From positions 41,202-105,201 of the forward strand of contig JBDTOT010000012.1 of assembly GCA_039933105.1 (NCBI GenBank): a stretch of 64,000 bases of DNA, read 5' to 3'. The position numbers and the translations under genes were made by a program. This document shows positions 1 through 64,000 of this stretch, piece after piece; the stretch's first letter is position 1; each line of letters opens with the position of its first letter. The stretch is from Gammaproteobacteria bacterium (GTDB lineage Bacteria; Pseudomonadota; Gammaproteobacteria; Steroidobacterales; Rariloculaceae). The notes under the pieces were generated by a model. That model was not told the DNA's origin. It made no database searches and saw only the letters and a program-made list of their open reading frames with translations.

Positions 1-49
1 AGGCCGATGGTTAAAGTCGTCGTCGTTCGCAAGCGCATGGTTCCTCCCA

Positions 50-529
50 TTACTTCCACGCCTCGACCGCTTTGCGTTGCAGCGAGTCGGGGCCAATTTC
101 CATGATCTCGAGCGCCACGCCGTCCGGGTCGGCGATCCGGCCGACACGCGCCTTGGAAATGCCTACCGTCGGGTCGTCGAGCTTGAATCCCCGCTTACGC
201 AAATTCGCGATGCTCGCGACGACGTCGTTCGTTTCGACGCCAACGTGCGTGATCCCGGTCGGCGCGCCCGCGGCGGCGGGCAGTAGCTCGACGAACGTGT
301 CGCGGGAGAGCTGCAAATACGTGAGGCGCACGCTGCCGTCCGGGTTCTTGACCGTGAACGCCTCTTTCGCGCCCAGCGTGTCCTTGTAGAACTTCAGAGC
401 GGCATCGTAATTCTTGGTGCTGATACCGATGTGATTGATGCCGCGCCGCGCATCGTCCTGCGCGGTGCTGACTTGTAGCGCCAGCGCTCCGACCACGACG
501 CCGCAGACGAAGAGAATCGTGCTTTTCAT
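50..529 (-). CDS. VOC/glyoxalase-family protein with N-terminal signal peptide
   Basis: INHIGI...VELL and ITHVGV...DPDGVALEIME metal-binding motifs; hydrophobic N-terminus ending STA-Q. Confidence 0.85.
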   Translation of the reverse strand: MKSTILFVCGVVVGALALQVSTAQDDARRGINHIGISTKNYDAALKFYKDTLGAKEAFTVKNPDGSVRLTYLQLSRDTFVELLPAAAGAPTGITHVGVETNDVVASIANLRKRGFKLDDPTVGISKARVGRIADPDGVALEIMEIGPDSLQRKAVEAWK

Positions 530-624
530 TGGACCCCCATGCCGATGCGAGCCGGCGCCGCACTGAGCGGCACTATGCGCCGGATTGTACGGCTAATCGG
601 GGGGCGCTGGCGTGTCGTTCCCGG

Positions 625-699
625 TCAGTGGACGAACAACGCGATGAGGATGATGACCGGAATCGGAACGCCGAGAACCCAAAGCAGTAATGAGCGCAT
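625..699 (-). CDS. 24-aa single-helix membrane peptide MRSLLLWVLGVPIPVIILIALFVH (below ORF-track cutoff)
   Basis: ATG at 699-697, TGA at 627-625, GGGAGAAG RBS just upstream; 31 bp downstream of the 731-1690 gene, same strand. Confidence 0.75.
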   Translation of the reverse strand: MRSLLLWVLGVPIPVIILIALFVH

Positions 700-730
700 C
701 GTTCTTCTCCCTAGGTGGTTTTGCGGCGAC

Positions 731-1690
731 TTACAGATCGCGTTGTCTGCCGCCGTAGGTGGCCGCAAGACTGCCAACGAATGCGCCGCCGAGCAGCGAG
801 ATGAATAACCACAACGCGGCGTAGCTCGATGCCTTGCGCGCTTTTTCCGCAGTTGCCTTTACGTTGTCGCTGGCCTCGCGCAGCTTCGCCTGCATGCGCG
901 CATAGGTATCAGTCACCCGCTTCTCGGCTTCCGCCCGCGACAGACCCGTGCGCTGCGCGATGATCGACCCCAAGTACCGGACATCCTCCGCGGGTAACGC
1001 GTCGGCGCCTGCGCTGCTCGCAAAAATTCGGCCCACCTCCGCGGTGGGCGGCGGCGCTGCCGCCGACGAGACCGCGGGTTCGTTCGCTCCTGCACTCGGC
1101 GTTTCTGTCGTTTCCCCGCGGAACAACGAATCGACGTAATACCCCATGGAGCTGAAGTCACCATTCGGCTTCGACATATCGGCCGACGTGGCCGCAGCGC
1201 CGGTGGCTGCGGCGGCAGCGGCGTTGACCGCTCCACTAGTGGCCGTGGCGCCCGCTTGCACACCGCCGCCGACGATCGATCCAATCACGGAGCTCAAGAG
1301 CGCGGCGGTAGCCACCGAGGCAACGGCCCAGGAGAGAAATCCATGGGCGGTATCGCGGAAATAGACTTCGTCGCCATGCACCGCCACCCACTTCGTCCGT
1401 AACCGGCCGGCGAGATAGCCGCCCACTGCCGCCGCGGCCAGCTGCGTCAGCGTGACCCACAGAATCGTCGACACGCCGAACGTGCCGGCGCTGACACTGT
1501 TCTGTGCCCACGGCGAAACGAACGCCAATCCGAGGCCGGTTCCGAGTATTAGAAGAATCAGCGACAACGCGGCGGCCGCGGCCGCGCCGGCGAGTATCGC
1601 GCCCCACGACACGGCGCTTGAGCTGGGGCCGCTAGTCGCGCCATCGAGCATCGGTAGCAAATGGTCGTGCGTCGGATTGAGTGTGCTCAT
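731..1690 (-). CDS. Conserved hypothetical multi-pass membrane protein (SAVSWGAILAGA type)
   Basis: 3-4 N-terminal hydrophobic helices, soluble middle region, C-terminal helix; GGGGG RBS-like run. Confidence 0.8.
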   Translation of the reverse strand: MSTLNPTHDHLLPMLDGATSGPSSSAVSWGAILAGAAAAAALSLILLILGTGLGLAFVSPWAQNSVSAGTFGVSTILWVTLTQLAAAAVGGYLAGRLRTKWVAVHGDEVYFRDTAHGFLSWAVASVATAALLSSVIGSIVGGGVQAGATATSGAVNAAAAAATGAAATSADMSKPNGDFSSMGYYVDSLFRGETTETPSAGANEPAVSSAAAPPPTAEVGRIFASSAGADALPAEDVRYLGSIIAQRTGLSRAEAEKRVTDTYARMQAKLREASDNVKATAEKARKASSYAALWLFISLLGGAFVGSLAATYGGRQRDL

Positions 1691-1905
1691 AAAGCCCCCT
1701 GAAGATTGAGCAGCTACGTTAGTGGCGCCATCACACCCAGGCAGCCGGACAGAGAGCCCTTAGGACGTAAGCCACGTCCCACGGTCGTGGTCATTCGAGC
1801 GCAGGACACTTCTTACAATACGACGCCCTCCTCGTACCTGCCCCCGGCCCGCGGATCGCGTAACCATGAGCTACCGAAAGTCGGGGACAGGAGAGGAGAG
1901 TCGCC

Positions 1906-2406
1906 ATGTTTGCTTACAAGACGTCATTGGTTGCCGTGCTCACGGTCGGAGCCTTGTGCGCCGGCTGCGCGGGCCATCGCACCAAAGAAGCCGGTTACAC
2001 GCGAGAAGAGGCGCGCACGAGCTCGGACCGTCGGGCCAACGAAGACAGTCCGACTGTCGATATCGCGCGAGCGCGGACTTTGATCGAGCAGGTAGAGAAA
2101 TCCGGCGGACAACAGTACGCCGCGACGGAGCTGCAAAGCGCGCGCAGCAAGATCCAACTCGCCGACACCGTCCGCGACAGTCACAAAGGCAGCCGCAAAG
2201 AGCGCGGCGCCACGGCTCGTCAACAGGCGGAGGAAGCTGTCGCCGACGCCGAACTAGCAGTCGCACTGTCGGAGCGCGGCGAGGCAGAGAAAGCCGCGAG
2301 CGCAGTCTCCGCCGGTACTGAAGCTTTGCGTCGCGAATCGGTACGCCAGGACACGAGCGACGTCCGCTCACAGGTCCCCGTCCGCCCTCTAGGAGTCGAC
2401 CGATGA
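1906..2406 (+). CDS. DUF4398-like lipoprotein
   Basis: AGGAGAG RBS; lipobox CAGC; YAATELQSARSKI...AEEAVADAELA helix pattern. Confidence 0.75.
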   Translation: MFAYKTSLVAVLTVGALCAGCAGHRTKEAGYTREEARTSSDRRANEDSPTVDIARARTLIEQVEKSGGQQYAATELQSARSKIQLADTVRDSHKGSRKERGATARQQAEEAVADAELAVALSERGEAEKAASAVSAGTEALRRESVRQDTSDVRSQVPVRPLGVDR

Positions 2407-3329
2407 ACTCGAACACTTTGAAAATATTGATGGTCACCGCCTCGTGCGCCGTTGTTCTGGGCGGCTGCAAGTCGTCGCCGGAACGCGCAGCGGATGTCGA
2501 GCGCGCACGCGTTCAGGTCAATGCACTCGCACAGGCGCCGCAAGCGGAGCAAGCCGCGAGCCGCGATCTTGCGAACGCGCGAAATTCTCTGAAGCGTGCC
2601 GAAACAGCGCTCGACGATCGCAACGAAAGCGCCACGCATCACTTCGCCTACCTGGCCACGCAGCAAGCCAAGACGGGTCTTGCGCGCGTCGGCGAGTCGC
2701 GGGCGAAGGAGCAGGTCGCGCAGGCCGAAGCGGCGCGCGCTCGAGTTCTACTCGAGTCACGTGAGCGCGAGGCCGAGGCCGCTAAGGAAGTCGCTGTTGA
2801 ACAGTCGCAGCTGGCGGACGCTCGGGCCCGGCAAGCCGAGAGTGCTCGCGACGACGCACAGCAGGCGCAAGCGAATGCGGAGCGATCGCAGGCGGATGCT
2901 GCACGCGCACGTCAGGAGCTCGAGGACTTGAAAGCGAAACGAACGGAGCGCGGCATGGTGCTGACGCTGGGCGACGTGTTATTCGATACCGCTGCCTCTG
3001 CGGTCAAACCCGGCGGCATGAGTGTGCTCGATCGCGTGTCTGTGTTTCTCAAGGACCACGATCAAGTCAGGGTCATGGTGGAAGGACACACGGACAGCCG
3101 CGGCTCGGACGAATTCAACCAACATCTCTCCGAACAGCGCGCAGAAAGCGTCGCGCAGGCGCTCGAATCGCATGGCGTGGACGCCGATCGCGTGGAGACC
3201 ATAGGGCGTGGCGAATCCATGCCGATTGCGGGTAACGACACGGTCGCCGGCCAACAGCTGAACCGTCGCGTCGAGTTGGTGTTTTCGGACGCGTCTGGCC
3301 AGTTCGCAAGCCGTACGGCCGCTCGTTAA
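2403..3329 (+). CDS. OmpA-family peptidoglycan-binding lipoprotein with DUF4398-like N-terminus
   Basis: lipobox LGGC; LTLGDVLFD, VEGHTDSRGS, LSEQRAESV, NRRVE; ATGA overlap with upstream gene. Confidence 0.9.
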   Translation: MNSNTLKILMVTASCAVVLGGCKSSPERAADVERARVQVNALAQAPQAEQAASRDLANARNSLKRAETALDDRNESATHHFAYLATQQAKTGLARVGESRAKEQVAQAEAARARVLLESREREAEAAKEVAVEQSQLADARARQAESARDDAQQAQANAERSQADAARARQELEDLKAKRTERGMVLTLGDVLFDTAASAVKPGGMSVLDRVSVFLKDHDQVRVMVEGHTDSRGSDEFNQHLSEQRAESVAQALESHGVDADRVETIGRGESMPIAGNDTVAGQQLNRRVELVFSDASGQFASRTAAR

Positions 3330-3363
3330 CTTGACTCTCAATTAGTAAGCACAGGGGAATAGC

Positions 3364-3672
3364 ATGTCGACGATCAGTAAGGCAGTGAACAGTGGTGCCA
3401 ACGGGATGAACGGATTCTTCAACGACGTCGAAGAACTGCTGGGCCATATCACGCATCTGCCGGATGCCGAAATCGCGGAACTACGCCGGAAAGTCGAATC
3501 GTCGTTGGGCGCGGCGCGTGACGCCATGGAAGGCAGCGTCCAATCGGTCGTCGATACGACGACGCGAGCGGCGAAGGCCACGGACGACCTCGTGCAAAAC
3601 AATCCGTGGAAAGCGCTTGGCGTCGCGGCAGTCGCCTGCCTTGCTCTCGGTACGCTGCTGCGTAAACATTAG
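3364..3672 (+). CDS. DUF883/ElaB/YqjD-family membrane-anchored protein
   Basis: TDDLVQNNPWKALGVAA...LGTLL C-terminal signature. Confidence 0.85.
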   Translation: MSTISKAVNSGANGMNGFFNDVEELLGHITHLPDAEIAELRRKVESSLGAARDAMEGSVQSVVDTTTRAAKATDDLVQNNPWKALGVAAVACLALGTLLRKH

Positions 3673-3777
3673 AGCTCCGTGCAGGGGCGCCAAGTCGCGC
3701 CCCTCGCTTTCTGGCAGGCGACGGCGCGTGCCGAACCCGCTACCATCTCCGCCTCGTTGCCCACGCGGAGACCAACC

Positions 3778-4326
3778 ATGCGGAGAAACCTGGGTGTCTT
3801 TACGGCATGGCTCGCTGCCGCGCTGCTCGCCTTCGGCCTGCTGGCTCAACAACCCGTTCGCGCTGCCGACTTGGACTCGCTCGCGAAACGCGTGCAAGTG
3901 CTCGAGGACCGCGAGGCGATCCGCGCGCTGATCCTTGCGTACGGCCAGGCTCACGACCACCGGGACTACAAAACATTTGCGAGCCTGTTCGCGACGAACG
4001 GTGAATGGATCGGCGGCTTAGGCTCGGCGAAGGGTCCTGACGCCATTTTCGCGCTGATGGACAAGACCATCGGCCACCACCCGATGCCAAACGGCTCGGG
4101 CACGGTCCACTTGCTGACGAACGACCAGATCGTGATCGACGGCGATCAGGCGTCGGCGGTGACGAAGTGGATCTACATCACGCCCGGTGACGACAAGGCG
4201 CCGCAGCTGGTCTACGTCGGCCACTACGACGACAAGTTTGTCCGCGAGAAAGGCGCGTGGAAGTTTCTCCGCCGCGAGGCACCGGCGGATATTCCAATCC
4301 CCGAGGCAGCGGCACCGAAGAAATAG
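3778..4326 (+). CDS. SnoaL-like/NTF2-family protein with signal peptide
   Basis: LEDREAIRALILAYG, HLLTN, GHYDDKFVREKGAWKF; start placed at ATG 3778 after GGAG. Confidence 0.8.
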   Translation: MRRNLGVFTAWLAAALLAFGLLAQQPVRAADLDSLAKRVQVLEDREAIRALILAYGQAHDHRDYKTFASLFATNGEWIGGLGSAKGPDAIFALMDKTIGHHPMPNGSGTVHLLTNDQIVIDGDQASAVTKWIYITPGDDKAPQLVYVGHYDDKFVREKGAWKFLRREAPADIPIPEAAAPKK

Positions 4327-4342
4327 AACAAGGAGCACCCCC

Positions 4343-4798
4343 ATGAGCGCACCGCCCGTACTGACTGAGCTCAAACTCTCGGCAGAGATGAAAGACGCCA
4401 TCAACAAGGCGTTCGAAGTCCAGAAGCCGATTGTCGTCGCCTACGTCGACGAGAACCATTTGCCGCAGATTTCGTACCGCGGCAGCACGCAGGCCTACAG
4501 CGACAATCAGCTGGCGATCTGGGTCCGCAACCCGGAGGGGCGATTGCTCGAATCGATCGCACAAAACCCGGCTATGGCATTGATGTACGGCAACTTTGAC
4601 CCTGCCGGGCGAGCCTTCATGACGTTGCGCGGCCGCGGGCACGTCGACAGCAGCGAGACCGTGCGCGGGAAGGTATATGACAGCGCGCACCCGTTCGAAC
4701 GCGACAAGGACAAGGACCGCAAGGGCATCGCGATCGTCATCGATCTCGACAGCGTCGACGGCTTCTTCGGCGGCGCGATGCTGAAAATGCGCCGCTGA
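4343..4798 (+). CDS. Pyridoxamine 5'-phosphate oxidase-like FMN-binding protein
   Basis: AAGGAG RBS; VAYVDENHLPQISYRGS, LRGRGHV split-barrel motifs. Confidence 0.75.
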   Translation: MSAPPVLTELKLSAEMKDAINKAFEVQKPIVVAYVDENHLPQISYRGSTQAYSDNQLAIWVRNPEGRLLESIAQNPAMALMYGNFDPAGRAFMTLRGRGHVDSSETVRGKVYDSAHPFERDKDKDRKGIAIVIDLDSVDGFFGGAMLKMRR

Positions 4799-4807
4799 GC
4801 GAGGCGC

Positions 4808-5992
4808 ATGGCGTTTCGCCTCAAAGGGGCCCGCGCGGCGGCGGTACTGATCGCCACGCTCGTCGCGCTGACCCCAGCACACGCCGCGCCGCGCCTCACA
4901 CCCGTGCCCGAAGCCGAGCGCAGCGCCGAGCAACGCGAGCTCGCCACGCGATTCGCGTCGCTCGGCATGGCAAACGCCGTGGGGACCTACTTGCGCTACC
5001 CAGCGCTGGCAGCCGCCGTGCTGCCCTACACCGAGTACCTGCTCACCGCCTCCCCGCTACCGCCGCGGGATCGCGAGATTCTGTGGCTGCGCACCGCGTG
5101 GCTCGCGCACTCGACTTATCTTTGGGCACATCGCGTTCCCGTGGCACGGCGGGTGGGACTCAGTACGGCAGAAATCGCGCGCATTGCGGTCGGCCCCGAC
5201 GATCGGAATTGGGGGACGTTCGACGCCGCACTGCTGCGCGCAGCCGACGAGCTGCACGTCGATGCGTTCATCAGCGACTCGACGTGGGAGACTCTGGCCG
5301 AGCGTTATAACGCGAATCAGCTAACCGACGTGGTCTACGGCGTCGGCGAGATCGCGATGCATGCGGACGTGGCCAACACGCTGCGAATCGAGATCGAGCC
5401 CCGCATCGCAGATCGCCCACCCTCCGCGACGCCCTACCGCGTGGCCGCTCGTCAAACGAATCAACGTCTCGTGGGCGGCGAGGCGCGCATCGCGCCACTG
5501 CCTGCGGCCCCCGGCGTGCCGGCCGCGAACGTTTTTCGCACCTTTGCCCGCAATCCGCCGGCCGACGCGCTGCGCAACGCCGTCGGCCGCCACATTCGCG
5601 ACGAGACGTCATTGACGCCACGCCACCGGGAACTGCTGATCATGCGCGTCGGCGTAGTGCGCCGTTCCGAGTACGAGTGGGCAGCCCATTCACGCATCGG
5701 CCGGCAAGTGGGCATGGACGACGCCGACGTAGCACGCATCATCGCGGGGCCCGCAAGCCCGGGAGACTCGCTCGAAACGGAACTGCTGCGTGAAGTCGAC
5801 CAGCTCAATCGCGATAACGCAGTCACCGACGACACCTGGACCGCGCTAGAGGCGAAGCTGACTGTGCCGCAGCTGCTCGATACGCTGATCACGGTGGGCG
5901 GTTTTCGCAGCGCGACGTATGCGATCAACAGCGCCGGCGTGCAACTCGACCGCAACATGACCCAGTTTCGTTTCCCGCGCGAGCTGCGCTGA
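4808..5992 (+). CDS. Tandem carboxymuconolactone decarboxylase/AhpD-like protein with signal peptide
   Basis: two repeats LPPRDREILWLRTA / LTPRHRELLIMRVG..EYEWAAH; AHA cleavage site. Confidence 0.8.
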   Translation: MAFRLKGARAAAVLIATLVALTPAHAAPRLTPVPEAERSAEQRELATRFASLGMANAVGTYLRYPALAAAVLPYTEYLLTASPLPPRDREILWLRTAWLAHSTYLWAHRVPVARRVGLSTAEIARIAVGPDDRNWGTFDAALLRAADELHVDAFISDSTWETLAERYNANQLTDVVYGVGEIAMHADVANTLRIEIEPRIADRPPSATPYRVAARQTNQRLVGGEARIAPLPAAPGVPAANVFRTFARNPPADALRNAVGRHIRDETSLTPRHRELLIMRVGVVRRSEYEWAAHSRIGRQVGMDDADVARIIAGPASPGDSLETELLREVDQLNRDNAVTDDTWTALEAKLTVPQLLDTLITVGGFRSATYAINSAGVQLDRNMTQFRFPRELR

Positions 5993-6009
5993 TCTCGCGC
6001 GAGTTCGCG

Positions 6010-6097
6010 TGCCACTTTTTCGGGCACGCACGTCGCGTGACTGGCTCTCGCACCAACCCCGAACAACTGCGCGCATCGCGCGCACATTAACCGAGCA
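6010..6097 (+). promoter_or_regulatory. NtrC-like enhancer boxes
   Basis: TGC-N11-GCA at 6010-6026 and CGC-N11-GCA at 6081-6097 (weaker one at 6049-6065), upstream of the sigma-54 promoter of a urea operon. Confidence 0.55.
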
Positions 6098-6149
6098 CTT
6101 TCTTGCGCGTCGTGAAGCGACAAGCGCGTCGCTCCGCGTTTCCCGTGCA

Positions 6150-6165
6150 TGGCACAAACATTGCT
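6150..6165 (+). promoter_or_regulatory. Sigma-54 (-24/-12) promoter of the urea operon
   Basis: TGGCAC-AAACA-TTGCT, exact consensus and spacing. Confidence 0.85.
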
Positions 6166-6240
6166 TCGTGCGTTTGGGCACAGGAGACGGGCGTAACTAC
6201 TAAAACGTAAAAACGCCCTCGGGAAAAGGAGAACCCTTCG

Positions 6241-7410
6241 ATGAAAGACTTTGAAAGAAAGGTCACGCATTCACTCGTCTTGTTGAGCAGCGCGCTGTTG
6301 GTCACGACCGCGCAAGCGGCCGGCACCATCAAAATAGATGACACACGCTCGGTGACAATCGGCGGAGGCATGCGCGCCGGCTTCGCAATGACGGAAAACG
6401 GTGCACCCAACGGCACGGACGACTCAAAAGACTTCAGTCTGCAAAGCGCACGCCTGTACGTCAGCGGTACCGCATCGGACAAGATCAAGTTCACGTTCAA
6501 CACCGAGTGCAAAGGCTGCGTGTTTGGTTCGCAGGACACTGTTGGTTCGGGCGGCGACATCGACGTGCTCGACGCGATCGCTCAGTTCGAGTTGAACCCG
6601 ATGTTCAACATCTGGGTAGGCCGCATGTTGACGCCGGCGGATCGCATCGAGATGAACGGCCCTTACTACGGCCTGTCGTGGAATCAGTACACCGTACCGC
6701 TCCTGCCGTCGGACCAAGTTGGCCAAGCGGGTCTGCTCGGTCGCGACGACGGCGTCACGGTCTGGGGCGGCGTCGGCAAGTTCGCGTATGCCGCCGGCTT
6801 GTTCAAAGGCCTGCAAGGCGGCGCGAACCAGAAGGATAGCCCGCTGTTCGCCACGCGGCTGTCGTTCTCGTTCTTGGGTAAGGAGGACAACCCCGCCTAT
6901 TACACGAGCAGTACGTACTACGGCGGCGGCGGCGACATCGCAACCCTCGGCTTCGTGTATCAGAAACAAAGTGACGGCACGGGCACCGCAGCGCAACCAG
7001 GCGACTTCGATGCGACGATCCTCGATTTCCTGTACGAGAAATCGATCGACAAAGGCAAATCGGCGTTCACCGTCGAGGCTGAATACAAGAAGTTCAACGC
7101 CGATCTGACACCTGCTGCGAAGGCGAGTGCGGGTTGCTTCTGCCTTTTCGACGGCACGTCCTACTTCGTTACCGCGGCCTACCTGCTCCCGAGCGCGGGC
7201 AAGATGAAGTGGCAGCCCTATATCCGCCACACATCGAACGAGCCGAGCACGGGCGCATCGAGCGATCTGAACGAACTCGGGTTGAACATGATCATGCGCG
7301 GCCACAACGCGCGCATGAATGTGAGCTACACGGATGGCGACGCGAACCTCTCGGGTGCGGCAGGAACCGACGCACACACGCTGTCGTTTGGCGTCCAGAT
7401 ACAGATCTAG
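6241..7410 (+). CDS. Outer-membrane porin, FmdC-like (urea/short-chain amide)
   Basis: signal peptide (AQA), amphipathic beta strands, C-terminal LSFGVQIQI, position directly before urtA. Confidence 0.75.
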   Translation: MKDFERKVTHSLVLLSSALLVTTAQAAGTIKIDDTRSVTIGGGMRAGFAMTENGAPNGTDDSKDFSLQSARLYVSGTASDKIKFTFNTECKGCVFGSQDTVGSGGDIDVLDAIAQFELNPMFNIWVGRMLTPADRIEMNGPYYGLSWNQYTVPLLPSDQVGQAGLLGRDDGVTVWGGVGKFAYAAGLFKGLQGGANQKDSPLFATRLSFSFLGKEDNPAYYTSSTYYGGGGDIATLGFVYQKQSDGTGTAAQPGDFDATILDFLYEKSIDKGKSAFTVEAEYKKFNADLTPAAKASAGCFCLFDGTSYFVTAAYLLPSAGKMKWQPYIRHTSNEPSTGASSDLNELGLNMIMRGHNARMNVSYTDGDANLSGAAGTDAHTLSFGVQIQI

Positions 7411-7438
7411 GCAACTCAACCACATTCGAGGAATAACA

Positions 7439-8734
7439 ATGAGACTCTCAAACGTATTGAAGTCATCGGTAGCGGCAGTCGTCGCTGCAGGTGCCCTGTG
7501 CGGGGGAACCGCACAGGCGCAGGAAACGATCAAGGTCGGCATCCTGCATTCACTGTCCGGCACCATGGCCATCAGCGAGACGACGCTGAAGGACACGATG
7601 CTGATGCTGATCGCCGAGCAGAACGCCAAAGGCGGCCTGCTCGGCAAGAAGCTCGAGCCCGTAGTAGTCGATCCGGCGTCGGACTGGCCTTTGTTTGCCG
7701 AGAAGGCGCGCGAGTTGCTGCAGGTGCAGAAGGTCGCCGCCGTGTTCGGCTGCTGGACCTCCGTGAGCCGCAAATCCGTGCTGCCGGTGTTCGAGGAGCT
7801 GAACGGTCTGCTCTTCTATCCGGTGCAGTACGAAGGTGAGGAGTCGTCCAAGAACGTCTTCTACACCGGCGCCGCGCCGAATCAGCAGGCAATCCCGGCC
7901 GTCGACTACCTCATGAACGAGATCAAGGTGAGGCGTTGGGTGCTCGCAGGCACGGACTACGTGTATCCGCGCACCACCAACAAGATCCTTGAGGCGTACC
8001 TGAAAGCGAAGGGCGTCGCCGATGCCGACATCATGATCAACTACACGCCGTTCGGTCACTCCGATTGGCAGTCGATCGTGGCCGAGATCAAGAAGTTCGG
8101 CTCGACGGGCAAAAAGACCGCGGTGGTGTCGACCATCAACGGTGACGCCAATGTGCCGTTCTACAAGGAACTCGGCAACCAGAAGATCTCGGCCGAGCAG
8201 ATCCCTGTCGTCGCGTTCTCGGTCGGCGAGGAAGAGCTGTCGGGCATCGACACGAAGCCGCTCGTAGGACATCTCGCCGCGTGGAACTACTTCGAGAGCG
8301 TCAAGTCGCCCGTGAACGACGCGTTCATCAAGGCGTGGAAGACGTACATCAAGAACCCCAAGCGCGTGACGAACGACCCGATGGAGGCGCATTACATCGG
8401 CTTCAACATGTGGGTCGAAGCGGTGAAGAAGGCGGGCACGACGGATCCGAAGGCCGTGCAGGCCGCGATCATCGGGGTGTCCGTGCCGAACCTGACGGGC
8501 GGTATCGCCACGATGATGCCGAACCATCACATCACGAAGCCCGTGCTGATCGGCGAGATCCAGGCCGACGGCCAGTTCGAGGTCGTGTCGAGGACGCCGG
8601 GCACGGTGGTCGGCGACGCGTGGTCGGATTTTCTCCCGGGCTCGCGCGACATCACGGCTGATTGGACGCCGCCACTGTCCTGCGGCAACTACAACGTGAA
8701 GACGGGCATGTGCTCGGGTCAGAACTACAAGTAA
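7439..8734 (+). CDS. urtA: Urea ABC transporter substrate-binding protein
   Basis: IKVGILHSLSGTMAISE, FGCWTSVSRK, YPVQYEG, GTDYVYPRTTN; GAGG RBS before ATG 7439. Confidence 0.95.
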   Translation: MRLSNVLKSSVAAVVAAGALCGGTAQAQETIKVGILHSLSGTMAISETTLKDTMLMLIAEQNAKGGLLGKKLEPVVVDPASDWPLFAEKARELLQVQKVAAVFGCWTSVSRKSVLPVFEELNGLLFYPVQYEGEESSKNVFYTGAAPNQQAIPAVDYLMNEIKVRRWVLAGTDYVYPRTTNKILEAYLKAKGVADADIMINYTPFGHSDWQSIVAEIKKFGSTGKKTAVVSTINGDANVPFYKELGNQKISAEQIPVVAFSVGEEELSGIDTKPLVGHLAAWNYFESVKSPVNDAFIKAWKTYIKNPKRVTNDPMEAHYIGFNMWVEAVKKAGTTDPKAVQAAIIGVSVPNLTGGIATMMPNHHITKPVLIGEIQADGQFEVVSRTPGTVVGDAWSDFLPGSRDITADWTPPLSCGNYNVKTGMCSGQNYK

Positions 8735-8744
8735 CTGCAACTCC

Positions 8745-8772
8745 GGGTCCGGCCCCCCGCGGGGCCGGACCC
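8745..8772 (+). other. GC-rich hairpin without U-tract after urtA (probable mRNA-stabilising/attenuating stem)
   Basis: GGGTCCGGCCCC-ccgc-GGGGCCGGACCC perfect 12-bp stem. Confidence 0.65.
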
Positions 8773-8792
8773 TCTCCTAACGAGCACGCGGG

Positions 8793-10418
8793 ATGGAGCA
8801 TCGAGTGAGAAGGATCCTGAGCGTCGCCGCGCTGCTATCGATGTGGATGCTGACGACGGCCGCGGCAGCGCTGGCCGGAGAGGAAGAGTTCACGCAGGCG
8901 ATCTCCGCCATCGCGACGGCCAGTTCGTATTCCGAGAAAGACGCTGCAGCCACCGCGATTGCCGCGAGCGCCAACCCACGGGCCGAGACGGTGCTCGGTG
9001 CGATGTTGAAAGGCGAGCTGTACACACGCAACAGCGACTCGCGCGTGGTCACGGTGACGGACGCGGCGGACGGATTCGCGGTGCTCGACGCGACAACGGG
9101 CGAGGACTTGGGCACCGCGAGCACCAGCGATGTGAGCCGAGTGACCGTCAACAACGCGCTGCGCACGTCGCTGCGCGGTCTGCTCGCGACGCTGAAACTG
9201 CACCACACAGATCCCAAACAACGCGTCGCCGCAATCCGCGAAGTCGGCGAGTCGGGAGATCTCGAGATGCGGCAGACGCTCACGGACCTCCTCGCGACAG
9301 AGCAAGACTCAGATGTGCGCGGGGCCATTGATACGGCGGTCGCGACCTTGAATCTCGATAGCACGGAGCCCGCCGAGCGCTTGGCCGCCATCGAGCGCGT
9401 GGGCGGCGTCGTCAACGGCCTCACGCGCACGAAGATGTCGGCGCTGGCCGCCAACGAAAGCGTCGACGAGGAGACGAGGACGGCCGCGCGCAGAGCGTTG
9501 ATCGACATCGAGCGACGCGTCGCCGTGTACGACGTCGTGCAAACGGCGTTCTTCGGCCTGAGCCTGGGCTCTATCCTCGTGCTCGCCGCCATTGGCCTGT
9601 CGGTGACGTTCGGCATCATGGGCGTCATCAACATGGCGCACGGCGAGCTCATGATGCTCGGCGCCTATACCACTTACGTCGTACAACAGCTGATGCCGAA
9701 TGCGCTCGGCGCGTCGCTGTTCGTCGCCATGCCCGCGGCGTTCCTGGTCGCCGGGCTCGTGGGAGTCGCGATCGAGCGCGGCATAGTCCGCAGACTCTAC
9801 GGCCGGCCGCTCGAGACCCTGCTCGCGACGTTCGGCGTGAGCCTCGTGCTCCAACAGGCCGTTCGCACGATCTTCTCGCCGTTGAACCGCTCGGTCGTCA
9901 CACCGGCTTGGCTCAGCGGCTCAATCGAGCTCACACCCGGGCTCGACATCACGCTGAACCGGCTCTACATCCTGCTGTTCAGTCTGCTCGTGTTCGGCGC
10001 GTTGCTGCTCGTGCTGAAACGCACGCGGCTGGGTCTCGAGATGCGCGCGGTGACGCAGAACCGCGCGATGGCCGCGGCGATGGGCATTCGCACCGACCGC
10101 GTGGACATGCTCACGTTCGGGCTCGGCGCCGGCATCGCCGGGCTCGCGGGCGTGGCGCTGTCGCAGGTCACTAACGTGGGCCCGAATCTCGGCCAGGCGT
10201 ACATCGTCGACTCGTTCATGGTCGTGGTGTTCGGCGGCGTGGGCAATCTGTGGGGCACTCTCGTGAGCGGGCTTTCGCTCGGCGTCGCGAGCAAGCTGAT
10301 CGAACCCGCAGCGGGCGCGGTCATGGCGAAGATCTTCGTGCTGGTGTTCTTGATCGTGTTCATCCAGAAGCGACCGCGCGGGCTGTTCCCGCAGAAAGGT
10401 CGCGCGGCGGAAGCATGA
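8793..10418 (+). CDS. urtB: Urea ABC transporter permease with N-terminal periplasmic helical extension
   Basis: FGIMGVINMAHGE, LYGRPLETLLATFG, IVDSFMVVVFGGVG, RPRGLFPQKGR. Confidence 0.93.
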   Translation: MEHRVRRILSVAALLSMWMLTTAAAALAGEEEFTQAISAIATASSYSEKDAAATAIAASANPRAETVLGAMLKGELYTRNSDSRVVTVTDAADGFAVLDATTGEDLGTASTSDVSRVTVNNALRTSLRGLLATLKLHHTDPKQRVAAIREVGESGDLEMRQTLTDLLATEQDSDVRGAIDTAVATLNLDSTEPAERLAAIERVGGVVNGLTRTKMSALAANESVDEETRTAARRALIDIERRVAVYDVVQTAFFGLSLGSILVLAAIGLSVTFGIMGVINMAHGELMMLGAYTTYVVQQLMPNALGASLFVAMPAAFLVAGLVGVAIERGIVRRLYGRPLETLLATFGVSLVLQQAVRTIFSPLNRSVVTPAWLSGSIELTPGLDITLNRLYILLFSLLVFGALLLVLKRTRLGLEMRAVTQNRAMAAAMGIRTDRVDMLTFGLGAGIAGLAGVALSQVTNVGPNLGQAYIVDSFMVVVFGGVGNLWGTLVSGLSLGVASKLIEPAAGAVMAKIFVLVFLIVFIQKRPRGLFPQKGRAAEA

Positions 10419-11515
10419 GCATGCTCACGAAACGCTGGCCCGATCACGATCGCGGCGGCTACGTGCTACTCGGCGTTCTGGCTGTGCTCGCCGTCGTGGT
10501 GCCCGTCGCGAATCTCGCGATCCCCGACGGCTCGCCCCTGCATCTGTCGACGTTCATGGTCACGCTGCTCGGCAAGTACCTGTGCTACGCACTGCTCGCG
10601 CTGGCGCTCGATCTCGTGTGGGGTTACGTCGGCATCCTGAGCTTGGGCCACGGCGCGTTCTTCGCACTCGGCGGCTATGCCATGGGCATGTATCTGATGC
10701 GCCAGATCGGCGCGCGCGGCGTGTACGGCAACGCAGATCTGCCGGACTTCATGGTGTTTCTGAACTGGGACACGCTGCCGTGGTACTGGCACGGCTTCGA
10801 CACGTTCTGGTTCGCGCTGGCGATGGTCGTGCTCGTGCCGGGGTTGCTCGCCTTCGTGTTCGGTTGGCTCGCGTTCCGTTCGCGTGTCGCGGGCGTGTAT
10901 CTGTCGATCATCACGCAGGCGCTCACGTACGCGCTGATGCTCGCGTTCTTCCGCAACGAGATGGGCTTCGGCGGCAACAACGGACTCACGGACTTCAAGG
11001 AGCTACTCGGCTTCGATCTGCAGAGCGACAAAACGCGCGTCGCGCTGTTCCTCACATCCACCGCCGCGCTCGCACTCGGCTACCTCGCGTGCCGTTACGT
11101 CGTAACGTCGCGGCTCGGCCGAGTGGTCGCCGCGATCCGCGACGCCGAGGACCGGGTGCGGTTCGTCGGCTTCCGCACGCATCACTTCAAGGTGTGGGTC
11201 TTCACGCTGTCGGCCGTGCTGTGCGGCATCGCGGGCGCTTTGTACGTTCCGCAGGTCGGCATCATCAACCCCAATGAGTTCCAGCCGCTGAATTCGATCG
11301 AGCTCGTCGTGTGGGTCGCGGTCGGCGGCCGCGGCACGCTGTACGGGGCGGCGCTCGGCGCCGCCGTCGTGAACTACGCGAAGTCCACGTTCACGGCGCT
11401 GCTGCCGGAGGTGTGGCTGTTTGTGCTCGGGACATTGTTCGTGCTCGTGACGATCGCCCTCCCGCGTGGGCTCGTCGGAATCGCCGCTCGCTTCAAGAGA
11501 TCTCAGCATGCTTGA
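10415..11515 (+). CDS. urtC: Urea ABC transporter permease
   Basis: LDLVWGYVGILSLGHG, LPDFMVFL, GFGGNNGLTDFK; ATGA overlap with urtB. Confidence 0.93.
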   Translation: MSMLTKRWPDHDRGGYVLLGVLAVLAVVVPVANLAIPDGSPLHLSTFMVTLLGKYLCYALLALALDLVWGYVGILSLGHGAFFALGGYAMGMYLMRQIGARGVYGNADLPDFMVFLNWDTLPWYWHGFDTFWFALAMVVLVPGLLAFVFGWLAFRSRVAGVYLSIITQALTYALMLAFFRNEMGFGGNNGLTDFKELLGFDLQSDKTRVALFLTSTAALALGYLACRYVVTSRLGRVVAAIRDAEDRVRFVGFRTHHFKVWVFTLSAVLCGIAGALYVPQVGIINPNEFQPLNSIELVVWVAVGGRGTLYGAALGAAVVNYAKSTFTALLPEVWLFVLGTLFVLVTIALPRGLVGIAARFKRSQHA

Positions 11516-12317
11516 GTCCGGCCCGCACGACGCCGAAGACTGGGCACGCGACGACCCGCTGCCGGGCGGAATTGATGCGCCGCACAAGTGGATCTTGTAC
11601 CTCGACAAGATTTCCGTGAGCTTCGACGGCTTCCGCGCGCTGAACAACCTGAACCTCTACATCGAGCGCGGGGAGCTGCGCTGCGTGATCGGCCCGAACG
11701 GCGCCGGCAAGACTACGATGATGGACGTGATCACGGGCAAGACGCGCCCAGACGAAGGCGAAGCTTTCTTCGACGGCTCGATCGATCTGCTGCAGCACTC
11801 GGAGCCCGAGATCGCGAGCTGGATCGGCCGCAAGTTTCAGAAACCGACGGTGTTCGTGAATCACACGGTCCTCGAGAACCTCGAGCTCGCGGGGCTGCAC
11901 GACAAGCGCGTGTGGCACACGCTCATCACGAAACTGTCTGCCCAGGACAGGTACCGCATCGACGCGACGCTGCGGACGATCGGTCTGCTCGATCGCGCGA
12001 CGCGGCCGGCGGGCGCGTTGTCGCACGGCCAGAAGCAGTGGCTTGAGATCGGCATGCTGCTGATGCAGAACCCGCGCGTGCTGCTCGTGGACGAGCCGGT
12101 CGCCGGTATGACGCGCCATGAGACCGAAGCGACGGCGGAGCTGCTGAATGGGCTCGCGGGCGAGCACTCAGTGGTGGTCGTCGAGCACGACATGGAGTTC
12201 GTGCGCTCGATCGCGCGGCGCGTGACAGTGCTGCACGAAGGTCACGTGCTGGCCGAGGGGCCGATGGACGTTATTCAGAACGATCCCAAAGTCATCGAGG
12301 TGTACCTTGGCGAGTGA
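11508..12317 (+). CDS. urtD: Urea ABC transporter ATP-binding protein
   Basis: GPNGAGKT, IGRKFQKP, LSHGQKQWLEIGM, VIEVYLG. Confidence 0.93.
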   Translation: MLESGPHDAEDWARDDPLPGGIDAPHKWILYLDKISVSFDGFRALNNLNLYIERGELRCVIGPNGAGKTTMMDVITGKTRPDEGEAFFDGSIDLLQHSEPEIASWIGRKFQKPTVFVNHTVLENLELAGLHDKRVWHTLITKLSAQDRYRIDATLRTIGLLDRATRPAGALSHGQKQWLEIGMLLMQNPRVLLVDEPVAGMTRHETEATAELLNGLAGEHSVVVVEHDMEFVRSIARRVTVLHEGHVLAEGPMDVIQNDPKVIEVYLGE

Positions 12318-12541
12318 TCGTTCACCGCTCGGCACCGCGTTGTGCCGCACAGTCGGCGTCCCGCGCGCATCGATCGCCAGCATGCGAGGGCTGTTTCGAA
12401 ACCGCCGCAAGTACATCCCTGTAGGCTCGCGCCGCGCCGTCCCTGGCGCGGAGCGTTTCGAAACAGCCCTCGCATGCCGACGATCGATGATTATGCACAG
12501 CGCGTGTGCGGCGCACGTGGCACAGCACAGCGAGCGATCAC
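12314..12541. repeat. Long palindromic element, copy 1
   Basis: perfect 23-bp inverted arms 12380-12402/12455-12477 around a 52-nt core (12403-12454); further imperfect pairing out to 12314-12323/12532-12541. Confidence 0.9.
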
Positions 12542-12749
12542 GCCTGCGGTTGGATGTGGACAACGGCGGCGCGGGCACGACCTTCGATGTCGGCCGTTGG
12601 CGTGAGATGACCGTTTCGGAGCGCTCCGCGCCAGGGACGGCGCGGCGCGAGCCTACAGGGACGTACCTGCGGCGTTTCCGAAACGGTCATCTCACGCCGA
12701 CGGCCGACTGCGATGCCATCAACCCCGCGCCGATGGGAGCCACCGCGTG
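12539..12749. repeat. Long palindromic element, copy 2 (core inverted relative to copy 1)
   Basis: 31/32-bp inverted arms 12589-12620/12677-12708; core 12623-12674 is the reverse complement of the copy-1 core at 50/52 positions. Confidence 0.9.
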
Positions 12750-13460
12750 CTGACGGTGAAGGGATTGAATCAGTCGTATGGGCAGAGCCACACGCTGTGG
12801 GACATCGAGCTCGACGTGCCGCGCGGGGCGGTCGTGAGCCTCATCGGGCGCAACGGGGTCGGTAAGACCACGCTGCTCGGGTGTCTCATGGGGTTGCTCA
12901 AGACGGACTCCGGCAGCATTACGTTCGACGGGCGCGAGCTTGCCGGCTCGCGTGCCGAGCAACGCGCACCACTCGGCATCGGTTTCGTGCCGCAGGGCCG
13001 CATGATCTTTCCGCTGCTCACCGTGGAAGAGAACCTGCGCATCGGTTTACCCGCTCGCGCAAAGCGTGCGCCAAAAACGGCAACCCACGCGGTCGTGCCC
13101 GACCTCGTCTATGAGCTGTTCCCCGTGTTGAAGTCGATGCGCAGACGCCGCGGCGGCGACCTTTCGGGCGGCCAGCAACAGCAACTCGCGATCGGCCGCG
13201 CGCTCGTGCTGAACCCGAGCCTGCTGATTTTGGACGAGCCCACCGAAGGCATTCAGCCCAGCATCGTCAAGGAAATCGGCGACGTGATTCAGCGCTTGAA
13301 GCACGAGCTCGCCATGACCGTGCTCGTAGTGGAGCAGAAGCTACCGTTCGTGCGCCGCGTGTGCGACCGATTCTGCATCATGGACAAAGGCCGGGTCGTC
13401 GGCACGGGCGCCATGCCCGAACTCACCGACGATCTCGTGCGTAACTTTCTCTCCGTGTGA
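12747..13460 (+). CDS. urtE: Urea ABC transporter ATP-binding protein
   Basis: GRNGVGKT, VPQGRMIFPLLTVEENL, LSGGQQQQLAIGRAL, DEPTEGIQPS; GTG start with GGAG RBS. Confidence 0.93.
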   Translation: MLTVKGLNQSYGQSHTLWDIELDVPRGAVVSLIGRNGVGKTTLLGCLMGLLKTDSGSITFDGRELAGSRAEQRAPLGIGFVPQGRMIFPLLTVEENLRIGLPARAKRAPKTATHAVVPDLVYELFPVLKSMRRRRGGDLSGGQQQQLAIGRALVLNPSLLILDEPTEGIQPSIVKEIGDVIQRLKHELAMTVLVVEQKLPFVRRVCDRFCIMDKGRVVGTGAMPELTDDLVRNFLSV

Positions 13461-14164
13461 TGACGGAAATCTGGTCACAGGCCGTGCTGATCGGCGGGTG
13501 GTTCGGCCTGCTGCACGCGTTCGATGCCGATCATCTCGCGACGATCGGCGGGCTCGCATTGCGCGATCGCTCGATGCCCGCGACGGGGTATGCCCTGCGC
13601 TGGGCGCTCGGTCACGCAGCCGCGCTCGGCATCATCGCGACAGCCGTGCTCGGATTGGGGCTCGTGACGGCGGCAGACTGGACCGCGCACGGCGATTGGC
13701 TCGTGGCGCTCGCGTTGTTCGCGATCGGCCTGCAAGCACTCCGAATCGCATGGCAATGGTTGCGCGCGGCACGGCGCGGATTTGCGCTGCCGAAGGCCGC
13801 TGCCCACTCCCATGACGACACGCGAGGTCACGTGCACTTCCTGGCGCCCTGGCACTCGCATGGCGCGCCGGGCCGCATGAGCTTGCTGATGGGGTTGCTG
13901 CATGGCGGCGCAGGCTCCGCTGCCGTTCTTGCGTTGCTGCCGCTCGCGCACTTTCACAGCGGTGTCGCAGCGGCTGTCTACCTCGCGTGTTTTTCTCTCG
14001 GAGTCACGGTCGGCGCGCTCGCGTTCGCGCGCGTATTCGCACTGCTGGCACGCCGCTCGGCTGCCGCCGGTGAACGGCTGGCGGCCGCGTTTCAGACGAC
14101 TGTTGGTGTGTTCGCCCTCACGAGCGGCGCGTGGCTGCTGTACGAAATCACCCATGCCGGCTGA
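13457..14164 (+). CDS. Nickel permease / urease accessory membrane protein (UreH/NiCoT-like)
   Basis: HAFDADH signature, WALGH, His-rich loop, GLLHGGAGS. Confidence 0.8.
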   Translation: MMTEIWSQAVLIGGWFGLLHAFDADHLATIGGLALRDRSMPATGYALRWALGHAAALGIIATAVLGLGLVTAADWTAHGDWLVALALFAIGLQALRIAWQWLRAARRGFALPKAAAHSHDDTRGHVHFLAPWHSHGAPGRMSLLMGLLHGGAGSAAVLALLPLAHFHSGVAAAVYLACFSLGVTVGALAFARVFALLARRSAAAGERLAAAFQTTVGVFALTSGAWLLYEITHAG

Positions 14165-15008
14165 CGGCGCGATCGAACAGCAACGCGGCTGGCGCGGCGC
14201 GCTCGCGCTGCGTTTCGCTTCACGCGGCGGCAAGACCGTGCTCGCGGAACGGCGGCACGAGGGTCCGTTGTATATCCAGCAGACGTTCTCCCCCGGCGAC
14301 GGCGTATGTCATGCCTACCTGTTGCATCCACCGGGCGGCCTTGCCGGCGGCGACGAACTGACACTCGACGCACGTTGTGATCCCGGCGCACGCGTACTGC
14401 TCACGACACCGGCGGCCACGAAGTTCTATCGCAGCGACGGCCTCCCGAGCGTGCAACGCCAGCGTTTGCACGTGGCCGCCGATGCGACGCTCGAGTGGTT
14501 GCCGCTCGACACGATCCTATTCGGCGGCAGTCGCGCAACGATCGAGACGTCGGTGGAGCTTGCTCGTGGCGCCCGCTTCATCGGGTGGGAGCAACTCTCG
14601 CTCGGCCGGCCGCTGTCGGGCGATCACTACGCTGCAGGCTGGCTTGAGCAGCGCACGCGAATCTCCGTCGCCGGAGAGCCGCTGTTGATCGACACGCTGC
14701 GTTGGCGTGCGGGCGACCGGCTGCTCGACGCCGAATGGGGTCTTGCTGGTTTCGGGGTGTGCGGCGCTTTGCAGGTCTTCCCGGCCGATGCCCGTCTCCT
14801 TGCGCCCATCCGGGGGCTGCTGGGCGCCGTCACCCCGTCTTCTCACGAGCTGCGCTGTGCAGCGACTCTACTCGGCGAGCTGCTCGTCGTGCGCTGCCTG
14901 AGCCACTCGGCGGAGCGCATGCGCAACCTGCTCGAAGAGCTCTGGGCACTCGTCCGCACCGCCGTGATCGGCTGCGCACCGAGCCCACCGCGAATCTGGA
15001 GGACATAG
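14154..15008 (+). CDS. ureD: Urease accessory protein
   Basis: [39 protein letters not shown]. Confidence 0.93.
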
Positions 15009-15015
15009 ACAAAGC

Positions 15016-15318
15016 ATGGATCTCACGCCAAGAGAAAAGGACAAGCTGCTGATCTTCGTCGCCGCCCAGGTTGCAACGGCGCGACGCGCACGCGGCGTGA
15101 AGCTCAACTACCCCGAGAGCATCGCGTTGATCTCGGCCGCGATCTTGGAAGGCGCGCGCGACGGCAAGAGCGTGGCGGCGCTCATGAGCGAAGGCGCGAC
15201 GATTCTGACGCGCGACGAGGTCATGGACGGCATACCGGAGCTGGTTACGGAAGTGCAGATCGAAGCCACGTTCCCCGACGGCACGAAACTCGTGACCGTC
15301 CACAACCCGATCGTGTAG
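15016..15318 (+). CDS. ureA: Urease gamma subunit
   Basis: [33 protein letters not shown]. Confidence 0.98.
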
Positions 15319-15324
15319 CGAACG

Positions 15325-15633
15325 ATGATCCCTGGCGAATACCTGATCGACGATGGCGAGATCGAGCTGAATGCGGGCCGCACCACGCTCAAGGTCATCG
15401 TCGCGAATACCGGCGACCGCCCGATCCAGGTCGGCTCGCACTATCACTTCGCGGAGACGAACGAGGCGTTGCGTTTCGATCGCGCCGCGGCACTGGGATT
15501 TCGGCTGAACATTCCCGCCGGCACGGCCGTCCGCTTCGAACCGGGCCAGGAGCGTACGGTCGAGCTCGTGGCGCTCGCAGGCGCGCGGCGCGTGTACGGC
15601 TTCCTGGGCCACGTCATGGGACCGTTGCCATGA
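15325..15633 (+). CDS. ureB: Urease beta subunit
   Basis: [24 protein letters not shown]. Confidence 0.98.
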
Positions 15634-17330
15634 AGATCTCGCGGCGCGCCTACGCCGATATGTTCGGCCCCACCACGGGCGATCGCGTGCGACTCGGCGA
15701 CACCGATCTCGTGATCGAGGTCGAGGTCGATCACACCGTGTACGGCGACGAAGTAAAATTCGGCGGCGGCAAAGTCATTCGCGACGGCATGGGTCAGAGT
15801 CAGCGCCCTTCGGCCGACACGGTGGACCTCGTGATCACGAACGCGCTGATCCTCGACTACTGGGGCATCGTGAAGGCCGACGTCGGTATCAAGAACGGCC
15901 GCATCGCCGCGATTGGCAAAGCCGGCAATCCCGACACGCAACCCGGCGTAACGATCGTGATCGGTCCCGGCACGGAGGTGATCGCAGGCGAAGGCCAGAT
16001 ACTGACGGCCGGCGGCATCGACGCGCACATTCATTTCATCTGCCCGCAGCAGATCGAGGAAGCGCTGACGTCCGGCATCACGACGATGATCGGCGGCGGC
16101 ACGGGGCCGGCCACGGGCACGAACGCGACAACCTGCACGCCGGGCCCTTGGAACATCATGCGCATGCTGCAAGCGGCCGATGGCTTCGCGATGAACCTCG
16201 GCTTCTTGGGCAAAGGCAACGCGAGCCTGCCGCTGCCGCTCGAAGAGCAGATCGAGGCGGGCGTGATCGGGCTCAAGCTGCACGAGGACTGGGGCACGAC
16301 GCCGGCCGCGATCGACAACTGCCTCGCCGTTGCCGAACGCTACGATGTGCAGGTCGCGATCCACACCGACACACTGAACGAATCGGGCTTCGTCGAAACG
16401 ACGTTGGCCGCGTTCAAAGACCGCACGATCCACACGTATCACACCGAAGGCGCCGGCGGCGGCCACGCGCCCGACATCATCAAGGCGTGCAGCGCGGAGA
16501 ACGTGCTGCCCTCCTCCACGAACCCGACGCGCCCCTACACCGTGAACACCGTCGACGAGCATCTCGACATGCTGATGGTGTGCCATCACCTGGACCCCGG
16601 CATCCCCGAGGACGTCGCGTTCGCCGAGTCGCGCATTCGCCGCGAAACCATTGCCGCTGAGGACATCCTGCACGACCTCGGGGCGTTCTCGATGATCTCG
16701 TCGGACTCCCAAGCGATGGGCCGTGTCGGTGAAGTCATCACACGCACGTGGCAGACGGCGCACAAGATGAAGGTGCAACGCGGCGCACTGCCCGAAGACA
16801 ACACGCGCAACGACAACTTCCGCGTCAAGCGCTACGTCGCGAAGTACACGATTAACCCTGCCGTCACGCACGGTGTCGCCGAGCACGTGGGTTCTGTCGA
16901 GGTCGGCAAGCTGGCCGATCTCGTGCTTTGGCGCCCGGCTTTCTTCGGCGCGAAGCCATCGTTGATCATCAAGGGCGGCATGATCGCGTCGGCACCGATG
17001 GGCGATGCGAACGCGTCGATTCCGACACCGCAGCCCGTGCACTACCGGCCGATGTTCGGCGCCTTCGGCCGCGCCCTCGAGCGCACGTCTGTGACGTTTG
17101 TATCGGGCGCCGCATTCGCGGCCGGCGTCGACCGGCATTACGGACTCGCGAAGTCGATCGTGCCCATCGGCGATACGCGTCGCGTACGCAAAGCGGACAT
17201 GCGGCTGAACGCGTATACGCCGACGATCGAAGTCGACCCGGAAACCTACGAAGTGCGCGCCGACGGCCTGCTTCTGACGTGCGAACCCGCCACGTCGTTG
17301 CCGCTCGCGCAGCGCTACTTCCTGTTCTGA
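15630..17330 (+). CDS. ureC: Urease alpha subunit
   Basis: [41 protein letters not shown]. Confidence 0.99.
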
Positions 17331-17342
17331 AGTGGAGCCACG

Positions 17343-17885
17343 ATGAGCGAGCCGTTACGCCTGTTTACGGAGCACTTTCCGATCGGTGGACGCGTCGGCC
17401 AAACGACCATTGCGACGTTGAAGGCCGTGCTGCCCTTCGAGCGCCGGCAAAAAGCGCGGCAGCGAACACGGACGACGGCTGGCGAAGACATCGGCGTCCA
17501 ACTCCAGCGCGGCACGATTCTGCGCGGCGGCGATCTGCTGCGCGCCGCGGACGGTACGCTGCTCGAGGTGGTGGCCGCACACGAGCCCGTGTCGACCGTG
17601 TTCAGCCGCAGTTTGCGGCCGCTTGCGCGCGTGGCGTATCACCTCGGCAACCGCCATGTCCCGCTACAGATCGGCGCCGGCTGGGTCCGTTACCTCGCGG
17701 ACCACGTGCTCGACGCGATGGTCACGCAGCTCGGTCTGAACGTTGTGCACGATGACGAGCCGTTCGAACCAGAAGCCGGCGCGTACGGATCGCACTCACA
17801 CTCGCGTGGTCACGCCGACCCTGGCCACGCTCGCGGCAGCATCGCGTTCGGCGATTTGCACGCCGTGCACGGCCACGAGCCATGA
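17343..17885 (+). CDS. ureE: Urease accessory nickel chaperone
   Basis: AYHLGNRHVP, DHVLDAM, PFEPEAGAY followed by His-containing tail. Confidence 0.95.
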   Translation: MSEPLRLFTEHFPIGGRVGQTTIATLKAVLPFERRQKARQRTRTTAGEDIGVQLQRGTILRGGDLLRAADGTLLEVVAAHEPVSTVFSRSLRPLARVAYHLGNRHVPLQIGAGWVRYLADHVLDAMVTQLGLNVVHDDEPFEPEAGAYGSHSHSRGHADPGHARGSIAFGDLHAVHGHEP

Positions 17886-18541
17886 ACGCGGCGACGCTGC
17901 GCCTCTGGCAACTGATCAGCCCGACGCTGCCAGTCGGCGCGTACAGCTACTCGCAGGCGCTCGAGTACGTGATCGAGTGCGGCACGGTTCGCGACGAGCC
18001 GAGCACGCTCTCATGGCTACGCGAGCTGCTGCACCACGGGCTCGCAGCGCTCGACTTGCCCGTGTTGCTGCGCGTGCATCGCGCGTGGACTCGCGCAGAT
18101 GCGGCGGCCGTCGCGCAACTCAGCCGCGAGCTCGAAGCGCGACGCGACACGGCCGAGCTGCGGTTCGAGGACCTGGCGATGGGCGGCGCCTTGACGCAAT
18201 TGCTCGCCAACCTCGGCGAGCCCCTGCCGGCCGGCGCACCGCGCCTGCCTTTCGCGAGCGCGTTCGCTGTGGCATGCGCGAACTGGCGAATATCCGAGGA
18301 TGACGCGTGCGCCGGCTTCGCGTGGGCTTGGTGCGAATCGCAGATAGCCGCGGCCGTGAAGCTGGTGCCACTCGGCCACACTGCAGGCCAACGTCTACTG
18401 CTCGCGCTTGGCGGCGAAATCGGCGCGGCCGTGGCATACGCAGCAACCCTCGGCGACGACGACGTCGGCACCACGCTGCCCGGGCTTGCCATCGCGAGTG
18501 CGCTGCACGAAACGCAATACACCCGCCTGTTCAGATCATGA
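17882..18541 (+). CDS. ureF: Urease accessory protein
   Basis: [32 protein letters not shown]. Confidence 0.95.
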
Positions 18542-18554
18542 GGAGAACGACCAC

Positions 18555-19169
18555 ATGCTAGACAACGTTCTAAGAATCGGCGTCGGCGGCCCCGTCGGCT
18601 CGGGCAAGACGAGCCTCATCGACGCGCTGTGCAAGCGGATGCGCGAGCGTTACCACATCGCTGTAGTGACGAACGACATCTACACGCAGGAGGACGCGCA
18701 GATCCTGATTCGCTCCAAAGCGCTGGCCGAGGATCACATCATGGGCGTCGAAACCGGCGGCTGCCCGCACACGGCGATCCGCGAGGACGCATCGATGAAC
18801 TTGGCCGCGATCGATACGATGGTGCAGCGCTTCCCGACACTCGATTTCATCTTCGTCGAAAGCGGCGGCGATAACTTGAGCGCCACGTTCAGCCCCGAGC
18901 TCGCGGACATCACGCTGTACGTGATCGACGTGGCGGCCGGCGACAAGATTCCGCGCAAAGGCGGCCCCGGCATCACGCGCTCAGACCTGCTGATCATCAA
19001 CAAAATCGATCTCGCGCCCATGGTAGGCGCTTCGCTCGAGATCATGCAGCGTGACACTCTGAAGATGCGCGGCGAGCGGCCGTGGGTGTTCACGAACCTC
19101 AAGGAGCGTCACGGCCTCGACGTCATCGAGCAGTTCATCGTGCGCGCGGGAATGCTGCAGGCGGCGTGA
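18555..19169 (+). CDS. ureG: Urease accessory GTPase
   Basis: [27 protein letters not shown]; AGGAG RBS. Confidence 0.97.
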
Positions 19170-19555
19170 CGCGGCATCGCGAAGCTCCCCGCCGGCAGCA
19201 AAGCGCCGGATACCCAGCCGGTCGCCGACGCCGGGGACCTCAGAGGAACCGCCTCACCGGCCGCCGGCAAGCAGCCGCTGGCGACCAGCGCCGCCTCGGG
19301 GGCACCGACACCCGGAATCGCATGAACTGTCGACTAGCCGACATACGCGGGGGGGTCGGACGCGCGATAAACACCCCGCATGCTCTCGTATTCGGTAAAG
19401 GACAGTCTGGCCGCGGCGCGGCCGTCTTGCTACGCTAGACTGCTGGAAACGAAAGGAAATCGGTCGGAACCCGGCAGTTCACTGGCAGCGCCAACAGGAA
19501 GGCCGCCAACCCGGTCCAGCTGGAAAGCCCCACCCCTTCATTAAAGGCACCCGCA

Positions 19556-20584
19556 GTGAATTCACAGACCCTCGCCAGTACGGTCAATCGTGGCCCGCAG
19601 GCCACGCTCAACACCGAGACACGGCTGAAGCTCTACCGCTCGATGCAGGAATGCCGCGTGCTCGAGAAACGAGCCTACGACCTCTTCATGCAGAACATGA
19701 TCAAGGGCACGAGCCACCTCGCCCTCGGCCAAGAAGCAATCGCGGCCGGGTTCGGTCTCGCGATGCAGCCCGGCGACTACACGTTCTGCACGTATCGCGG
19801 CCACAACCACACGCTCGTACGCGGCGTGTCGATGACCGAAATACTGGGCGAGCTCATGGGCAACGCATCGGGACTGATGCGAGGCAAGGGCGGCTCGATG
19901 CACCTCACGAGCATCAAGCACAACGTGATGGGTTCCTACGCCATCATCGGCGCACACCTCACGATCGCCAACGGCGCCGCCTGGTCGGCGCAATACCGCG
20001 GCACCGACCAGGTGGCCGTGTGCTTCTTCGGCGACGGCACCACGAACATCGGCGCTTTCCACGAAGCGCTGAACTTCGCCGTGATCTGGAAGCTGCCGAT
20101 CGTGTTCGTGTGCGAGAACAACCTCTACATGGAATACACGTCGATCTACGACGTCACAGCCGTGGAGCATCCCGCCGCGGACCGGGCGAGCGCTTATGGG
20201 CTCGAGCCGGTGCTGATCGATGGCAACGACGTGGACGTGGTGTACCGCACGGCGATGCGCGCTCTCGACCTCGCCCGCAAAGGCGGCGGCCCGAGCCTGA
20301 TCGAAGCACAGACGTACCGCCATGGCGGCCACTCGCGCGCCGACCCAGGCAAGTATCGGCCGGATGAAGAAGTGCAGGCGTGGCTGGCGAAGGATCCGAT
20401 CCCGACGTACCGCCAGCGCTTGGCGCAGCTCGGCATCAGCGAGGCCGAGCTCAAGAAAATCGACGACGAAGCGAAAGCACAAGTCGATGCTGCGACGGAG
20501 ACCGCGCGTAATGCGCCGCCGACGCCGCTCGAGTTGGCCGACAAGGATTTGTGGGCAGATGGAGGCTCGGCGTGGCGCAACTAA
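19556..20584 (+). CDS. TPP-dependent dehydrogenase E1 alpha (AcoA/PdhA-like)
   Basis: GQEA, GKGGSMH, GDG...CENN TPP motif, YRHGGHSRAD. Confidence 0.9.
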   Translation: MNSQTLASTVNRGPQATLNTETRLKLYRSMQECRVLEKRAYDLFMQNMIKGTSHLALGQEAIAAGFGLAMQPGDYTFCTYRGHNHTLVRGVSMTEILGELMGNASGLMRGKGGSMHLTSIKHNVMGSYAIIGAHLTIANGAAWSAQYRGTDQVAVCFFGDGTTNIGAFHEALNFAVIWKLPIVFVCENNLYMEYTSIYDVTAVEHPAADRASAYGLEPVLIDGNDVDVVYRTAMRALDLARKGGGPSLIEAQTYRHGGHSRADPGKYRPDEEVQAWLAKDPIPTYRQRLAQLGISEAELKKIDDEAKAQVDAATETARNAPPTPLELADKDLWADGGSAWRN

Positions 20585-21549
20585 CTTATCGCGAGGCCGT
20601 AGCAGCCGGCATGCAACAGGAAATGCGACGGGACCCGAACGTCGTGTTTCTCGGTGAGGACGTGGCCGCCGCCGGCGGCGTGTTCAAGACCACCGTGGGC
20701 CTGCTGGAGGAATTCGGCCCGAAGCGCGTACGAGACACACCGATCTCGGAACAAGCGATTCTTGGCGCCGCGATGGGCGCCGCGATGACGGGCCTCCGGC
20801 CGATCGCCGAAATCATGTTCTCCGACTTCTTCGCTGTGTGCTGGGACATCGTCGCGAACGAAATCGCGAAGACCCGCTACATGACGGACGGCCAGGTCAC
20901 GCTGCCGCTCGTCATCAAGTCGGGCAACGGCGCTGGCTCACGTTTCGGCGCGCAGCACTCGCAGGCCGTCGAGAACTGGGCCATGGCGGTACCCGGCCTC
21001 AAGGTCGTCGCACCGGCATTCCCGGCAGACGTCAAAGGCCTGATGGCCTCGGCGATCCGCGACAACGATCCCGTGCTGTTCTTCGAGTCGAAGTCGCTGT
21101 ACGCCGTGAAGGGCGAGGTGCCTGAGGGCGAATACACCGTGCCACTCGGCAAGGCCAACGTGATCCGTCAAGGCACCGACGTCACGATCGTGGCGCTCGC
21201 GCTGATGGTGCCGCGCGCTCTGAAAGCGGCGGATATGTTGAAGGAGCAGCACGGCATCAACGCCACGGTCATCGACCTGCGCTCGCTCGTGCCGCTCGAC
21301 ACACAGACGATCCTGACCGAAGTCGCGAAGACCGGCCGGCTCGTCACCGTCGAAGAGAACCCGCGGCTCTGTGGCTGGGGTGCGGAGATTTCGTCGATCG
21401 TGTCCGAAGAGTTGTTCTGGGATCTCGACGGCCCGATCGTGCGCGTCACCACGCCGCACATTCCGCTATCGGCCGCCAACAACCTCGAAGACATGCAGTT
21501 GCCGAACCCTGAGCGCATCGTCGCCAGCGTTCGCCAGCTTTGCGATTAG
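20572..21549 (+). CDS. TPP-dependent dehydrogenase E1 beta
   Basis: LGEDV, RVRDTPISE, AQHSQ, IDLRSLVPLD; GTG start after GGAGG. Confidence 0.9.
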   Translation: MAQLTYREAVAAGMQQEMRRDPNVVFLGEDVAAAGGVFKTTVGLLEEFGPKRVRDTPISEQAILGAAMGAAMTGLRPIAEIMFSDFFAVCWDIVANEIAKTRYMTDGQVTLPLVIKSGNGAGSRFGAQHSQAVENWAMAVPGLKVVAPAFPADVKGLMASAIRDNDPVLFFESKSLYAVKGEVPEGEYTVPLGKANVIRQGTDVTIVALALMVPRALKAADMLKEQHGINATVIDLRSLVPLDTQTILTEVAKTGRLVTVEENPRLCGWGAEISSIVSEELFWDLDGPIVRVTTPHIPLSAANNLEDMQLPNPERIVASVRQLCD

Positions 21550-21566
21550 CCGCGGAGAAAGACTCG

Positions 21567-22946
21567 ATGAACGTATTGATGCCGCAGCTGGGCGAAACCG
21601 TCGCCGAAGGCACTGTCGCGAAATGGCACAAGAACGTCGGTGACAAGATCGCCATCGACGAGCTGCTGTTCGACGTCGAAACCGACAAGGTGTCGATGGA
21701 AGTCACGGCGATCACCACGGGTGTGATCACGAAGATCCTCGTGCCCGAGGGCGCGACGGTCGACGTGGGCACCATCCTGGCGGTCATCGACGACGGCGCA
21801 GGCGCTACCGTCACCGCACCGGCCACGCAGCCGGCGGCACCGGCACCGGTCTCCCCCCCACCAGCCGCCGAAGCTTCGCCGCCGTCGTGGTACGCCGCAA
21901 TGCCGCCCGCGATGAACCAGGCCACCGAGCAATACACGCCGCCAGCCGCAGTTGAGCCAGCCACTACCGCCGTCAGCGCGGCACAGCGCGACAGCCACCA
22001 GCGTCTGTCGCCGGCCGTCCGCCGGCTCGCCGCCGAATACCGGCTCGATCTGGCCGCCGTCAACGGCTCTGGCCGCAACGGGCGCATCACCCGGCGCAAC
22101 GTCCTCGAGTTCATGCAGACGCGGCAATCGGCCCCCACGCAGGCGGCCGCTGCGCCAGCGGTTGCGAAGCCGGCGACGGCGCCCGCTGCCGCCCCCGTCG
22201 CGCGCGCTCCCGCACCGGGTCCTGTGCCGGCCTCGCAGCTCGGCACGAAGGTGCCGTTCACACGCATCCGCCGTCTCACGGCCGATCACATGGTTCGCTC
22301 GAAGGCCACGAGTCCGCACGTGCTGCAGGCCGTGGAAGTCGACTTCCAGCGTGTAGACCAAATACGTAAAGCCGTGCGTGACGCGTGGAAGGCGAAGCAC
22401 GGCCATTCACTGACGTACCTGCCGTTCATCGGCAACGCCGTGTGTCGTGCGTTGCAAGACTTCCCGCACCTGAACTCCAGTGTCGACGGCGACAGCCTGG
22501 TGCTGCACGAGCACGTGAATCTCGCGATCGCCGTGGACCTTGGCGCCGAAGGTCTCGTGGCGCCCGTTGTGAAAGCGGCCGAGAATCTGTCAGTCGCGCA
22601 ACTCGCCGACGCGATCGCAGATATCGCTCAGCGCGCGCGCACGAATCGCCTGAAACCCGATGACTTCTCCGGCGGCACCTACACGCTGTCGAACTCGGGT
22701 ACGTTTGGCACGCTGATCACGGCGCCGATCATCAATCAACCGCAGGTTGCGATTCTGTCGACGGACGGTGTCCGCAAGAAACCGGTCGTCGTGGAGACCT
22801 CGGAAGGCGACTCGATCGCGATCCGCCCCGTGGGCGTGCTCGCGCAGTCGTTCGACCACCGCGCCGTCGACGGCGCTTACTCCGCAGCATTCCTCGATCG
22901 TTTGCGCCGGCTCATTGAAACGAGCAACTGGTCCATCGAAGTCTGA
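21567..22946 (+). CDS. Dihydrolipoamide acyltransferase E2
   Basis: lipoyl domain MPQLGETVAEG..ETDKV, E3-binding SPAVRRLA..GSGRNGRIT, catalytic DHRAVDG. Confidence 0.92.
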   Translation: MNVLMPQLGETVAEGTVAKWHKNVGDKIAIDELLFDVETDKVSMEVTAITTGVITKILVPEGATVDVGTILAVIDDGAGATVTAPATQPAAPAPVSPPPAAEASPPSWYAAMPPAMNQATEQYTPPAAVEPATTAVSAAQRDSHQRLSPAVRRLAAEYRLDLAAVNGSGRNGRITRRNVLEFMQTRQSAPTQAAAAPAVAKPATAPAAAPVARAPAPGPVPASQLGTKVPFTRIRRLTADHMVRSKATSPHVLQAVEVDFQRVDQIRKAVRDAWKAKHGHSLTYLPFIGNAVCRALQDFPHLNSSVDGDSLVLHEHVNLAIAVDLGAEGLVAPVVKAAENLSVAQLADAIADIAQRARTNRLKPDDFSGGTYTLSNSGTFGTLITAPIINQPQVAILSTDGVRKKPVVVETSEGDSIAIRPVGVLAQSFDHRAVDGAYSAAFLDRLRRLIETSNWSIEV

Positions 22947-22948
22947 AC

Positions 22949-23884
22949 ATGCCGAAACACACGCTCGGCTGGATCGGTGCCGGCGGGCGGATGGGCGCGG
23001 CGATGGCGAAGCGCCTACTCGCGGCCGGCCATGACGTCACCGTCTACAACCGCACGCGCAGCAAGGTCGAGCCGCTCGCAGCGCTCGGCGCAAAGATCGT
23101 CGATTCGCCGCGCGCCATGCGCGGGCTCGACGTCGTGTTCACGACTGTATCCGCGTCCCAGGATCTCGCAGCGGTGTGTCTTGGCGCAGACGGTGTGCTC
23201 GGCAAGGACCAATCGCCGAAGCTCTTGATCGACTGCTCGAGCGTCTCGGAGGAAGCCTCGGCCGACGTGCGAGCCGCGGCGGCCAAGCTCGGCACGGACA
23301 TGCTCGCTGCGCCTGTCAGCGGCAATGCAAAAGTCGTCACCGCAGGCAAGCTCACGATCGTGGCATCCGGCCCGCGCAAGGCGTTCGATCTCGCGAAGCC
23401 GTACCTCGATGCGCTCGGCGTAGGCGTCACCTACGTCGGTGAGGGCGAGCTCGCACGCATGGTCAAGATTTGCCACAACCTGTTGCTCGGCGTCGTGGCG
23501 CAGTCGCTAGCCGAAATCACGGTGCTGGCGGAGAAAGGCGGCGTGCCGCGCAGCGCGTTCCTCGAGTTCATCAACAACAGCGTCATGGGCTCGATGTTCT
23601 CGCGCTACAAGACGCCGGCGTTCGTGAACCTCGACTGGACGCCCACGTTCACGCCGGTGCTGTTGCTCAAGGATTTGGATCTCGGGCTCAAAGCGGCCAA
23701 GCAGCTCGATGTGGAGCTGCCGGTTACGCACATCACACGCGAGCTGGTCCATGCCGCCGTCGAGGCCGGCCATACGGACTGCGACTTCGCGATCCTGCTC
23801 GAGCAGCAGGCAAATGCAGCGGGCATGAAGCTCGTGCCGGAGAACATCGCCGTCGACGACGGACTGAAGAAGAAATCCGGCTAG
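22949..23884 (+). CDS. NAD(P)-dependent beta-hydroxyacid dehydrogenase (3-hydroxyisobutyrate/tartronate semialdehyde reductase family)
   Basis: GWIGAGGRMG, APVSG, VKICHN, KDLDLG. Confidence 0.85.
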   Translation: MPKHTLGWIGAGGRMGAAMAKRLLAAGHDVTVYNRTRSKVEPLAALGAKIVDSPRAMRGLDVVFTTVSASQDLAAVCLGADGVLGKDQSPKLLIDCSSVSEEASADVRAAAAKLGTDMLAAPVSGNAKVVTAGKLTIVASGPRKAFDLAKPYLDALGVGVTYVGEGELARMVKICHNLLLGVVAQSLAEITVLAEKGGVPRSAFLEFINNSVMGSMFSRYKTPAFVNLDWTPTFTPVLLLKDLDLGLKAAKQLDVELPVTHITRELVHAAVEAGHTDCDFAILLEQQANAAGMKLVPENIAVDDGLKKKSG

Positions 23885-24306
23885 TCCTGCCGTTCCGCAG
23901 CGGCTTTCAAGCAGCGCACGAACTCGTTGAACGCCGGCTTAAGGTCCGGAATCGACTTGGCAATCAGTGGCGCGAACAGCCCTGCAAATTCCTCGCGCAT
24001 GTCGAACTCTACGCTGCCGCTGTTGTGTGGCGCGATCGTGAACGTGCGCGTTCCGGTGAACAAACCGAGCGGCATGCCCCCGCGCCAGACCATACGCCGC
24101 GGCGCGTCGAGCTCCGCGACTCGGACCGGGAAAGCGCGCCCAGGGCTCAACTTCGTATGCACGGTGACGGTAGCGCCCAACGCCACATAGCCAGCTACCT
24201 TGTCGACCGTGGTGTTCCACGCGGGCCAACGGGCCACGTCTATTAATAGCGCCCACACGCGCTCGGCTGGCGCTTGGATGGAACCTGCGGCTTGGAAGGT
24301 CTTCAT
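23881..24306 (-). CDS. SRPBCC/polyketide cyclase-family protein
   Basis: IQAPAERVWALL..WPAWN, F..CLKAAAE. Confidence 0.85.
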   Translation of the reverse strand: MKTFQAAGSIQAPAERVWALLIDVARWPAWNTTVDKVAGYVALGATVTVHTKLSPGRAFPVRVAELDAPRRMVWRGGMPLGLFTGTRTFTIAPHNSGSVEFDMREEFAGLFAPLIAKSIPDLKPAFNEFVRCLKAAAERQD

Positions 24307-24421
24307 CGATTGATGTTACTCGGGGTACGCCCGACTGTTGGTAGTTCTGGTCGATCAATTCTGCTACGTTGTCGCCGCAACTGCGAGCCACCGCCGCATA
24401 GCCAAAGGACTAGCTGAGAAC

Positions 24422-24748
24422 ATGAGCCGCGAACTGACCCCCACCGCCGGTCGCTGGTACCGGGACCTGGAAAGAGATGAGACCTTCAAAGTCGTAACCG
24501 TCGACGAAGACGACGACTTGATCGAGATTCAGCACGCCGACGGCGAGATGGAAGATCTCGAGTCCGCGGAGTGGTTTGAGATGGATCTCGAGCGCATCGA
24601 AGAACCAGAGGACTGGTTGAACGAGGCCAAGGACGAGAAAGAAGACAAAGACGATCGCGACGACGATCTCGAGGACGACGACGACGATGACGACGAGGAT
24701 GATGATGACGATGAGGACGACGATGACGGCGATCGCGACGACTACTAG
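24422..24748 (+). CDS. Small DUF6763-like protein with long Asp/Glu tail
   Basis: P..GRWYRDL..FKVVTVDED..IEIQHADGE..W..EPEDW followed by poly-Asp. Confidence 0.7.
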   Translation: MSRELTPTAGRWYRDLERDETFKVVTVDEDDDLIEIQHADGEMEDLESAEWFEMDLERIEEPEDWLNEAKDEKEDKDDRDDDLEDDDDDDDEDDDDDEDDDDGDRDDY

Positions 24749-25742
24749 CGCCGCTCTGTCCCGCTCCTCCTGGCTCGTCGCGGCGGCCATGTCGGTGCTA
24801 TGCACCGCCGGCGCGAGCGCGCAGTCGCTCGTCGACCAGCTCGCATGGGCCTACGCGATAACACCGGGCACAGACCCCGCCGCGCCGGCCGACGACGGCA
24901 CGCAGCGCCAGCTGCCCGGCACGGACAAGACGTTCAAGGTCGATCAGATCCGCAACCGGTTCGGGCCCTCCGACTGGTTTCCCGGCGAACACCCGAGCAT
25001 GCCGAGTGTCGTGGCCAACGGGCGCGAGGCGGCGGGCATCTGGGCGTGCTCGCTGTGTCACTACCCGAATGGCAAGGGCCGGCCCGAGAACGCGGGCGTC
25101 GCGGGGCTTCCGAAGGAATACTTCGCCCAACAGCTCTACGACATGAAGCACGGGCTGCGCATGAGCGCGGACACGCGCAAACCGAATACGTCACGCATGA
25201 TCGCCTTCGCGGCCGCCATGACCGACGACGAGATCCGACAGGCCGCCGAATACTTCGGCGCCATGAAGTGGACGCCCTGGATCGACGTCGTCGAAACCAA
25301 GACGGTCCCGAAGACTTCGCCGCGCGGTGGCATGCACCTACGGCTCGAAGGCGCGGAGGCCGGCACGGAGCCGCTCGGCAAACGCATCATCGAGACGCCG
25401 CGCAATACCGAGTACACGGAGCTGCTACGCAACCCGCATTCGGACTTCATTGCTTACGTGCCAGTCGGCGCCACGGCGAAAGGCAAAGCGCTTGCGACGA
25501 CGGGTGGCGGCAAGACGACTCAGTGCACCGTGTGCCACGGCGACAACCTGAACGGACTCGCGGTGGTCCCAAGCCTGCGCGGCCGTTCGCCGAGCTACAT
25601 TGCGCGCCAGCTCGCGGACTTCAAGCAGGGAACGCGGCACGGCCCATGGGCGCCGCTGATGGCGCAAGTCGTGGCGAAGCTCTCCGCCGACGACATTCTG
25701 AACCTGTCCGCGTATCTCGCGTCCTTGCCGCCGGAGCGCTGA
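24723..25742 (+). CDS. Periplasmic diheme c-type cytochrome (c4-like)
   Basis: CSLCH and CTVCH heme motifs, signal peptide ending ASA; start position uncertain. Confidence 0.85.
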   Translation: MTAIATTTSAALSRSSWLVAAAMSVLCTAGASAQSLVDQLAWAYAITPGTDPAAPADDGTQRQLPGTDKTFKVDQIRNRFGPSDWFPGEHPSMPSVVANGREAAGIWACSLCHYPNGKGRPENAGVAGLPKEYFAQQLYDMKHGLRMSADTRKPNTSRMIAFAAAMTDDEIRQAAEYFGAMKWTPWIDVVETKTVPKTSPRGGMHLRLEGAEAGTEPLGKRIIETPRNTEYTELLRNPHSDFIAYVPVGATAKGKALATTGGGKTTQCTVCHGDNLNGLAVVPSLRGRSPSYIARQLADFKQGTRHGPWAPLMAQVVAKLSADDILNLSAYLASLPPER

Positions 25743-25750
25743 GCAAGCGG

Positions 25751-26173
25751 CTACGGCCGAAACTCGCGGGGCTCGAGCCGAACGTCGACCGACGCGACCT
25801 CGAACCCGAGGCTCTGCCGCTTCGGGCGAAACTCGTTGGCCTGCACAAGCAAAGTGACGTTCGCAGGCGGCGCCTGGTCGCACACGGGCTCGGCGGCCTT
25901 CAGCACGAACGAGCCATCGACGCCGCTACGCGTCGAGAGTTGCTCTTCCAGATACGTGACTTCGACGACCGCATACGGCACGGGCTTGCCATTGGCGTCG
26001 CGAACCGACCCGCGCAGCTCGTACTGCGCGCAGGTGGCGCGGATGATCCAGCGCTCGATGAAACCAGTGCCCGCGTCGTGGCTCGCGTTTACCAGCACGT
26101 TCAGCAGCAGGAACATCGCTGAAGCGATCACGATGCCGATCACGGCGAACAGCAGGTAACGAAACGCGCCCAC
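25751..26173 (-). CDS. Membrane-anchored protein with carboxypeptidase-regulatory-like beta domain
   Basis: N-terminal TM; LRGSVRDANGKPVPYAVV..DGSFVL. Confidence 0.65.
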   Translation of the reverse strand: MGAFRYLLFAVIGIVIASAMFLLLNVLVNASHDAGTGFIERWIIRATCAQYELRGSVRDANGKPVPYAVVEVTYLEEQLSTRSGVDGSFVLKAAEPVCDQAPPANVTLLVQANEFRPKRQSLGFEVASVDVRLEPREFRP

Positions 26174-26184
26174 GTGCTACTTCG

Positions 26185-27240
26185 TTAACCCTCGATCTTC
26201 AGCAGCCGGCGCAAGTTGCCGCCGAGAATCGCTTCCTTCTCGGCTGGCTTCAAGAACGGCGACTGCGCGATCAAGTCGATCGTATCCGGCCACACGTAAG
26301 GAATATCGGAGCCGTACACGACCTGGCTCACGCCGGTTTCGGCCACGAGGTGGCGCAACCCTTCCGTCGAGAACACCATCGAATCCACGAGGATCTGATC
26401 CCTGAAGTAGTCGCTCGGTTTGCGTTTGTTCGCGCACTTTGCGTCGTCGCGCACGACGCATGACGCATCTGCGCGGCCGACATACGACGGCAGGTAGCCA
26501 CCGCCGTGCGCCGCACAGAGCTTCAGACGCGGAAAGCGGTCGAGCGTGCCGTCGTAAATCATGTGGCTCAAGAACACGGTCGTCTCGAGCGGATTGCCGA
26601 CGATGTTCGGGAGGCTGCCGCGGCCGTCGAGCGAACCATCACGTGCGATGTTCTGCGCGTTGTTCGGGTGCATGAACACCGGCACGCCGAGCTCTTCGGC
26701 CTTTGCCCAGAACGGATCGTATTTCGGCGACGACGGCGGTTCGTTCGAGACGTGCCCCCCGATCGACGCGCCACGGATCCCGAGATTCTTCACGGCATGC
26801 TCGAGCTGCTCGGCGGCGAGATCGGGAAACTGCAGTGCCGGCGACGAAAGCCCTACGAACCGCTGCGAATTCTGCTTGCACCAGGCCGCGATCCCCTCGT
26901 CGTGGATGGCAACGACCTGCTTCGCCGCTTCGCGATCGGCCGTGTACCACCAGTACGTGTTGACGCTGAGCGCCTGCACGTCGATGCCGCGTTCGTCCAT
27001 GAGCTTGATGCGCTCCGGCCCCATCACGAGCGTGGGCGGCAACGCACGCGGCACGCTGACGCCGGGCACACGCGTGGCGACTTCCGGGAACACGCAGTGC
27101 GCGTGCACGTCCACCACCATGACGCGCCGGCCATTGATCTTGACCTCTTTGCGGCCCGGCGCCTGCGCCTTGAGGCCGCCCGCGCCCAGCGCCACGATCG
27201 CGCCGCCGGCGGCGCGCAGGAATAGTCTGCGAGTACTCAT
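26185..27240 (-). CDS. Amidohydrolase-2 family protein with Tat signal
   Basis: STRRLFL Tat motif; DVHAH, FMHP, AHGGGYLP, YGSDIPY. Confidence 0.88.
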   Translation of the reverse strand: MSTRRLFLRAAGGAIVALGAGGLKAQAPGRKEVKINGRRVMVVDVHAHCVFPEVATRVPGVSVPRALPPTLVMGPERIKLMDERGIDVQALSVNTYWWYTADREAAKQVVAIHDEGIAAWCKQNSQRFVGLSSPALQFPDLAAEQLEHAVKNLGIRGASIGGHVSNEPPSSPKYDPFWAKAEELGVPVFMHPNNAQNIARDGSLDGRGSLPNIVGNPLETTVFLSHMIYDGTLDRFPRLKLCAAHGGGYLPSYVGRADASCVVRDDAKCANKRKPSDYFRDQILVDSMVFSTEGLRHLVAETGVSQVVYGSDIPYVWPDTIDLIAQSPFLKPAEKEAILGGNLRRLLKIEG

Positions 27241-27449
27241 GAAATTCCCCCGTGCTGGTTCCGGACAGCGTCGCCTACGCCCTGGCGGGCGTCAATCACA
27301 GGGCGCCGCGCGGAGTGGGCACGAAACCTGGTCACGGGTCATGTATGTTCAGGCTAATATAGCGGCCGGCCGCACCGCGTGCGGAAAATAAGATCGATCG
27401 GGGGGCCGCGCTGCCGCGATCGGGGGGTTCATCAGATGAGGGGTTGCTC

Positions 27450-28667
27450 ATGAAGGTTACACCGCGTTTCGGTGCGTCGGTTCGTTTACTCCTGACCGCC
27501 GCCGCCACCGGCGGCCTCGTCGGCTCGGCATTCGCGCAGCCGCCCGGCCCTCCGGGCGAGCAGTTCAAAGTCGTCACGTTCGTTGAAGGACTCAAGAATC
27601 CGTGGAGCATGGCCTGGCTGCCGAACGGCGACATGCTCGTGACCGAACGCGGCGGCACGCTGCGCCTCGTGAAAGGCGGCAAGCTGATGCCGGACCCGAT
27701 CGCTGGCGTACCGAAGGTACGCGCGCTCGGTCAGGGTGGCTTGCAGGAAGTCGCCGTGCATCCGAATTACGCTCAGAACCACTTCATCTATCTGAGCTAC
27801 TCGAAGCCCGACGCGGACGGCAAGAAGGGCACCACCGCCCTCTCCCGCGCGAAGTTCGAGAACGACAAACTCTCTGACGTGAAAGAAATCTTCGAAGCCA
27901 AGGCGTGGAACGACGCGCCGGGTCACTTCGGCGCGCGTATCGCGCTCGACAAGCAAGGTCACCTGTTCATGTCGGTCGGCGACCGTATGGCCGGGCTGTT
28001 CCCGCCGCGCCCCGAAGGCGGCATGGACCCGAACCTCGAAGGGCATCCCGCACAGCATCTCGACAACCACCAGGGCAAGATCCTGCGGTTGAACGACGAC
28101 GGCAGCGTGCCAAAGGACAACCCGTTCGTGGGCCAGGCCGGCGCGCTCCCGGAGATCTGGAGCTACGGCCATCGCAATCCGCAGGGCCTCGCAATCAACC
28201 CGGAGACGGGCGCGTTGTGGGAAACCGAGCACGGCCCGCAGGGCGGCGACGAGCTGAACCTGATCGAAAAAGGTAAGAACTACGGCTGGCCCGTCATCGG
28301 TTACGGCGTGAACTACACGCTCGGCACCGAGATCCACAAGACCCGTTACCACGACGGCATGGAGCAGCCGAAAGCGTTCTTCGTACCGTCCATCGCGATC
28401 TCGGGCCTCGCCTTCTACGAAGGCGACAAGTTCCCGAACTGGAAAGGCAACGCGTTCGTCGGCGGCATGAGCACGTATCGCCAGCTGGTGCGCTTCAGCC
28501 TGAACGGCCCCGTAGTCACGAACCGCGAGGGGCTGCTGCCGGGGCAATACCGCCTCCGCGACGTGCGCGTGGGACCGGACGGCTACGTGTACCTCGCCAC
28601 CGACAACATCTACGGCCAGCCGACGGCAATCCTGCGTCTCGAGCCGGCAGCCGCGGAAAAGAAGTAA
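27450..28667 (+). CDS. PQQ-dependent glucose/sorbosone dehydrogenase family (YliI-like)
   Basis: PWSMAWLPNG, GQGGL, SYGHRNPQGL, EHGPQGGDELN, NYGWP, RLRDV; signal peptide. Confidence 0.9.
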   Translation: MKVTPRFGASVRLLLTAAATGGLVGSAFAQPPGPPGEQFKVVTFVEGLKNPWSMAWLPNGDMLVTERGGTLRLVKGGKLMPDPIAGVPKVRALGQGGLQEVAVHPNYAQNHFIYLSYSKPDADGKKGTTALSRAKFENDKLSDVKEIFEAKAWNDAPGHFGARIALDKQGHLFMSVGDRMAGLFPPRPEGGMDPNLEGHPAQHLDNHQGKILRLNDDGSVPKDNPFVGQAGALPEIWSYGHRNPQGLAINPETGALWETEHGPQGGDELNLIEKGKNYGWPVIGYGVNYTLGTEIHKTRYHDGMEQPKAFFVPSIAISGLAFYEGDKFPNWKGNAFVGGMSTYRQLVRFSLNGPVVTNREGLLPGQYRLRDVRVGPDGYVYLATDNIYGQPTAILRLEPAAAEKK

Positions 28668-28730
28668 CGCGGGAGCTGACACGCCACGACATCCCTTTCA
28701 CTTTCGCGGCGTCGCAGCTGGTTCAACGCA

Positions 28731-29645
28731 TTGGCGTTTGCGACGCTCGCCGCTACGGCGGCGGGCGTCGCGGACGCCCAGTCCACGGCGCGTTGCGATC
28801 GCGCCTGCTTGACCGGGTTCGTCGACGCGTATTTCGCGGCACTGATTGCCAACGACGCGAAGAAGCTGCCGCAGGCGGCGAAAGCGCGCATCACGGAGAA
28901 CGGCAGCGAGAAACCGCTCGCCGCCACGTTCTGGGATGGTGCGGCTGAGACGGCGTATCGCTTCGACATCGTCAATGTGCGACGCGGTGACACTGGCACA
29001 CAGACCGTAATCCGCAACGCTGACGGCACGACGACGATGCACATGATGCGTCTCAAGGTGCAGAACGGCGCCATCACCGAGATCGAAACCATTAAAGCGA
29101 ACAAGGGCGAGGCCGACCGCCTGTGGGATCCGGACCGGATACTCAAAGAGCCGACCACCAATTTTCAACTGTCGATCCGAGATGCCGAGCGTGATTCGTA
29201 CTACGACCTGATCGGCGCGGCCGACAGCTATTGGCGCGCGTTCCAGACGAACGGCACACCGAACTATCACCGCGCACGTCTGCAGCCTGACTCGAAGCGT
29301 TTCGAGAACGGCCTTCAAACGACGGGGCTGGTGCGCGACGGCGTGTTCAATGACACGTCAAAGGGTTTCGACGAAGGCCGGTTCATCGGCCGCAACATCT
29401 GGGACCGCCGCTATCCCGTCGTCGATGAAGAGCGCGGCGTCGCGCTCTCGATCGTGCGCTTCGGGCTCAAAGGCGGCGCGAAGAGCCAGAGTGTGGCGAC
29501 GACGAACGACCGGTTGGTCGCCGAATTCTTCGCCGTGCGCCACGGCTACATCCAGGAAATCCAAGCCGTGCTGTTCAACCTGCCGGACGAGAAGGCCACG
29601 GGCTGGCCGGCTGGATACGGGCCGGAGCGCGGCGCGACGAAATAG
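28731..29645 (+). CDS. Hypothetical exported protein (tandem NTF2-like, CDRACL motif)
   Basis: signal-like N-terminus, CDRACLTGFVDAY..ARITENG, RRYPVVDEERG; start uncertain. Confidence 0.7.
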   Translation: MAFATLAATAAGVADAQSTARCDRACLTGFVDAYFAALIANDAKKLPQAAKARITENGSEKPLAATFWDGAAETAYRFDIVNVRRGDTGTQTVIRNADGTTTMHMMRLKVQNGAITEIETIKANKGEADRLWDPDRILKEPTTNFQLSIRDAERDSYYDLIGAADSYWRAFQTNGTPNYHRARLQPDSKRFENGLQTTGLVRDGVFNDTSKGFDEGRFIGRNIWDRRYPVVDEERGVALSIVRFGLKGGAKSQSVATTNDRLVAEFFAVRHGYIQEIQAVLFNLPDEKATGWPAGYGPERGATK

Positions 29646-29654
29646 CGCTTTCGT

Positions 29655-30698
29655 TTAGCTCTTCAGCCACGCGCCGATTCGCGGCCACAGTTCCGCGTGA
29701 GCGGCAGATCCGAGCAGCAGCCCCAGGTGCGTCGCGGGGAACACGAAATTCGTGACAGCGTCTCGGCCGAGACGATCGACCAACGCGTTGCTCGAGATCG
29801 GTGGCACGAGACGATCGCGCTCACCGCTCACGTTCAGCACCGGGCAGCGAATGTTCTCGAGCGCCGCGAAGCGCCCGCCGACCCGCAGCCGGCCTTGCGC
29901 GAGATCGCGGTTCCAGTACGCGTTGCACATCGCTTCGCGAAACACCTGTCCCGTGAGCGGCACGTCGCTCTCGAGCCACGGCTGCAATGCGCGCGCAACT
30001 CGGGCGCCGGCGGTCGTGCGACTCAGGGCCGGCTCTTGCAGTTCGTCGGCCACGTAACGCGACAGCTGCGCGGGACCCGGAACGCCCGCATTCAGCCACG
30101 CGCGAATCCACCAGCCGGGCACGTTGCCGAACATGCGCACGACGTATTCCACGATCGTCGGCGCAAACGGCGACTGCAGCTCGATCGGCGCGCCCACGGG
30201 CACCACGCGCGCCACGTTTTCCGGATGCAGCGCGGCGTACAGCAGCGCGAGCAGCCCGCCGAAGCAGTTGCCGATGAGCGGCACGCGTTCCACGCCCTCG
30301 TGCGTACGCACGTACTCTACTGCGCAGGCGAGATCGCCGTTCACGTACGCGTCGAAGCCGCGCTCGGCATTCTCCGCGTCCGGCGCCTGCCAATCGGTGA
30401 GATACACCGTAAATCCCTGAGCGAGCAGATTGCGGACGATGCTGCGCTCGGGCAGCAGGTCGAGCACGTAGGGACGTTTGAACAACGAGTAGACCAGGAG
30501 CACTGGCGGCCCGTTCGCTTCGACATTGTCCGGACGGTACCGGCGCAAACGCAGAAGCCCGCTCTCGTCGACAACGTCGAACGGCGTGCGTGTAGGAGGA
30601 TCGGAGGGAACATCGAGCGACTCGTGCAGCGCGCGCTCGAACTTGAGGTCGGGGAAATCCGTGGCCGGCACGCGGCGGGAAGCGCCTTCGATCGTCAT
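29655..30698 (-). CDS. PHA synthase (class III PhaC)-like alpha/beta hydrolase
   Basis: TPFDVV, PVLLVYSL..RPYVLDL, GNCFGG lipase box, D-RLVPP, THLGL. Confidence 0.8.
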   Translation of the reverse strand: MTIEGASRRVPATDFPDLKFERALHESLDVPSDPPTRTPFDVVDESGLLRLRRYRPDNVEANGPPVLLVYSLFKRPYVLDLLPERSIVRNLLAQGFTVYLTDWQAPDAENAERGFDAYVNGDLACAVEYVRTHEGVERVPLIGNCFGGLLALLYAALHPENVARVVPVGAPIELQSPFAPTIVEYVVRMFGNVPGWWIRAWLNAGVPGPAQLSRYVADELQEPALSRTTAGARVARALQPWLESDVPLTGQVFREAMCNAYWNRDLAQGRLRVGGRFAALENIRCPVLNVSGERDRLVPPISSNALVDRLGRDAVTNFVFPATHLGLLLGSAAHAELWPRIGAWLKS

Positions 30699-30743
30699 GA
30701 ACTGCTCCGTTGCAGACGCGAGTCGACATCCTGCCAACCCTTT

Positions 30744-30761
30744 CTGACAGTTTGCTGACAG
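30744..30761 (-). promoter_or_regulatory. OmpR/PhoB-type direct-repeat box
   Basis: minus strand CTGTCAG-CAAA-CTGTCAG, 11-bp period, ~45 bp upstream of the PhaC-like start. Confidence 0.45.
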
Positions 30762-30935
30762 CCCCCACACGGCGCCAGTTAAGTTTTTTTCACGAAGACG
30801 CCGCCGTCGCGTACAACACCGAAGGCGCGATCTCCTCAGAAGCAACGCGCTCGTGAGGTTAGTTTTGGCTTGAATCGCAACCGCCGGGCGAACATCATCA
30901 CAGCGGTTTGCCGCCACGATCCGGGGAAGGGCTTC

Positions 30936-31985
30936 ATGACAGTCACCAAGATTATCCGCGTTTGCCTGAACATCCTCGCTTTGCTAGTCGTTTACGGCGG
31001 CACCGCGCATGCGCAGGGTGCCCCACCCGGTCCTACGCCCACGGGTCTCGTCGTCGGCTCGGGGAACTTCTACAGCCCGATCGTCGAGGACCTCGCTCAG
31101 GCCGTCGTGTTTTACCGCGACGGGGTTGGCTTCGAGGTGCGGGGCGAGCCGACGAACGCGGATGCGAATCCGCAGCTACGGGCGATGTTCGGCCTGCCGG
31201 ACGCGCACCTTCGTCAGCAAATCGGGCGCGCACCGCCGACTCCGGGCGGCGTCGAGATCGTCGAGATTCCCAGAGCCGGCCGTCAGACAGTCGAGCAGCA
31301 GATACGCGATCCCGGCGCGGTGATGTTGATGGTCGCCATGCGAGACATCGATGCGCCGCTCGCGCGGCTGAAACAACTCGGCGCACCGATCGTCACGACC
31401 GGCGGCATGCCCGTGAACGTCGGCGGGCAGACGCGAGCAGTCGTGATCAAGGATCCGGCGGGGCACTTCGTCGAGCTCGTGCAGCCCGGCACGCTGCCGC
31501 CAGTGGCCGAGGGCTCGACCGCGAATATCGTCGGCGTCAGAGTTCGGCACACCGTCGCTAATCTCGAGCGTTCGCTCGCGCTCTATCGTGGCGCGCTCGG
31601 GCTTGCGGGCGGCGCCGAAGTTCCGGCGTATGTCGACGATGCGGCCGTGCTCGACCTGCTCGGCCTCCTGCACCGCACGCGATATCGCTTGACGATGCTG
31701 ACCGTGCCAACGTCGGGTCTCCAGATGGAGTTCATGGAATTCAAGGGCGCTCGCCCGCCCGCCAAGCCGGCCATTCTCGCCCCCGGCTCGACACGGATGC
31801 AGCTGCGGGTGGCCGACATCGATGCGGCCGTCGCGGCGCTCACGAAGGCGGGCGGCAAGTTCATCTCGACAGGCGGTAAGCCCCTCGATCTGCCGGCGGG
31901 CAACGCGACACTGAAGGTCGGCATCGTGCGCGATCCGGACGACCTGTTTGTCGTGCTGATTCAGGCGCCGCCTGCACCGAAGTGA
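30936..31985 (+). CDS. Tandem VOC/glyoxalase protein with signal peptide
   Basis: DLAQAVVFYRDG..KDPAGHFVELV; NLERSLALYRG..RDPDDLFVVLI; AHA cleavage site. Confidence 0.82.
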   Translation: MTVTKIIRVCLNILALLVVYGGTAHAQGAPPGPTPTGLVVGSGNFYSPIVEDLAQAVVFYRDGVGFEVRGEPTNADANPQLRAMFGLPDAHLRQQIGRAPPTPGGVEIVEIPRAGRQTVEQQIRDPGAVMLMVAMRDIDAPLARLKQLGAPIVTTGGMPVNVGGQTRAVVIKDPAGHFVELVQPGTLPPVAEGSTANIVGVRVRHTVANLERSLALYRGALGLAGGAEVPAYVDDAAVLDLLGLLHRTRYRLTMLTVPTSGLQMEFMEFKGARPPAKPAILAPGSTRMQLRVADIDAAVAALTKAGGKFISTGGKPLDLPAGNATLKVGIVRDPDDLFVVLIQAPPAPK

Positions 31986-32024
31986 AAAATCGATTTTCGT
32001 ACCCGGTTACCACATGAGCGGGGA

Positions 32025-32192
32025 ATGCGTTACGTGATTCGGAATCTGATCTGGGCCGCGGCGGGCGCCTTGCTCGCGTGGGTCGCCATCCACTGGTGGA
32101 GCGAGGGCACTCCGTCGGATCCGGGGGGCCCCGTCGCGGAGGCCCGCCGAACTTCACGCCTCGAACGCGCGCGTAAAACCGCATCCCACTAA
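32025..32192 (+). CDS. 55-aa ORF with one TM helix (small protein or truncated gene)
   Basis: MRYVIRNLIWAAAGALLAWVAIHWW...; purine-rich sequence before ATG; ends where base composition changes. Confidence 0.45.
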   Translation: MRYVIRNLIWAAAGALLAWVAIHWWSEGTPSDPGGPVAEARRTSRLERARKTASH

Positions 32193-32376
32193 CCTAGCTT
32201 GTGCTCTCGGCGAAGGCCGTGACGACCGCCTGGGAAATGGCGATGGCAACGTGGCGCGGCCACCGCGCTTAAGGGAGCCAGCCAGGCTACTCGACAGACA
32301 CGCGCGTCTCGGTATCGCTAGTCCTCGGGCATTCTTCTTTCGACAAAGGACGGGGAACCTGCTCGTCACCAAGGCT

Positions 32377-35160
32377 TCATCTCGAGCGCCGTATCGATTC
32401 ACGCACCGCCAACTTTTCCGTCGCAACCGCCAAACTAGTAACTCTAAGCGCTTCGTTAGCGGCCATCGAATCGAGCAGCAGGCTCTCGGACTCCGCCAGC
32501 AAAATCGGCAATTCAGCAGCAATCCGAGTCATGGTCGACGGCAACTGCTCTGGCGCGACTGCCTTGGAGAGGAGGTAGCCTTGCAAATAAATGGGTCGAT
32601 GACCAAGCAGGATTATGAGCTGTTCGGGCCGCTCGATTCCCTCGGCCGTCACTTCAAGTTTGAGGCCATGACACAGGCCGATAATGGCGCGGGCAATCGC
32701 AGCAGAGCGCGGACTCTGATCGATGTCCGAAATCAAACTGCGGTCGATCTTGATTCTTGTGAACGGCAACTGTTCGAGGGATGCCAGCGAAGAATATCCG
32801 GCCCCGAAATCATCCAGAGCGACGGCAATGCCGCATTCACGCAGTTTATGAAGTGCGTCGATGGTCGCCGGGCCCGTCTGTAGAACCGTTTCGGTCAGTT
32901 CTATTTCAAGACACCGCGCCGGTAACGCAAATTCGCGCAGAAGCGCTTGGACCTTGTCCACGAAGTGATGGTCCAGCAATTGTCGTGCTGACACATTGAC
33001 GGCGACACGAGCACCGGGCCAGATGCCTTGCTGCCACCTAGCGGCCGTTTCTATGGCCGAGCGCAAAACCCAATCGCTTATCTCCACGATCAAGCCGGAT
33101 TCCTCGGCGACAGCCAGAAACTCACCGGGCGCGGCAAGGCTGCCGTCGGGTAGACGCCAGCGAATTAACGCCTCAACGAGCGACACTTGTTGGGTCTCCG
33201 AACTGACCTCCGGCTGGAAAGCCAATTCAAACTCACCACGTTCCACGGCGCGGCGCAGACCTTGCTCGGTTGTGAATTTTGCGGCGGCCGAGGCTAGCAA
33301 TTCAGGCGTAAACACCGAGAGCTGGCTGCGTCCCAAAGCCTTCGCCCGGAATAGCGCCGCGTCGGCAGCCTGCAACAAGCCTTCTGCGGTCAGCTCGTGG
33401 TCGGGATAGATGCTAGCGCCCGCGCTAATACTCACAATAAGATCCCGACCATCAATTGAGATTGGATTTTGGAAGGCAGTAATCAGACTCAAGCCGACGT
33501 TGCGGACATGGTCAAGATCTCGCCCCTTGGTCAGTACCACGGTGAACTCATCTCCGCCCAGACGAGCGGCGAAACCGAACTCCGCCGCGATCTCGCGCAA
33601 ACGTTGCGAGACGGCGCGTAGTAACCGGTCGCCGAACCCGTGACCCATCGAATCGTTGACGTTTTTGAAATTATCCAGATCCAAAAAGAACACGCCGACC
33701 AAGCGCTTTTCACGCGCCGCGTTTTGCAGCGTCCCCTCAAGCAGTGCGAGCAGATGTCTACGATTGGGAAGGCCAGTCAAAGGGTCGCATTCCGCTAGCT
33801 CTTGAAGCTGACGCGTCCGTTCAAGAACCCGCGCTTCAAGGTCGCGCTGGTGTTGTTCTGCGCTCTTTCTTGATCCGATCAGCTCTTCTGCCATTTCATT
33901 AAATGACGAGGCGAGCGTGTCGAGCTCCTTGATTCCGCCACCCGGCACGACATCACAAGCTACGCCGCGTTTGAGCTGCGCCATTGCCTTCAACAAACGA
34001 CGAATCGGGACCACAATGCTGCGCACGGTCCCAATCGAAATCACCAGCACGATCATTAGAATGCCGCCGGACAACAGCGCCACAAGGTTGCGTTTGGACG
34101 CATCAACATCGGAATTTGAGAGAGTTGTGCGCACCTCTGGGGCGACACTCTCGACGATCTCGGCAATCCCATCGATGGGTGGCCCGACGAAGGGCGCCTC
34201 CTGCGTGATCGCCATCGGAGCCGCGTTAGCGGACGCGCTTCCCAGCGTTTGCTGAAGGCGTGCGCGGATCTGTTCACCGCTTTGGAAGAACCCCTGCTCC
34301 GCCTCGTCCCTCCCTTTCCAGTCCGCAATCAGATGCTCACGCAACGCGCGGATTTGGCCGAGGTCTTCGCGAATTATTCCGACCCATTCAGCGCCTTCTG
34401 AGCGTGTAAGTGCGCGCTCGTTCGTTTCGAGCGTCTGACCAAAGGCGTCTTCACTGGCGATCAGCGAATCCGCTGCGGATGAATTGAAGGCAGCGTCCCC
34501 AATAAGAATGCCGAATCGACGCCGAAGCTCATCGTGATCGGTTCGCAGCTGCAGCAAAGACTGTCGGGCGAGCACGCGGCCGAGGATCTTCCACCCTTTC
34601 CCCACCGCCTCAGCCATCCGGTCGCTCATCTCGTCGAGACGCGCCGCGTATTTACGAACAGTGGTCCGCTTATCGTCCGCCAGAGTCGTCAATTTCTGAG
34701 CGGCTGCGCCATAAGCCTTAAGAGACTTACGCAGGCCTTGCTGGGCGTCCTTGTCGAGATTTTCAGAGTAAACCGTTGCTTCGGATTCGAGAGCACGCTG
34801 CGCGGCTCCCAGCTTTTTATCGTTTTCTGCACTAGGCGTTTGCACGCGAGCAGCGATGGCGCGCTCGTAGCGGCCGACGTTCTCTGTGAGCTGAGAAATG
34901 AGAGCGTCGGGCGTGGGCTCCGACGCTGGAATTGCCGCGGCATCCGCCTGCGGAGCGCTTACGGCAGTCGGCGCGGAACGAAACCGGGTGATTTCGATGG
35001 TCGATACGCCGCGCTCCACCATCACATTTGTGATCGCGGCGAGAATCCCGACCGCAGCAAAAGAAAGTGCCAGGCGACCCGTGATGCCTATGCGGGCGAC
35101 TAACGGTCGTCGCAGGGTCTTAAGCAGTGTGGCCGCCGTCCGCTGAACCCAGATATTCAT
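32377..35160 (-). CDS. Membrane HAMP-GGDEF-EAL diguanylate cyclase/phosphodiesterase
   Basis: two TMs, HAMP, DPLTGLPNR, RLGGDEF, VEALIRW, DDFGAGYSSL, EGIE. Confidence 0.92.
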   Translation of the reverse strand: MNIWVQRTAATLLKTLRRPLVARIGITGRLALSFAAVGILAAITNVMVERGVSTIEITRFRSAPTAVSAPQADAAAIPASEPTPDALISQLTENVGRYERAIAARVQTPSAENDKKLGAAQRALESEATVYSENLDKDAQQGLRKSLKAYGAAAQKLTTLADDKRTTVRKYAARLDEMSDRMAEAVGKGWKILGRVLARQSLLQLRTDHDELRRRFGILIGDAAFNSSAADSLIASEDAFGQTLETNERALTRSEGAEWVGIIREDLGQIRALREHLIADWKGRDEAEQGFFQSGEQIRARLQQTLGSASANAAPMAITQEAPFVGPPIDGIAEIVESVAPEVRTTLSNSDVDASKRNLVALLSGGILMIVLVISIGTVRSIVVPIRRLLKAMAQLKRGVACDVVPGGGIKELDTLASSFNEMAEELIGSRKSAEQHQRDLEARVLERTRQLQELAECDPLTGLPNRRHLLALLEGTLQNAAREKRLVGVFFLDLDNFKNVNDSMGHGFGDRLLRAVSQRLREIAAEFGFAARLGGDEFTVVLTKGRDLDHVRNVGLSLITAFQNPISIDGRDLIVSISAGASIYPDHELTAEGLLQAADAALFRAKALGRSQLSVFTPELLASAAAKFTTEQGLRRAVERGEFELAFQPEVSSETQQVSLVEALIRWRLPDGSLAAPGEFLAVAEESGLIVEISDWVLRSAIETAARWQQGIWPGARVAVNVSARQLLDHHFVDKVQALLREFALPARCLEIELTETVLQTGPATIDALHKLRECGIAVALDDFGAGYSSLASLEQLPFTRIKIDRSLISDIDQSPRSAAIARAIIGLCHGLKLEVTAEGIERPEQLIILLGHRPIYLQGYLLSKAVAPEQLPSTMTRIAAELPILLAESESLLLDSMAANEALRVTSLAVATEKLAVRESIRRSR

Positions 35161-35339
35161 GATGGACTTACCGGTCCTCCCTTGCCGCGGCCGTGCTGCA
35201 CCGCGTGCGGGTGCATTTGTTCTGTGGGGACTAATCGCGCCGCAGACGGCGCAAACGAATGCGCTCAACGTAACGGGTAGCTGTCCCATCGTCCGAGATC
35301 AACGTCACGAAGTTACGGTCAGCTTGCAGTTGACATCGC

Positions 35340-35704
35340 TAGACTGCGCGTTCCAAGAGTTCCCTCGTTACCGCAGCGCCAATCTTCGACGGCGGCCTTC
35401 GGGCAAAGTACATCCGAGCCAAGCGTTTGGACGCTATGCCTGAGCGTGGGATGTTCCTCTTCGCAAAGGGCAGCACGAAGGGCTGATCAGCTTCGAGACG
35501 TTCCAGAAGATAGAAGAGCGCCTTTCCGGCGATCTGAACGCAGACTTTCCTCTGCGTGGAGCGAGCGCTGATATTCCGTCGGTTGTGAACGCCTACGAAA
35601 ACCGCATCCACAAACTCGAAGAACAGCGGCTCGTTTTGCACGAACAAATCGCGAATAGCGGCAAGCCCGCGCGCAGTTTCGAGGAGACACTTCGAACTGC
35701 GTGA
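35340..35704 (+). pseudogene. Decayed large serine recombinase fragment
   Basis: frame reads ...RYA*AWDVPLRKGQHEGLISFETFQKIEERL..DLNADFPLRG / SVVNAYENRIHKLE..IANSGKPARSFEE*; in-frame stop at 35441; no catalytic N-terminus or Zn ribbon. Confidence 0.7.
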
Positions 35705-35891
35705 CTCTCTATTGTCCGATTCAGGCCCATCGGATTTCCACAGGGGTGATCGTGCCGCAGAGGGGCGCCCCGAGAGCGGTTCGCCCATTCCGGACCGCGG
35801 CAGCCCTGCTGTGCCAAACGAATCTTTCGAGTTGTTAGTCCGAGGAATCGGTTACGAGGGAGCGGCGATTCTGCCTGATCGCTTCGCCGGC

Positions 35892-36788
35892 CTATTGACC
35901 GACGGACCCACCGGCAGTCGTCACACCGCAGAGCGCCCCGTTCAGCGTTGCCGCCAGGCGTGCGGCCGCGAGCACGAGCCGCTCCTCGGCAATGCGCTGC
36001 GCCATCTGTCGATAAGCGTCGTCGAGAATGGCAGGACCCTCGGCCTGCGCAAAACTATAGACGGTCGGCCGCAACGCGAGGCTCTCGGCGGCCCACTCCG
36101 CCGGCGGATCGTGCGCGCGAGCGGCGGGCACGGCCTCGAAAGAAGCTTCGAGCTCGTGCGCGAACTGCTCCGGCGCGACACGCCGGCGATTGAAGACGGA
36201 TGTGTCCCAAAACCCATGCAGGCTTCTGACGTCATCGCCGACCCGCACCTCGACCTCGGTTCCACCGCCATCGGAGGCGCGGCTGACATGCACGGGTTGA
36301 TGCACGTCGACGACGAAGTGAACGACGAAGCGCAGCGCCTCGCTGCGCTCCTCGCGCGGCCGCGAGCGATCCGCCAACGTCGCCGTGAAATGCACGATGG
36401 CGGTGAGCACATCGCCTTCAGGAATGTGATGGAATGCGTCGATCGCGGCTCGTGCCTGCTCGAGCCCTGCGCCGGCCGGCAAATCGGGGAAGTTGATGTA
36501 GTGCCACGGCACGGCGCGCTCCCACGCGGGGTCATCACGGACCGTGTCAGCCCAGGGCCCGAGCTCACCCAGCGACTTTCCCTCGCCGAGGTCGGCCACC
36601 TCGCTTCGCGCAGCGGGGCAGAGCGCCCGCTCGGCGAGCAGGCCGGCGGTGATATGGAAGCGCCCGCCGAACGCCAGCACCTGCGCCGGTAACACGGCAG
36701 CCGCAGCACCGAGCAGCGCGGAGGCGAGCGCAGCGCTTCTCTTATTCGTCCACCGAGTCATGGATGCACGCCGACGTAACGCCATCAC
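35892..36788 (-). CDS. S1/P1 nuclease, exported
   Basis: WADTVR, WHYIN, VHFVVDVHQPVH, LHGFWD, AAARLAATLN. Confidence 0.9.
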   Translation of the reverse strand: MMALRRRASMTRWTNKRSAALASALLGAAAAVLPAQVLAFGGRFHITAGLLAERALCPAARSEVADLGEGKSLGELGPWADTVRDDPAWERAVPWHYINFPDLPAGAGLEQARAAIDAFHHIPEGDVLTAIVHFTATLADRSRPREERSEALRFVVHFVVDVHQPVHVSRASDGGGTEVEVRVGDDVRSLHGFWDTSVFNRRRVAPEQFAHELEASFEAVPAARAHDPPAEWAAESLALRPTVYSFAQAEGPAILDDAYRQMAQRIAEERLVLAAARLAATLNGALCGVTTAGGSVGQ

Positions 36789-37387
36789 TAGTAGGGGTAA
36801 CCCTTTAGCCTTGGCGCGTTGAGCTTGAACTCATGCGGTTTGCCGAATTCATCACCAATCGGCATCTTCACCGTGGGCAGATTCTCCTTGTCCAGGACCT
36901 GGTCCTCCGGAATCACGTGATTGAGGACGAGCAGGTAAGCCGTCAACGAGTAGACCTCATCCGGAGTCAGAGTCCCCTCGAGCCCAAGTGGCATACCGCG
37001 ACGGATGAAATCCCACACCACGGTCGCATACGGTGAACGCAGTGGCAGGATGCGCTCCTTTTTCCAGACGTTAACATCCGCGCCTTGTTTCGATTGCAAC
37101 GCGGGTGCCAATCCCCCAAGGCCCTCTGCGCCGTGACAGGCGATGCAGCCCTTCTGCAGATAGAGCTGTGCCCCTTCCTTCGCGGTGCCGGTGCCCGGCG
37201 GGAGTTCCTCTCCTGTAGGACTGATCGCTATGTCCATGCGGCCGAGCTCTTCGGCGGTCGGCGTGCGTCCCACGCCATAGGTGGGTGACTGCGCGATTGC
37301 GGGGCTGCCCACGAGGCTCGCCAGCAGCAGCGGAATCGTCACAACCTTAAGCGGGTTGCGCCCCTCGAACATTTTACGCAAGCCCAT
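36788..37387 (-). CDS. Monoheme cytochrome c (SoxD/SorB-like partner)
   Basis: YGVGRTPT, LPPGTGTAKEG, CIACHG, MPLG; overlaps the SoxC-like gene. Confidence 0.85.
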   Translation of the reverse strand: MGLRKMFEGRNPLKVVTIPLLLASLVGSPAIAQSPTYGVGRTPTAEELGRMDIAISPTGEELPPGTGTAKEGAQLYLQKGCIACHGAEGLGGLAPALQSKQGADVNVWKKERILPLRSPYATVVWDFIRRGMPLGLEGTLTPDEVYSLTAYLLVLNHVIPEDQVLDKENLPTVKMPIGDEFGKPHEFKLNAPRLKGYPY

Positions 37388-38651
37388 TGGTCACGCTCCC
37401 GTCCCTCGCGATTTTCCAGGGCATCACGCTGTTGTCCAAGCCGGGCACCCGGTAGTTCCGCTCGAACGGTACTTTCCACCAGTTGGCGATCTCCTCCCGC
37501 ATTGGCTGCCTCTGCCCGATGTCGTCGGTGCAGCGCGACAGAATTTCGGTCTCGCTTCCATCCCATCGCCACTCGTACGCGAAGCGGACGTGCGCCATGC
37601 GTTGTGGAACGTTCTTGAATTGGGCGCGGTTCCACTTCTTTCCGCCATCAGTGGACACTTCCACCGTCTTGACAGCGCCGCCACCGGACCACGCGAGCCC
37701 GCTAATCTCGTAGAAGCCGGCGCCAGGCAGCTGCTGTGTGCCGGATGGGTACGTGATGACCGACTTGGGCCCGATCTGTTCGCCGAGCGCGAGCTCTTTG
37801 CCCTCTGGCCGCAAATGCCCGAATTCGTTGTAGTTCATGTAATACCGGTCGACGAGCTTGATGCGCCGCAGAAACTTGGTGTGGTAGATGCCCTCGAATC
37901 CGGGAACCATGATGCGCACAGGAAACCCCTGCTGTGGCCGCAAGGGCTCGCCGTTCTGGCCGTAGGCGATGAGGCAATCGTCCATCCCTTTGGCGATGGG
38001 AATGCTCGATGCACCCTTTACTTCCTCGGCGCCTTCAGCGACGAACCATTTCGCGGTGCCTTTCAGGCCACATTCCCTGAGCAGCGTGGACAGCAGCACG
38101 CCCGTCCATTCGGAGCAACTTGTCATCCCGTGCGTCTCCTGCACGGTCTTTTGCGTTCCGTCGTGCCGGTTGCCCGCACACTCGATGAAGTGCAACCGGG
38201 TGACCGACGGGAAGCGTTTCAATTCGTCCACGGTGAGGGTCAACGGCCGATCGACCAAGCCGTGTAACGTGAGCGTGTGCTGCTTGGGGTCGATGTCCGG
38301 CAGATACGAGCCGCGGGTCGTCGCGACATAGTGCAACGACGAGGGCGTGATCACGCCGACGGAATCCTGCAACGGCGTGGCCACGTGAAACACTTTGCCA
38401 AACACGTCGGGTGATGCCCTGCCGCCCATGGGGTGCGCCATGCGCACGGAGGTGACGTATTTGGAACGCTGGCCGTATTCGATCTGCTCCTTGCTGCCGT
38501 GAATCATCGGCGACCCGTTCTCGGGGCTCGGAGTCGTCGGATGGGTGTGCTCTTGGGCTTGGGCCGTACCCCGTAAGGCCACGGTGGCTCCACCGGCTAA
38601 CGCGGCGCCTAACTTGAGGAGCTCTCTACGGCTGCTTCGTTTCGAATCCAT
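37374..38651 (-). CDS. Sulfite oxidase-family molybdoenzyme (SoxC-like) with Tat signal
   Basis: SRRELLK Tat; TPLQD..GVITPSSLH, FIECAGN Mo-Cys, EWTGV, NGEPLRPQQGFP, GLAWSG. Confidence 0.88.
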   Translation of the reverse strand: MDSKRSSRRELLKLGAALAGGATVALRGTAQAQEHTHPTTPSPENGSPMIHGSKEQIEYGQRSKYVTSVRMAHPMGGRASPDVFGKVFHVATPLQDSVGVITPSSLHYVATTRGSYLPDIDPKQHTLTLHGLVDRPLTLTVDELKRFPSVTRLHFIECAGNRHDGTQKTVQETHGMTSCSEWTGVLLSTLLRECGLKGTAKWFVAEGAEEVKGASSIPIAKGMDDCLIAYGQNGEPLRPQQGFPVRIMVPGFEGIYHTKFLRRIKLVDRYYMNYNEFGHLRPEGKELALGEQIGPKSVITYPSGTQQLPGAGFYEISGLAWSGGGAVKTVEVSTDGGKKWNRAQFKNVPQRMAHVRFAYEWRWDGSETEILSRCTDDIGQRQPMREEIANWWKVPFERNYRVPGLDNSVMPWKIARDGSVTNGLA

Positions 38652-38720
38652 TGGATCCCCCTTCGTAGTGACACTATTAAAAGGACGAAGTCACATCCCC
38701 GCGAACTATACGATCAAACG

Positions 38721-40919
38721 TTACGCGAGGGCCGCTTTCACCCGGTCGGGCGTCAACGGCAGCTCGCGGATGCGCCTGCCGGTGGCGGCTGCGAATGCAT
38801 TGGCGATGGCGGCCGCCGTCGGCCCTTGTGCAGCTTCGCCGGCACCGAGCGCACGTTCGTTCGGCCGGTCGATGAGCACAGTCTCGACTGTGGGCACGTC
38901 CGGCATGGTTAGGATTGGATAGTTCATCCAGTCCTGCGACAGAATCCCGTTGCGGTCGAATCGCACGTGCTCATGCAGGGTCCAGCTGGCCGACTGGATG
39001 ACGCCGCCTTCGATCTGGTTGGTCAGGCCGTCGGGATTGATGATCTGCCCTGCATCGGCCGAGGCCCAGATGCGCGGCACCTTGACGATGCCGGTGGTGC
39101 GATTCACTTCAACCTCCGCTATGACCGCAGTGTAGGTGGCCACCGTCTTGTAGCGCGCATAGCCGATGCCGCGGCCGCGCCGGCCGTCGCCCTTCTGGCC
39201 CGGGTCCCAAGCGGCGGCCCTGGCCACCGCCTCGATCACGGCGCGCTCGCGCTCGTCCTTGATGTGCGCGAGGCGGAACTCCACGGGGTCGATGCCGGCG
39301 GCGGCTGCGAGCTCGTCCATGAAGGACTCGATCGCGAATACGTTGGCATGGGCGCCGAGCGAGCGCAGCGCCGAGGTGCGCACCGGATTGTCCATGATCA
39401 GATGGTGCGTGGTGCGCTGGCGCGGGAAATCGTAGAGCGTGAGAGCGTTGCGGTCGCCCGCACCGTTCGGCTGCGCGGCATGGCGCGCCGGTCCGGGCCG
39501 CTTGGCATCGGCGAGGTACCAGCTCCCGAGCAGGTTGATACCGTCGGGATCACCCGGCCGGAAGTTGTGGCTCTGGCTCCAAACGTCGAAGGCCCAGTCG
39601 ACGACTCGGCCGCCGGCGACGGCGCCCTTTACCTTCATGGTCATGGCAGGGCCGTAGGGCTCCCACTTGAACTCGTCGTCACGCATCCATTGCAGCCGCA
39701 CCGGCCGCCCATCGACGGCGCGCGCCAGCATGGCGGCGTCGAAGGCGACATCGTCGGCGCCGTTGTGGCCGTAACAGCCGGCGCCTTCGGCGTGGATGCA
39801 GCGGATGTCGCTCGGCGGAAGACCGAACGCCCTGGCGAGCGTGGCACGCAGCGGAAAAACGCCCTGGCTGTGGGTCCAGACCGCAAGCTTGCCGTCCTTG
39901 AACTCGGCCACCGCGCAGGAGGGCGCGATCGCGGCATGCGCCTGATAGGGCCGATGGTACGTCGCCTCGATCACCTTGGCGTCGGCCGGCACGGGCGCGT
40001 CCTTCTCTCCGATCAGCCTGTCCTCGCTGCGCAGGGACAAGAGCTGCTCGTACATCTTCGCCGAATCGGGCAGCTCGGAGCCGCCCGACCACTTGGCGGA
40101 ACCGATCAGCACGAGCCGCGCATTGATCGCCTGCTCCTCGCGCCGCGCCACCACACCGAGAAAGCTGCCGTCACGCACCACGGCGATGACTCCCGGCATC
40201 GCATTGATTTTGGCCTCGTCGAAGCTGTCGAGCCTGGCGCCATAGCGTGGCGGCCGCACCACGCGGCCATGCAGCATGCCGGGAAGCCGCAAGTCCTGCA
40301 CAAAGGCGGCGCCGCCCGTCATCTTGGCCGGGATGTCGCGGCGCGGGATGCTGCGGCCGACTATCGCGTGCTGCGCGGGTGGTTTCGGCTTCGCCTGGGC
40401 CGAGGCCTCGCGATTAAAGTTCGCGTCGCGCGCGAGTTCCCAGTAGGTCACCGACCCTGCGCCGGTCACCGTTCCGTCCGTCACGTTCAGGCTGGCGACG
40501 GCGACGCCGAGCTTCGCGGCGGCCAGCTTGAGCAAGATCTGGCGCGCCTCTGCGCAGGCGAACCGCAGTGCCGTACCGCTGTTCTCGACCGACAGGCTGC
40601 CGGCGGTCTGCCCTTCGTTGGGCGTGCGCGCCGTATCGGCCGAGACTATCTCGACGCGCTCGTACGCGACATCCAGCTCTTCCGCCGCTATCTGCGCAAG
40701 CGCGGTCAAGATGCCCTGGCCGAACTCGCATTTGCCGGTGAACACCGTGATCGTGCCGGCCGCGTTGACGCGGATCCAGCCGTCCAGCATGCGGTTGGTG
40801 CCGAGGCTGCCGGGAAGAGCGGGACGCGCCGCAGCTTGAGCGAAGACCGTCGGCACGCTCCAGCTGAAAGCGACGACGACGCCGGCGGACTTCAGAAAGT
40901 CGCGGCGTTTGGTATTCAT
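38721..40919 (-). CDS. Xanthine dehydrogenase-family Mo-binding subunit (IorB/nicotinate dehydrogenase B-like) with Tat signal
   Basis: KRRDFLK; GKCEFGQG, QIEGG, GAGEAAQGP..AIANA. Confidence 0.9.
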   Translation of the reverse strand: MNTKRRDFLKSAGVVVAFSWSVPTVFAQAAARPALPGSLGTNRMLDGWIRVNAAGTITVFTGKCEFGQGILTALAQIAAEELDVAYERVEIVSADTARTPNEGQTAGSLSVENSGTALRFACAEARQILLKLAAAKLGVAVASLNVTDGTVTGAGSVTYWELARDANFNREASAQAKPKPPAQHAIVGRSIPRRDIPAKMTGGAAFVQDLRLPGMLHGRVVRPPRYGARLDSFDEAKINAMPGVIAVVRDGSFLGVVARREEQAINARLVLIGSAKWSGGSELPDSAKMYEQLLSLRSEDRLIGEKDAPVPADAKVIEATYHRPYQAHAAIAPSCAVAEFKDGKLAVWTHSQGVFPLRATLARAFGLPPSDIRCIHAEGAGCYGHNGADDVAFDAAMLARAVDGRPVRLQWMRDDEFKWEPYGPAMTMKVKGAVAGGRVVDWAFDVWSQSHNFRPGDPDGINLLGSWYLADAKRPGPARHAAQPNGAGDRNALTLYDFPRQRTTHHLIMDNPVRTSALRSLGAHANVFAIESFMDELAAAAGIDPVEFRLAHIKDERERAVIEAVARAAAWDPGQKGDGRRGRGIGYARYKTVATYTAVIAEVEVNRTTGIVKVPRIWASADAGQIINPDGLTNQIEGGVIQSASWTLHEHVRFDRNGILSQDWMNYPILTMPDVPTVETVLIDRPNERALGAGEAAQGPTAAAIANAFAAATGRRIRELPLTPDRVKAALA

Positions 40920-41377
40920 GACGATCCCTTTGCGGCGCGTAGCACCGCGCGGATGATCCGGTTGTGGGTACCGCAGCGGCAGAGATTGTCGGCAAGCGCT
41001 GCCCGCACGTCCGCCTCCCGCGGTTGCGGATTGCGATTGAGCAGGTCGGCCGCCGTCATGATCATCCCGCTCGCGCAATAGCCGCACTGGGCCGCCTGTT
41101 CATCGATGAAGGCCTTCTGCAGCGGGTGAGGCTTGTCGAGCGTGCCGAGCCCTTCGAGCGTGGTCACCTCGTTGCCTTCGATCGAGCCGACCGGCGTCAC
41201 GCAGGAGCGAGTCGCCGCGCCGTTGATCAGCACCGTGCAGGCGCCGCATTGCGTCATGCCGCAGCCGTATTTGGCGCCATTGAGCTCGAGATCGTTGCGC
41301 AGCACGTAGAGCAGCGGCGTGTCCGGCTCGGCATCGACCGAGTGGGTCGCACCGTTGACCTTCAAGCTGATTGGCAT
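40916..41377 (-). CDS. (2Fe-2S)-binding small subunit (IorA-like)
   Basis: GCGMTQCGACTV, QCGYC, NLCRCG. Confidence 0.93.
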   Translation of the reverse strand: MPISLKVNGATHSVDAEPDTPLLYVLRNDLELNGAKYGCGMTQCGACTVLINGAATRSCVTPVGSIEGNEVTTLEGLGTLDKPHPLQKAFIDEQAAQCGYCASGMIMTAADLLNRNPQPREADVRAALADNLCRCGTHNRIIRAVLRAAKGSS

Positions 41378-41398
41378 TGTGGGTCTCCTCGTAGGGCA

Positions 41399-42238
41399 CT
41401 AGAGCATTGCGAGCGGCTCCGCAGCCGTCGGCGGCGGAAAAGCCCGATCGATTTCAGCCAAGTCGTCGCTGGTCAGCGTAAGGTCGAGCGCCGCACGGTT
41501 GTCGCGCACATGCGCCTCGCTCGACGCTTTCGGTATCACGATCACGTTCGGCTGCCTGAGCAACCACGCGAGAGCGATGCGCGAGGGCGTAGCGTCGTGA
41601 CGCGCGGCGATCGTCGCGAGCGTCGCGTGCTTGCGCAGCCGCGCAGAGTCGCTGCCCAGTGGCGAGTACGCCATGATCGGCACGCCGCGCTCGCAGCAAC
41701 GCGGCAGCAGATCCCACTCGATGCCGCGCTCTTCGAGGTTGTAGAGCACCTGGTTCGCCGCGATTACGGTGCCATGTCGCAGCGACCAGGCTTCCTCGAG
41801 GTCTGCGCAGTCGAAGTTGCTCACGCCGAAGTGTCGAATCGCGCCGCGCTGCTGCAGCTCCGCGAACGCATCGAGCGTGTCCTCGAGCGCGTAGCCACCG
41901 CGCCAGTGCAACAAGTACAGATCGAGGTAATCCGTGCGCAGCCGCGCAAGGCTCTGCTCGCAGGCCTCGATCGTGCCGCGACGCGACGCGTTCGTCGGCA
42001 GTACCTTGCTCACGACGTAGACGCTCTCGCGCCGTCCCGCGATCGCCTCGGCGACGAGCTCTTCCGATCCGCCGCTGCCATACATCTCGGCCGTGTCAAT
42101 GAGGGTGAGCCCGAGCTCGATACCGACTTCGAGCGCGCGGAGCTCCTCGGCATGGCGGCGTCTGCTGTCGCCCATGCGCCATGCTCCTTGGCCCAAACGC
42201 GGAACGGCAGCGCCGGAGGGGATACGAAACGCGTTCAT
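41399..42238 (-). CDS. Aldo/keto reductase
   Basis: LGQGAW, IDTAEMYG, DLYLLHW, GVSNF, AYSPL, IPKAS. Confidence 0.93.
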   Translation of the reverse strand: MNAFRIPSGAAVPRLGQGAWRMGDSRRRHAEELRALEVGIELGLTLIDTAEMYGSGGSEELVAEAIAGRRESVYVVSKVLPTNASRRGTIEACEQSLARLRTDYLDLYLLHWRGGYALEDTLDAFAELQQRGAIRHFGVSNFDCADLEEAWSLRHGTVIAANQVLYNLEERGIEWDLLPRCCERGVPIMAYSPLGSDSARLRKHATLATIAARHDATPSRIALAWLLRQPNVIVIPKASSEAHVRDNRAALDLTLTSDDLAEIDRAFPPPTAAEPLAML

Positions 42239-42303
42239 CGTGCGACCGTACGCGATGGATGCCCGAGTGTCACGGCCATTGCGGATGCTGGAGGGCGAGA
42301 AGA

Positions 42304-42317
42304 ATTGGCGCGCCCGG
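42304..42317. repeat. 14-bp duplicate of the tRNA-Arg 3' end (candidate att site)
   Basis: ATTGGCGCGCCCGG identical to 45524-45537; both followed shortly by GAACCGC. Confidence 0.55.
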
Positions 42318-42556
42318 TGGAACCGCGAGACGCTCGCCGAGGATCAGCTCGGCGTCGTCCGCTTTGAGCCGCTCCTCGGGACGACCACCGGATTGTCCAC
42401 CGGCACGATGAACTGGAAGCGCGGCGGAGGGGGCGGACGGGGCAGTCTCGCGTTCGCGACACGCGGGTCGCGATAACGGGACGGCCGCGCGTCGGGGCAC
42501 TCACTCACGATGTCGCCGCGCCAACGAAATTAGGCGCCTGCGCGACACGTCGTGCA

Positions 42557-42572
42557 TGGCACGGCGCTTGCT
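42557..42572 (+). promoter_or_regulatory. Sigma-54 promoter
   Basis: TGGCAC-GGCGC-TTGCT, 38 bp before the 42611 ATG. Confidence 0.75.
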
Positions 42573-42610
42573 CTCCTCGTGGCACGGATCGAATCCGCAG
42601 GAGAAGTTCG

Positions 42611-43117
42611 ATGAAGAAGATCCCCACAGGCATCGCCTGCGCGCTGCTGCTCTGCGCAACGGGCGTTACGGCGCAAGTGCCACGAGTGCTCGGCATCTGG
42701 GAATTCGACCCGCAGGCCTCTGAGCTACCGAAGGGCTTTCTGCTCGCGTCCGAAACGCGCAGCTACGATCTGCGGGACGACGGTTACGTGGTCAACGTGG
42801 TGATTCGCAAATTGGCGAACGGACACCCTGACTTCATCCAGGTTGTTTCGAAGAGCGACGGCAAGGACTACCCGCAGTATTCATCGTTTCCGCTCGCCGA
42901 GTTCCAGATCAGCAGCACGAAGACACCCGCCACGTACTCCGAAACCGTGCTCGACGAGCACGCAGTCAACGTCGTCGCGAAGTACGGCGACCGCGTCATC
43001 AATAAAGGTGTGCGACGCGTGGCGCCAGACGGCAAGACGATGCGGATCGACGTCACGGCCATCGATCAGAACGGTAAGGAGACGCCATTCTTTCTGGTCT
43101 TCAACAAAGTCAGGTAA
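42611..43117 (+). CDS. Hypothetical exported beta-rich protein
   Basis: AGGAGAAG RBS, signal peptide, LGIWEFDPQAS, DGKDYP, APDGKTMRI. Confidence 0.8.
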   Translation: MKKIPTGIACALLLCATGVTAQVPRVLGIWEFDPQASELPKGFLLASETRSYDLRDDGYVVNVVIRKLANGHPDFIQVVSKSDGKDYPQYSSFPLAEFQISSTKTPATYSETVLDEHAVNVVAKYGDRVINKGVRRVAPDGKTMRIDVTAIDQNGKETPFFLVFNKVR

Positions 43118-43230
43118 ATCGCCCCTCGCTTCGGCTCGCGGCGAGATCGATGAACGCCCGCAGCTTCGCCGACAGGAGCCGCAACGTGGGATACATTCAT
43201 GCGCAATCGGCGCGTGGAACGTCGGCTGCC
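43110..43230 (-). pseudogene. C-terminal remnant of a LysR-type regulator
   Basis: 43196-43110 reads MYPTLRLLSAKLRAFIDLAASRSEGRFT*, matching the LysR tail pattern YPxxRxLSAKxRAFID; upstream frame broken. Confidence 0.6.
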
Positions 43231-43372
43231 GGGGACGCGGACGTTTCACGCGACGTTTTCGGACACGCCACGATCGCCTACTTCGGTCAAGGGCGCCGAT
43301 GCCGCCGGCCGGCTGCCGCTGCTCACGTACGACGCGCCGCTCACGCTGCGCGCGAACGGCAAGGAAGTCGGT

Positions 43373-44116
43373 TCAGTAAGGCGGCCCGACCGCAACCCGC
43401 TTCCCGGTCACCGTGCGGCTCTCCGCCATGTCGATCACCGCGATCGCGAAATCCTGTCGAGAGATGTACGTCTCGCCTTTTCGATCGACAAGCTCGTCCT
43501 GGTTGCCGAGCCGAAATCGTCCCGTGTATTGGCCCCGCTCCTGAATCGAACCGGTATTTGCGGACATCACGGTCCAGTCGAAACCCGTCGAATGCTGGTA
43601 CGCCTCCATCGCGAGCCAGTGGCCCTGCGCCGCAGCGTACCTCTCGGTGCCTGGTGGGAACGTATCCATGATGCGTACACCCTTCCGGTAGAGCGTCACA
43701 CCGCCGCCGATCTGTATGACATACGGGGTCGCTTTGCCGAGCCGGGAGGCCGCTTTGATGTAGGCCGTCGCAGCTCGAAACGTCACGGCCTCCTGCGGCG
43801 TGTTACCGGGCCCGACGCCGCGGACGGAAATCACGACGACGTCCGCGCCCCGGACGGTCGTTACGATGGAATCCGGATCGGTGGCGTCGCCGGACGCAGC
43901 GGTAAAGCGAGGGTTGTCGAATTTGAGGCTCTTAGGGTCGCGTGAAACGCCGATGACCTCGTGACCCCGGCTCAGCGCTTCCTCGACGATCACGCGGCCG
44001 ACACCGCCGCTCGCGCCGTAGACGACGATCCTGTCAGCCAGCGCGTCTCGCACGAACGGCCCAACGAGGCTCAGAACGACGCCGGTAGCGAGCGTGCGCA
44101 TGAATCCCAATCGCAT
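43373..44116 (-). CDS. NAD(P)H-binding oxidoreductase (YwnB/flavin-reductase-like) with signal-like N-terminus
   Basis: IVVYGASGGVG, RGHEV, IGGG, DWT, ISRQDFAIAV. Confidence 0.85.
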   Translation of the reverse strand: MRLGFMRTLATGVVLSLVGPFVRDALADRIVVYGASGGVGRVIVEEALSRGHEVIGVSRDPKSLKFDNPRFTAASGDATDPDSIVTTVRGADVVVISVRGVGPGNTPQEAVTFRAATAYIKAASRLGKATPYVIQIGGGVTLYRKGVRIMDTFPPGTERYAAAQGHWLAMEAYQHSTGFDWTVMSANTGSIQERGQYTGRFRLGNQDELVDRKGETYISRQDFAIAVIDMAESRTVTGKRVAVGPPY

Positions 44117-44326
44117 GTCTTGAGCTCCCGCGGCTGTTGTCAGTGCTGTACACGTACAGAGAGCAGACGTTAGCACGGACTCGAATCCGAACGTCCGTTC
44201 CGCGCGTTCCTGGTCTTCAAGAGAATTGGGTAAATCGCCACTGGCTGCGGCTCGCAGCAAGATCTTCGAGCGGCACGTTGATTTCGGGACCCGCGCTCGA
44301 CGTAAGCGCTACTAGCAGGCTTCCCG

Positions 44327-44620
44327 CTACGCGTGCAAAGCCTCCAGCGCCGACTTCGGATTGGACGCCACGATCTTCAGGAGCGCCCGTGCTGGGCCCG
44401 TGGGACGCGTTCGGCGCTGCTCCCAGTTCTGCAGCGTGCGCAGGTTGACGCCAATCAATTTTGCGAATTTGGACTGGCTAATGTCGGCCGCCCTGCGTAT
44501 GGCCCGAACGTCGGGATCAGCGACTACTGTCGCCCGCGCGCCGCGGATCGACTTACCGGCCATGTGCCGTTTCATCTCGCGGACGCCCTTCACCAATTGA
44601 TCGAAATGTTGCTTATCCAT
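44327..44620 (-). CDS. higA: XRE-HTH antitoxin (HigA-like)
   Basis: DVRAIR..ISQSKFAKLIGVNLRTLQNWEQ..PTGPARALL. Confidence 0.85.
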   Translation of the reverse strand: MDKQHFDQLVKGVREMKRHMAGKSIRGARATVVADPDVRAIRRAADISQSKFAKLIGVNLRTLQNWEQRRTRPTGPARALLKIVASNPKSALEALHA

Positions 44621-44933
44621 CATCGATGTCCTTCATTAAGTCTCGCAGCGCTTTGAGCTGGTGCGCGGTCAAGTCTTCGCTTCTGCTCTTAACGTAGCCG
44701 TAGATCAGATAGATTCGATCGCCGGGTACATGCCAGTAATAGATCACTCGTGCGCCGCCTCGTTTCCCCCGCCCCTGCGCCGACCAGCGCAGTTTCCGAA
44801 GCCCAGCACTACCGCGGATCAAATCGCCCGCATCGGGTGCCACGAGCAGGACATTCTGCATTGCCCGGAGGTCTTCGTCGGTCCAGTATTCCTTGCGGAA
44901 CGCCACAAACGGCGTCAACTCGACGAAGACCAT
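44613..44933 (-). CDS. higB: RelE-fold toxin (HigB-2-like)
   Basis: FVELTPF, GDLIRGSAGLRKLRW, GKRGGARVIYY; toxin-first gene order. Confidence 0.85.
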   Translation of the reverse strand: MVFVELTPFVAFRKEYWTDEDLRAMQNVLLVAPDAGDLIRGSAGLRKLRWSAQGRGKRGGARVIYYWHVPGDRIYLIYGYVKSRSEDLTAHQLKALRDLMKDIDDG

Positions 44934-44940
44934 GGTTCAA

Positions 44941-44963
44941 TATACGCGTATAGCGTATACGCT
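44941..44963. promoter_or_regulatory. Overlapping palindromes, probable TA autoregulatory operator
   Basis: TATACGC-N5-GCGTATA (44941-44959), TATACGCGTATA, AGCGTATACGCT (44952-44963), 7 bp upstream of the toxin ATG. Confidence 0.65.
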
Positions 44964-45099
44964 GCACGCGTACAGCATAAATGAGATGGCTCCCCGCGAC
45001 AGCTTCAGCGCGAGACCATCCCCCAAGCGGCAGCAACTACTAAAGGGCGAAGGGCCGACCAGCGGTAACAGTGGGGAACTTCAAGCGCTCGGTGGGCGC

Positions 45100-45465
45100 C
45101 TACTTAGGCACCACTCGTTCCTGACGGACGACGCGCGCCTTGATCGTCTTCCCGCTCGGGACGACCAAGTAGAGCCACTTGCCGTCGACACGTGCTTGCA
45201 CCATGTCGCCCACGACGAGCTGTGAGGCGGCTTTCGGTCCGCTCGGGTTCGCCGTGTAGTACTGCGCCGTGATCTTCAGGCCGGCGATGAGCACCGTGAC
45301 GGTGCTCTGGGGCACTCCGACGACGCCGCCCGTTCCGTTGGCGAGCAACTCGTTCTGAGTGCCAGCGTCAACGATGGTCGCGGGTTGGAAGTCGTCAGCG
45401 AATCCGGCGAACGCGAGCACTGTGCCCGCGATCAACACCGAAGCGACGACGGGGCGGCGGATCAC
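45100..45465 (-). CDS. Hypothetical exported protein
   Basis: basic + hydrophobic signal ending GFA-DD; beta-rich body; GTG start at 45465 preferred over TTG at 45501. Confidence 0.6.
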   Translation of the reverse strand: MIRRPVVASVLIAGTVLAFAGFADDFQPATIVDAGTQNELLANGTGGVVGVPQSTVTVLIAGLKITAQYYTANPSGPKAASQLVVGDMVQARVDGKWLYLVVPSGKTIKARVVRQERVVPK

Positions 45466-45525
45466 GGGGCGGAAGTCTACGAAAAAAGCAGGCTGAGCCA
45501 AAGGCAGTTTCTAACTCATTGATAT

Positions 45526-45602
45526 TGGCGCGCCCGGACGGATTCGAACCGCCGACCCTCGGCTTCGTAGGCCGATGCTCTATCCAGCTGAGCTACGGGC
45601 GC
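45526..45602 (-). tRNA. tRNA-Arg (ACG)
   Basis: GCGCCCGTAGCTCAGCTGGATAGAGCATCGGCCT-ACG-AAGCCGAGGGTCGGCGGTTCGAATCCGTCCGGGCGCGCCA; cloverleaf, encoded CCA. Confidence 0.97.
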
Positions 45603-45689
45603 GTTTTGTGGCTGATTGCCAAGTGGAGCGCTTCTTGAATTCGAGGTGCGCTCCGGGCCGGCATTCTACCGCAACCGGCCGCCCCCGCT

Positions 45690-46778
45690 TCAAGTTTTCT
45701 CGCGCTCCACGTACTGGCGGAGGAGCCGCCTGCCCAGACCCGTCAGGATCTCGTAGCTGATGGTGCCGGCCGTTTCGGCGACCTCGTCGAGGCCTACCGT
45801 AGGGCCGATCAGCTCCACGAAATCGCCCGCCCGCACGGAGTCGCGCGGCAGCGCCGAGATGTCGACGCAAATGAGATCCATCGATACGCGACCCACTACC
45901 GGCACGCGCTGGCCGTTCACCGCGGCGGCGGCGCGATTGCCGAGGCTGCGCGGGTAGCCGTCGGCGTAGCCGGCGCCCACTACGGCGAGTCGCGCCGGCG
46001 GCTTGGCAACGTACGTCGCGCCATAGCCCACGGGCACCGCGTCCTCGATCTCGCGGATCTGGAGGACGGGCGCCATGAAAGTGACGACCGCGGCCATGGG
46101 ATTCGGTCGTCCGACAAACGGGTTGCCGCCGTACAGCGCCACGCCGGGCCGGACGAGATCCCCGCGATGAGCCGCGTCGATGAACGTGGCTGCGGAGTTG
46201 CCGATGCAGGTCCTCGCGGGCGGCAGCAACCGCCGCAGCTCGTCGAACAATTTCACCTGCGCACGGTTCTGCGGATGCTCGGTCTCGTCGGCGCACGCGA
46301 GATGCGTGAGCACGTACTCGAGGTCGATACCTTCGAGTAACTCCGGCCGGCTAGCGAGCACGCGCACGTCGGCGGTGCTCAAGCCGAGCCGCGTCATGCC
46401 GGTGTCGATGTGCAGCAGCGCACGCCCATGGCCACGCCAGCGCTCGACCTGCTCGAGCGAGGACAGGACGGGTGTCGCGTGCAGCGCGACGAGCTCGTCG
46501 ACGGCTGCAAGCACAGCGCCTTCGAGCACGTAAATCGAAACGTCGGGTGCCAGCGCGCGCAGCTCGGCAACCTCGGCCAACGTCGCGACGAAGAATTTGC
46601 GGCAGCCTTCGCGCAGCAATCGCCGCGCGACACCGACCGTGCCGAGGCCATAGCCGTCCGCCTTTACGACAGCGGCGCAGTCGGCTGGCGCGGCCTGCTC
46701 GCGGAGCAGCCGGTAGTTCTGCGCCAGTGCGTCCAAGTCGATGCGCAAGAACGCCGCGGTGGGTGTCTCAAGCTGCAT
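45690..46778 (-). CDS. alr: Alanine racemase
   Basis: AVVKADGYGLG PLP lysine, HIDTGMTRLG, GYADG, GRVSMD, GTISYE. Confidence 0.95.
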   Translation of the reverse strand: MQLETPTAAFLRIDLDALAQNYRLLREQAAPADCAAVVKADGYGLGTVGVARRLLREGCRKFFVATLAEVAELRALAPDVSIYVLEGAVLAAVDELVALHATPVLSSLEQVERWRGHGRALLHIDTGMTRLGLSTADVRVLASRPELLEGIDLEYVLTHLACADETEHPQNRAQVKLFDELRRLLPPARTCIGNSAATFIDAAHRGDLVRPGVALYGGNPFVGRPNPMAAVVTFMAPVLQIREIEDAVPVGYGATYVAKPPARLAVVGAGYADGYPRSLGNRAAAAVNGQRVPVVGRVSMDLICVDISALPRDSVRAGDFVELIGPTVGLDEVAETAGTISYEILTGLGRRLLRQYVEREKT

Positions 46779-48057
46779 ACGGGGGCAGCTCCGCTTTGAT
46801 CACGAGAGCCGGCTCCTGGTCGGCGACGACGCGGTACGCGCCTACTCCCACGGGCACGAGCGCGGACTCGCCGCGCGCAAGCCGGCCCACGTTCTTGCCG
46901 TCCGTGGCGTACACGCTCACGGCGCCCGCGAGCGCATGGAGCGTGTGCGGCGGCGTAGCCGGCACGTCGACGGACACGAGCGCAGTCGGCGTCAGATGTT
47001 CGATACGAAAATATTCGCTGTCGACCGAGCGCTGCACTCCCGCACGCACGGTTCGCGGCAGCACGATGAACTCGTCGGGCCGCGTGGCGGAGAGATTCAC
47101 GGCGCCGAACGTGGCGTCGATGTCGATGGGCCGCAACGGGAACCGTACGTTGTCCCACGCGCGGTAGGTGACACCCGGCCGGCGAATCTCGAGCGCGAGC
47201 AGCGAGCGTCCTTCGGGACTACCGAGCGCATGTATCTCGGCCGATGCCGGCCGGCCGCTCGCGGCGACGATGCGCGCCGGATTCGAGTTGTGCACCACCA
47301 TGCCCGCAGACACTGGCACCGCGTTCATGCTGTCGAGCGCCTGCCAATACACGGCGCGCAACGTCGAGAGGCACGCGGCGGCAGTCGCCCACTTAGTGGA
47401 GGCAACGCGCGGCCGCAGAATGCCTTCGATCGCCGTGATCTTCGCGCCGCGATTCGAGAGCCACGGCTTCAGTAGCGCTTGCAGCTGTTCGGGCGACACC
47501 GTGCCCGCACAGAGATCGAGCAACTGTTGCTGATCGCGCCGACCGGCGGCGAACTGTGCCGCGAGCTTCTTCGCATCGGCGTCCTTGCTGAAGCCGAGCC
47601 GGATCGTGGCGCCCGGATCGGCCGCAACGATGACGTACACCTCGGTACCACCGGGCGGATGCGCTTGTATGGACAGAAGCTCAGCGACATCCAGCAGCTT
47701 CGGCAACAAAGGTAGCCGCTTCCCGTATCGGTCGACAAACTCGGCGCCGAGCAGAGCATCGGCGTGCGCGGAAAGCAAAACGGGCAGAGGAGCGCTGGAG
47801 CCGTCGTCGAAATCGATGACGCTTGGAAATTTGCGCGCCTCATCGTCCGAGTCGTCGGCTGCGAGCTCGAACGACTCGCCGATGGCACCGCGTGTGGACA
47901 TGGCGCCGAGCCGTTTGAAGTCGCGCAAGCGCACCCCGCCCCACGGCCGCTCGACGAGATTGTCGCTCCGCGGCTTCAGCAATCGCGCGCTCAACGCGGC
48001 GGCAGCCGCGCTATCCCCCGTCATGAGCCGTTCCGCCTCGGAATTCGTCCGCGCCAT
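46768..48057 (-). CDS. Type I phosphomannose isomerase-like cupin with large insertion
   Basis: ERPWGG, LPLLPKLLD..LSIQAHP, TEVY, EIHALG, TYRAWD; start uncertain. Confidence 0.7.
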   Translation of the reverse strand: MARTNSEAERLMTGDSAAAAALSARLLKPRSDNLVERPWGGVRLRDFKRLGAMSTRGAIGESFELAADDSDDEARKFPSVIDFDDGSSAPLPVLLSAHADALLGAEFVDRYGKRLPLLPKLLDVAELLSIQAHPPGGTEVYVIVAADPGATIRLGFSKDADAKKLAAQFAAGRRDQQQLLDLCAGTVSPEQLQALLKPWLSNRGAKITAIEGILRPRVASTKWATAAACLSTLRAVYWQALDSMNAVPVSAGMVVHNSNPARIVAASGRPASAEIHALGSPEGRSLLALEIRRPGVTYRAWDNVRFPLRPIDIDATFGAVNLSATRPDEFIVLPRTVRAGVQRSVDSEYFRIEHLTPTALVSVDVPATPPHTLHALAGAVSVYATDGKNVGRLARGESALVPVGVGAYRVVADQEPALVIKAELPPYAA

Positions 48058-48231
48058 CGTAGAACCCTTGCGGACGCACTCATTTTTGCTCACGCAAAGA
48101 GCCACGTCCCATTTCGTTTTGGAGGCGGCAGTATGCCATGGCCGCGATATGTCAAAACGTGACTGAATACCGGGCCGATACGGGCTTCGCAGCGTAGCCT
48201 GACCGTCACTTCCGTTGATTATGGTCCACTG

Positions 48232-50928
48232 ATGGCTAACCCCCGGGACTTAGCCGAACAAGCGTTCGCCCTGCTGCAAGACGCGCTGCGCGACTCGGAA
48301 GCGCGGGCATCGGATTTGGACGAGCAGCTGAAGCGCAAGCGAGCGCCGAAGACGAAGCTCGAAGAGCAGCTCGACGTCCTGACGCATCGACTCGAACAAA
48401 TCGAGACCGAGCGCGCCCATTGGGAACACCAGGCCAGCCACCTCGAAGAGGTTGCCGAGGCCGAGCGCGTAAAAGTCGCGCAGCTGAAGAAAAAACTCGA
48501 GATCGCCGAATCCGGCCCCGAGAAGCTCACCAAGAAAGAGGTCAACTACTGGCGCGAGCGCGCCGAGACCTTCGACACCGAAACCCACGACTACAAGACG
48601 CGGCTTGCCGGCTTGCAGCGTGAGCTCATGGGGCGTGACGCCCAGCTCACAGAGCTCCAACATTCACCTCAGACCGAAATGGCGGACTCCGTAGAGTCGC
48701 CCGCCGAGCCAAACGAAATCACGGACGAGCTGCGCCATCAGGTCCAGCAACGCGACCAGTGGTTGGCCGAGCTGCGGCTCGAGCTGCACGACCTTCGCAC
48801 GCAGGCGACCGGCACGGCCGAGCCCCCTCTCGAGACGCTGGCCGAAATCGAAACGCTGCGCCACCAGGTGACGAGCCTCGAGCGTGCGCTGGCCGAGGCA
48901 CATAACACTCGCGCCGCGGCGCAGGCCGATCTGCACCGCGCCACGCAGGACCTTGCCGCACGCGAGCGCGCCGTTCGCGAAGCCGACGCGGCAAGTGAAC
49001 GGTCGCAAGGTCTCGTGCGCGAGCGCGAACACCGGATCGTGGAGCTCTCGGCGGCGGTCGAGCAGTTGCGCAGCGAGTCGCACCAACGCGAGCACCAGAT
49101 CCGCGCCGACAACGCGGAGCACACCGACCAGATTGCGGCGCTTTCGCGCGAGCTCATGCAGCTGCGCAGCCGCGCCGACCACGATCGCCAAGCAGCGGCG
49201 AATGCGAGCGTCGAGATCGAGGAGGCCCGCTCCGCCCGTTCCGCAGCCGAGCAACGCACAGCCGCGGCCGAATCGGCGATCGACGAAGCTCGCGCCTCAG
49301 CCGAGCTGCGCGTAGTCGCAGCCGAAGAAGCGCTCGCACGCGCCGAGCGCGCGGTAGTGGAACGCGGCCAACAGCACAACGAAACTGCGGCGGCCGTTCA
49401 ACGCCTCGAGCTCGACGTCATACAGCGCGAGCAAGCGCTGGCGGAACGCGCAGAACAGGTGCGAGAGCTCGGTCAACGGCTCGCCGACCGCGAACAGCAC
49501 ATCGACGCGATGAATGGCGACCTCGAGCGCGCCAAAGCTACGGTTGCGGCCAACGGCCGTGAGATTTCGAGCCTGCGCGAAACATTGCAGGCCGCGAATG
49601 GCGATTTGGAGCATGCAAGAGGCGCGGTCGCGGCGAACGATCGCGAAATCTCGGGCCTGCGCGACACGCTGGAGGCTGCGAACGGCGATCTCGAGCACGC
49701 TAAAGCTACGGTTGCGGCCAACGGCCGCGAGATCTCGAGCCTCCGTGAGACGCTGCAGGCAGCAAACCGCGATCTCGAGCAAACCCGCGGACAGGTTGCG
49801 GATTTCGAAGCCACGCGCACCGCCGATCGCAACCACGCCGAAGCGTTGGCGAAAGAGCTGGCCGACACGAAAGAACAGCTCATGACGCTACACGCCGCCC
49901 AGACCGAGACCCGCCGCCAGGCGGACGCGTTCGCGGACGAAGTCGCCGCCGCACGCGAGCAAATCGCAGGGCTCGAAGCGGAGCTGAAGGAAGAGAAGGA
50001 CAACGCCGAGAATCTCGGCGAGCTCGCCAACGAACGCCGCGAGCACATGACGAAGCTCCAGGAGCAAGTCGAGGAAGCCGAGGAACGCTTCGCCGAAGCC
50101 GATTGGCGACTCGGCAAAGCGCTCTACTTCGAGAAGCTCGTCAAGCGCCGCAAGGGACTGGTCGCGAAGCTACTCGAAGCGCTGCGCGGGAAGATGAAGG
50201 CCAACGTGGCGCTGAAGGCCGGCCTCGACGGTCTACGTACCTACAAGGCGTCGGCCGAAGCGAACCAGCAGAAGATGCTGCAACGCCTCGACAAGATGAA
50301 GGCGCAGCTCACGGAAGCCGAAGACACGATCAAGAAATATCAGGGCGCCACGCACACGAAGGAAGAGCTCGCGCGCGTGGAGTCGCGCGCAACCGACCTT
50401 GAAATGCGCCTGAACACGCAAGCCGAAATCATTCAGTCGCTCGAGGCCGAGCTGAAGACGGTGCGACTTGCCCATCACACGGGCGACAACGACGCGAGCC
50501 AGCAAATCGAGCAACTGCGCGCGGAGCTCGAGACGAAGAGCCAGATCATCAATAAGCTCCAGGAAGATGCCGATGACCAGCAGCGCAAGCTCGGCAAGCT
50601 GCGCGGCAGCGAGTCGGAGACGGTGCGTCTCAAAGCGCTGACGGAGAAAGACCGCGGCGAGATCGACACCCTGCAACGCGAGATCGCGCAGCTTCGCGAG
50701 GCGCTCGCGCGGCAGAACGCCGCCGCGGCGGCATCCGGTAGCGACCACCCCGAGCTCGCGGCCATGCTGAAGGAGCGGGAGCAGACGGTCACACGCCTCA
50801 TGGCCACCGTCAAAGAGCACGAAAGCACGATCAAGAAGTTGAATGAATCGGCCGAGGGTTGGAAGCGCAAATACCAATTCCTTGCGGCCGATGAGCCCGA
50901 CGCCCACAAGTCCGCGGCCGAGCAGTAG
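48232..50928 (+). CDS. 898-aa extended coiled-coil protein
   Basis: continuous E/Q/R/K/A/L heptad-rich sequence, no TM or ATPase motif, host-like codon usage. Confidence 0.85.
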   Translation: MANPRDLAEQAFALLQDALRDSEARASDLDEQLKRKRAPKTKLEEQLDVLTHRLEQIETERAHWEHQASHLEEVAEAERVKVAQLKKKLEIAESGPEKLTKKEVNYWRERAETFDTETHDYKTRLAGLQRELMGRDAQLTELQHSPQTEMADSVESPAEPNEITDELRHQVQQRDQWLAELRLELHDLRTQATGTAEPPLETLAEIETLRHQVTSLERALAEAHNTRAAAQADLHRATQDLAARERAVREADAASERSQGLVREREHRIVELSAAVEQLRSESHQREHQIRADNAEHTDQIAALSRELMQLRSRADHDRQAAANASVEIEEARSARSAAEQRTAAAESAIDEARASAELRVVAAEEALARAERAVVERGQQHNETAAAVQRLELDVIQREQALAERAEQVRELGQRLADREQHIDAMNGDLERAKATVAANGREISSLRETLQAANGDLEHARGAVAANDREISGLRDTLEAANGDLEHAKATVAANGREISSLRETLQAANRDLEQTRGQVADFEATRTADRNHAEALAKELADTKEQLMTLHAAQTETRRQADAFADEVAAAREQIAGLEAELKEEKDNAENLGELANERREHMTKLQEQVEEAEERFAEADWRLGKALYFEKLVKRRKGLVAKLLEALRGKMKANVALKAGLDGLRTYKASAEANQQKMLQRLDKMKAQLTEAEDTIKKYQGATHTKEELARVESRATDLEMRLNTQAEIIQSLEAELKTVRLAHHTGDNDASQQIEQLRAELETKSQIINKLQEDADDQQRKLGKLRGSESETVRLKALTEKDRGEIDTLQREIAQLREALARQNAAAAASGSDHPELAAMLKEREQTVTRLMATVKEHESTIKKLNESAEGWKRKYQFLAADEPDAHKSAAEQ
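49513..49782 (+). repeat. Intragenic 84-bp (28-aa) tandem repeat, three full copies plus a partial fourth
   Basis: units start 49513, 49597, 49681, 49765: NGDLE(R/H)A(K/R)xxVAAN(G/D)REIS(S/G)LR(E/D)TL(Q/E)AA. Confidence 0.9.
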
Positions 50929-50943
50929 CTCGAGGCTCGCAGC

Positions 50944-51795
50944 ATGTCCATCGGCGTCTTCCTTGGCTCCTTGGCCAGTCGCGGCCTGGATTTCGCGTCG
51001 CTCGGCGCCGCCTACCTCGTGTTGCTGGCGACGGTGCTACTAACGACTTGCGCCTTCATCGCCGCACGTCATTACCTCGTGATCTCACCGAATCGCTGGA
51101 CGCGCGACCACGGCGTCTACGTCTCGTGGCTGCTCGCCACGCTGCTCATCGCCACGCTGCTCGAGAACGAAACGCTACCGCACGGCAATGCCACCACGCA
51201 TTACGCCGCCGTGCCGCAACTGCTGTTGCTGCTAGGCTTGAACGCGTGGATCTGGAAACGACAAGAGCCGTGGCTCGTGGCGCTCGGCGCCGCAGCGGGG
51301 GCTGCCACAATCATCGTGACGGTGGCGCTCGCGTTCGCGACGAAGCTCGTCGGCGCGGCTTACGTCGTCACGGCACTGGTGCTCTCAGCGCTGCTCGTAC
51401 TGTTGTGGTTGAAGGCCGTATCGACGAAGAGCCAGTTCCTGCACGCCGACACCATCTATATCGCCTCGAAGGAAATGCTCGGTGCCGTCGTTGCGGCCCA
51501 GAAACCCTGGCTTGGTCTGCCACAGTGGGCCGCGTTGATCGCCGCAAGTGTCGGTCTAGCCGTGGGCAATTCCCTGTTGCGCGGCGCAGCACTCGAGCAA
51601 ATTCCGGCCACCGAGGTCGCAGGTCAGTCGCTGATCTTGCTCGGTGTAACAGCGGTCGTAGGTGCCGTACCGGCAGCGACCTACTGGTTGCTTCGCAAGT
51701 CCTGGATGCCGGAGCTCACGCGGCTCGTGTGGCTCGCGTGGATGGTCATCGGCTTCGCATTCACGTACGGAAACTACCTCACCGCCCGGGCGTGA
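50944..51795 (+). CDS. Hypothetical polytopic membrane protein
   Basis: about 8 hydrophobic segments; 15 bp after the coiled-coil gene. Confidence 0.75.
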   Translation: MSIGVFLGSLASRGLDFASLGAAYLVLLATVLLTTCAFIAARHYLVISPNRWTRDHGVYVSWLLATLLIATLLENETLPHGNATTHYAAVPQLLLLLGLNAWIWKRQEPWLVALGAAAGAATIIVTVALAFATKLVGAAYVVTALVLSALLVLLWLKAVSTKSQFLHADTIYIASKEMLGAVVAAQKPWLGLPQWAALIAASVGLAVGNSLLRGAALEQIPATEVAGQSLILLGVTAVVGAVPAATYWLLRKSWMPELTRLVWLAWMVIGFAFTYGNYLTARA

Positions 51796-52411
51796 CTCGC
51801 GCCAATAGTTGCGGCGTGAAGTCCGTGCGAAAACGCGCAAGAGTGTCGACGTCGCTCAAATCGCGCACCTGCGTAACCTCGAGCCCCTCGTAGCCGCAGG
51901 GATTGATACCCGCAAACGGGGCCAGATCCATCGCAACGTTCACGGCCAGGCCGTGGTACGAGCAGTGGCGTTTCACGCGCAGCCCGACCGCTCCAAGCTT
52001 CGCGCGCGCATGCTTGCCGCTCGCAACGTACACACCCGGCGCGTCGCGTCGGGCAATCGCCTCGATGCCATACGCAGCGACCGTGTCGATGACGGCGCCT
52101 TCCAGCGCCTGCACGAGCGTACGTGCGGTCCAGCCGAGGCGCTTCAAGTCGAGCAGCACGTAGGCCACGAGCTGACCGGGGCCGTGATAGGTGACCTGAC
52201 CGCCGCGATCGATCTGCACCACGGGGATGTCGCCAGGGGCGAGCAAATGAGATCGGTCAGCGCGCATGCCGAGCGTATACACGGGCGGGTGCTCGACGAA
52301 CCACACCTCGTCGCGAGTGTCGGCCGTGCGCTCGGCCGTGAACGCCTGCATCTCTTCGAAGACGCCGGGTAGCGGCCGGAAGCCAAGATCACGAACGAGC
52401 GGCGCGGGCAC
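51779..52411 (-). CDS. lipB: Octanoyltransferase
   Basis: EHPPVYTLG, DRGGQVTYHGPGQ, YHGLAVN, INPCG. Confidence 0.95.
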   Translation of the reverse strand: MPAPLVRDLGFRPLPGVFEEMQAFTAERTADTRDEVWFVEHPPVYTLGMRADRSHLLAPGDIPVVQIDRGGQVTYHGPGQLVAYVLLDLKRLGWTARTLVQALEGAVIDTVAAYGIEAIARRDAPGVYVASGKHARAKLGAVGLRVKRHCSYHGLAVNVAMDLAPFAGINPCGYEGLEVTQVRDLSDVDTLARFRTDFTPQLLARVTPGR

Positions 52412-52418
52412 GGCGGTC

Positions 52419-52682
52419 CTAGATCACCATGATGACCTCGTCGCTCGCGACGAGATCGTTGTACATGGCATCGATTTGCGCACGGCTCTTGGCGTGCACC
52501 GTGATCGTGAGGCTCAGGTAGTTGCCCTTCTTGCTCAGATGCTCGATGACTTTGTGCGCATCGCCGTAGTGGGCTTCGGCAATTTTTACGGCCGCGGCGC
52601 GAAACTTCTGATCGTTGCGGCCGAACACTTTGACCGGCACATCCGTCGGAAACTTCAGCAGCGATTCGGGCGAATCGCTCAC
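52419..52682 (-). CDS. ybeD: DUF493/YbeD protein
   Basis: LLKFP..VKVFG, SKKGNYLSLT; conserved position between dacA and lipB. Confidence 0.9.
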   Translation of the reverse strand: MSDSPESLLKFPTDVPVKVFGRNDQKFRAAAVKIAEAHYGDAHKVIEHLSKKGNYLSLTITVHAKSRAQIDAMYNDLVASDEVIMVI

Positions 52683-53809
52683 TTGAGCGCCGACTTCAAG
52701 CGCGACCAGACGCCACCCTCCGACACGCCCGTCAGCACGACAAGCGGCGCGCTCGCGAGCTGGTGGCCTCCAAAAGAGACGTTGACCGAGCCCACGGTCG
52801 CGCCAGGCACAAGCGGCGCTGCGAGATCCTGGAGCCGGTCCATGCTGGCCTGCAGCAGCGAAAAACCGCCGCGCGGAATCGTCACGAAGATGTCGGCCGC
52901 GGTCCCCACACCGGCGAACTCGGCGTCGCCGCCGATCACGGGCGCGGCCTCGATCTGCTGGCCGGCGGAATACAGCTTGCGCGTCTCGTAGTTCGCGAAA
53001 CCATAGTCCAAGAGCTTCTTCGCGCCGTCGTTACGCTGGCGCGGACTTTGCGCACCGAGCACGACGGCGATCAACCGCATGCCCTCGCGTTCCGCCGAGC
53101 TCACGAGACAGTATCCGGCGGCGCTCGTGTGCCCCGTCTTCATGCCGTCGACGCTCGGGTCGCGCCACAGAAGCTGGTTACGGTTCTGCTGCGTGATGCC
53201 GTTGTAGCTGAACTCGCGTTCGGAATAGAGCCGGTAGTAGTCGGGAAACTCCGAGATGATGGCGCGGGCCAAGATCGCTAGATCGTGCGCGGTGGTGTAA
53301 TGGTCTTTTGCCGGTAAGCCATGCGGATTGCGCCACTGCGAGTTGTTCATGCTGAGCCGCTTGGCGGCCGCGTTCATCTGCACGACGAACCCGTCGACGG
53401 AGCCGCCGACGAACTCCGCCAGCGCCACGCTCGCGTCGTTGCCGGACTGGATCAACATGCCGCGCACGAGGTCTTCGACGGCCACGTGCGAGTTCGGCTC
53501 GATGAACATGCGCGTGCCGCTCTGGTGCCACGCCTTCACGCTCACGGGCGCCTGGTCGGCAATCTTGATCTGTCCACGCTTCAGTGCACCGAACACGACG
53601 TACGCCGTCATCAGCTTCGTCAAGCTCGCCGGCGGCAGCCGCTCGTCGGCAGCGTTCGACGCGAGCACGGTGTCGGTCGCGAAATCCACGAGGTAGTACG
53701 TGTTGAAGTCGACCTTCGGCGGTAACGTCGAAGGCCCGTCGGCGGCGACAGCAGCCGTGCCAAACGCCGCGGCCAGACAAAAAACGACTGTGTTGCGACT
53801 CAGGCTCAT
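52679..53809 (-). CDS. dacA: D-Ala-D-Ala carboxypeptidase (PBP5/6)
   Basis: PASLTKLMT, SGNDA, DGMKTGHT. Confidence 0.92.
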   Translation of the reverse strand: MSLSRNTVVFCLAAAFGTAAVAADGPSTLPPKVDFNTYYLVDFATDTVLASNAADERLPPASLTKLMTAYVVFGALKRGQIKIADQAPVSVKAWHQSGTRMFIEPNSHVAVEDLVRGMLIQSGNDASVALAEFVGGSVDGFVVQMNAAAKRLSMNNSQWRNPHGLPAKDHYTTAHDLAILARAIISEFPDYYRLYSEREFSYNGITQQNRNQLLWRDPSVDGMKTGHTSAAGYCLVSSAEREGMRLIAVVLGAQSPRQRNDGAKKLLDYGFANYETRKLYSAGQQIEAAPVIGGDAEFAGVGTAADIFVTIPRGGFSLLQASMDRLQDLAAPLVPGATVGSVNVSFGGHQLASAPLVVLTGVSEGGVWSRLKSALK

Positions 53810-53816
53810 TGCCCCC

Positions 53817-54770
53817 TCACCTATCGACTACGAGCTGCGGGTTCGCGACGCCGGCCGCGAGCAATCGCGATTTCACGCGATCGAACTCGGCGGAATCACC
53901 GATCGGGCCGAGCCGCACGCGATGTAACGCGCGCGCACCATGTCCATCGGTGACGATGAATGGATTCACGAACCCGTCGGCTGTGAGGCGCGCGACGAGT
54001 CGCACGGCGTTCTCACGCTCCGAGAACGCGCCGGCCTGCACGAACATCCGCGAACGCGAAGCCGCCGGCGGCGCCGATGAGGTTAGGGAAGGTAGCCCGA
54101 GCACGGACGCGGTGATGGGCCCGGGCGCACCGGGCGCGCCGGGCACGATCACGGGCCGCGCGGCAACGACCGGCGGCGCCGCGCTTGGCGGCGGGGTGGC
54201 AACGGGCGCTGGCGCCGGCGTGACGGGCGGCGCGGCGGCGATGATCGGCTGCGCATACGGCGCGGCCATCGCTCGCACTTCGACGCGCGCGGTGCCGTTG
54301 CGCACCATGTCGAGCTGCGTGGCCGCTGCGTAGGAAAGATCGATGATCCGATTGGCGACGAACGGTCCGCGGTCGTTGACCTTCACGACCACGCTTCGGC
54401 CGTTCTCGAGGTTCGTGACTTCGACCCACGTGGGCAATGGCAACGTGGTATGCGCCGCCGTCATCGCATTCATGTCGTACCGCTCGCCGCTCGAGGTGGC
54501 GAGGCCGTGGAAATCGGGCCCGTACCACGAGGCGGTGCCTCGCGCACGATAGCCAGCGCTCGTGGGTAGCACGTGGTAGCGTTTGCCGAGCACGTTGTAG
54601 AACGGCGGATTGCCGCGCTCGCTGCGCGTCTCGCCTTCGCTCTGCACGGTGCTCGAGCGCGTCACCGCCGCGGGCTCTTCTCGGCGCCCGCCGCCGGAAC
54701 ACGCCGCGAGCAACGCCATCAACACGATCGCGCCGCTGGTTTGAAGCTGGCGACGCGTGCCGTGTATCAC
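53817..54770 (-). CDS. rlpA: Septal lytic transglycosylase RlpA (DPBB + SPOR)
   Basis: lipobox LAAC; GTASWYG, TAAHTTLPLP, VNDRGPF, RIIDLSY; SPOR VQAGAFS..RVRLGP. Confidence 0.93.
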   Translation of the reverse strand: MIHGTRRQLQTSGAIVLMALLAACSGGGRREEPAAVTRSSTVQSEGETRSERGNPPFYNVLGKRYHVLPTSAGYRARGTASWYGPDFHGLATSSGERYDMNAMTAAHTTLPLPTWVEVTNLENGRSVVVKVNDRGPFVANRIIDLSYAAATQLDMVRNGTARVEVRAMAAPYAQPIIAAAPPVTPAPAPVATPPPSAAPPVVAARPVIVPGAPGAPGPITASVLGLPSLTSSAPPAASRSRMFVQAGAFSERENAVRLVARLTADGFVNPFIVTDGHGARALHRVRLGPIGDSAEFDRVKSRLLAAGVANPQLVVDR

Positions 54771-55888
54771 CGCTCCACACTCCCGGTTTCGGTTGCGACA
54801 GCGGTCTTGGCTTCGTAACGCGCGCGGATGGCTTGCCCGAGATCGTAGGCGGCGAGCGCATATTTCGGGCTACGGTTGTAACGGGTAATCACGTGGAAGT
54901 TGTTGAACCCCACCCAGTACTCCGAACCGCCGCCTGCGGCTTCGAGCCCGAACAGCGCGGCCGGCGCGTCGGCCGGCAGATCGGTGGTGAACACGTAACC
55001 CTCGCGCCGCAACGAACCCACCGTGTCCTTCAGATCCATGCTGTTACGCGGTTCGGCCCCTTTGAATTTCGGGCCCCGCGATGCCTGCTGCACGACGGGC
55101 TGGCCGGTTTGCCAACCGCTCATCTTGAAGTAGTTGGCGACGCTGCCGAGCGCGTCGTCCCAGTTGTTCCATAGATCGCGTTTGCCGTCGGCGTCAGCGT
55201 CCACCGCATACCTGCGAAAGCTCGACGGGATGAACTGCCCTGCGCCCATGGCGCCGGCATACGAGCCGAGCGCCGCGGTCGCGTCGAAGCGTTCTTCGCG
55301 TGCGAGCAGCACGAACTGCTCGAGCTCGGACGAGAAAAACGTCGCCCGCGGCGGGAACGCGAACGCGAGCGTCGCGAGCGCGTCGAGCACGCGATACTTA
55401 CCCATCCGAGTGCCGAAATAGGTTTCGACACCGACGATGGCGACGATCATCTCAGGCGCCACGCCATACTGCGCTGCGACAGACTCGATATCCTTTGCGT
55501 GCTCCACCCAGAACTGCGCACCGGCGGCAATGCGCTCTTCGGTGAGGAAGATCTTGCGGTACTGAAACCACGGCACGACGCGCTCGGCGGGTTTCGACAT
55601 CGCGTCGAGGACGCTTTGTACGATCTGCGCCTGGTCGAGCAGCGCCGTGAGCTCGCCGCGATCGAAGTCGTGTTGCTTGACCATCTTGTCGACGAACGCC
55701 GCCTTGGCGGCGGCGACGGCCGCAGCGCTCGGCACGGGTGCCGGCGTGGGTGCTGACGCGGCGGCGGATGGCACTGGTGTCGGCGCAGGCGTGGACGTGG
55801 GTGCCGGCGCGGATTCCTGGCTCGTCGCGGCGAACGCGTACAGCACGCAGCCCAAACCGAAGATCCGCCGTCCGAAGTCCACTGCCAT
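54767..55888 (-). CDS. mltB: Lytic murein transglycosylase B
   Basis: IVGVETYFG, GSYAGAMGAGQFIPSS, SVANYF, ITRYNRS; true start about 55888/55891 (ORF-track extension is a rodA shadow). Confidence 0.93.
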   Translation of the reverse strand: MAVDFGRRIFGLGCVLYAFAATSQESAPAPTSTPAPTPVPSAAASAPTPAPVPSAAAVAAAKAAFVDKMVKQHDFDRGELTALLDQAQIVQSVLDAMSKPAERVVPWFQYRKIFLTEERIAAGAQFWVEHAKDIESVAAQYGVAPEMIVAIVGVETYFGTRMGKYRVLDALATLAFAFPPRATFFSSELEQFVLLAREERFDATAALGSYAGAMGAGQFIPSSFRRYAVDADADGKRDLWNNWDDALGSVANYFKMSGWQTGQPVVQQASRGPKFKGAEPRNSMDLKDTVGSLRREGYVFTTDLPADAPAALFGLEAAGGGSEYWVGFNNFHVITRYNRSPKYALAAYDLGQAIRARYEAKTAVATETGSVER

Positions 55889-57018
55889 CATGGCGCCATC
55901 AACTTCCTGTGTCCGTGGATCGACGCGAGCATACCGAAACCCGCCATGAGGGTCACCATCGAGGTGCCGCCTGCGCTCACGAGCGGCAGCGGCACGCCGA
56001 CGATGGGCATGAGCCCGGACACCATGCCCGCGTTGACGAATACATAAAAGAAGAACGTCAGCGACAACGCACCCGCCAACAGGCGCGTGAACGTGTCCTG
56101 CGCTTGCAACGCGATGTACAAGCCGCGGCCGACGATCGCGAGATACAACACGATGAGCAACAGCAAGCCGAGCAATCCGAACTCCTCGCCCATGACCGCG
56201 AAGATAAAGTCCGTGGAGCGTTCCGGCAGGAACTCGAGGTGCGCCTGCGTGCCGTTCAGCCAGCCTTTGCCGAACAAGCCGCCGGAGCCGATCGCGATCT
56301 TGGCCTGGATCGTGTTGTACCCCGTGCCGAGCGGGTCCGATTCTGGATTCAGGAACACGAACACGCGCGCGCGCTGGTAGTCGTGCATGTAGTGCCAAAG
56401 CACGGGCGCCGCGCACAACCCCGCGATGGCGACCGCGAGCATGACCCACACGCTGATGCCGGCAAGCAGAATCGTGAGCCCACCCGATGCGATGACGAGC
56501 AATGCCGTTCCGAGATCGGGCTGTTCCGCGATCAAAAAGGCCGGCACGGTGACGATCAGCACCATAGCCACGGTTTGCATGAACGTGGGCGGCAACCGCC
56601 GCTCGTGCATGAACCACGCGACCATCATCGGCGCCGCGAGCTTCAAGATCTCCGACGGCTGAAAACGCACGACGCCGAGATCGAGCCAGCGTTGCGCGCC
56701 CTTGCCAATCTCGCCCTCGACCATGACGACGAGCAATAGCGCCAGCCCTAAGAAGAACACCCACGGCGTGAAGATGCGCAGATAGCGCGGCGGGACCTGC
56801 GACAGCACGAAGAACGCAGCGAGCCCCAGCCCGAAGCGCATGCCCTGGCGCAGCAGCAAACCCAAGTCGGCCCCGAGCGCGCTGTACAGTACGACGCCAC
56901 CGACACCCGCGATCAGGCACAGCAGCACGATCAGCGGCACGTCGACGACGAGCCCGCCGAGCGGCCGCCAGCGCCCGGCGCCCGTCGTGCGACCCCATTC
57001 AAGGTTCGCTAGCGACAT
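55888..57018 (-). CDS. rodA: Rod shape-determining SEDS glycosyltransferase
   Basis: GAQRWL, FQPSEILK, QPDLGT, FLPERSTDFIF, GVPLPLVS. Confidence 0.96.
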   Translation of the reverse strand: MSLANLEWGRTTGAGRWRPLGGLVVDVPLIVLLCLIAGVGGVVLYSALGADLGLLLRQGMRFGLGLAAFFVLSQVPPRYLRIFTPWVFFLGLALLLVVMVEGEIGKGAQRWLDLGVVRFQPSEILKLAAPMMVAWFMHERRLPPTFMQTVAMVLIVTVPAFLIAEQPDLGTALLVIASGGLTILLAGISVWVMLAVAIAGLCAAPVLWHYMHDYQRARVFVFLNPESDPLGTGYNTIQAKIAIGSGGLFGKGWLNGTQAHLEFLPERSTDFIFAVMGEEFGLLGLLLLIVLYLAIVGRGLYIALQAQDTFTRLLAGALSLTFFFYVFVNAGMVSGLMPIVGVPLPLVSAGGTSMVTLMAGFGMLASIHGHRKLMAP

Positions 57019-58921
57019 AGCCCTCCGCGGCGAAATATGCCTCCAGAATCTTGCGCACTACGGGCGCGGCAGCATCCGCACCGAAGCCGCCGTTCTCGAC
57101 GATGACCGCGATGGCAATGCGCGGCTCGTCGGCCGGCGCATAGGCGGTAAACCAGCTGTGATCGCGCAGCCGCTCGTCCACGTCGCCCTCTTTGTATTTT
57201 TCTTCCTGGCCAACCGTGAATACCTGTGCCGTGCCGGTCTTACCGGCCACCTTATAGGTAATGCCCTTCATCGCCGCGCGCCCCGTTCCGTGCGCCTCCG
57301 ACGTGACACCCACCATCGCGTCGCGCACGAAGTCCCAATGCTCCGGGTTGTGGGCGACTCGCGTCAGCGACGCGGGATCGAGATACTTGACCGCACGCGT
57401 GGTGCCATTTTCGATGCCGATCAGAAAGCGCGGCGGGTGCCCTTCGCCGCGCGCAGCCATCGTGGCCTCGGCGTGTGCGAGTTGCAGGGGCGTCACCAAC
57501 ATGTAGCCCTGACCGACGCCGGTGTTCACCGTCTCGCCCAAGTACCAGGTTTGATCCTCTCGGCGCGCGAAGCGTTTCCGCTTCCATTCGGGCGACGGCA
57601 GGATGCCGGATTTCTCGCCTTCGATGTCGAGTCCGGACACGGCGCCGAAACCGAATGCCTTGAGGCCGCTCGCCATGTCATCGATGCCGATCATCGTTGC
57701 GAGTTGGTAGTAGTACACGTCGCACGAACGCACGATCGCGTCGTGCATGTCCACGGGCCCGTGCGTGCCGCCTTTACCTTCGCGGTACCTATGGGTTTGA
57801 CCCGGCAGATGGTACTCGCCGGGGCAGTACACGGGTTTATGCGGATCGATGGTCTCGTGTTCGAGCGCCACGAGCGAGATAAACGGCTTGACGGTAGATC
57901 CCGGCGGATATGTGCCTGCCAGCGCACGATTCACGAGCGGTTTGTCGGCATCCATCGTCAGCGCGTTGTAGTCGGCGCGGCTCAAACCCGCGGCGAACCG
58001 GTTGGGGTCGAACGCGGGAGTGCTCACGAACGCAAGCACATCGCCGTTGCGCGGATCGATTGCGACGGCGGCGCCACGCGCGTCTTTGAGGGCTTCCTGC
58101 GCGGCGAGCTGCAGCCGCATATCGAGCGACAGCACGATGTTGTTGCCGGGCACCGGCGGCTTGCTTTCGAGGCCGCCGATTAAGTTCGAGACGTTTTCGG
58201 CGTGCGCCTTGACGGTAGGGTCGAAAAGTACGCGACCCTGAGCGTTCACCACCTGCTGCCGATAACCGACACGGCCGTGCAGATCGGTTTCGTACGCGCG
58301 CTCGATGCCGGTTTTGCCGATCTGCGACGACGCGGCGTATTCGCTGCGGTCGATGCGCTCGAGATCGGCCAAGCTGATGCTGCCGACGTAGCCGATTGCG
58401 TGTGCGCTGGCCTCGCCGAACGGGTAGTAGCGAGCGAGCGCTTCCTGGATCTCGATGCCGGGGAAGCGGTGTCGGCGCACGGCGAACGTGGCCGCCTGCT
58501 CTTCCGTGAGGTTACTGAGCTTCACGGGCTCGAAACCACGATGCGAGCGGATCAGATCGCGCAGCGCGTTGTGCTCCGATGCGTCGATCAGGTTTAGCTT
58601 CTCGAGCGAGTTCAGCGTCTCCTGGAGATTGTCGATTTCCTCGCCGATTGCGATGAGCTCCCAGCTCGGCTGATTCTCGGCAATCACGATGCCATTGCGG
58701 TCGTAGATCAGGCCGCGATTCGGCGGCAGCGGTTCGATGCGGTAGCGGTTACCCTGCGAGAGCTCGCTGAAGCGCTGGTAGTCGAAGATCTGCAGCTGCA
58801 CGAGCCGCATCGCGAGTAGTCCCGTCAGCAAAAGAATGATGATGCCGGCCGCGATGATGCGCGACAGGAACAGCCGTTGTTCCTGCCAGTGATCCTTCAG
58901 TGCTAGAGACGGCCCGGCCAT
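56999..58921 (-). CDS. mrdA: Penicillin-binding protein 2
   Basis: PPNRGLIYDRNG, YPPGSTVKP, SCDVYYY, GKTGTAQV. Confidence 0.96.
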   Translation of the reverse strand: MAGPSLALKDHWQEQRLFLSRIIAAGIIILLLTGLLAMRLVQLQIFDYQRFSELSQGNRYRIEPLPPNRGLIYDRNGIVIAENQPSWELIAIGEEIDNLQETLNSLEKLNLIDASEHNALRDLIRSHRGFEPVKLSNLTEEQAATFAVRRHRFPGIEIQEALARYYPFGEASAHAIGYVGSISLADLERIDRSEYAASSQIGKTGIERAYETDLHGRVGYRQQVVNAQGRVLFDPTVKAHAENVSNLIGGLESKPPVPGNNIVLSLDMRLQLAAQEALKDARGAAVAIDPRNGDVLAFVSTPAFDPNRFAAGLSRADYNALTMDADKPLVNRALAGTYPPGSTVKPFISLVALEHETIDPHKPVYCPGEYHLPGQTHRYREGKGGTHGPVDMHDAIVRSCDVYYYQLATMIGIDDMASGLKAFGFGAVSGLDIEGEKSGILPSPEWKRKRFARREDQTWYLGETVNTGVGQGYMLVTPLQLAHAEATMAARGEGHPPRFLIGIENGTTRAVKYLDPASLTRVAHNPEHWDFVRDAMVGVTSEAHGTGRAAMKGITYKVAGKTGTAQVFTVGQEEKYKEGDVDERLRDHSWFTAYAPADEPRIAIAVIVENGGFGADAAAPVVRKILEAYFAAEGYVASEP

Positions 58922-58923
58922 GC

Positions 58924-59409
58924 TCAGAGCCTCACCCGTGCTTCGCGGTGGCCACGGTCGAACACGTACGCCAGCGCGAGCCACACGAACGTGCCCGTGA
59001 ACGGTGGCAGCCAGCGCTCAACAAGCGGCACGTTACGGCCGACGATGCCGTCGATCCAAAACAGGATGAACTCGTACAAGCACAGCAGCACGAACACGGT
59101 GATCGCGAGCTGCGACACCGGGAACACGCGAAACCGCAGGTGGAACTTGTCCGCGAGATACACGACCGCCAGCAACGCGAGGGCGTTCTGCCCGAGCAAC
59201 GCGCCAGACAACGTGTCGAGCGCGAGCCCCATCCAGAACGCCGTCAGCAGACTGAACTTGCGCGGCGCCATCAGCGACCAGTAAATCAGCACGACGGCCA
59301 TCCAATCCGGCCGCAGCGGTTCGATGATGTCCGGCAGCGGCAGCACGCCGAGCACGAGCGTCAGCACGAGGCTGATGGCTGGGACCATGAATCCAGTTCT
59401 CGCCGCCAT
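58924..59409 (-). CDS. mreD: Rod shape-determining protein MreD
   Basis: RPDWMAVVLIYW, GLALD..LGQNA. Confidence 0.93.
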   Translation of the reverse strand: MAARTGFMVPAISLVLTLVLGVLPLPDIIEPLRPDWMAVVLIYWSLMAPRKFSLLTAFWMGLALDTLSGALLGQNALALLAVVYLADKFHLRFRVFPVSQLAITVFVLLCLYEFILFWIDGIVGRNVPLVERWLPPFTGTFVWLALAYVFDRGHREARVRL

Positions 59410-60332
59410 CAGTGCGCGTCCGCCACTTTGGCGCCGGCAGGCGCAGCCACCGTGCCGGCAGCGGGTTTGATCTTGGGGTCACCCGGCGCCTTCTCGTCGT
59501 TCCACACGAGCAGCACCTCGCGATCTCGATCGAGCGCAGACACTGGCTCCGCAATGACTTCGGAGAAGGATTGCTCCGGCTGCAGATTCACTTCCACGAC
59601 TCGCCCGACGGGATAGCCGGCCGGAAACACGCCACCGAGGCCCGACGACACGAGCAGATCGCCTTGTTTGATGTCGGCGCTGTTCGTCAGATACGGCAGC
59701 CGCAGGCGCGCACTGTCGCCAGTACCGACGGCGATCGTACGCAAACCGTTGCGATTCACGCTGACCGGCACCGCGGTATCGGCGTCCGTGATTAGCACGG
59801 CTTCGGCGGTGAACGCGTCCACGCGCACGATCTGACCCACGATGCCCTGCGCGTCGAGCAGCGCCTGGCCCACGAACACGCCGTCGGCCGCACCGCGATT
59901 CAAGTCGAAGCGCTGGCGATACGGGTTCAGGTCCACCGAAAGAATTTCAGCGACGAGCGCGCGCAAGCCGACGCGCTCTGTCGAGTCGAGCAATTGTCGC
60001 AGGCGCTCGTTCTCCGTCTCGAGCGCGGCGAGCTGTTGCAGGCGAAATTCAGCTTCAAGCCGCTGGCGCTTCAGCTGCTCGTTTTCCGCGATCAGCGCGG
60101 AGCGTTCCGTGAAGTTGACGCTAGCCGACTGCCACGTGCGAAACGGCAAATCCACGAGCACGCGCACGGGATAGACGACGACGGAAAGTGCTTGGCGCAC
60201 GCGCTGCAGATGCTGCTGGCGTTGATCGAGCATCATGAGCGCAATACACACGATGGCGAGCAGCACGAATCGCACGCCCAGCGAGAACCCGCTTCGCCCG
60301 AGTCCGGCGGCGGCTCTACCTGGGACGCTCAT
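59409..60332 (-). CDS. mreC: Rod shape-determining protein MreC
   Basis: N-terminal TM, ENERLRQLL, SSGLGGVFPAGYPVG. Confidence 0.95.
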   Translation of the reverse strand: MSVPGRAAAGLGRSGFSLGVRFVLLAIVCIALMMLDQRQQHLQRVRQALSVVVYPVRVLVDLPFRTWQSASVNFTERSALIAENEQLKRQRLEAEFRLQQLAALETENERLRQLLDSTERVGLRALVAEILSVDLNPYRQRFDLNRGAADGVFVGQALLDAQGIVGQIVRVDAFTAEAVLITDADTAVPVSVNRNGLRTIAVGTGDSARLRLPYLTNSADIKQGDLLVSSGLGGVFPAGYPVGRVVEVNLQPEQSFSEVIAEPVSALDRDREVLLVWNDEKAPGDPKIKPAAGTVAAPAGAKVADAH

Positions 60333-60372
60333 GCGGTGCTCTCCTACGCGGTTGATGCCTTAGGGGAGGAGA

Positions 60373-61820
<1,448 letters not shown>

Positions 61821-61892
61821 CACCGACGGCCCTGGCTTCAGCGTCGCGAGGCGGCGCGGGCCGGGACGTTGCACTCGACCAGCGACTCACGC

Positions 61893-63350
61893 ATGCACAC
61901 ACGCACATTGGCCCAGCTCTCCGCCGACTTGCGCGCGCGGCGAATGTCGGCAACGGAGGTCACGCAGCACTTCCTGGAGCGCATCGGGCGCCACGATGCG
62001 GCGTTGAACTCGTTCATCACGGTAACGGGCGAGCAAGCGCTCGCGGCGGCGGCGGCCGCTGACAAGCGGCTCGCGAGCGGTGATACCACGCCGCTGACCG
62101 GCTTGCCGATCGCGCACAAAGACATCTTCTGCACCGCGGGCGTGAAGACCTCGTGCGCGTCGAAGATGCTCGACAATTTCGTGGCGCCCTACGACGCCAC
62201 GGTCGTCGAGCGGTTGCAGAACGCCGGCGTCGTGATGCTCGGCAAGACCAACATGGACGAGTTTGCGATGGGCTCGTCGAACGAGACCAGCTTCTACGGG
62301 CCCGTGAAAAATCCTTGGGATCACACGCTCGTGCCCGGCGGCTCGTCAGGCGGCTCGGCCGCCGCGGTCGCGTCGCGCATCGCGCCCGCCGCCACCGGCA
62401 CCGACACCGGCGGCTCGATTCGCCAGCCGGCAGCGCTCACGGGCATCACCGGCATCAAACCGACGTACGGCCGCGTGTCGCGTTACGGCATGATCGCGTT
62501 CGCATCGAGCCTCGATCAAGCCGGCGTACTGACGCAAACGGCCGAAGACGCCGCGTTGCTGCTCGAAGCGATGTCGGGCTACGACGAGCGCGACTCGACG
62601 TCCCTCGACGAGCCCGTGCCGCAATACTCGAAGATCGTGAACGAGCCGTGGGAGAAGATCACGATCGGCGTGCCCGAGAGCTTCTTCGACACAGGGCTCG
62701 ACCCCGACAACGCCACGGCGCTGCGCACGGCATTGAAGGAGCTCGAGAAGCTCGGCGCCACGTTGAAGCCGATCAAGCTCGACTACATCCACCTGTCCGT
62801 GCCCGCCTACTACGTGGTGGCGCCGGCGGAAGCATCATCGAATCTGTCGCGCTTCGACGGCGTGAGGTTCGGCTATCGCTCGGCTGCGAAGGCCGACGAT
62901 CTGCTGGCGTTCTACATGCGCAATCGCGGCGAAGGATTCGGCGCCGAGGTCAAACGGCGAATCCTGACCGGCGCGTACGTGCTGTCAGCCGGTTACTTCG
63001 ACGCGTACTACTTGCAGGCGCAGAAGGTCCGCAAGCTCGTGAGCGACGACTTCACACGCGCGTTCCGCGAAGTCGATTTTGTCGCGGGGCCTACGACGCC
63101 AGCGCCGGCGTTCGGCCTCGGCCAGAAGACCGGCGACCCGATCCAAATGTACTTGAACGACATCTACACGATCGGCGCGAACCTCGCGGGTCTGCCGGCG
63201 ATGTCGTTGCCGTGCGGACTCGTGCGTGGCTTGCCCGTTGGACTGCAACTCGTCGCGCCGCCGTTGCACGAGGCGCAATTGCTGAAGACCGGCCACCACT
63301 TCCAACGCGCAACCGACTGGCACCAGCGCGTGCCGGCGAGTTACGCGTAG
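61893..63350 (+). CDS. gatA: Asp/Glu-tRNA amidotransferase subunit A
   Basis: [47 protein letters not shown]. Confidence 0.97.
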
Positions 63351-63360
63351 CCGTGCCGCC

Positions 63361-64000
63361 ATGACCTGGGAAACAGTAATCGGCCTCGAGATCCACGCGC
63401 AGCTCGCCACGGCAAGCAAGATCTTCTCCGGAGCGTCTACGAAATACGGTGCGTCGCCAAACACACAGGCGAGCCTCGTCGACCTCGGCTACCCGGGCGT
63501 ACTGCCCGTGTTGAACGGCCAGGCCGTGACGATGGCCGTAAAGTTCGGCCTCGCGACCGGCTGCGAAGTAGCGCGACGTTCGGTGTTCGCGCGAAAGAAC
63601 TACTTCTACCCCGATTTGCCGAAGGGCTACCAGATCAGCCAGTACGAGCTGCCGATCGTGCATACCGGTCACGTGGACGTGCGGCTCGAGGACGGCAGCA
63701 CGCGACGCGTGACCATCGTGCGCGCGCACCTCGAGGAAGACGCAGGCAAGTCGCTGCACGAGGATTTCGCCGGCATGTCGGGCATCGACTTGAACCGTGC
63801 CGGCACGGCCCTGCTCGAGATCGTGTCGGCGCCCGATCTGCGTACCGCGCAGGAAGCGGGCGCCTACATGCGCAAAATTCATGCGCTCGTGCGCTACCTC
63901 GAGATCTGCGACGGCAACCTGCAGGAAGGCTCGTTCCGCTGCGACGCGAACGTCTCCGTGCGCCGCATGGGCGACACGAAGCTCGGCACCCGCACGGAGC
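63361..64000 (+). CDS. gatB: Asp/Glu-tRNA amidotransferase subunit B (runs off window end)
   Basis: [52 protein letters not shown]. Confidence 0.97.

Follow-up and report, generated by a model that had tools for sequence, protein, structure and literature searches.

The 429-nt gap between urtD and urtE is probably best read as a divergent doublet of a mobile non-coding repeat of the YPAL/RU-2 family, in which the conserved tip of each unit would be a putative docking site for CsrA and the long stem would be kept by templated copying. The gap lies in the window, i.e., the whole stretch of 64,000 nt of contig JBDTOT010000012.1 that was analysed, and the source genome (hereafter G000, 95% complete) was compared with 22 other genomes of its genus.

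Organization of the urtD-urtE Region

The predicted layout was confirmed: two inverted 52-nt cores (12403-12454 on the plus strand and 12623-12674 on the minus strand), identical at 50 of 52 positions by blastn, occupy the gap, and each sits on a near-perfect stem of more than 30 bp. A repeat search gave 35-nt arms with 94% complementarity for hairpin 1 (12368-12402/12455-12489) and 37-nt arms with 92% complementarity for hairpin 2 (12584-12620/12677-12713), and both hairpins stood far apart from shuffled sequences (fold z -11.2 to -12.3; 0/200 shuffles as good). The features of the region are as follows.

11466-12317, plus strand: urtD, ATP-binding protein of the urea ABC transporter (TIGR03411, 372.8 bits; cut-off 304.1)
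12313-12367, no strand: native flank A, 3' of urtD, homologous to the empty-site genomes G001 and G020; pairs with 12490-12548
12368-12489, minus strand: repeat unit 1 (core 12403-12454); the minus strand gives the best fold, with GGA loops
12412-12423, minus strand: GGA-loop hairpin of unit 1, plus TACATCCCTGTA, minus UACAGGGAUGUA; fits positions 2-12 of the CsrA SELEX consensus
12438-12445, minus strand: second GGA loop of unit 1, minus CAGGGACG, on a 7-bp G+C stem with stem covariation
12490-12548, no strand: spacer part A', a diverged inverted copy (by alignment) of native urtD-downstream DNA; outer right side of hairpin 1
12549-12583, no strand: spacer part B', showing weak complementarity to the native flank 5' of urtE, with a 9-nt exact match CCCGCGCCG
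12584-12713, plus strand: repeat unit 2 (core 12623-12674); its GGA sense is the urt mRNA strand
12632-12639, plus strand: GGA loop of the G+C hairpin of unit 2, CAGGGACG
12654-12665, plus strand: UACAGGGACGUA hairpin of unit 2; fits the CsrA SELEX consensus
12747-13460, plus strand: urtE, ATP-binding subunit of the urea ABC transporter, starting at GTG (TIGR03410, 315 bits; cut-off 285.8)

The urtE start lies 34 nt 3' of unit 2. A 148-aa ORF that spans the gap has no NCBIfam match, and no transposase was found inside or adjoining either unit. For unit 1 the predicted minimum free energy is -94.1 kcal/mol on the minus strand vs. -82.2 on the plus strand (difference 11.9), and for unit 2 it is -101.5 kcal/mol on the plus strand vs. 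-97.8 on the minus strand (difference 3.7). The units were matched by CM at G000:C12:53590-53669(-) (unit 1, CM R1, 76.2 bits) and C12:53810-53889(+) (unit 2, 71.8 bits).

The arms had been described as unrelated between the copies, and this held only in part. None of the seven arms tested in G000 matches anything other than itself and its partner, and capture of arms from elsewhere in the genome was rejected on this ground; copies 1 and 2, on the other side, share a 118-nt inverted repeat with 81% complementarity, and their right arms are 75% identical over 32 nt, which places the two copies in one subfamily. Moreover, paralogues in other genomes do share arms. Arm identity reaches 0.39-0.52 at positions 2-4 and 8 vs. 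about 0.3 elsewhere, a weak gradient from the core. Position profiles around the copies contain no conserved flanking motif or promoter, and the similarities found among flanks are those of orthologues, partners or neighbouring Stenotrophomonas palindromes.

Affiliation with YPAL/RU-2 and Ysr224

YPAL/RU-2 repeats were reportedly described in Yersinia by De Gregorio and colleagues in 2006. As judged from alignment, the urt repeats belong to this family, which is catalogued in part as Rfam Ysr224 (RF02770). The original prediction could name no described family; the urt core matches both YPAL/RU-2 and Ysr224, and because the element is already catalogued, the locus adds a family member and not a new kind of repeat. 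The Rfam Ysr224 consensus aligns to both urt copies with 38.7 and 29.6 bits (E 1.9e-7 and 7.8e-5), scores that lie below the gathering score of 70 bits, which was reached by only 1 of 18 loci scanned, the enterobacterial one: an Acerihabitans copy with the same 17-nt pattern (81.1 bits). In addition, the 168-nt RU-2 sequence of Y. pestis, as printed in Table 1b of Delihas 2007 (PMC2759123), has a GGA-loop G+C hairpin followed by CGAGCCUACAUGGAUGUAUUUACGGCGU, which equals the consensus of our alignment A1 in a comparison made by eye, with no scored alignment.

Like YPAL/RU-2, the urt-type repeats are multi-copy, intergenic, palindromic and G+C-rich, have internal inverted repeats and predicted long stem-loop transcripts, and occupy sites that are filled or empty among close relatives; co-transcription with the upstream gene is a further trait of YPAL/RU-2. 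Dyad symmetry at insertion sites may be a further likeness: passages in the Delihas review (PMC2229807) place YPAL insertions at or adjoining dyad symmetry, with a target site duplication of variable length (3-26 bp). Ysr224 is multi-copy and temperature-responsive according to passages in PMC9029176 and PMC12112432. The units studied here differ from YPAL/RU-2 in length (122-130 nt vs. about 168 nt), in arms that are unrelated to the Yersinia arms, and in their host, an uncultured gammaproteobacterial genus far from Enterobacterales; the Ysr224 model, furthermore, describes the UCCC strand, opposite to the GGA strand. The literature searched contained no paper joining YPAL with CsrA, none joining CsrA, repetitive extragenic palindromic elements and GGA, and for the core string only unrelated primer matches.

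Distribution and Copy Number

As the original prediction had anticipated, the core is not confined to this locus. About 20 copies are present in G000 (20 CM matches, second subfamily included), a search with the 17-nt pattern of the core was positive for 17 of the 22 further members of the genus and for none of 18 genomes from other genera, and CM R1 detected the core in 34 of the 150 additional families that were sampled from the class. At least 120 contigs from many gammaproteobacterial orders carry it. Cultured carriers include Yersinia, Stenotrophomonas, Marinobacter, Halopseudomonas and Microbulbifer. Copy number within the genus ranges from 0 to 32, the richest genomes being G009 (32 copies) and G020 (28 copies). 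When two elements lie close together, 28 of 31 pairs are divergent in the GGA sense and none has the opposite arrangement; the urt pair is spaced 239 nt, motif to motif.

The core was not matched in the plasmid collection searched. In E. coli, to which the element is not native, a core match was found in only 5 of 5426 genomes, and the four plasmid-borne copies there represent one segment, the inspected one of which lies within an IS26-bounded stretch.

Insertion and Probable Templated Growth of the Stem

In the empty-site alignment that had been proposed for the urtD-urtE junction, only G000 and G016 have the site filled, and seven relatives (G001, G020, G006, G017, G019, G022 and G004) have it empty; given these empty junctions the urt pair is an insertion. 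At a further locus (C27), a 190-nt insertion with both arms inside is present in G000 only and absent from G016 and G020; the inner arms of 25-40 nt travel with the element. No inverted flank copy was seen at C27, and candidate target duplications at the urt and C27 junctions are only 2-3 nt long.

Outside the inner arms, the stem has another source. The outer left side of the extended hairpin 1 stem is formed, in both the fold and the alignment, by the urtD stop codon and the DNA 3' of it. The reverse complement of 12490-12552 matches the urtD-downstream flank of the empty-site genome G001 at 31 of 37 columns (0/5000 shuffles as good), whereas the direct-orientation control for A' against the flank was not significant (1137/5000 shuffles as good). 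In G016, A' matches that genome's own, different flank (19/22; no shuffle as good). These alignments demonstrate that native urtD-downstream DNA was copied, in inverted form, into the outer stem, so that the predicted manufacture of arms from local DNA holds for the outer stem and is not supported for the inner arms, which arrive with the element. The pairing that had been noted to decay out to about 100 nt is likewise real on the urtD side. On the urtE side, the match of spacer part B' to the upstream flank is weak (86/2000 shuffles as good). The dyad symmetry at the urt site seems to have been made by the inverted copying of the flank. At locus C46, five arm differences separate G000 from G001; every one has its mirror change in the partner arm, and pairing is perfect in both stems; the C46 empty site of G009 has diverged beyond the placing of insertion boundaries.

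An outer stem copied from the native flank and co-evolving with it provides direct evidence for templated palindrome growth, which bears on the origin of such repeats and of doublets with fixed orientation. Of 131 elements, only 16 had pairing beyond the arms that lay above the 99th control percentile. Doublets were considered as possibly richer in such outer pairing than solitary elements, and this was rejected (8/41 vs. 25/121 above the 99th percentile of controls).

Folded Strand and Conserved Tip

When the stem mismatches of 94 arm clusters are read on the GGA strand, G·U outnumbers A·C by 113 to 8 (p 7e-25) and G·A outnumbers C·U by 44 to 4. These one-sided mismatches indicate that the strand constrained by folding is the GGA strand, opposite to the one modelled in Rfam. 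Replication-linked mutation bias was rejected as a cause of the asymmetry, the GC skew of the flanks being positive in 75 cases and negative in 59. Together with consensus pairs, 21 of 26 of which show both-sided changes that preserve pairing, the one-sided mismatches bear out the predicted selection of arms for pairing. The idea of a structured RNA and non-autonomous repeat, in which the core is conserved and the self-complementary arms vary, is supported.

The tip is the conserved part. The invariant block of alignment A1 is AGCCUACAGGGANGUA; in a second subfamily the UAC/GUA stem is swapped for GC/GC and the AGGGAU loop is kept. Common loop variants, for example AUCCAUG, have lost the CCC run and kept UCC (GGA in the complementary strand).

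Resemblance to CsrA Sites

Passages in PMC4347634 give the CsrA SELEX consensus as RUACARGGAUGU, with ACA and GGA invariant and the GGA in a hairpin loop. The GGA strand of the repeat carries UACAGGGAUGUA, which matches this consensus, and a second CANGGANG loop, which was absent from the search pattern and is found in 86 of 107 elements; at least two GGA occur in 106 of the 107 cores, and exactly two in 87. The conserved tip looks like a CsrA binding site, and elements whose GGA strand presents two loops that fit the consensus occur in roughly one in four of the families sampled from the class. The csrA gene is present in G000 and in 33 of 34 element-bearing sampled families vs. 97 of 116 element-free ones, a weak co-occurrence given that almost the whole class has csrA (131/151). 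Conserved positions outside the GGA loops (GUAYUYRCGGCGU and CGAGCC) are unexplained by CsrA binding.

With a crude ORF caller, the elements showed no sense bias relative to neighbouring genes (++ 26 vs. -- 25), a bias that would be expected of a strictly cis-acting RNA; 29 of 134 elements overlap an ORF called in this way, and 38 of the 109 elements with both neighbours called lie in convergent intergenic regions. An intrinsic terminator was also considered and rejected: no terminator-like or promoter-like site occurs in 12200-12850, and T-runs (at least four within 15 nt) follow few hairpins, 3/154 in the GGA sense and 14/154 in the opposite sense. If CsrA does bind, mobile docking sites for this global regulator would number in the dozens and would lie in intercistronic and 3' regions, one of them 34 nt 5' of the urtE start, where it might affect urtE.

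Proposed Model and Alternative Explanations

We propose that each unit is transcribed within neighbouring mRNAs and that its GGA strand forms a long hairpin as RNA; at the tip, two short hairpins would meet the stem in a three-way junction. As both loops carry GGA in the context preferred by CsrA/RsmA, the tip would most likely offer two docking sites to a single CsrA dimer, and the long stem, of arbitrary sequence, would hold it in shape in any context. The unit may spread as arm-core-arm; after insertion, templated copying by hairpin-primed synthesis or template switching would keep the two sides of the stem alike and could run on into the native flank, lengthening the stem with local DNA.

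A selfish DNA palindrome of the MITE or REP kind, with the tip as a recognition site, on single-stranded DNA of one strand, for a host or element enzyme that copies it, an incidental likeness to CsrA sites and a functionless RNA, is a possible but rather doubtful alternative. It would fit the variation from 0 to 32 copies in one genus, the filled and empty sites, the lack of orientation bias relative to genes, the doublets of fixed relative orientation (28/31 close pairs, none opposite) and the conservation outside the GGA loops. The most stable mismatches in single-stranded DNA include G·T, G·A and G·G, so a DNA hairpin of the GGA strand would give an equal mismatch asymmetry. Against it, no transposase lies in or adjoining the units, the presence of Y1_Tnp does not track copy number, the two most conserved loops fit the 12-nt and 8-nt consensus of an RNA regulator present in nearly all carriers, and the loops are kept while stems covary between subfamilies. 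A REP/REPIN element mobilised by a RAYT (HUH) transposase that would recognise GTAG and the G+C hairpin on the UCCC strand is highly improbable. In copy 1, read on the plus strand, GTAG does stand directly 5' of the G+C hairpin, and head-to-head dimers predominate in the GTAG and CGTC REP families, according to passages in PMC3733652; yet the HUH/RAYT idea of the original prediction did not survive, as Y1_Tnp is absent from the 95% complete G000 and present in only 6 of 23 genus genomes, including G002 and G006 with zero copies and excluding the richest, G009 and G020, the units are 120-170 nt long vs. 20-40 nt, and the folded strand is the opposite one.

Other readings concern the RNA. It is quite unlikely that the repeats are structural mRNA elements only, i.e., RNase III sites, 3'-end stabilisers or intercistronic insulators, with a tip conserved since the copies are recent. 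Such roles have been described for REP/BIME and proposed for YPAL, and both the perfect RNA stems of 30-45 bp and the preference for gene ends, seen in the convergent intergenic regions, would agree with them; however, the tip is conserved across orders with unrelated stems, which argues that its conservation is not merely recent, T-runs are rare after the hairpins, and a structural role is compatible with CsrA docking and does not exclude it. We give almost no credence to an anti-Shine-Dalgarno sRNA with UCCC loops that pair with ribosome-binding sites. The two UCCC-containing loops and the Rfam Ysr224 model on the UCCC strand would speak for it, but that strand gives A·C 113 vs. G·U 8 and C·U 44 vs. 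G·A 4, contrary to the mismatches that a folded RNA can accommodate, and loop variants such as AUCCAUG dispense with the CCC run.

As to how the repeat with its putative CsrA-docking tip moves, it might spread without a transposase, by break repair that copies GGA-sense RNA or single-stranded DNA, a speculative scheme that we regard as unlikely. Where both strands are broken, the GGA-sense molecule would serve as template for each 3' end, which would make a UCCC-sense copy on its own strand and fold back on the new hairpin; synthesis would continue along the end's own flank, and the ends would then be joined. The scheme would yield close pairs that are always divergent, an inverted copy of the urtD flank at the start of the spacer and arm differences from copy to copy, and captured flank, trimmed and carried into the next round, would produce arm variation. 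If true, a binding module of a global regulator would propagate via the repair machinery of the host.

Comparison with Other Repeat and RNA Systems

Like REP/BIME and REPIN elements, the repeats lie between genes, form head-to-head dimers, have GTAG adjoining a G+C hairpin and may influence mRNA stability; they differ in the lack of RAYT association and in their much longer units. In REPINs the pattern of arm and tip is the reverse of the conserved tip and variable arms seen here. With CsrB/RsmY/RsmZ they share GGA in hairpin loops that fit the CsrA consensus and a gammaproteobacterial range; unlike these RNAs, they have two sites per unit and no promoter or terminator of their own found in 12200-12850, and they are dispersed, mobile and multi-copy, whereas CsrB/RsmY/RsmZ are encoded by one or a few dedicated genes.

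The TwoAYGGAY RNA motif (Rfam RF01731), as presented in excerpts of Weinberg 2010 (PMC2864571), Gardner and Eldai 2015 (PMC4333381) and the Minerva preprint (10.64898/2026.09.22.753630), is similar in architecture and behaviour, a likeness that does not itself show homology. RF01731 gave no match in 11800-13300 at E up to 10 and none at the gathering score in 18 loci, and the first loop here is ARGGAY. Both have two hairpins with A-N-GGA-Y or AYGGAY-type loops on a common basal stem, and the excerpts on TwoAYGGAY also include proposed CsrA binding and extreme copy-number variation. Its doublets in Pseudomonas are given there as 68.4% divergent with a median spacing of 249 bp, compared with 28/31 divergent close pairs and the 239 nt of the urt pair in the present repeats.

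The urtD–urtE doublet

The 429-nt gap between urtD and urtE holds two inverted 52-nt cores (50/52 identical) flanked by arms of 35 nt and 37 nt with near-perfect complementarity, and shuffled versions gave far weaker folds than either hairpin (z −11 to −12). The original observation of two inverted cores on long stems was thus borne out, and the doublet is a real, well-formed feature. A 148-aa ORF across the gap had no match among the NCBIfam models.

Genes and repeat units around the urtD–urtE gap
10250-11515, urtC (NCBIfam equivalog model)
11466-12317, urtD (NCBIfam equivalog model)
12368-12489, minus strand, repeat unit 1
12584-12713, plus strand, repeat unit 2
12747-13460, urtE (NCBIfam equivalog model)

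The arms of the two copies had been considered unrelated, which does not hold: the right arms are 75% identical across 32 nt, and the two copies form an inverted repeat of 118 nt at 81%.

No promoter-like or terminator-like site was found in the gap, and the doublet is therefore probably part of the urt mRNA; a role of the repeat as a terminator was rejected. The mRNA would carry unit 2 in the GGA sense (the strand with GGA-bearing tip loops; its complement is the UCCC strand) and unit 1 in antisense. Unit 2 ends 34 nt upstream of the urtE start, and the two cores are able to pair mutually in the whole-gap fold. An effect on urtE may run through the RNA regulator CsrA, through RNase III or through a blocked ribosome-binding site.

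Family identity and distribution

The only meaningful Rfam match of the urt copies was Ysr224 (RF02770), whose consensus has the core in common with them; the scores of 38.7 and 29.6 bits fall short of the gathering score (70). Matches to plant miRNA precursors were dismissed, since such models favour long hairpins. The gathering score was passed by one of the 18 loci scanned, an enterobacterial copy (Acerihabitans, 81.1 bits). Ysr224 is the Rfam entry for the Yersinia repeat family YPAL/RU-2, and by-eye comparison found the same core block in the 168-nt RU-2 unit of Y. pestis as printed in Table 1b of Delihas 2007 (PMC2759123). The urt doublet is therefore a new but distant addition to a repeat family that had already been described. 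Excerpts of the Delihas review (PMC2229807) describe YPAL/RU-2 elements as abundant, intergenic, not A+T-rich and recently mobile, with internal inverted repeats, target duplications of 3-26 bp, targets at or adjoining dyad symmetry and a possible influence on upstream transcript stability. Other reports (PMC9029176, PMC12112432) list Ysr224 itself as temperature-responsive and rank it with the multi-copy sRNA annotations of highest abundance.

Searches with blastn and R1, a covariance model built from 75 diverse copies, gave 20 matches in the source genome, G000 (95% complete). Several copies lie at contig ends, where the assembly is broken. Contigs end inside the core at C52:28816-28842 with C15:1-50, C1:1-66, C43:1-66, C70:1-73 and C62:6-87, and therefore the repeat breaks assembly; the arms (37 nt, three transition mismatches) show that the C52 end and the C15 start belong to a single unit split in two. 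Of the 22 other genus members surveyed, 17 genomes carried a 17-nt core pattern (at most one mismatch), at 1-32 copies each; 0 of 18 genomes representing other genera within the family and order had it. The exact pattern occurred in at least 120 contigs from many gammaproteobacterial groups, the matches listed including Stenotrophomonas, Marinobacter, Halopseudomonas, Microbulbifer, Methylocucumis, Ectothiorhodospira, Steroidobacteraceae, Alloalcanivorax, Oceanisphaera and Acerihabitans. When 150 other families of the class were sampled, R1 found the repeat in 34 (a sample that includes two genomes flagged unpublished, G077 and G155, both element-negative and used only in this and the csrA tally). 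These counts contradict the view of the core as a local inverted duplication restricted to this site. Among 159 distinct copies collected, 134 had arms of at least 14 nt, with a median arm of 29 nt and a median core of 53 nt.

In E. coli, the repeat was matched in 5 of 5426 genomes, and the four plasmid copies are the same segment, the one inspected being IS26-bounded; a native E. coli origin was rejected accordingly. On plasmid NZ_CP058751.1, a single copy (34768-34839) lies directly downstream of an alcohol dehydrogenase gene, in a segment that also holds a threonine ammonia-lyase gene. IS26 and further IS remnants border this segment, which probably represents chromosomal DNA captured from a different gammaproteobacterium.

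Two subfamilies coexist in G000. The second swaps the UAC/GUA stem of the first hairpin for GC/GC, keeps the AGGGAU loop and has a more conserved inner 14-nt arm of the GCCCCTCGCGGGAC type; two of its copies form a further divergent doublet.

Second-subfamily copies in G000
C7:99469-99550
C62:6-87
C15:218-299
C14:34224-34305
C66:224-305
C77:14346-14426
C15:49316-49397
C1:54411-54492, minus strand, doublet
C1:54609-54690, plus strand, doublet
C43:1-66
C70:1-73

Doublet architecture and gene context

Among 31 close pairs in the collected loci (cores at most 700 nt apart), 28 were "+ then −" on the UCCC strand, that is, divergent in the GGA sense, with two "++", one "−−" and none "− then +". Nine pairs had been included because the genus survey showed them as close; 19 of the 22 not chosen for closeness were divergent. 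Spacing in the urt doublet is 239 nt, motif to motif. The same doublet behaviour, with divergent pairs prevailing, is reported in Pseudomonas for the motif TwoAYGGAY (RF01731), for which excerpts of a 2026 preprint (10.64898/2026.09.22.753630) give 68.4% divergent doublets, a median spacing of 249 bp, wide copy-number variation and an expansion termed "mobile-element-like". As the RF01731 model had no match in the window sequence at the urt gap, the urt repeat is classed as like TwoAYGGAY in architecture and behaviour, not as a member.

Two "+ ... −" arrangements enclose ORFs: units 1455 nt apart (L046:2311-3782) surround two small ORFs (2432-2767, 2777-3466) with, by eye, a HigB/HigA-type toxin-antitoxin look, and units 643 nt apart (L112:3893-4552) surround a 141-aa ORF (3998-4423) that looks OsmC-like by eye. 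Orientation relative to neighbouring genes showed no sense bias (++ 26, −− 25, convergent 38, divergent 20), a rough test, since 29 of 134 elements were overlapped by an ORF from the crude caller. At three Stenotrophomonas loci (L039, L076, L128), units adjoin unrelated palindromes of the GTAG...ATCCACGCCATGCGTGGAT type, presumably akin to Stenotrophomonas GTAG repeats; different repeat families cluster in the same intergenic regions there.

The folded strand and the tip

Stem mismatches are strongly asymmetric: on the UCCC strand, 144 were A·C versus 13 G·T over 3771 pairs. With the 131 elements collapsed into 94 arm clusters, A·C outnumbered G·T by 113 to 8 (p 7e-25), with at least one A·C in 67 clusters and at least one G·T in seven, C·T 44 versus A·G 4, and C·C 11 versus G·G 1. 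Their GGA-strand equivalents are G·U, G·A and G·G, which folded RNA tolerates best among mismatches, and for each of the two window copies the GGA-sense fold is the more stable one (differences of 11.9 and 3.7 kcal/mol). The Ysr224 model lies on the UCCC strand, opposite to the strand under folding constraint here. Replication-linked mutation bias fails to explain the asymmetry, because flank GC skew (75 versus 59) revealed no orientation bias of the elements; as a rival reading, the asymmetry would equally arise if the GGA strand formed its hairpin as single-stranded DNA rather than as RNA.

In the GGA-strand consensus, a long stem ends in a three-way junction from which two hairpins project, and 21 of 26 consensus pairs changed on both sides with pairing kept. 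AGCCUACAGGGANGUA is the sole invariant block of the whole unit. Among 107 well-formed copies, the second hairpin, which no search pattern included, bears CANGGANG in 86, a fit to the 8-mer consensus from work on RsmE; at least two GGA occur in the core of 106. The AGCCUACAGGGANGUA block fits positions 2-12 of the CsrA SELEX consensus RUACARGGAUGU, in which, as excerpted from a review (PMC4347634), ACA and GGA are invariant and GGA lies in a hairpin loop. The tip may therefore bind CsrA. This docking reading is plausible and was partly anticipated in print for the look-alike TwoAYGGAY, for which two-hairpin docking has been proposed (excerpt of PMC4333381); no paper in the literature searched has YPAL and CsrA together. 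G000 has csrA, as do 33 of the 34 element-bearing sampled families versus 97 of the 116 others, a weak and phylogenetically confounded difference.

Insertion and origin of the arms

The urtD–urtE junction is filled in G000 and its congener G016. It is empty in G001, G020 and G006, in which the block is missing and 63-86 nt lie unaligned between the genes, and the two genes are ~30 nt apart in G017, G019, G022 and G004. Mobilisation by HUH/RAYT enzymes, one of the original suggestions, found no support: no Y1_Tnp was found in G000, and its presence in 6 of 23 genus genomes was unrelated to repeat copy number, so that a RAYT link was rejected.

It had also been proposed that the arms are made from local DNA, which holds for the outer stem and fails for the inner arms. 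The latter travel with the core, because at the C27 locus, where convergent genes abut in G016 and G020, the 190 extra nt of G000 include both arms. Paralogues with common arms occur in G004, Methylocucumis and a Cellvibrionaceae MAG; each of seven arms tested in G000 matched only itself and its own partner.

It is the outer urt stem that yields the locus's most original result. In reverse complement, 12490-12552 matches native DNA after the G001 urtD stop codon (31 identities in 37 columns; 0/5000 shuffles as good), the direct-orientation control against that flank being not significant; against G000's own, more drifted flank, 203/5000 shuffles were as good. The G016 spacer piece matches G016's own, different flank (19/22; 0/3000 shuffles as good) and not that of G000 (642/3000 as good), which argues that the two stem sides keep being copied from each other in each lineage. 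These alignments show the outer stem to be flank-derived and co-evolving. In the orthologous C46 hairpin, all five arm differences between G000 and G001 are mirrored in the partner arm (5/5), each stem being perfect. Of 131 elements, 16 had complementarity outside the detected arms above the 99th percentile for mismatched controls, and such outer complementarity was no commoner in doublets (8/41) than in solos (25/121).

No inverted flank copy was seen at the C27 locus. Its G010 orthologue (L215, G010:C18:17573-17673) holds a degenerate unit remnant in the opposite orientation, a core piece with CCGGGAC-type arms, and repeated insertion or remodelling apparently took place at this intergenic site. 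In the G016 orthologue of the C46 locus (L226, on C8), a 6-nt tandem duplication (TGGGTC) is present in one arm and missing from the partner arm and from the three other species, an example of an uncorrected stem indel.
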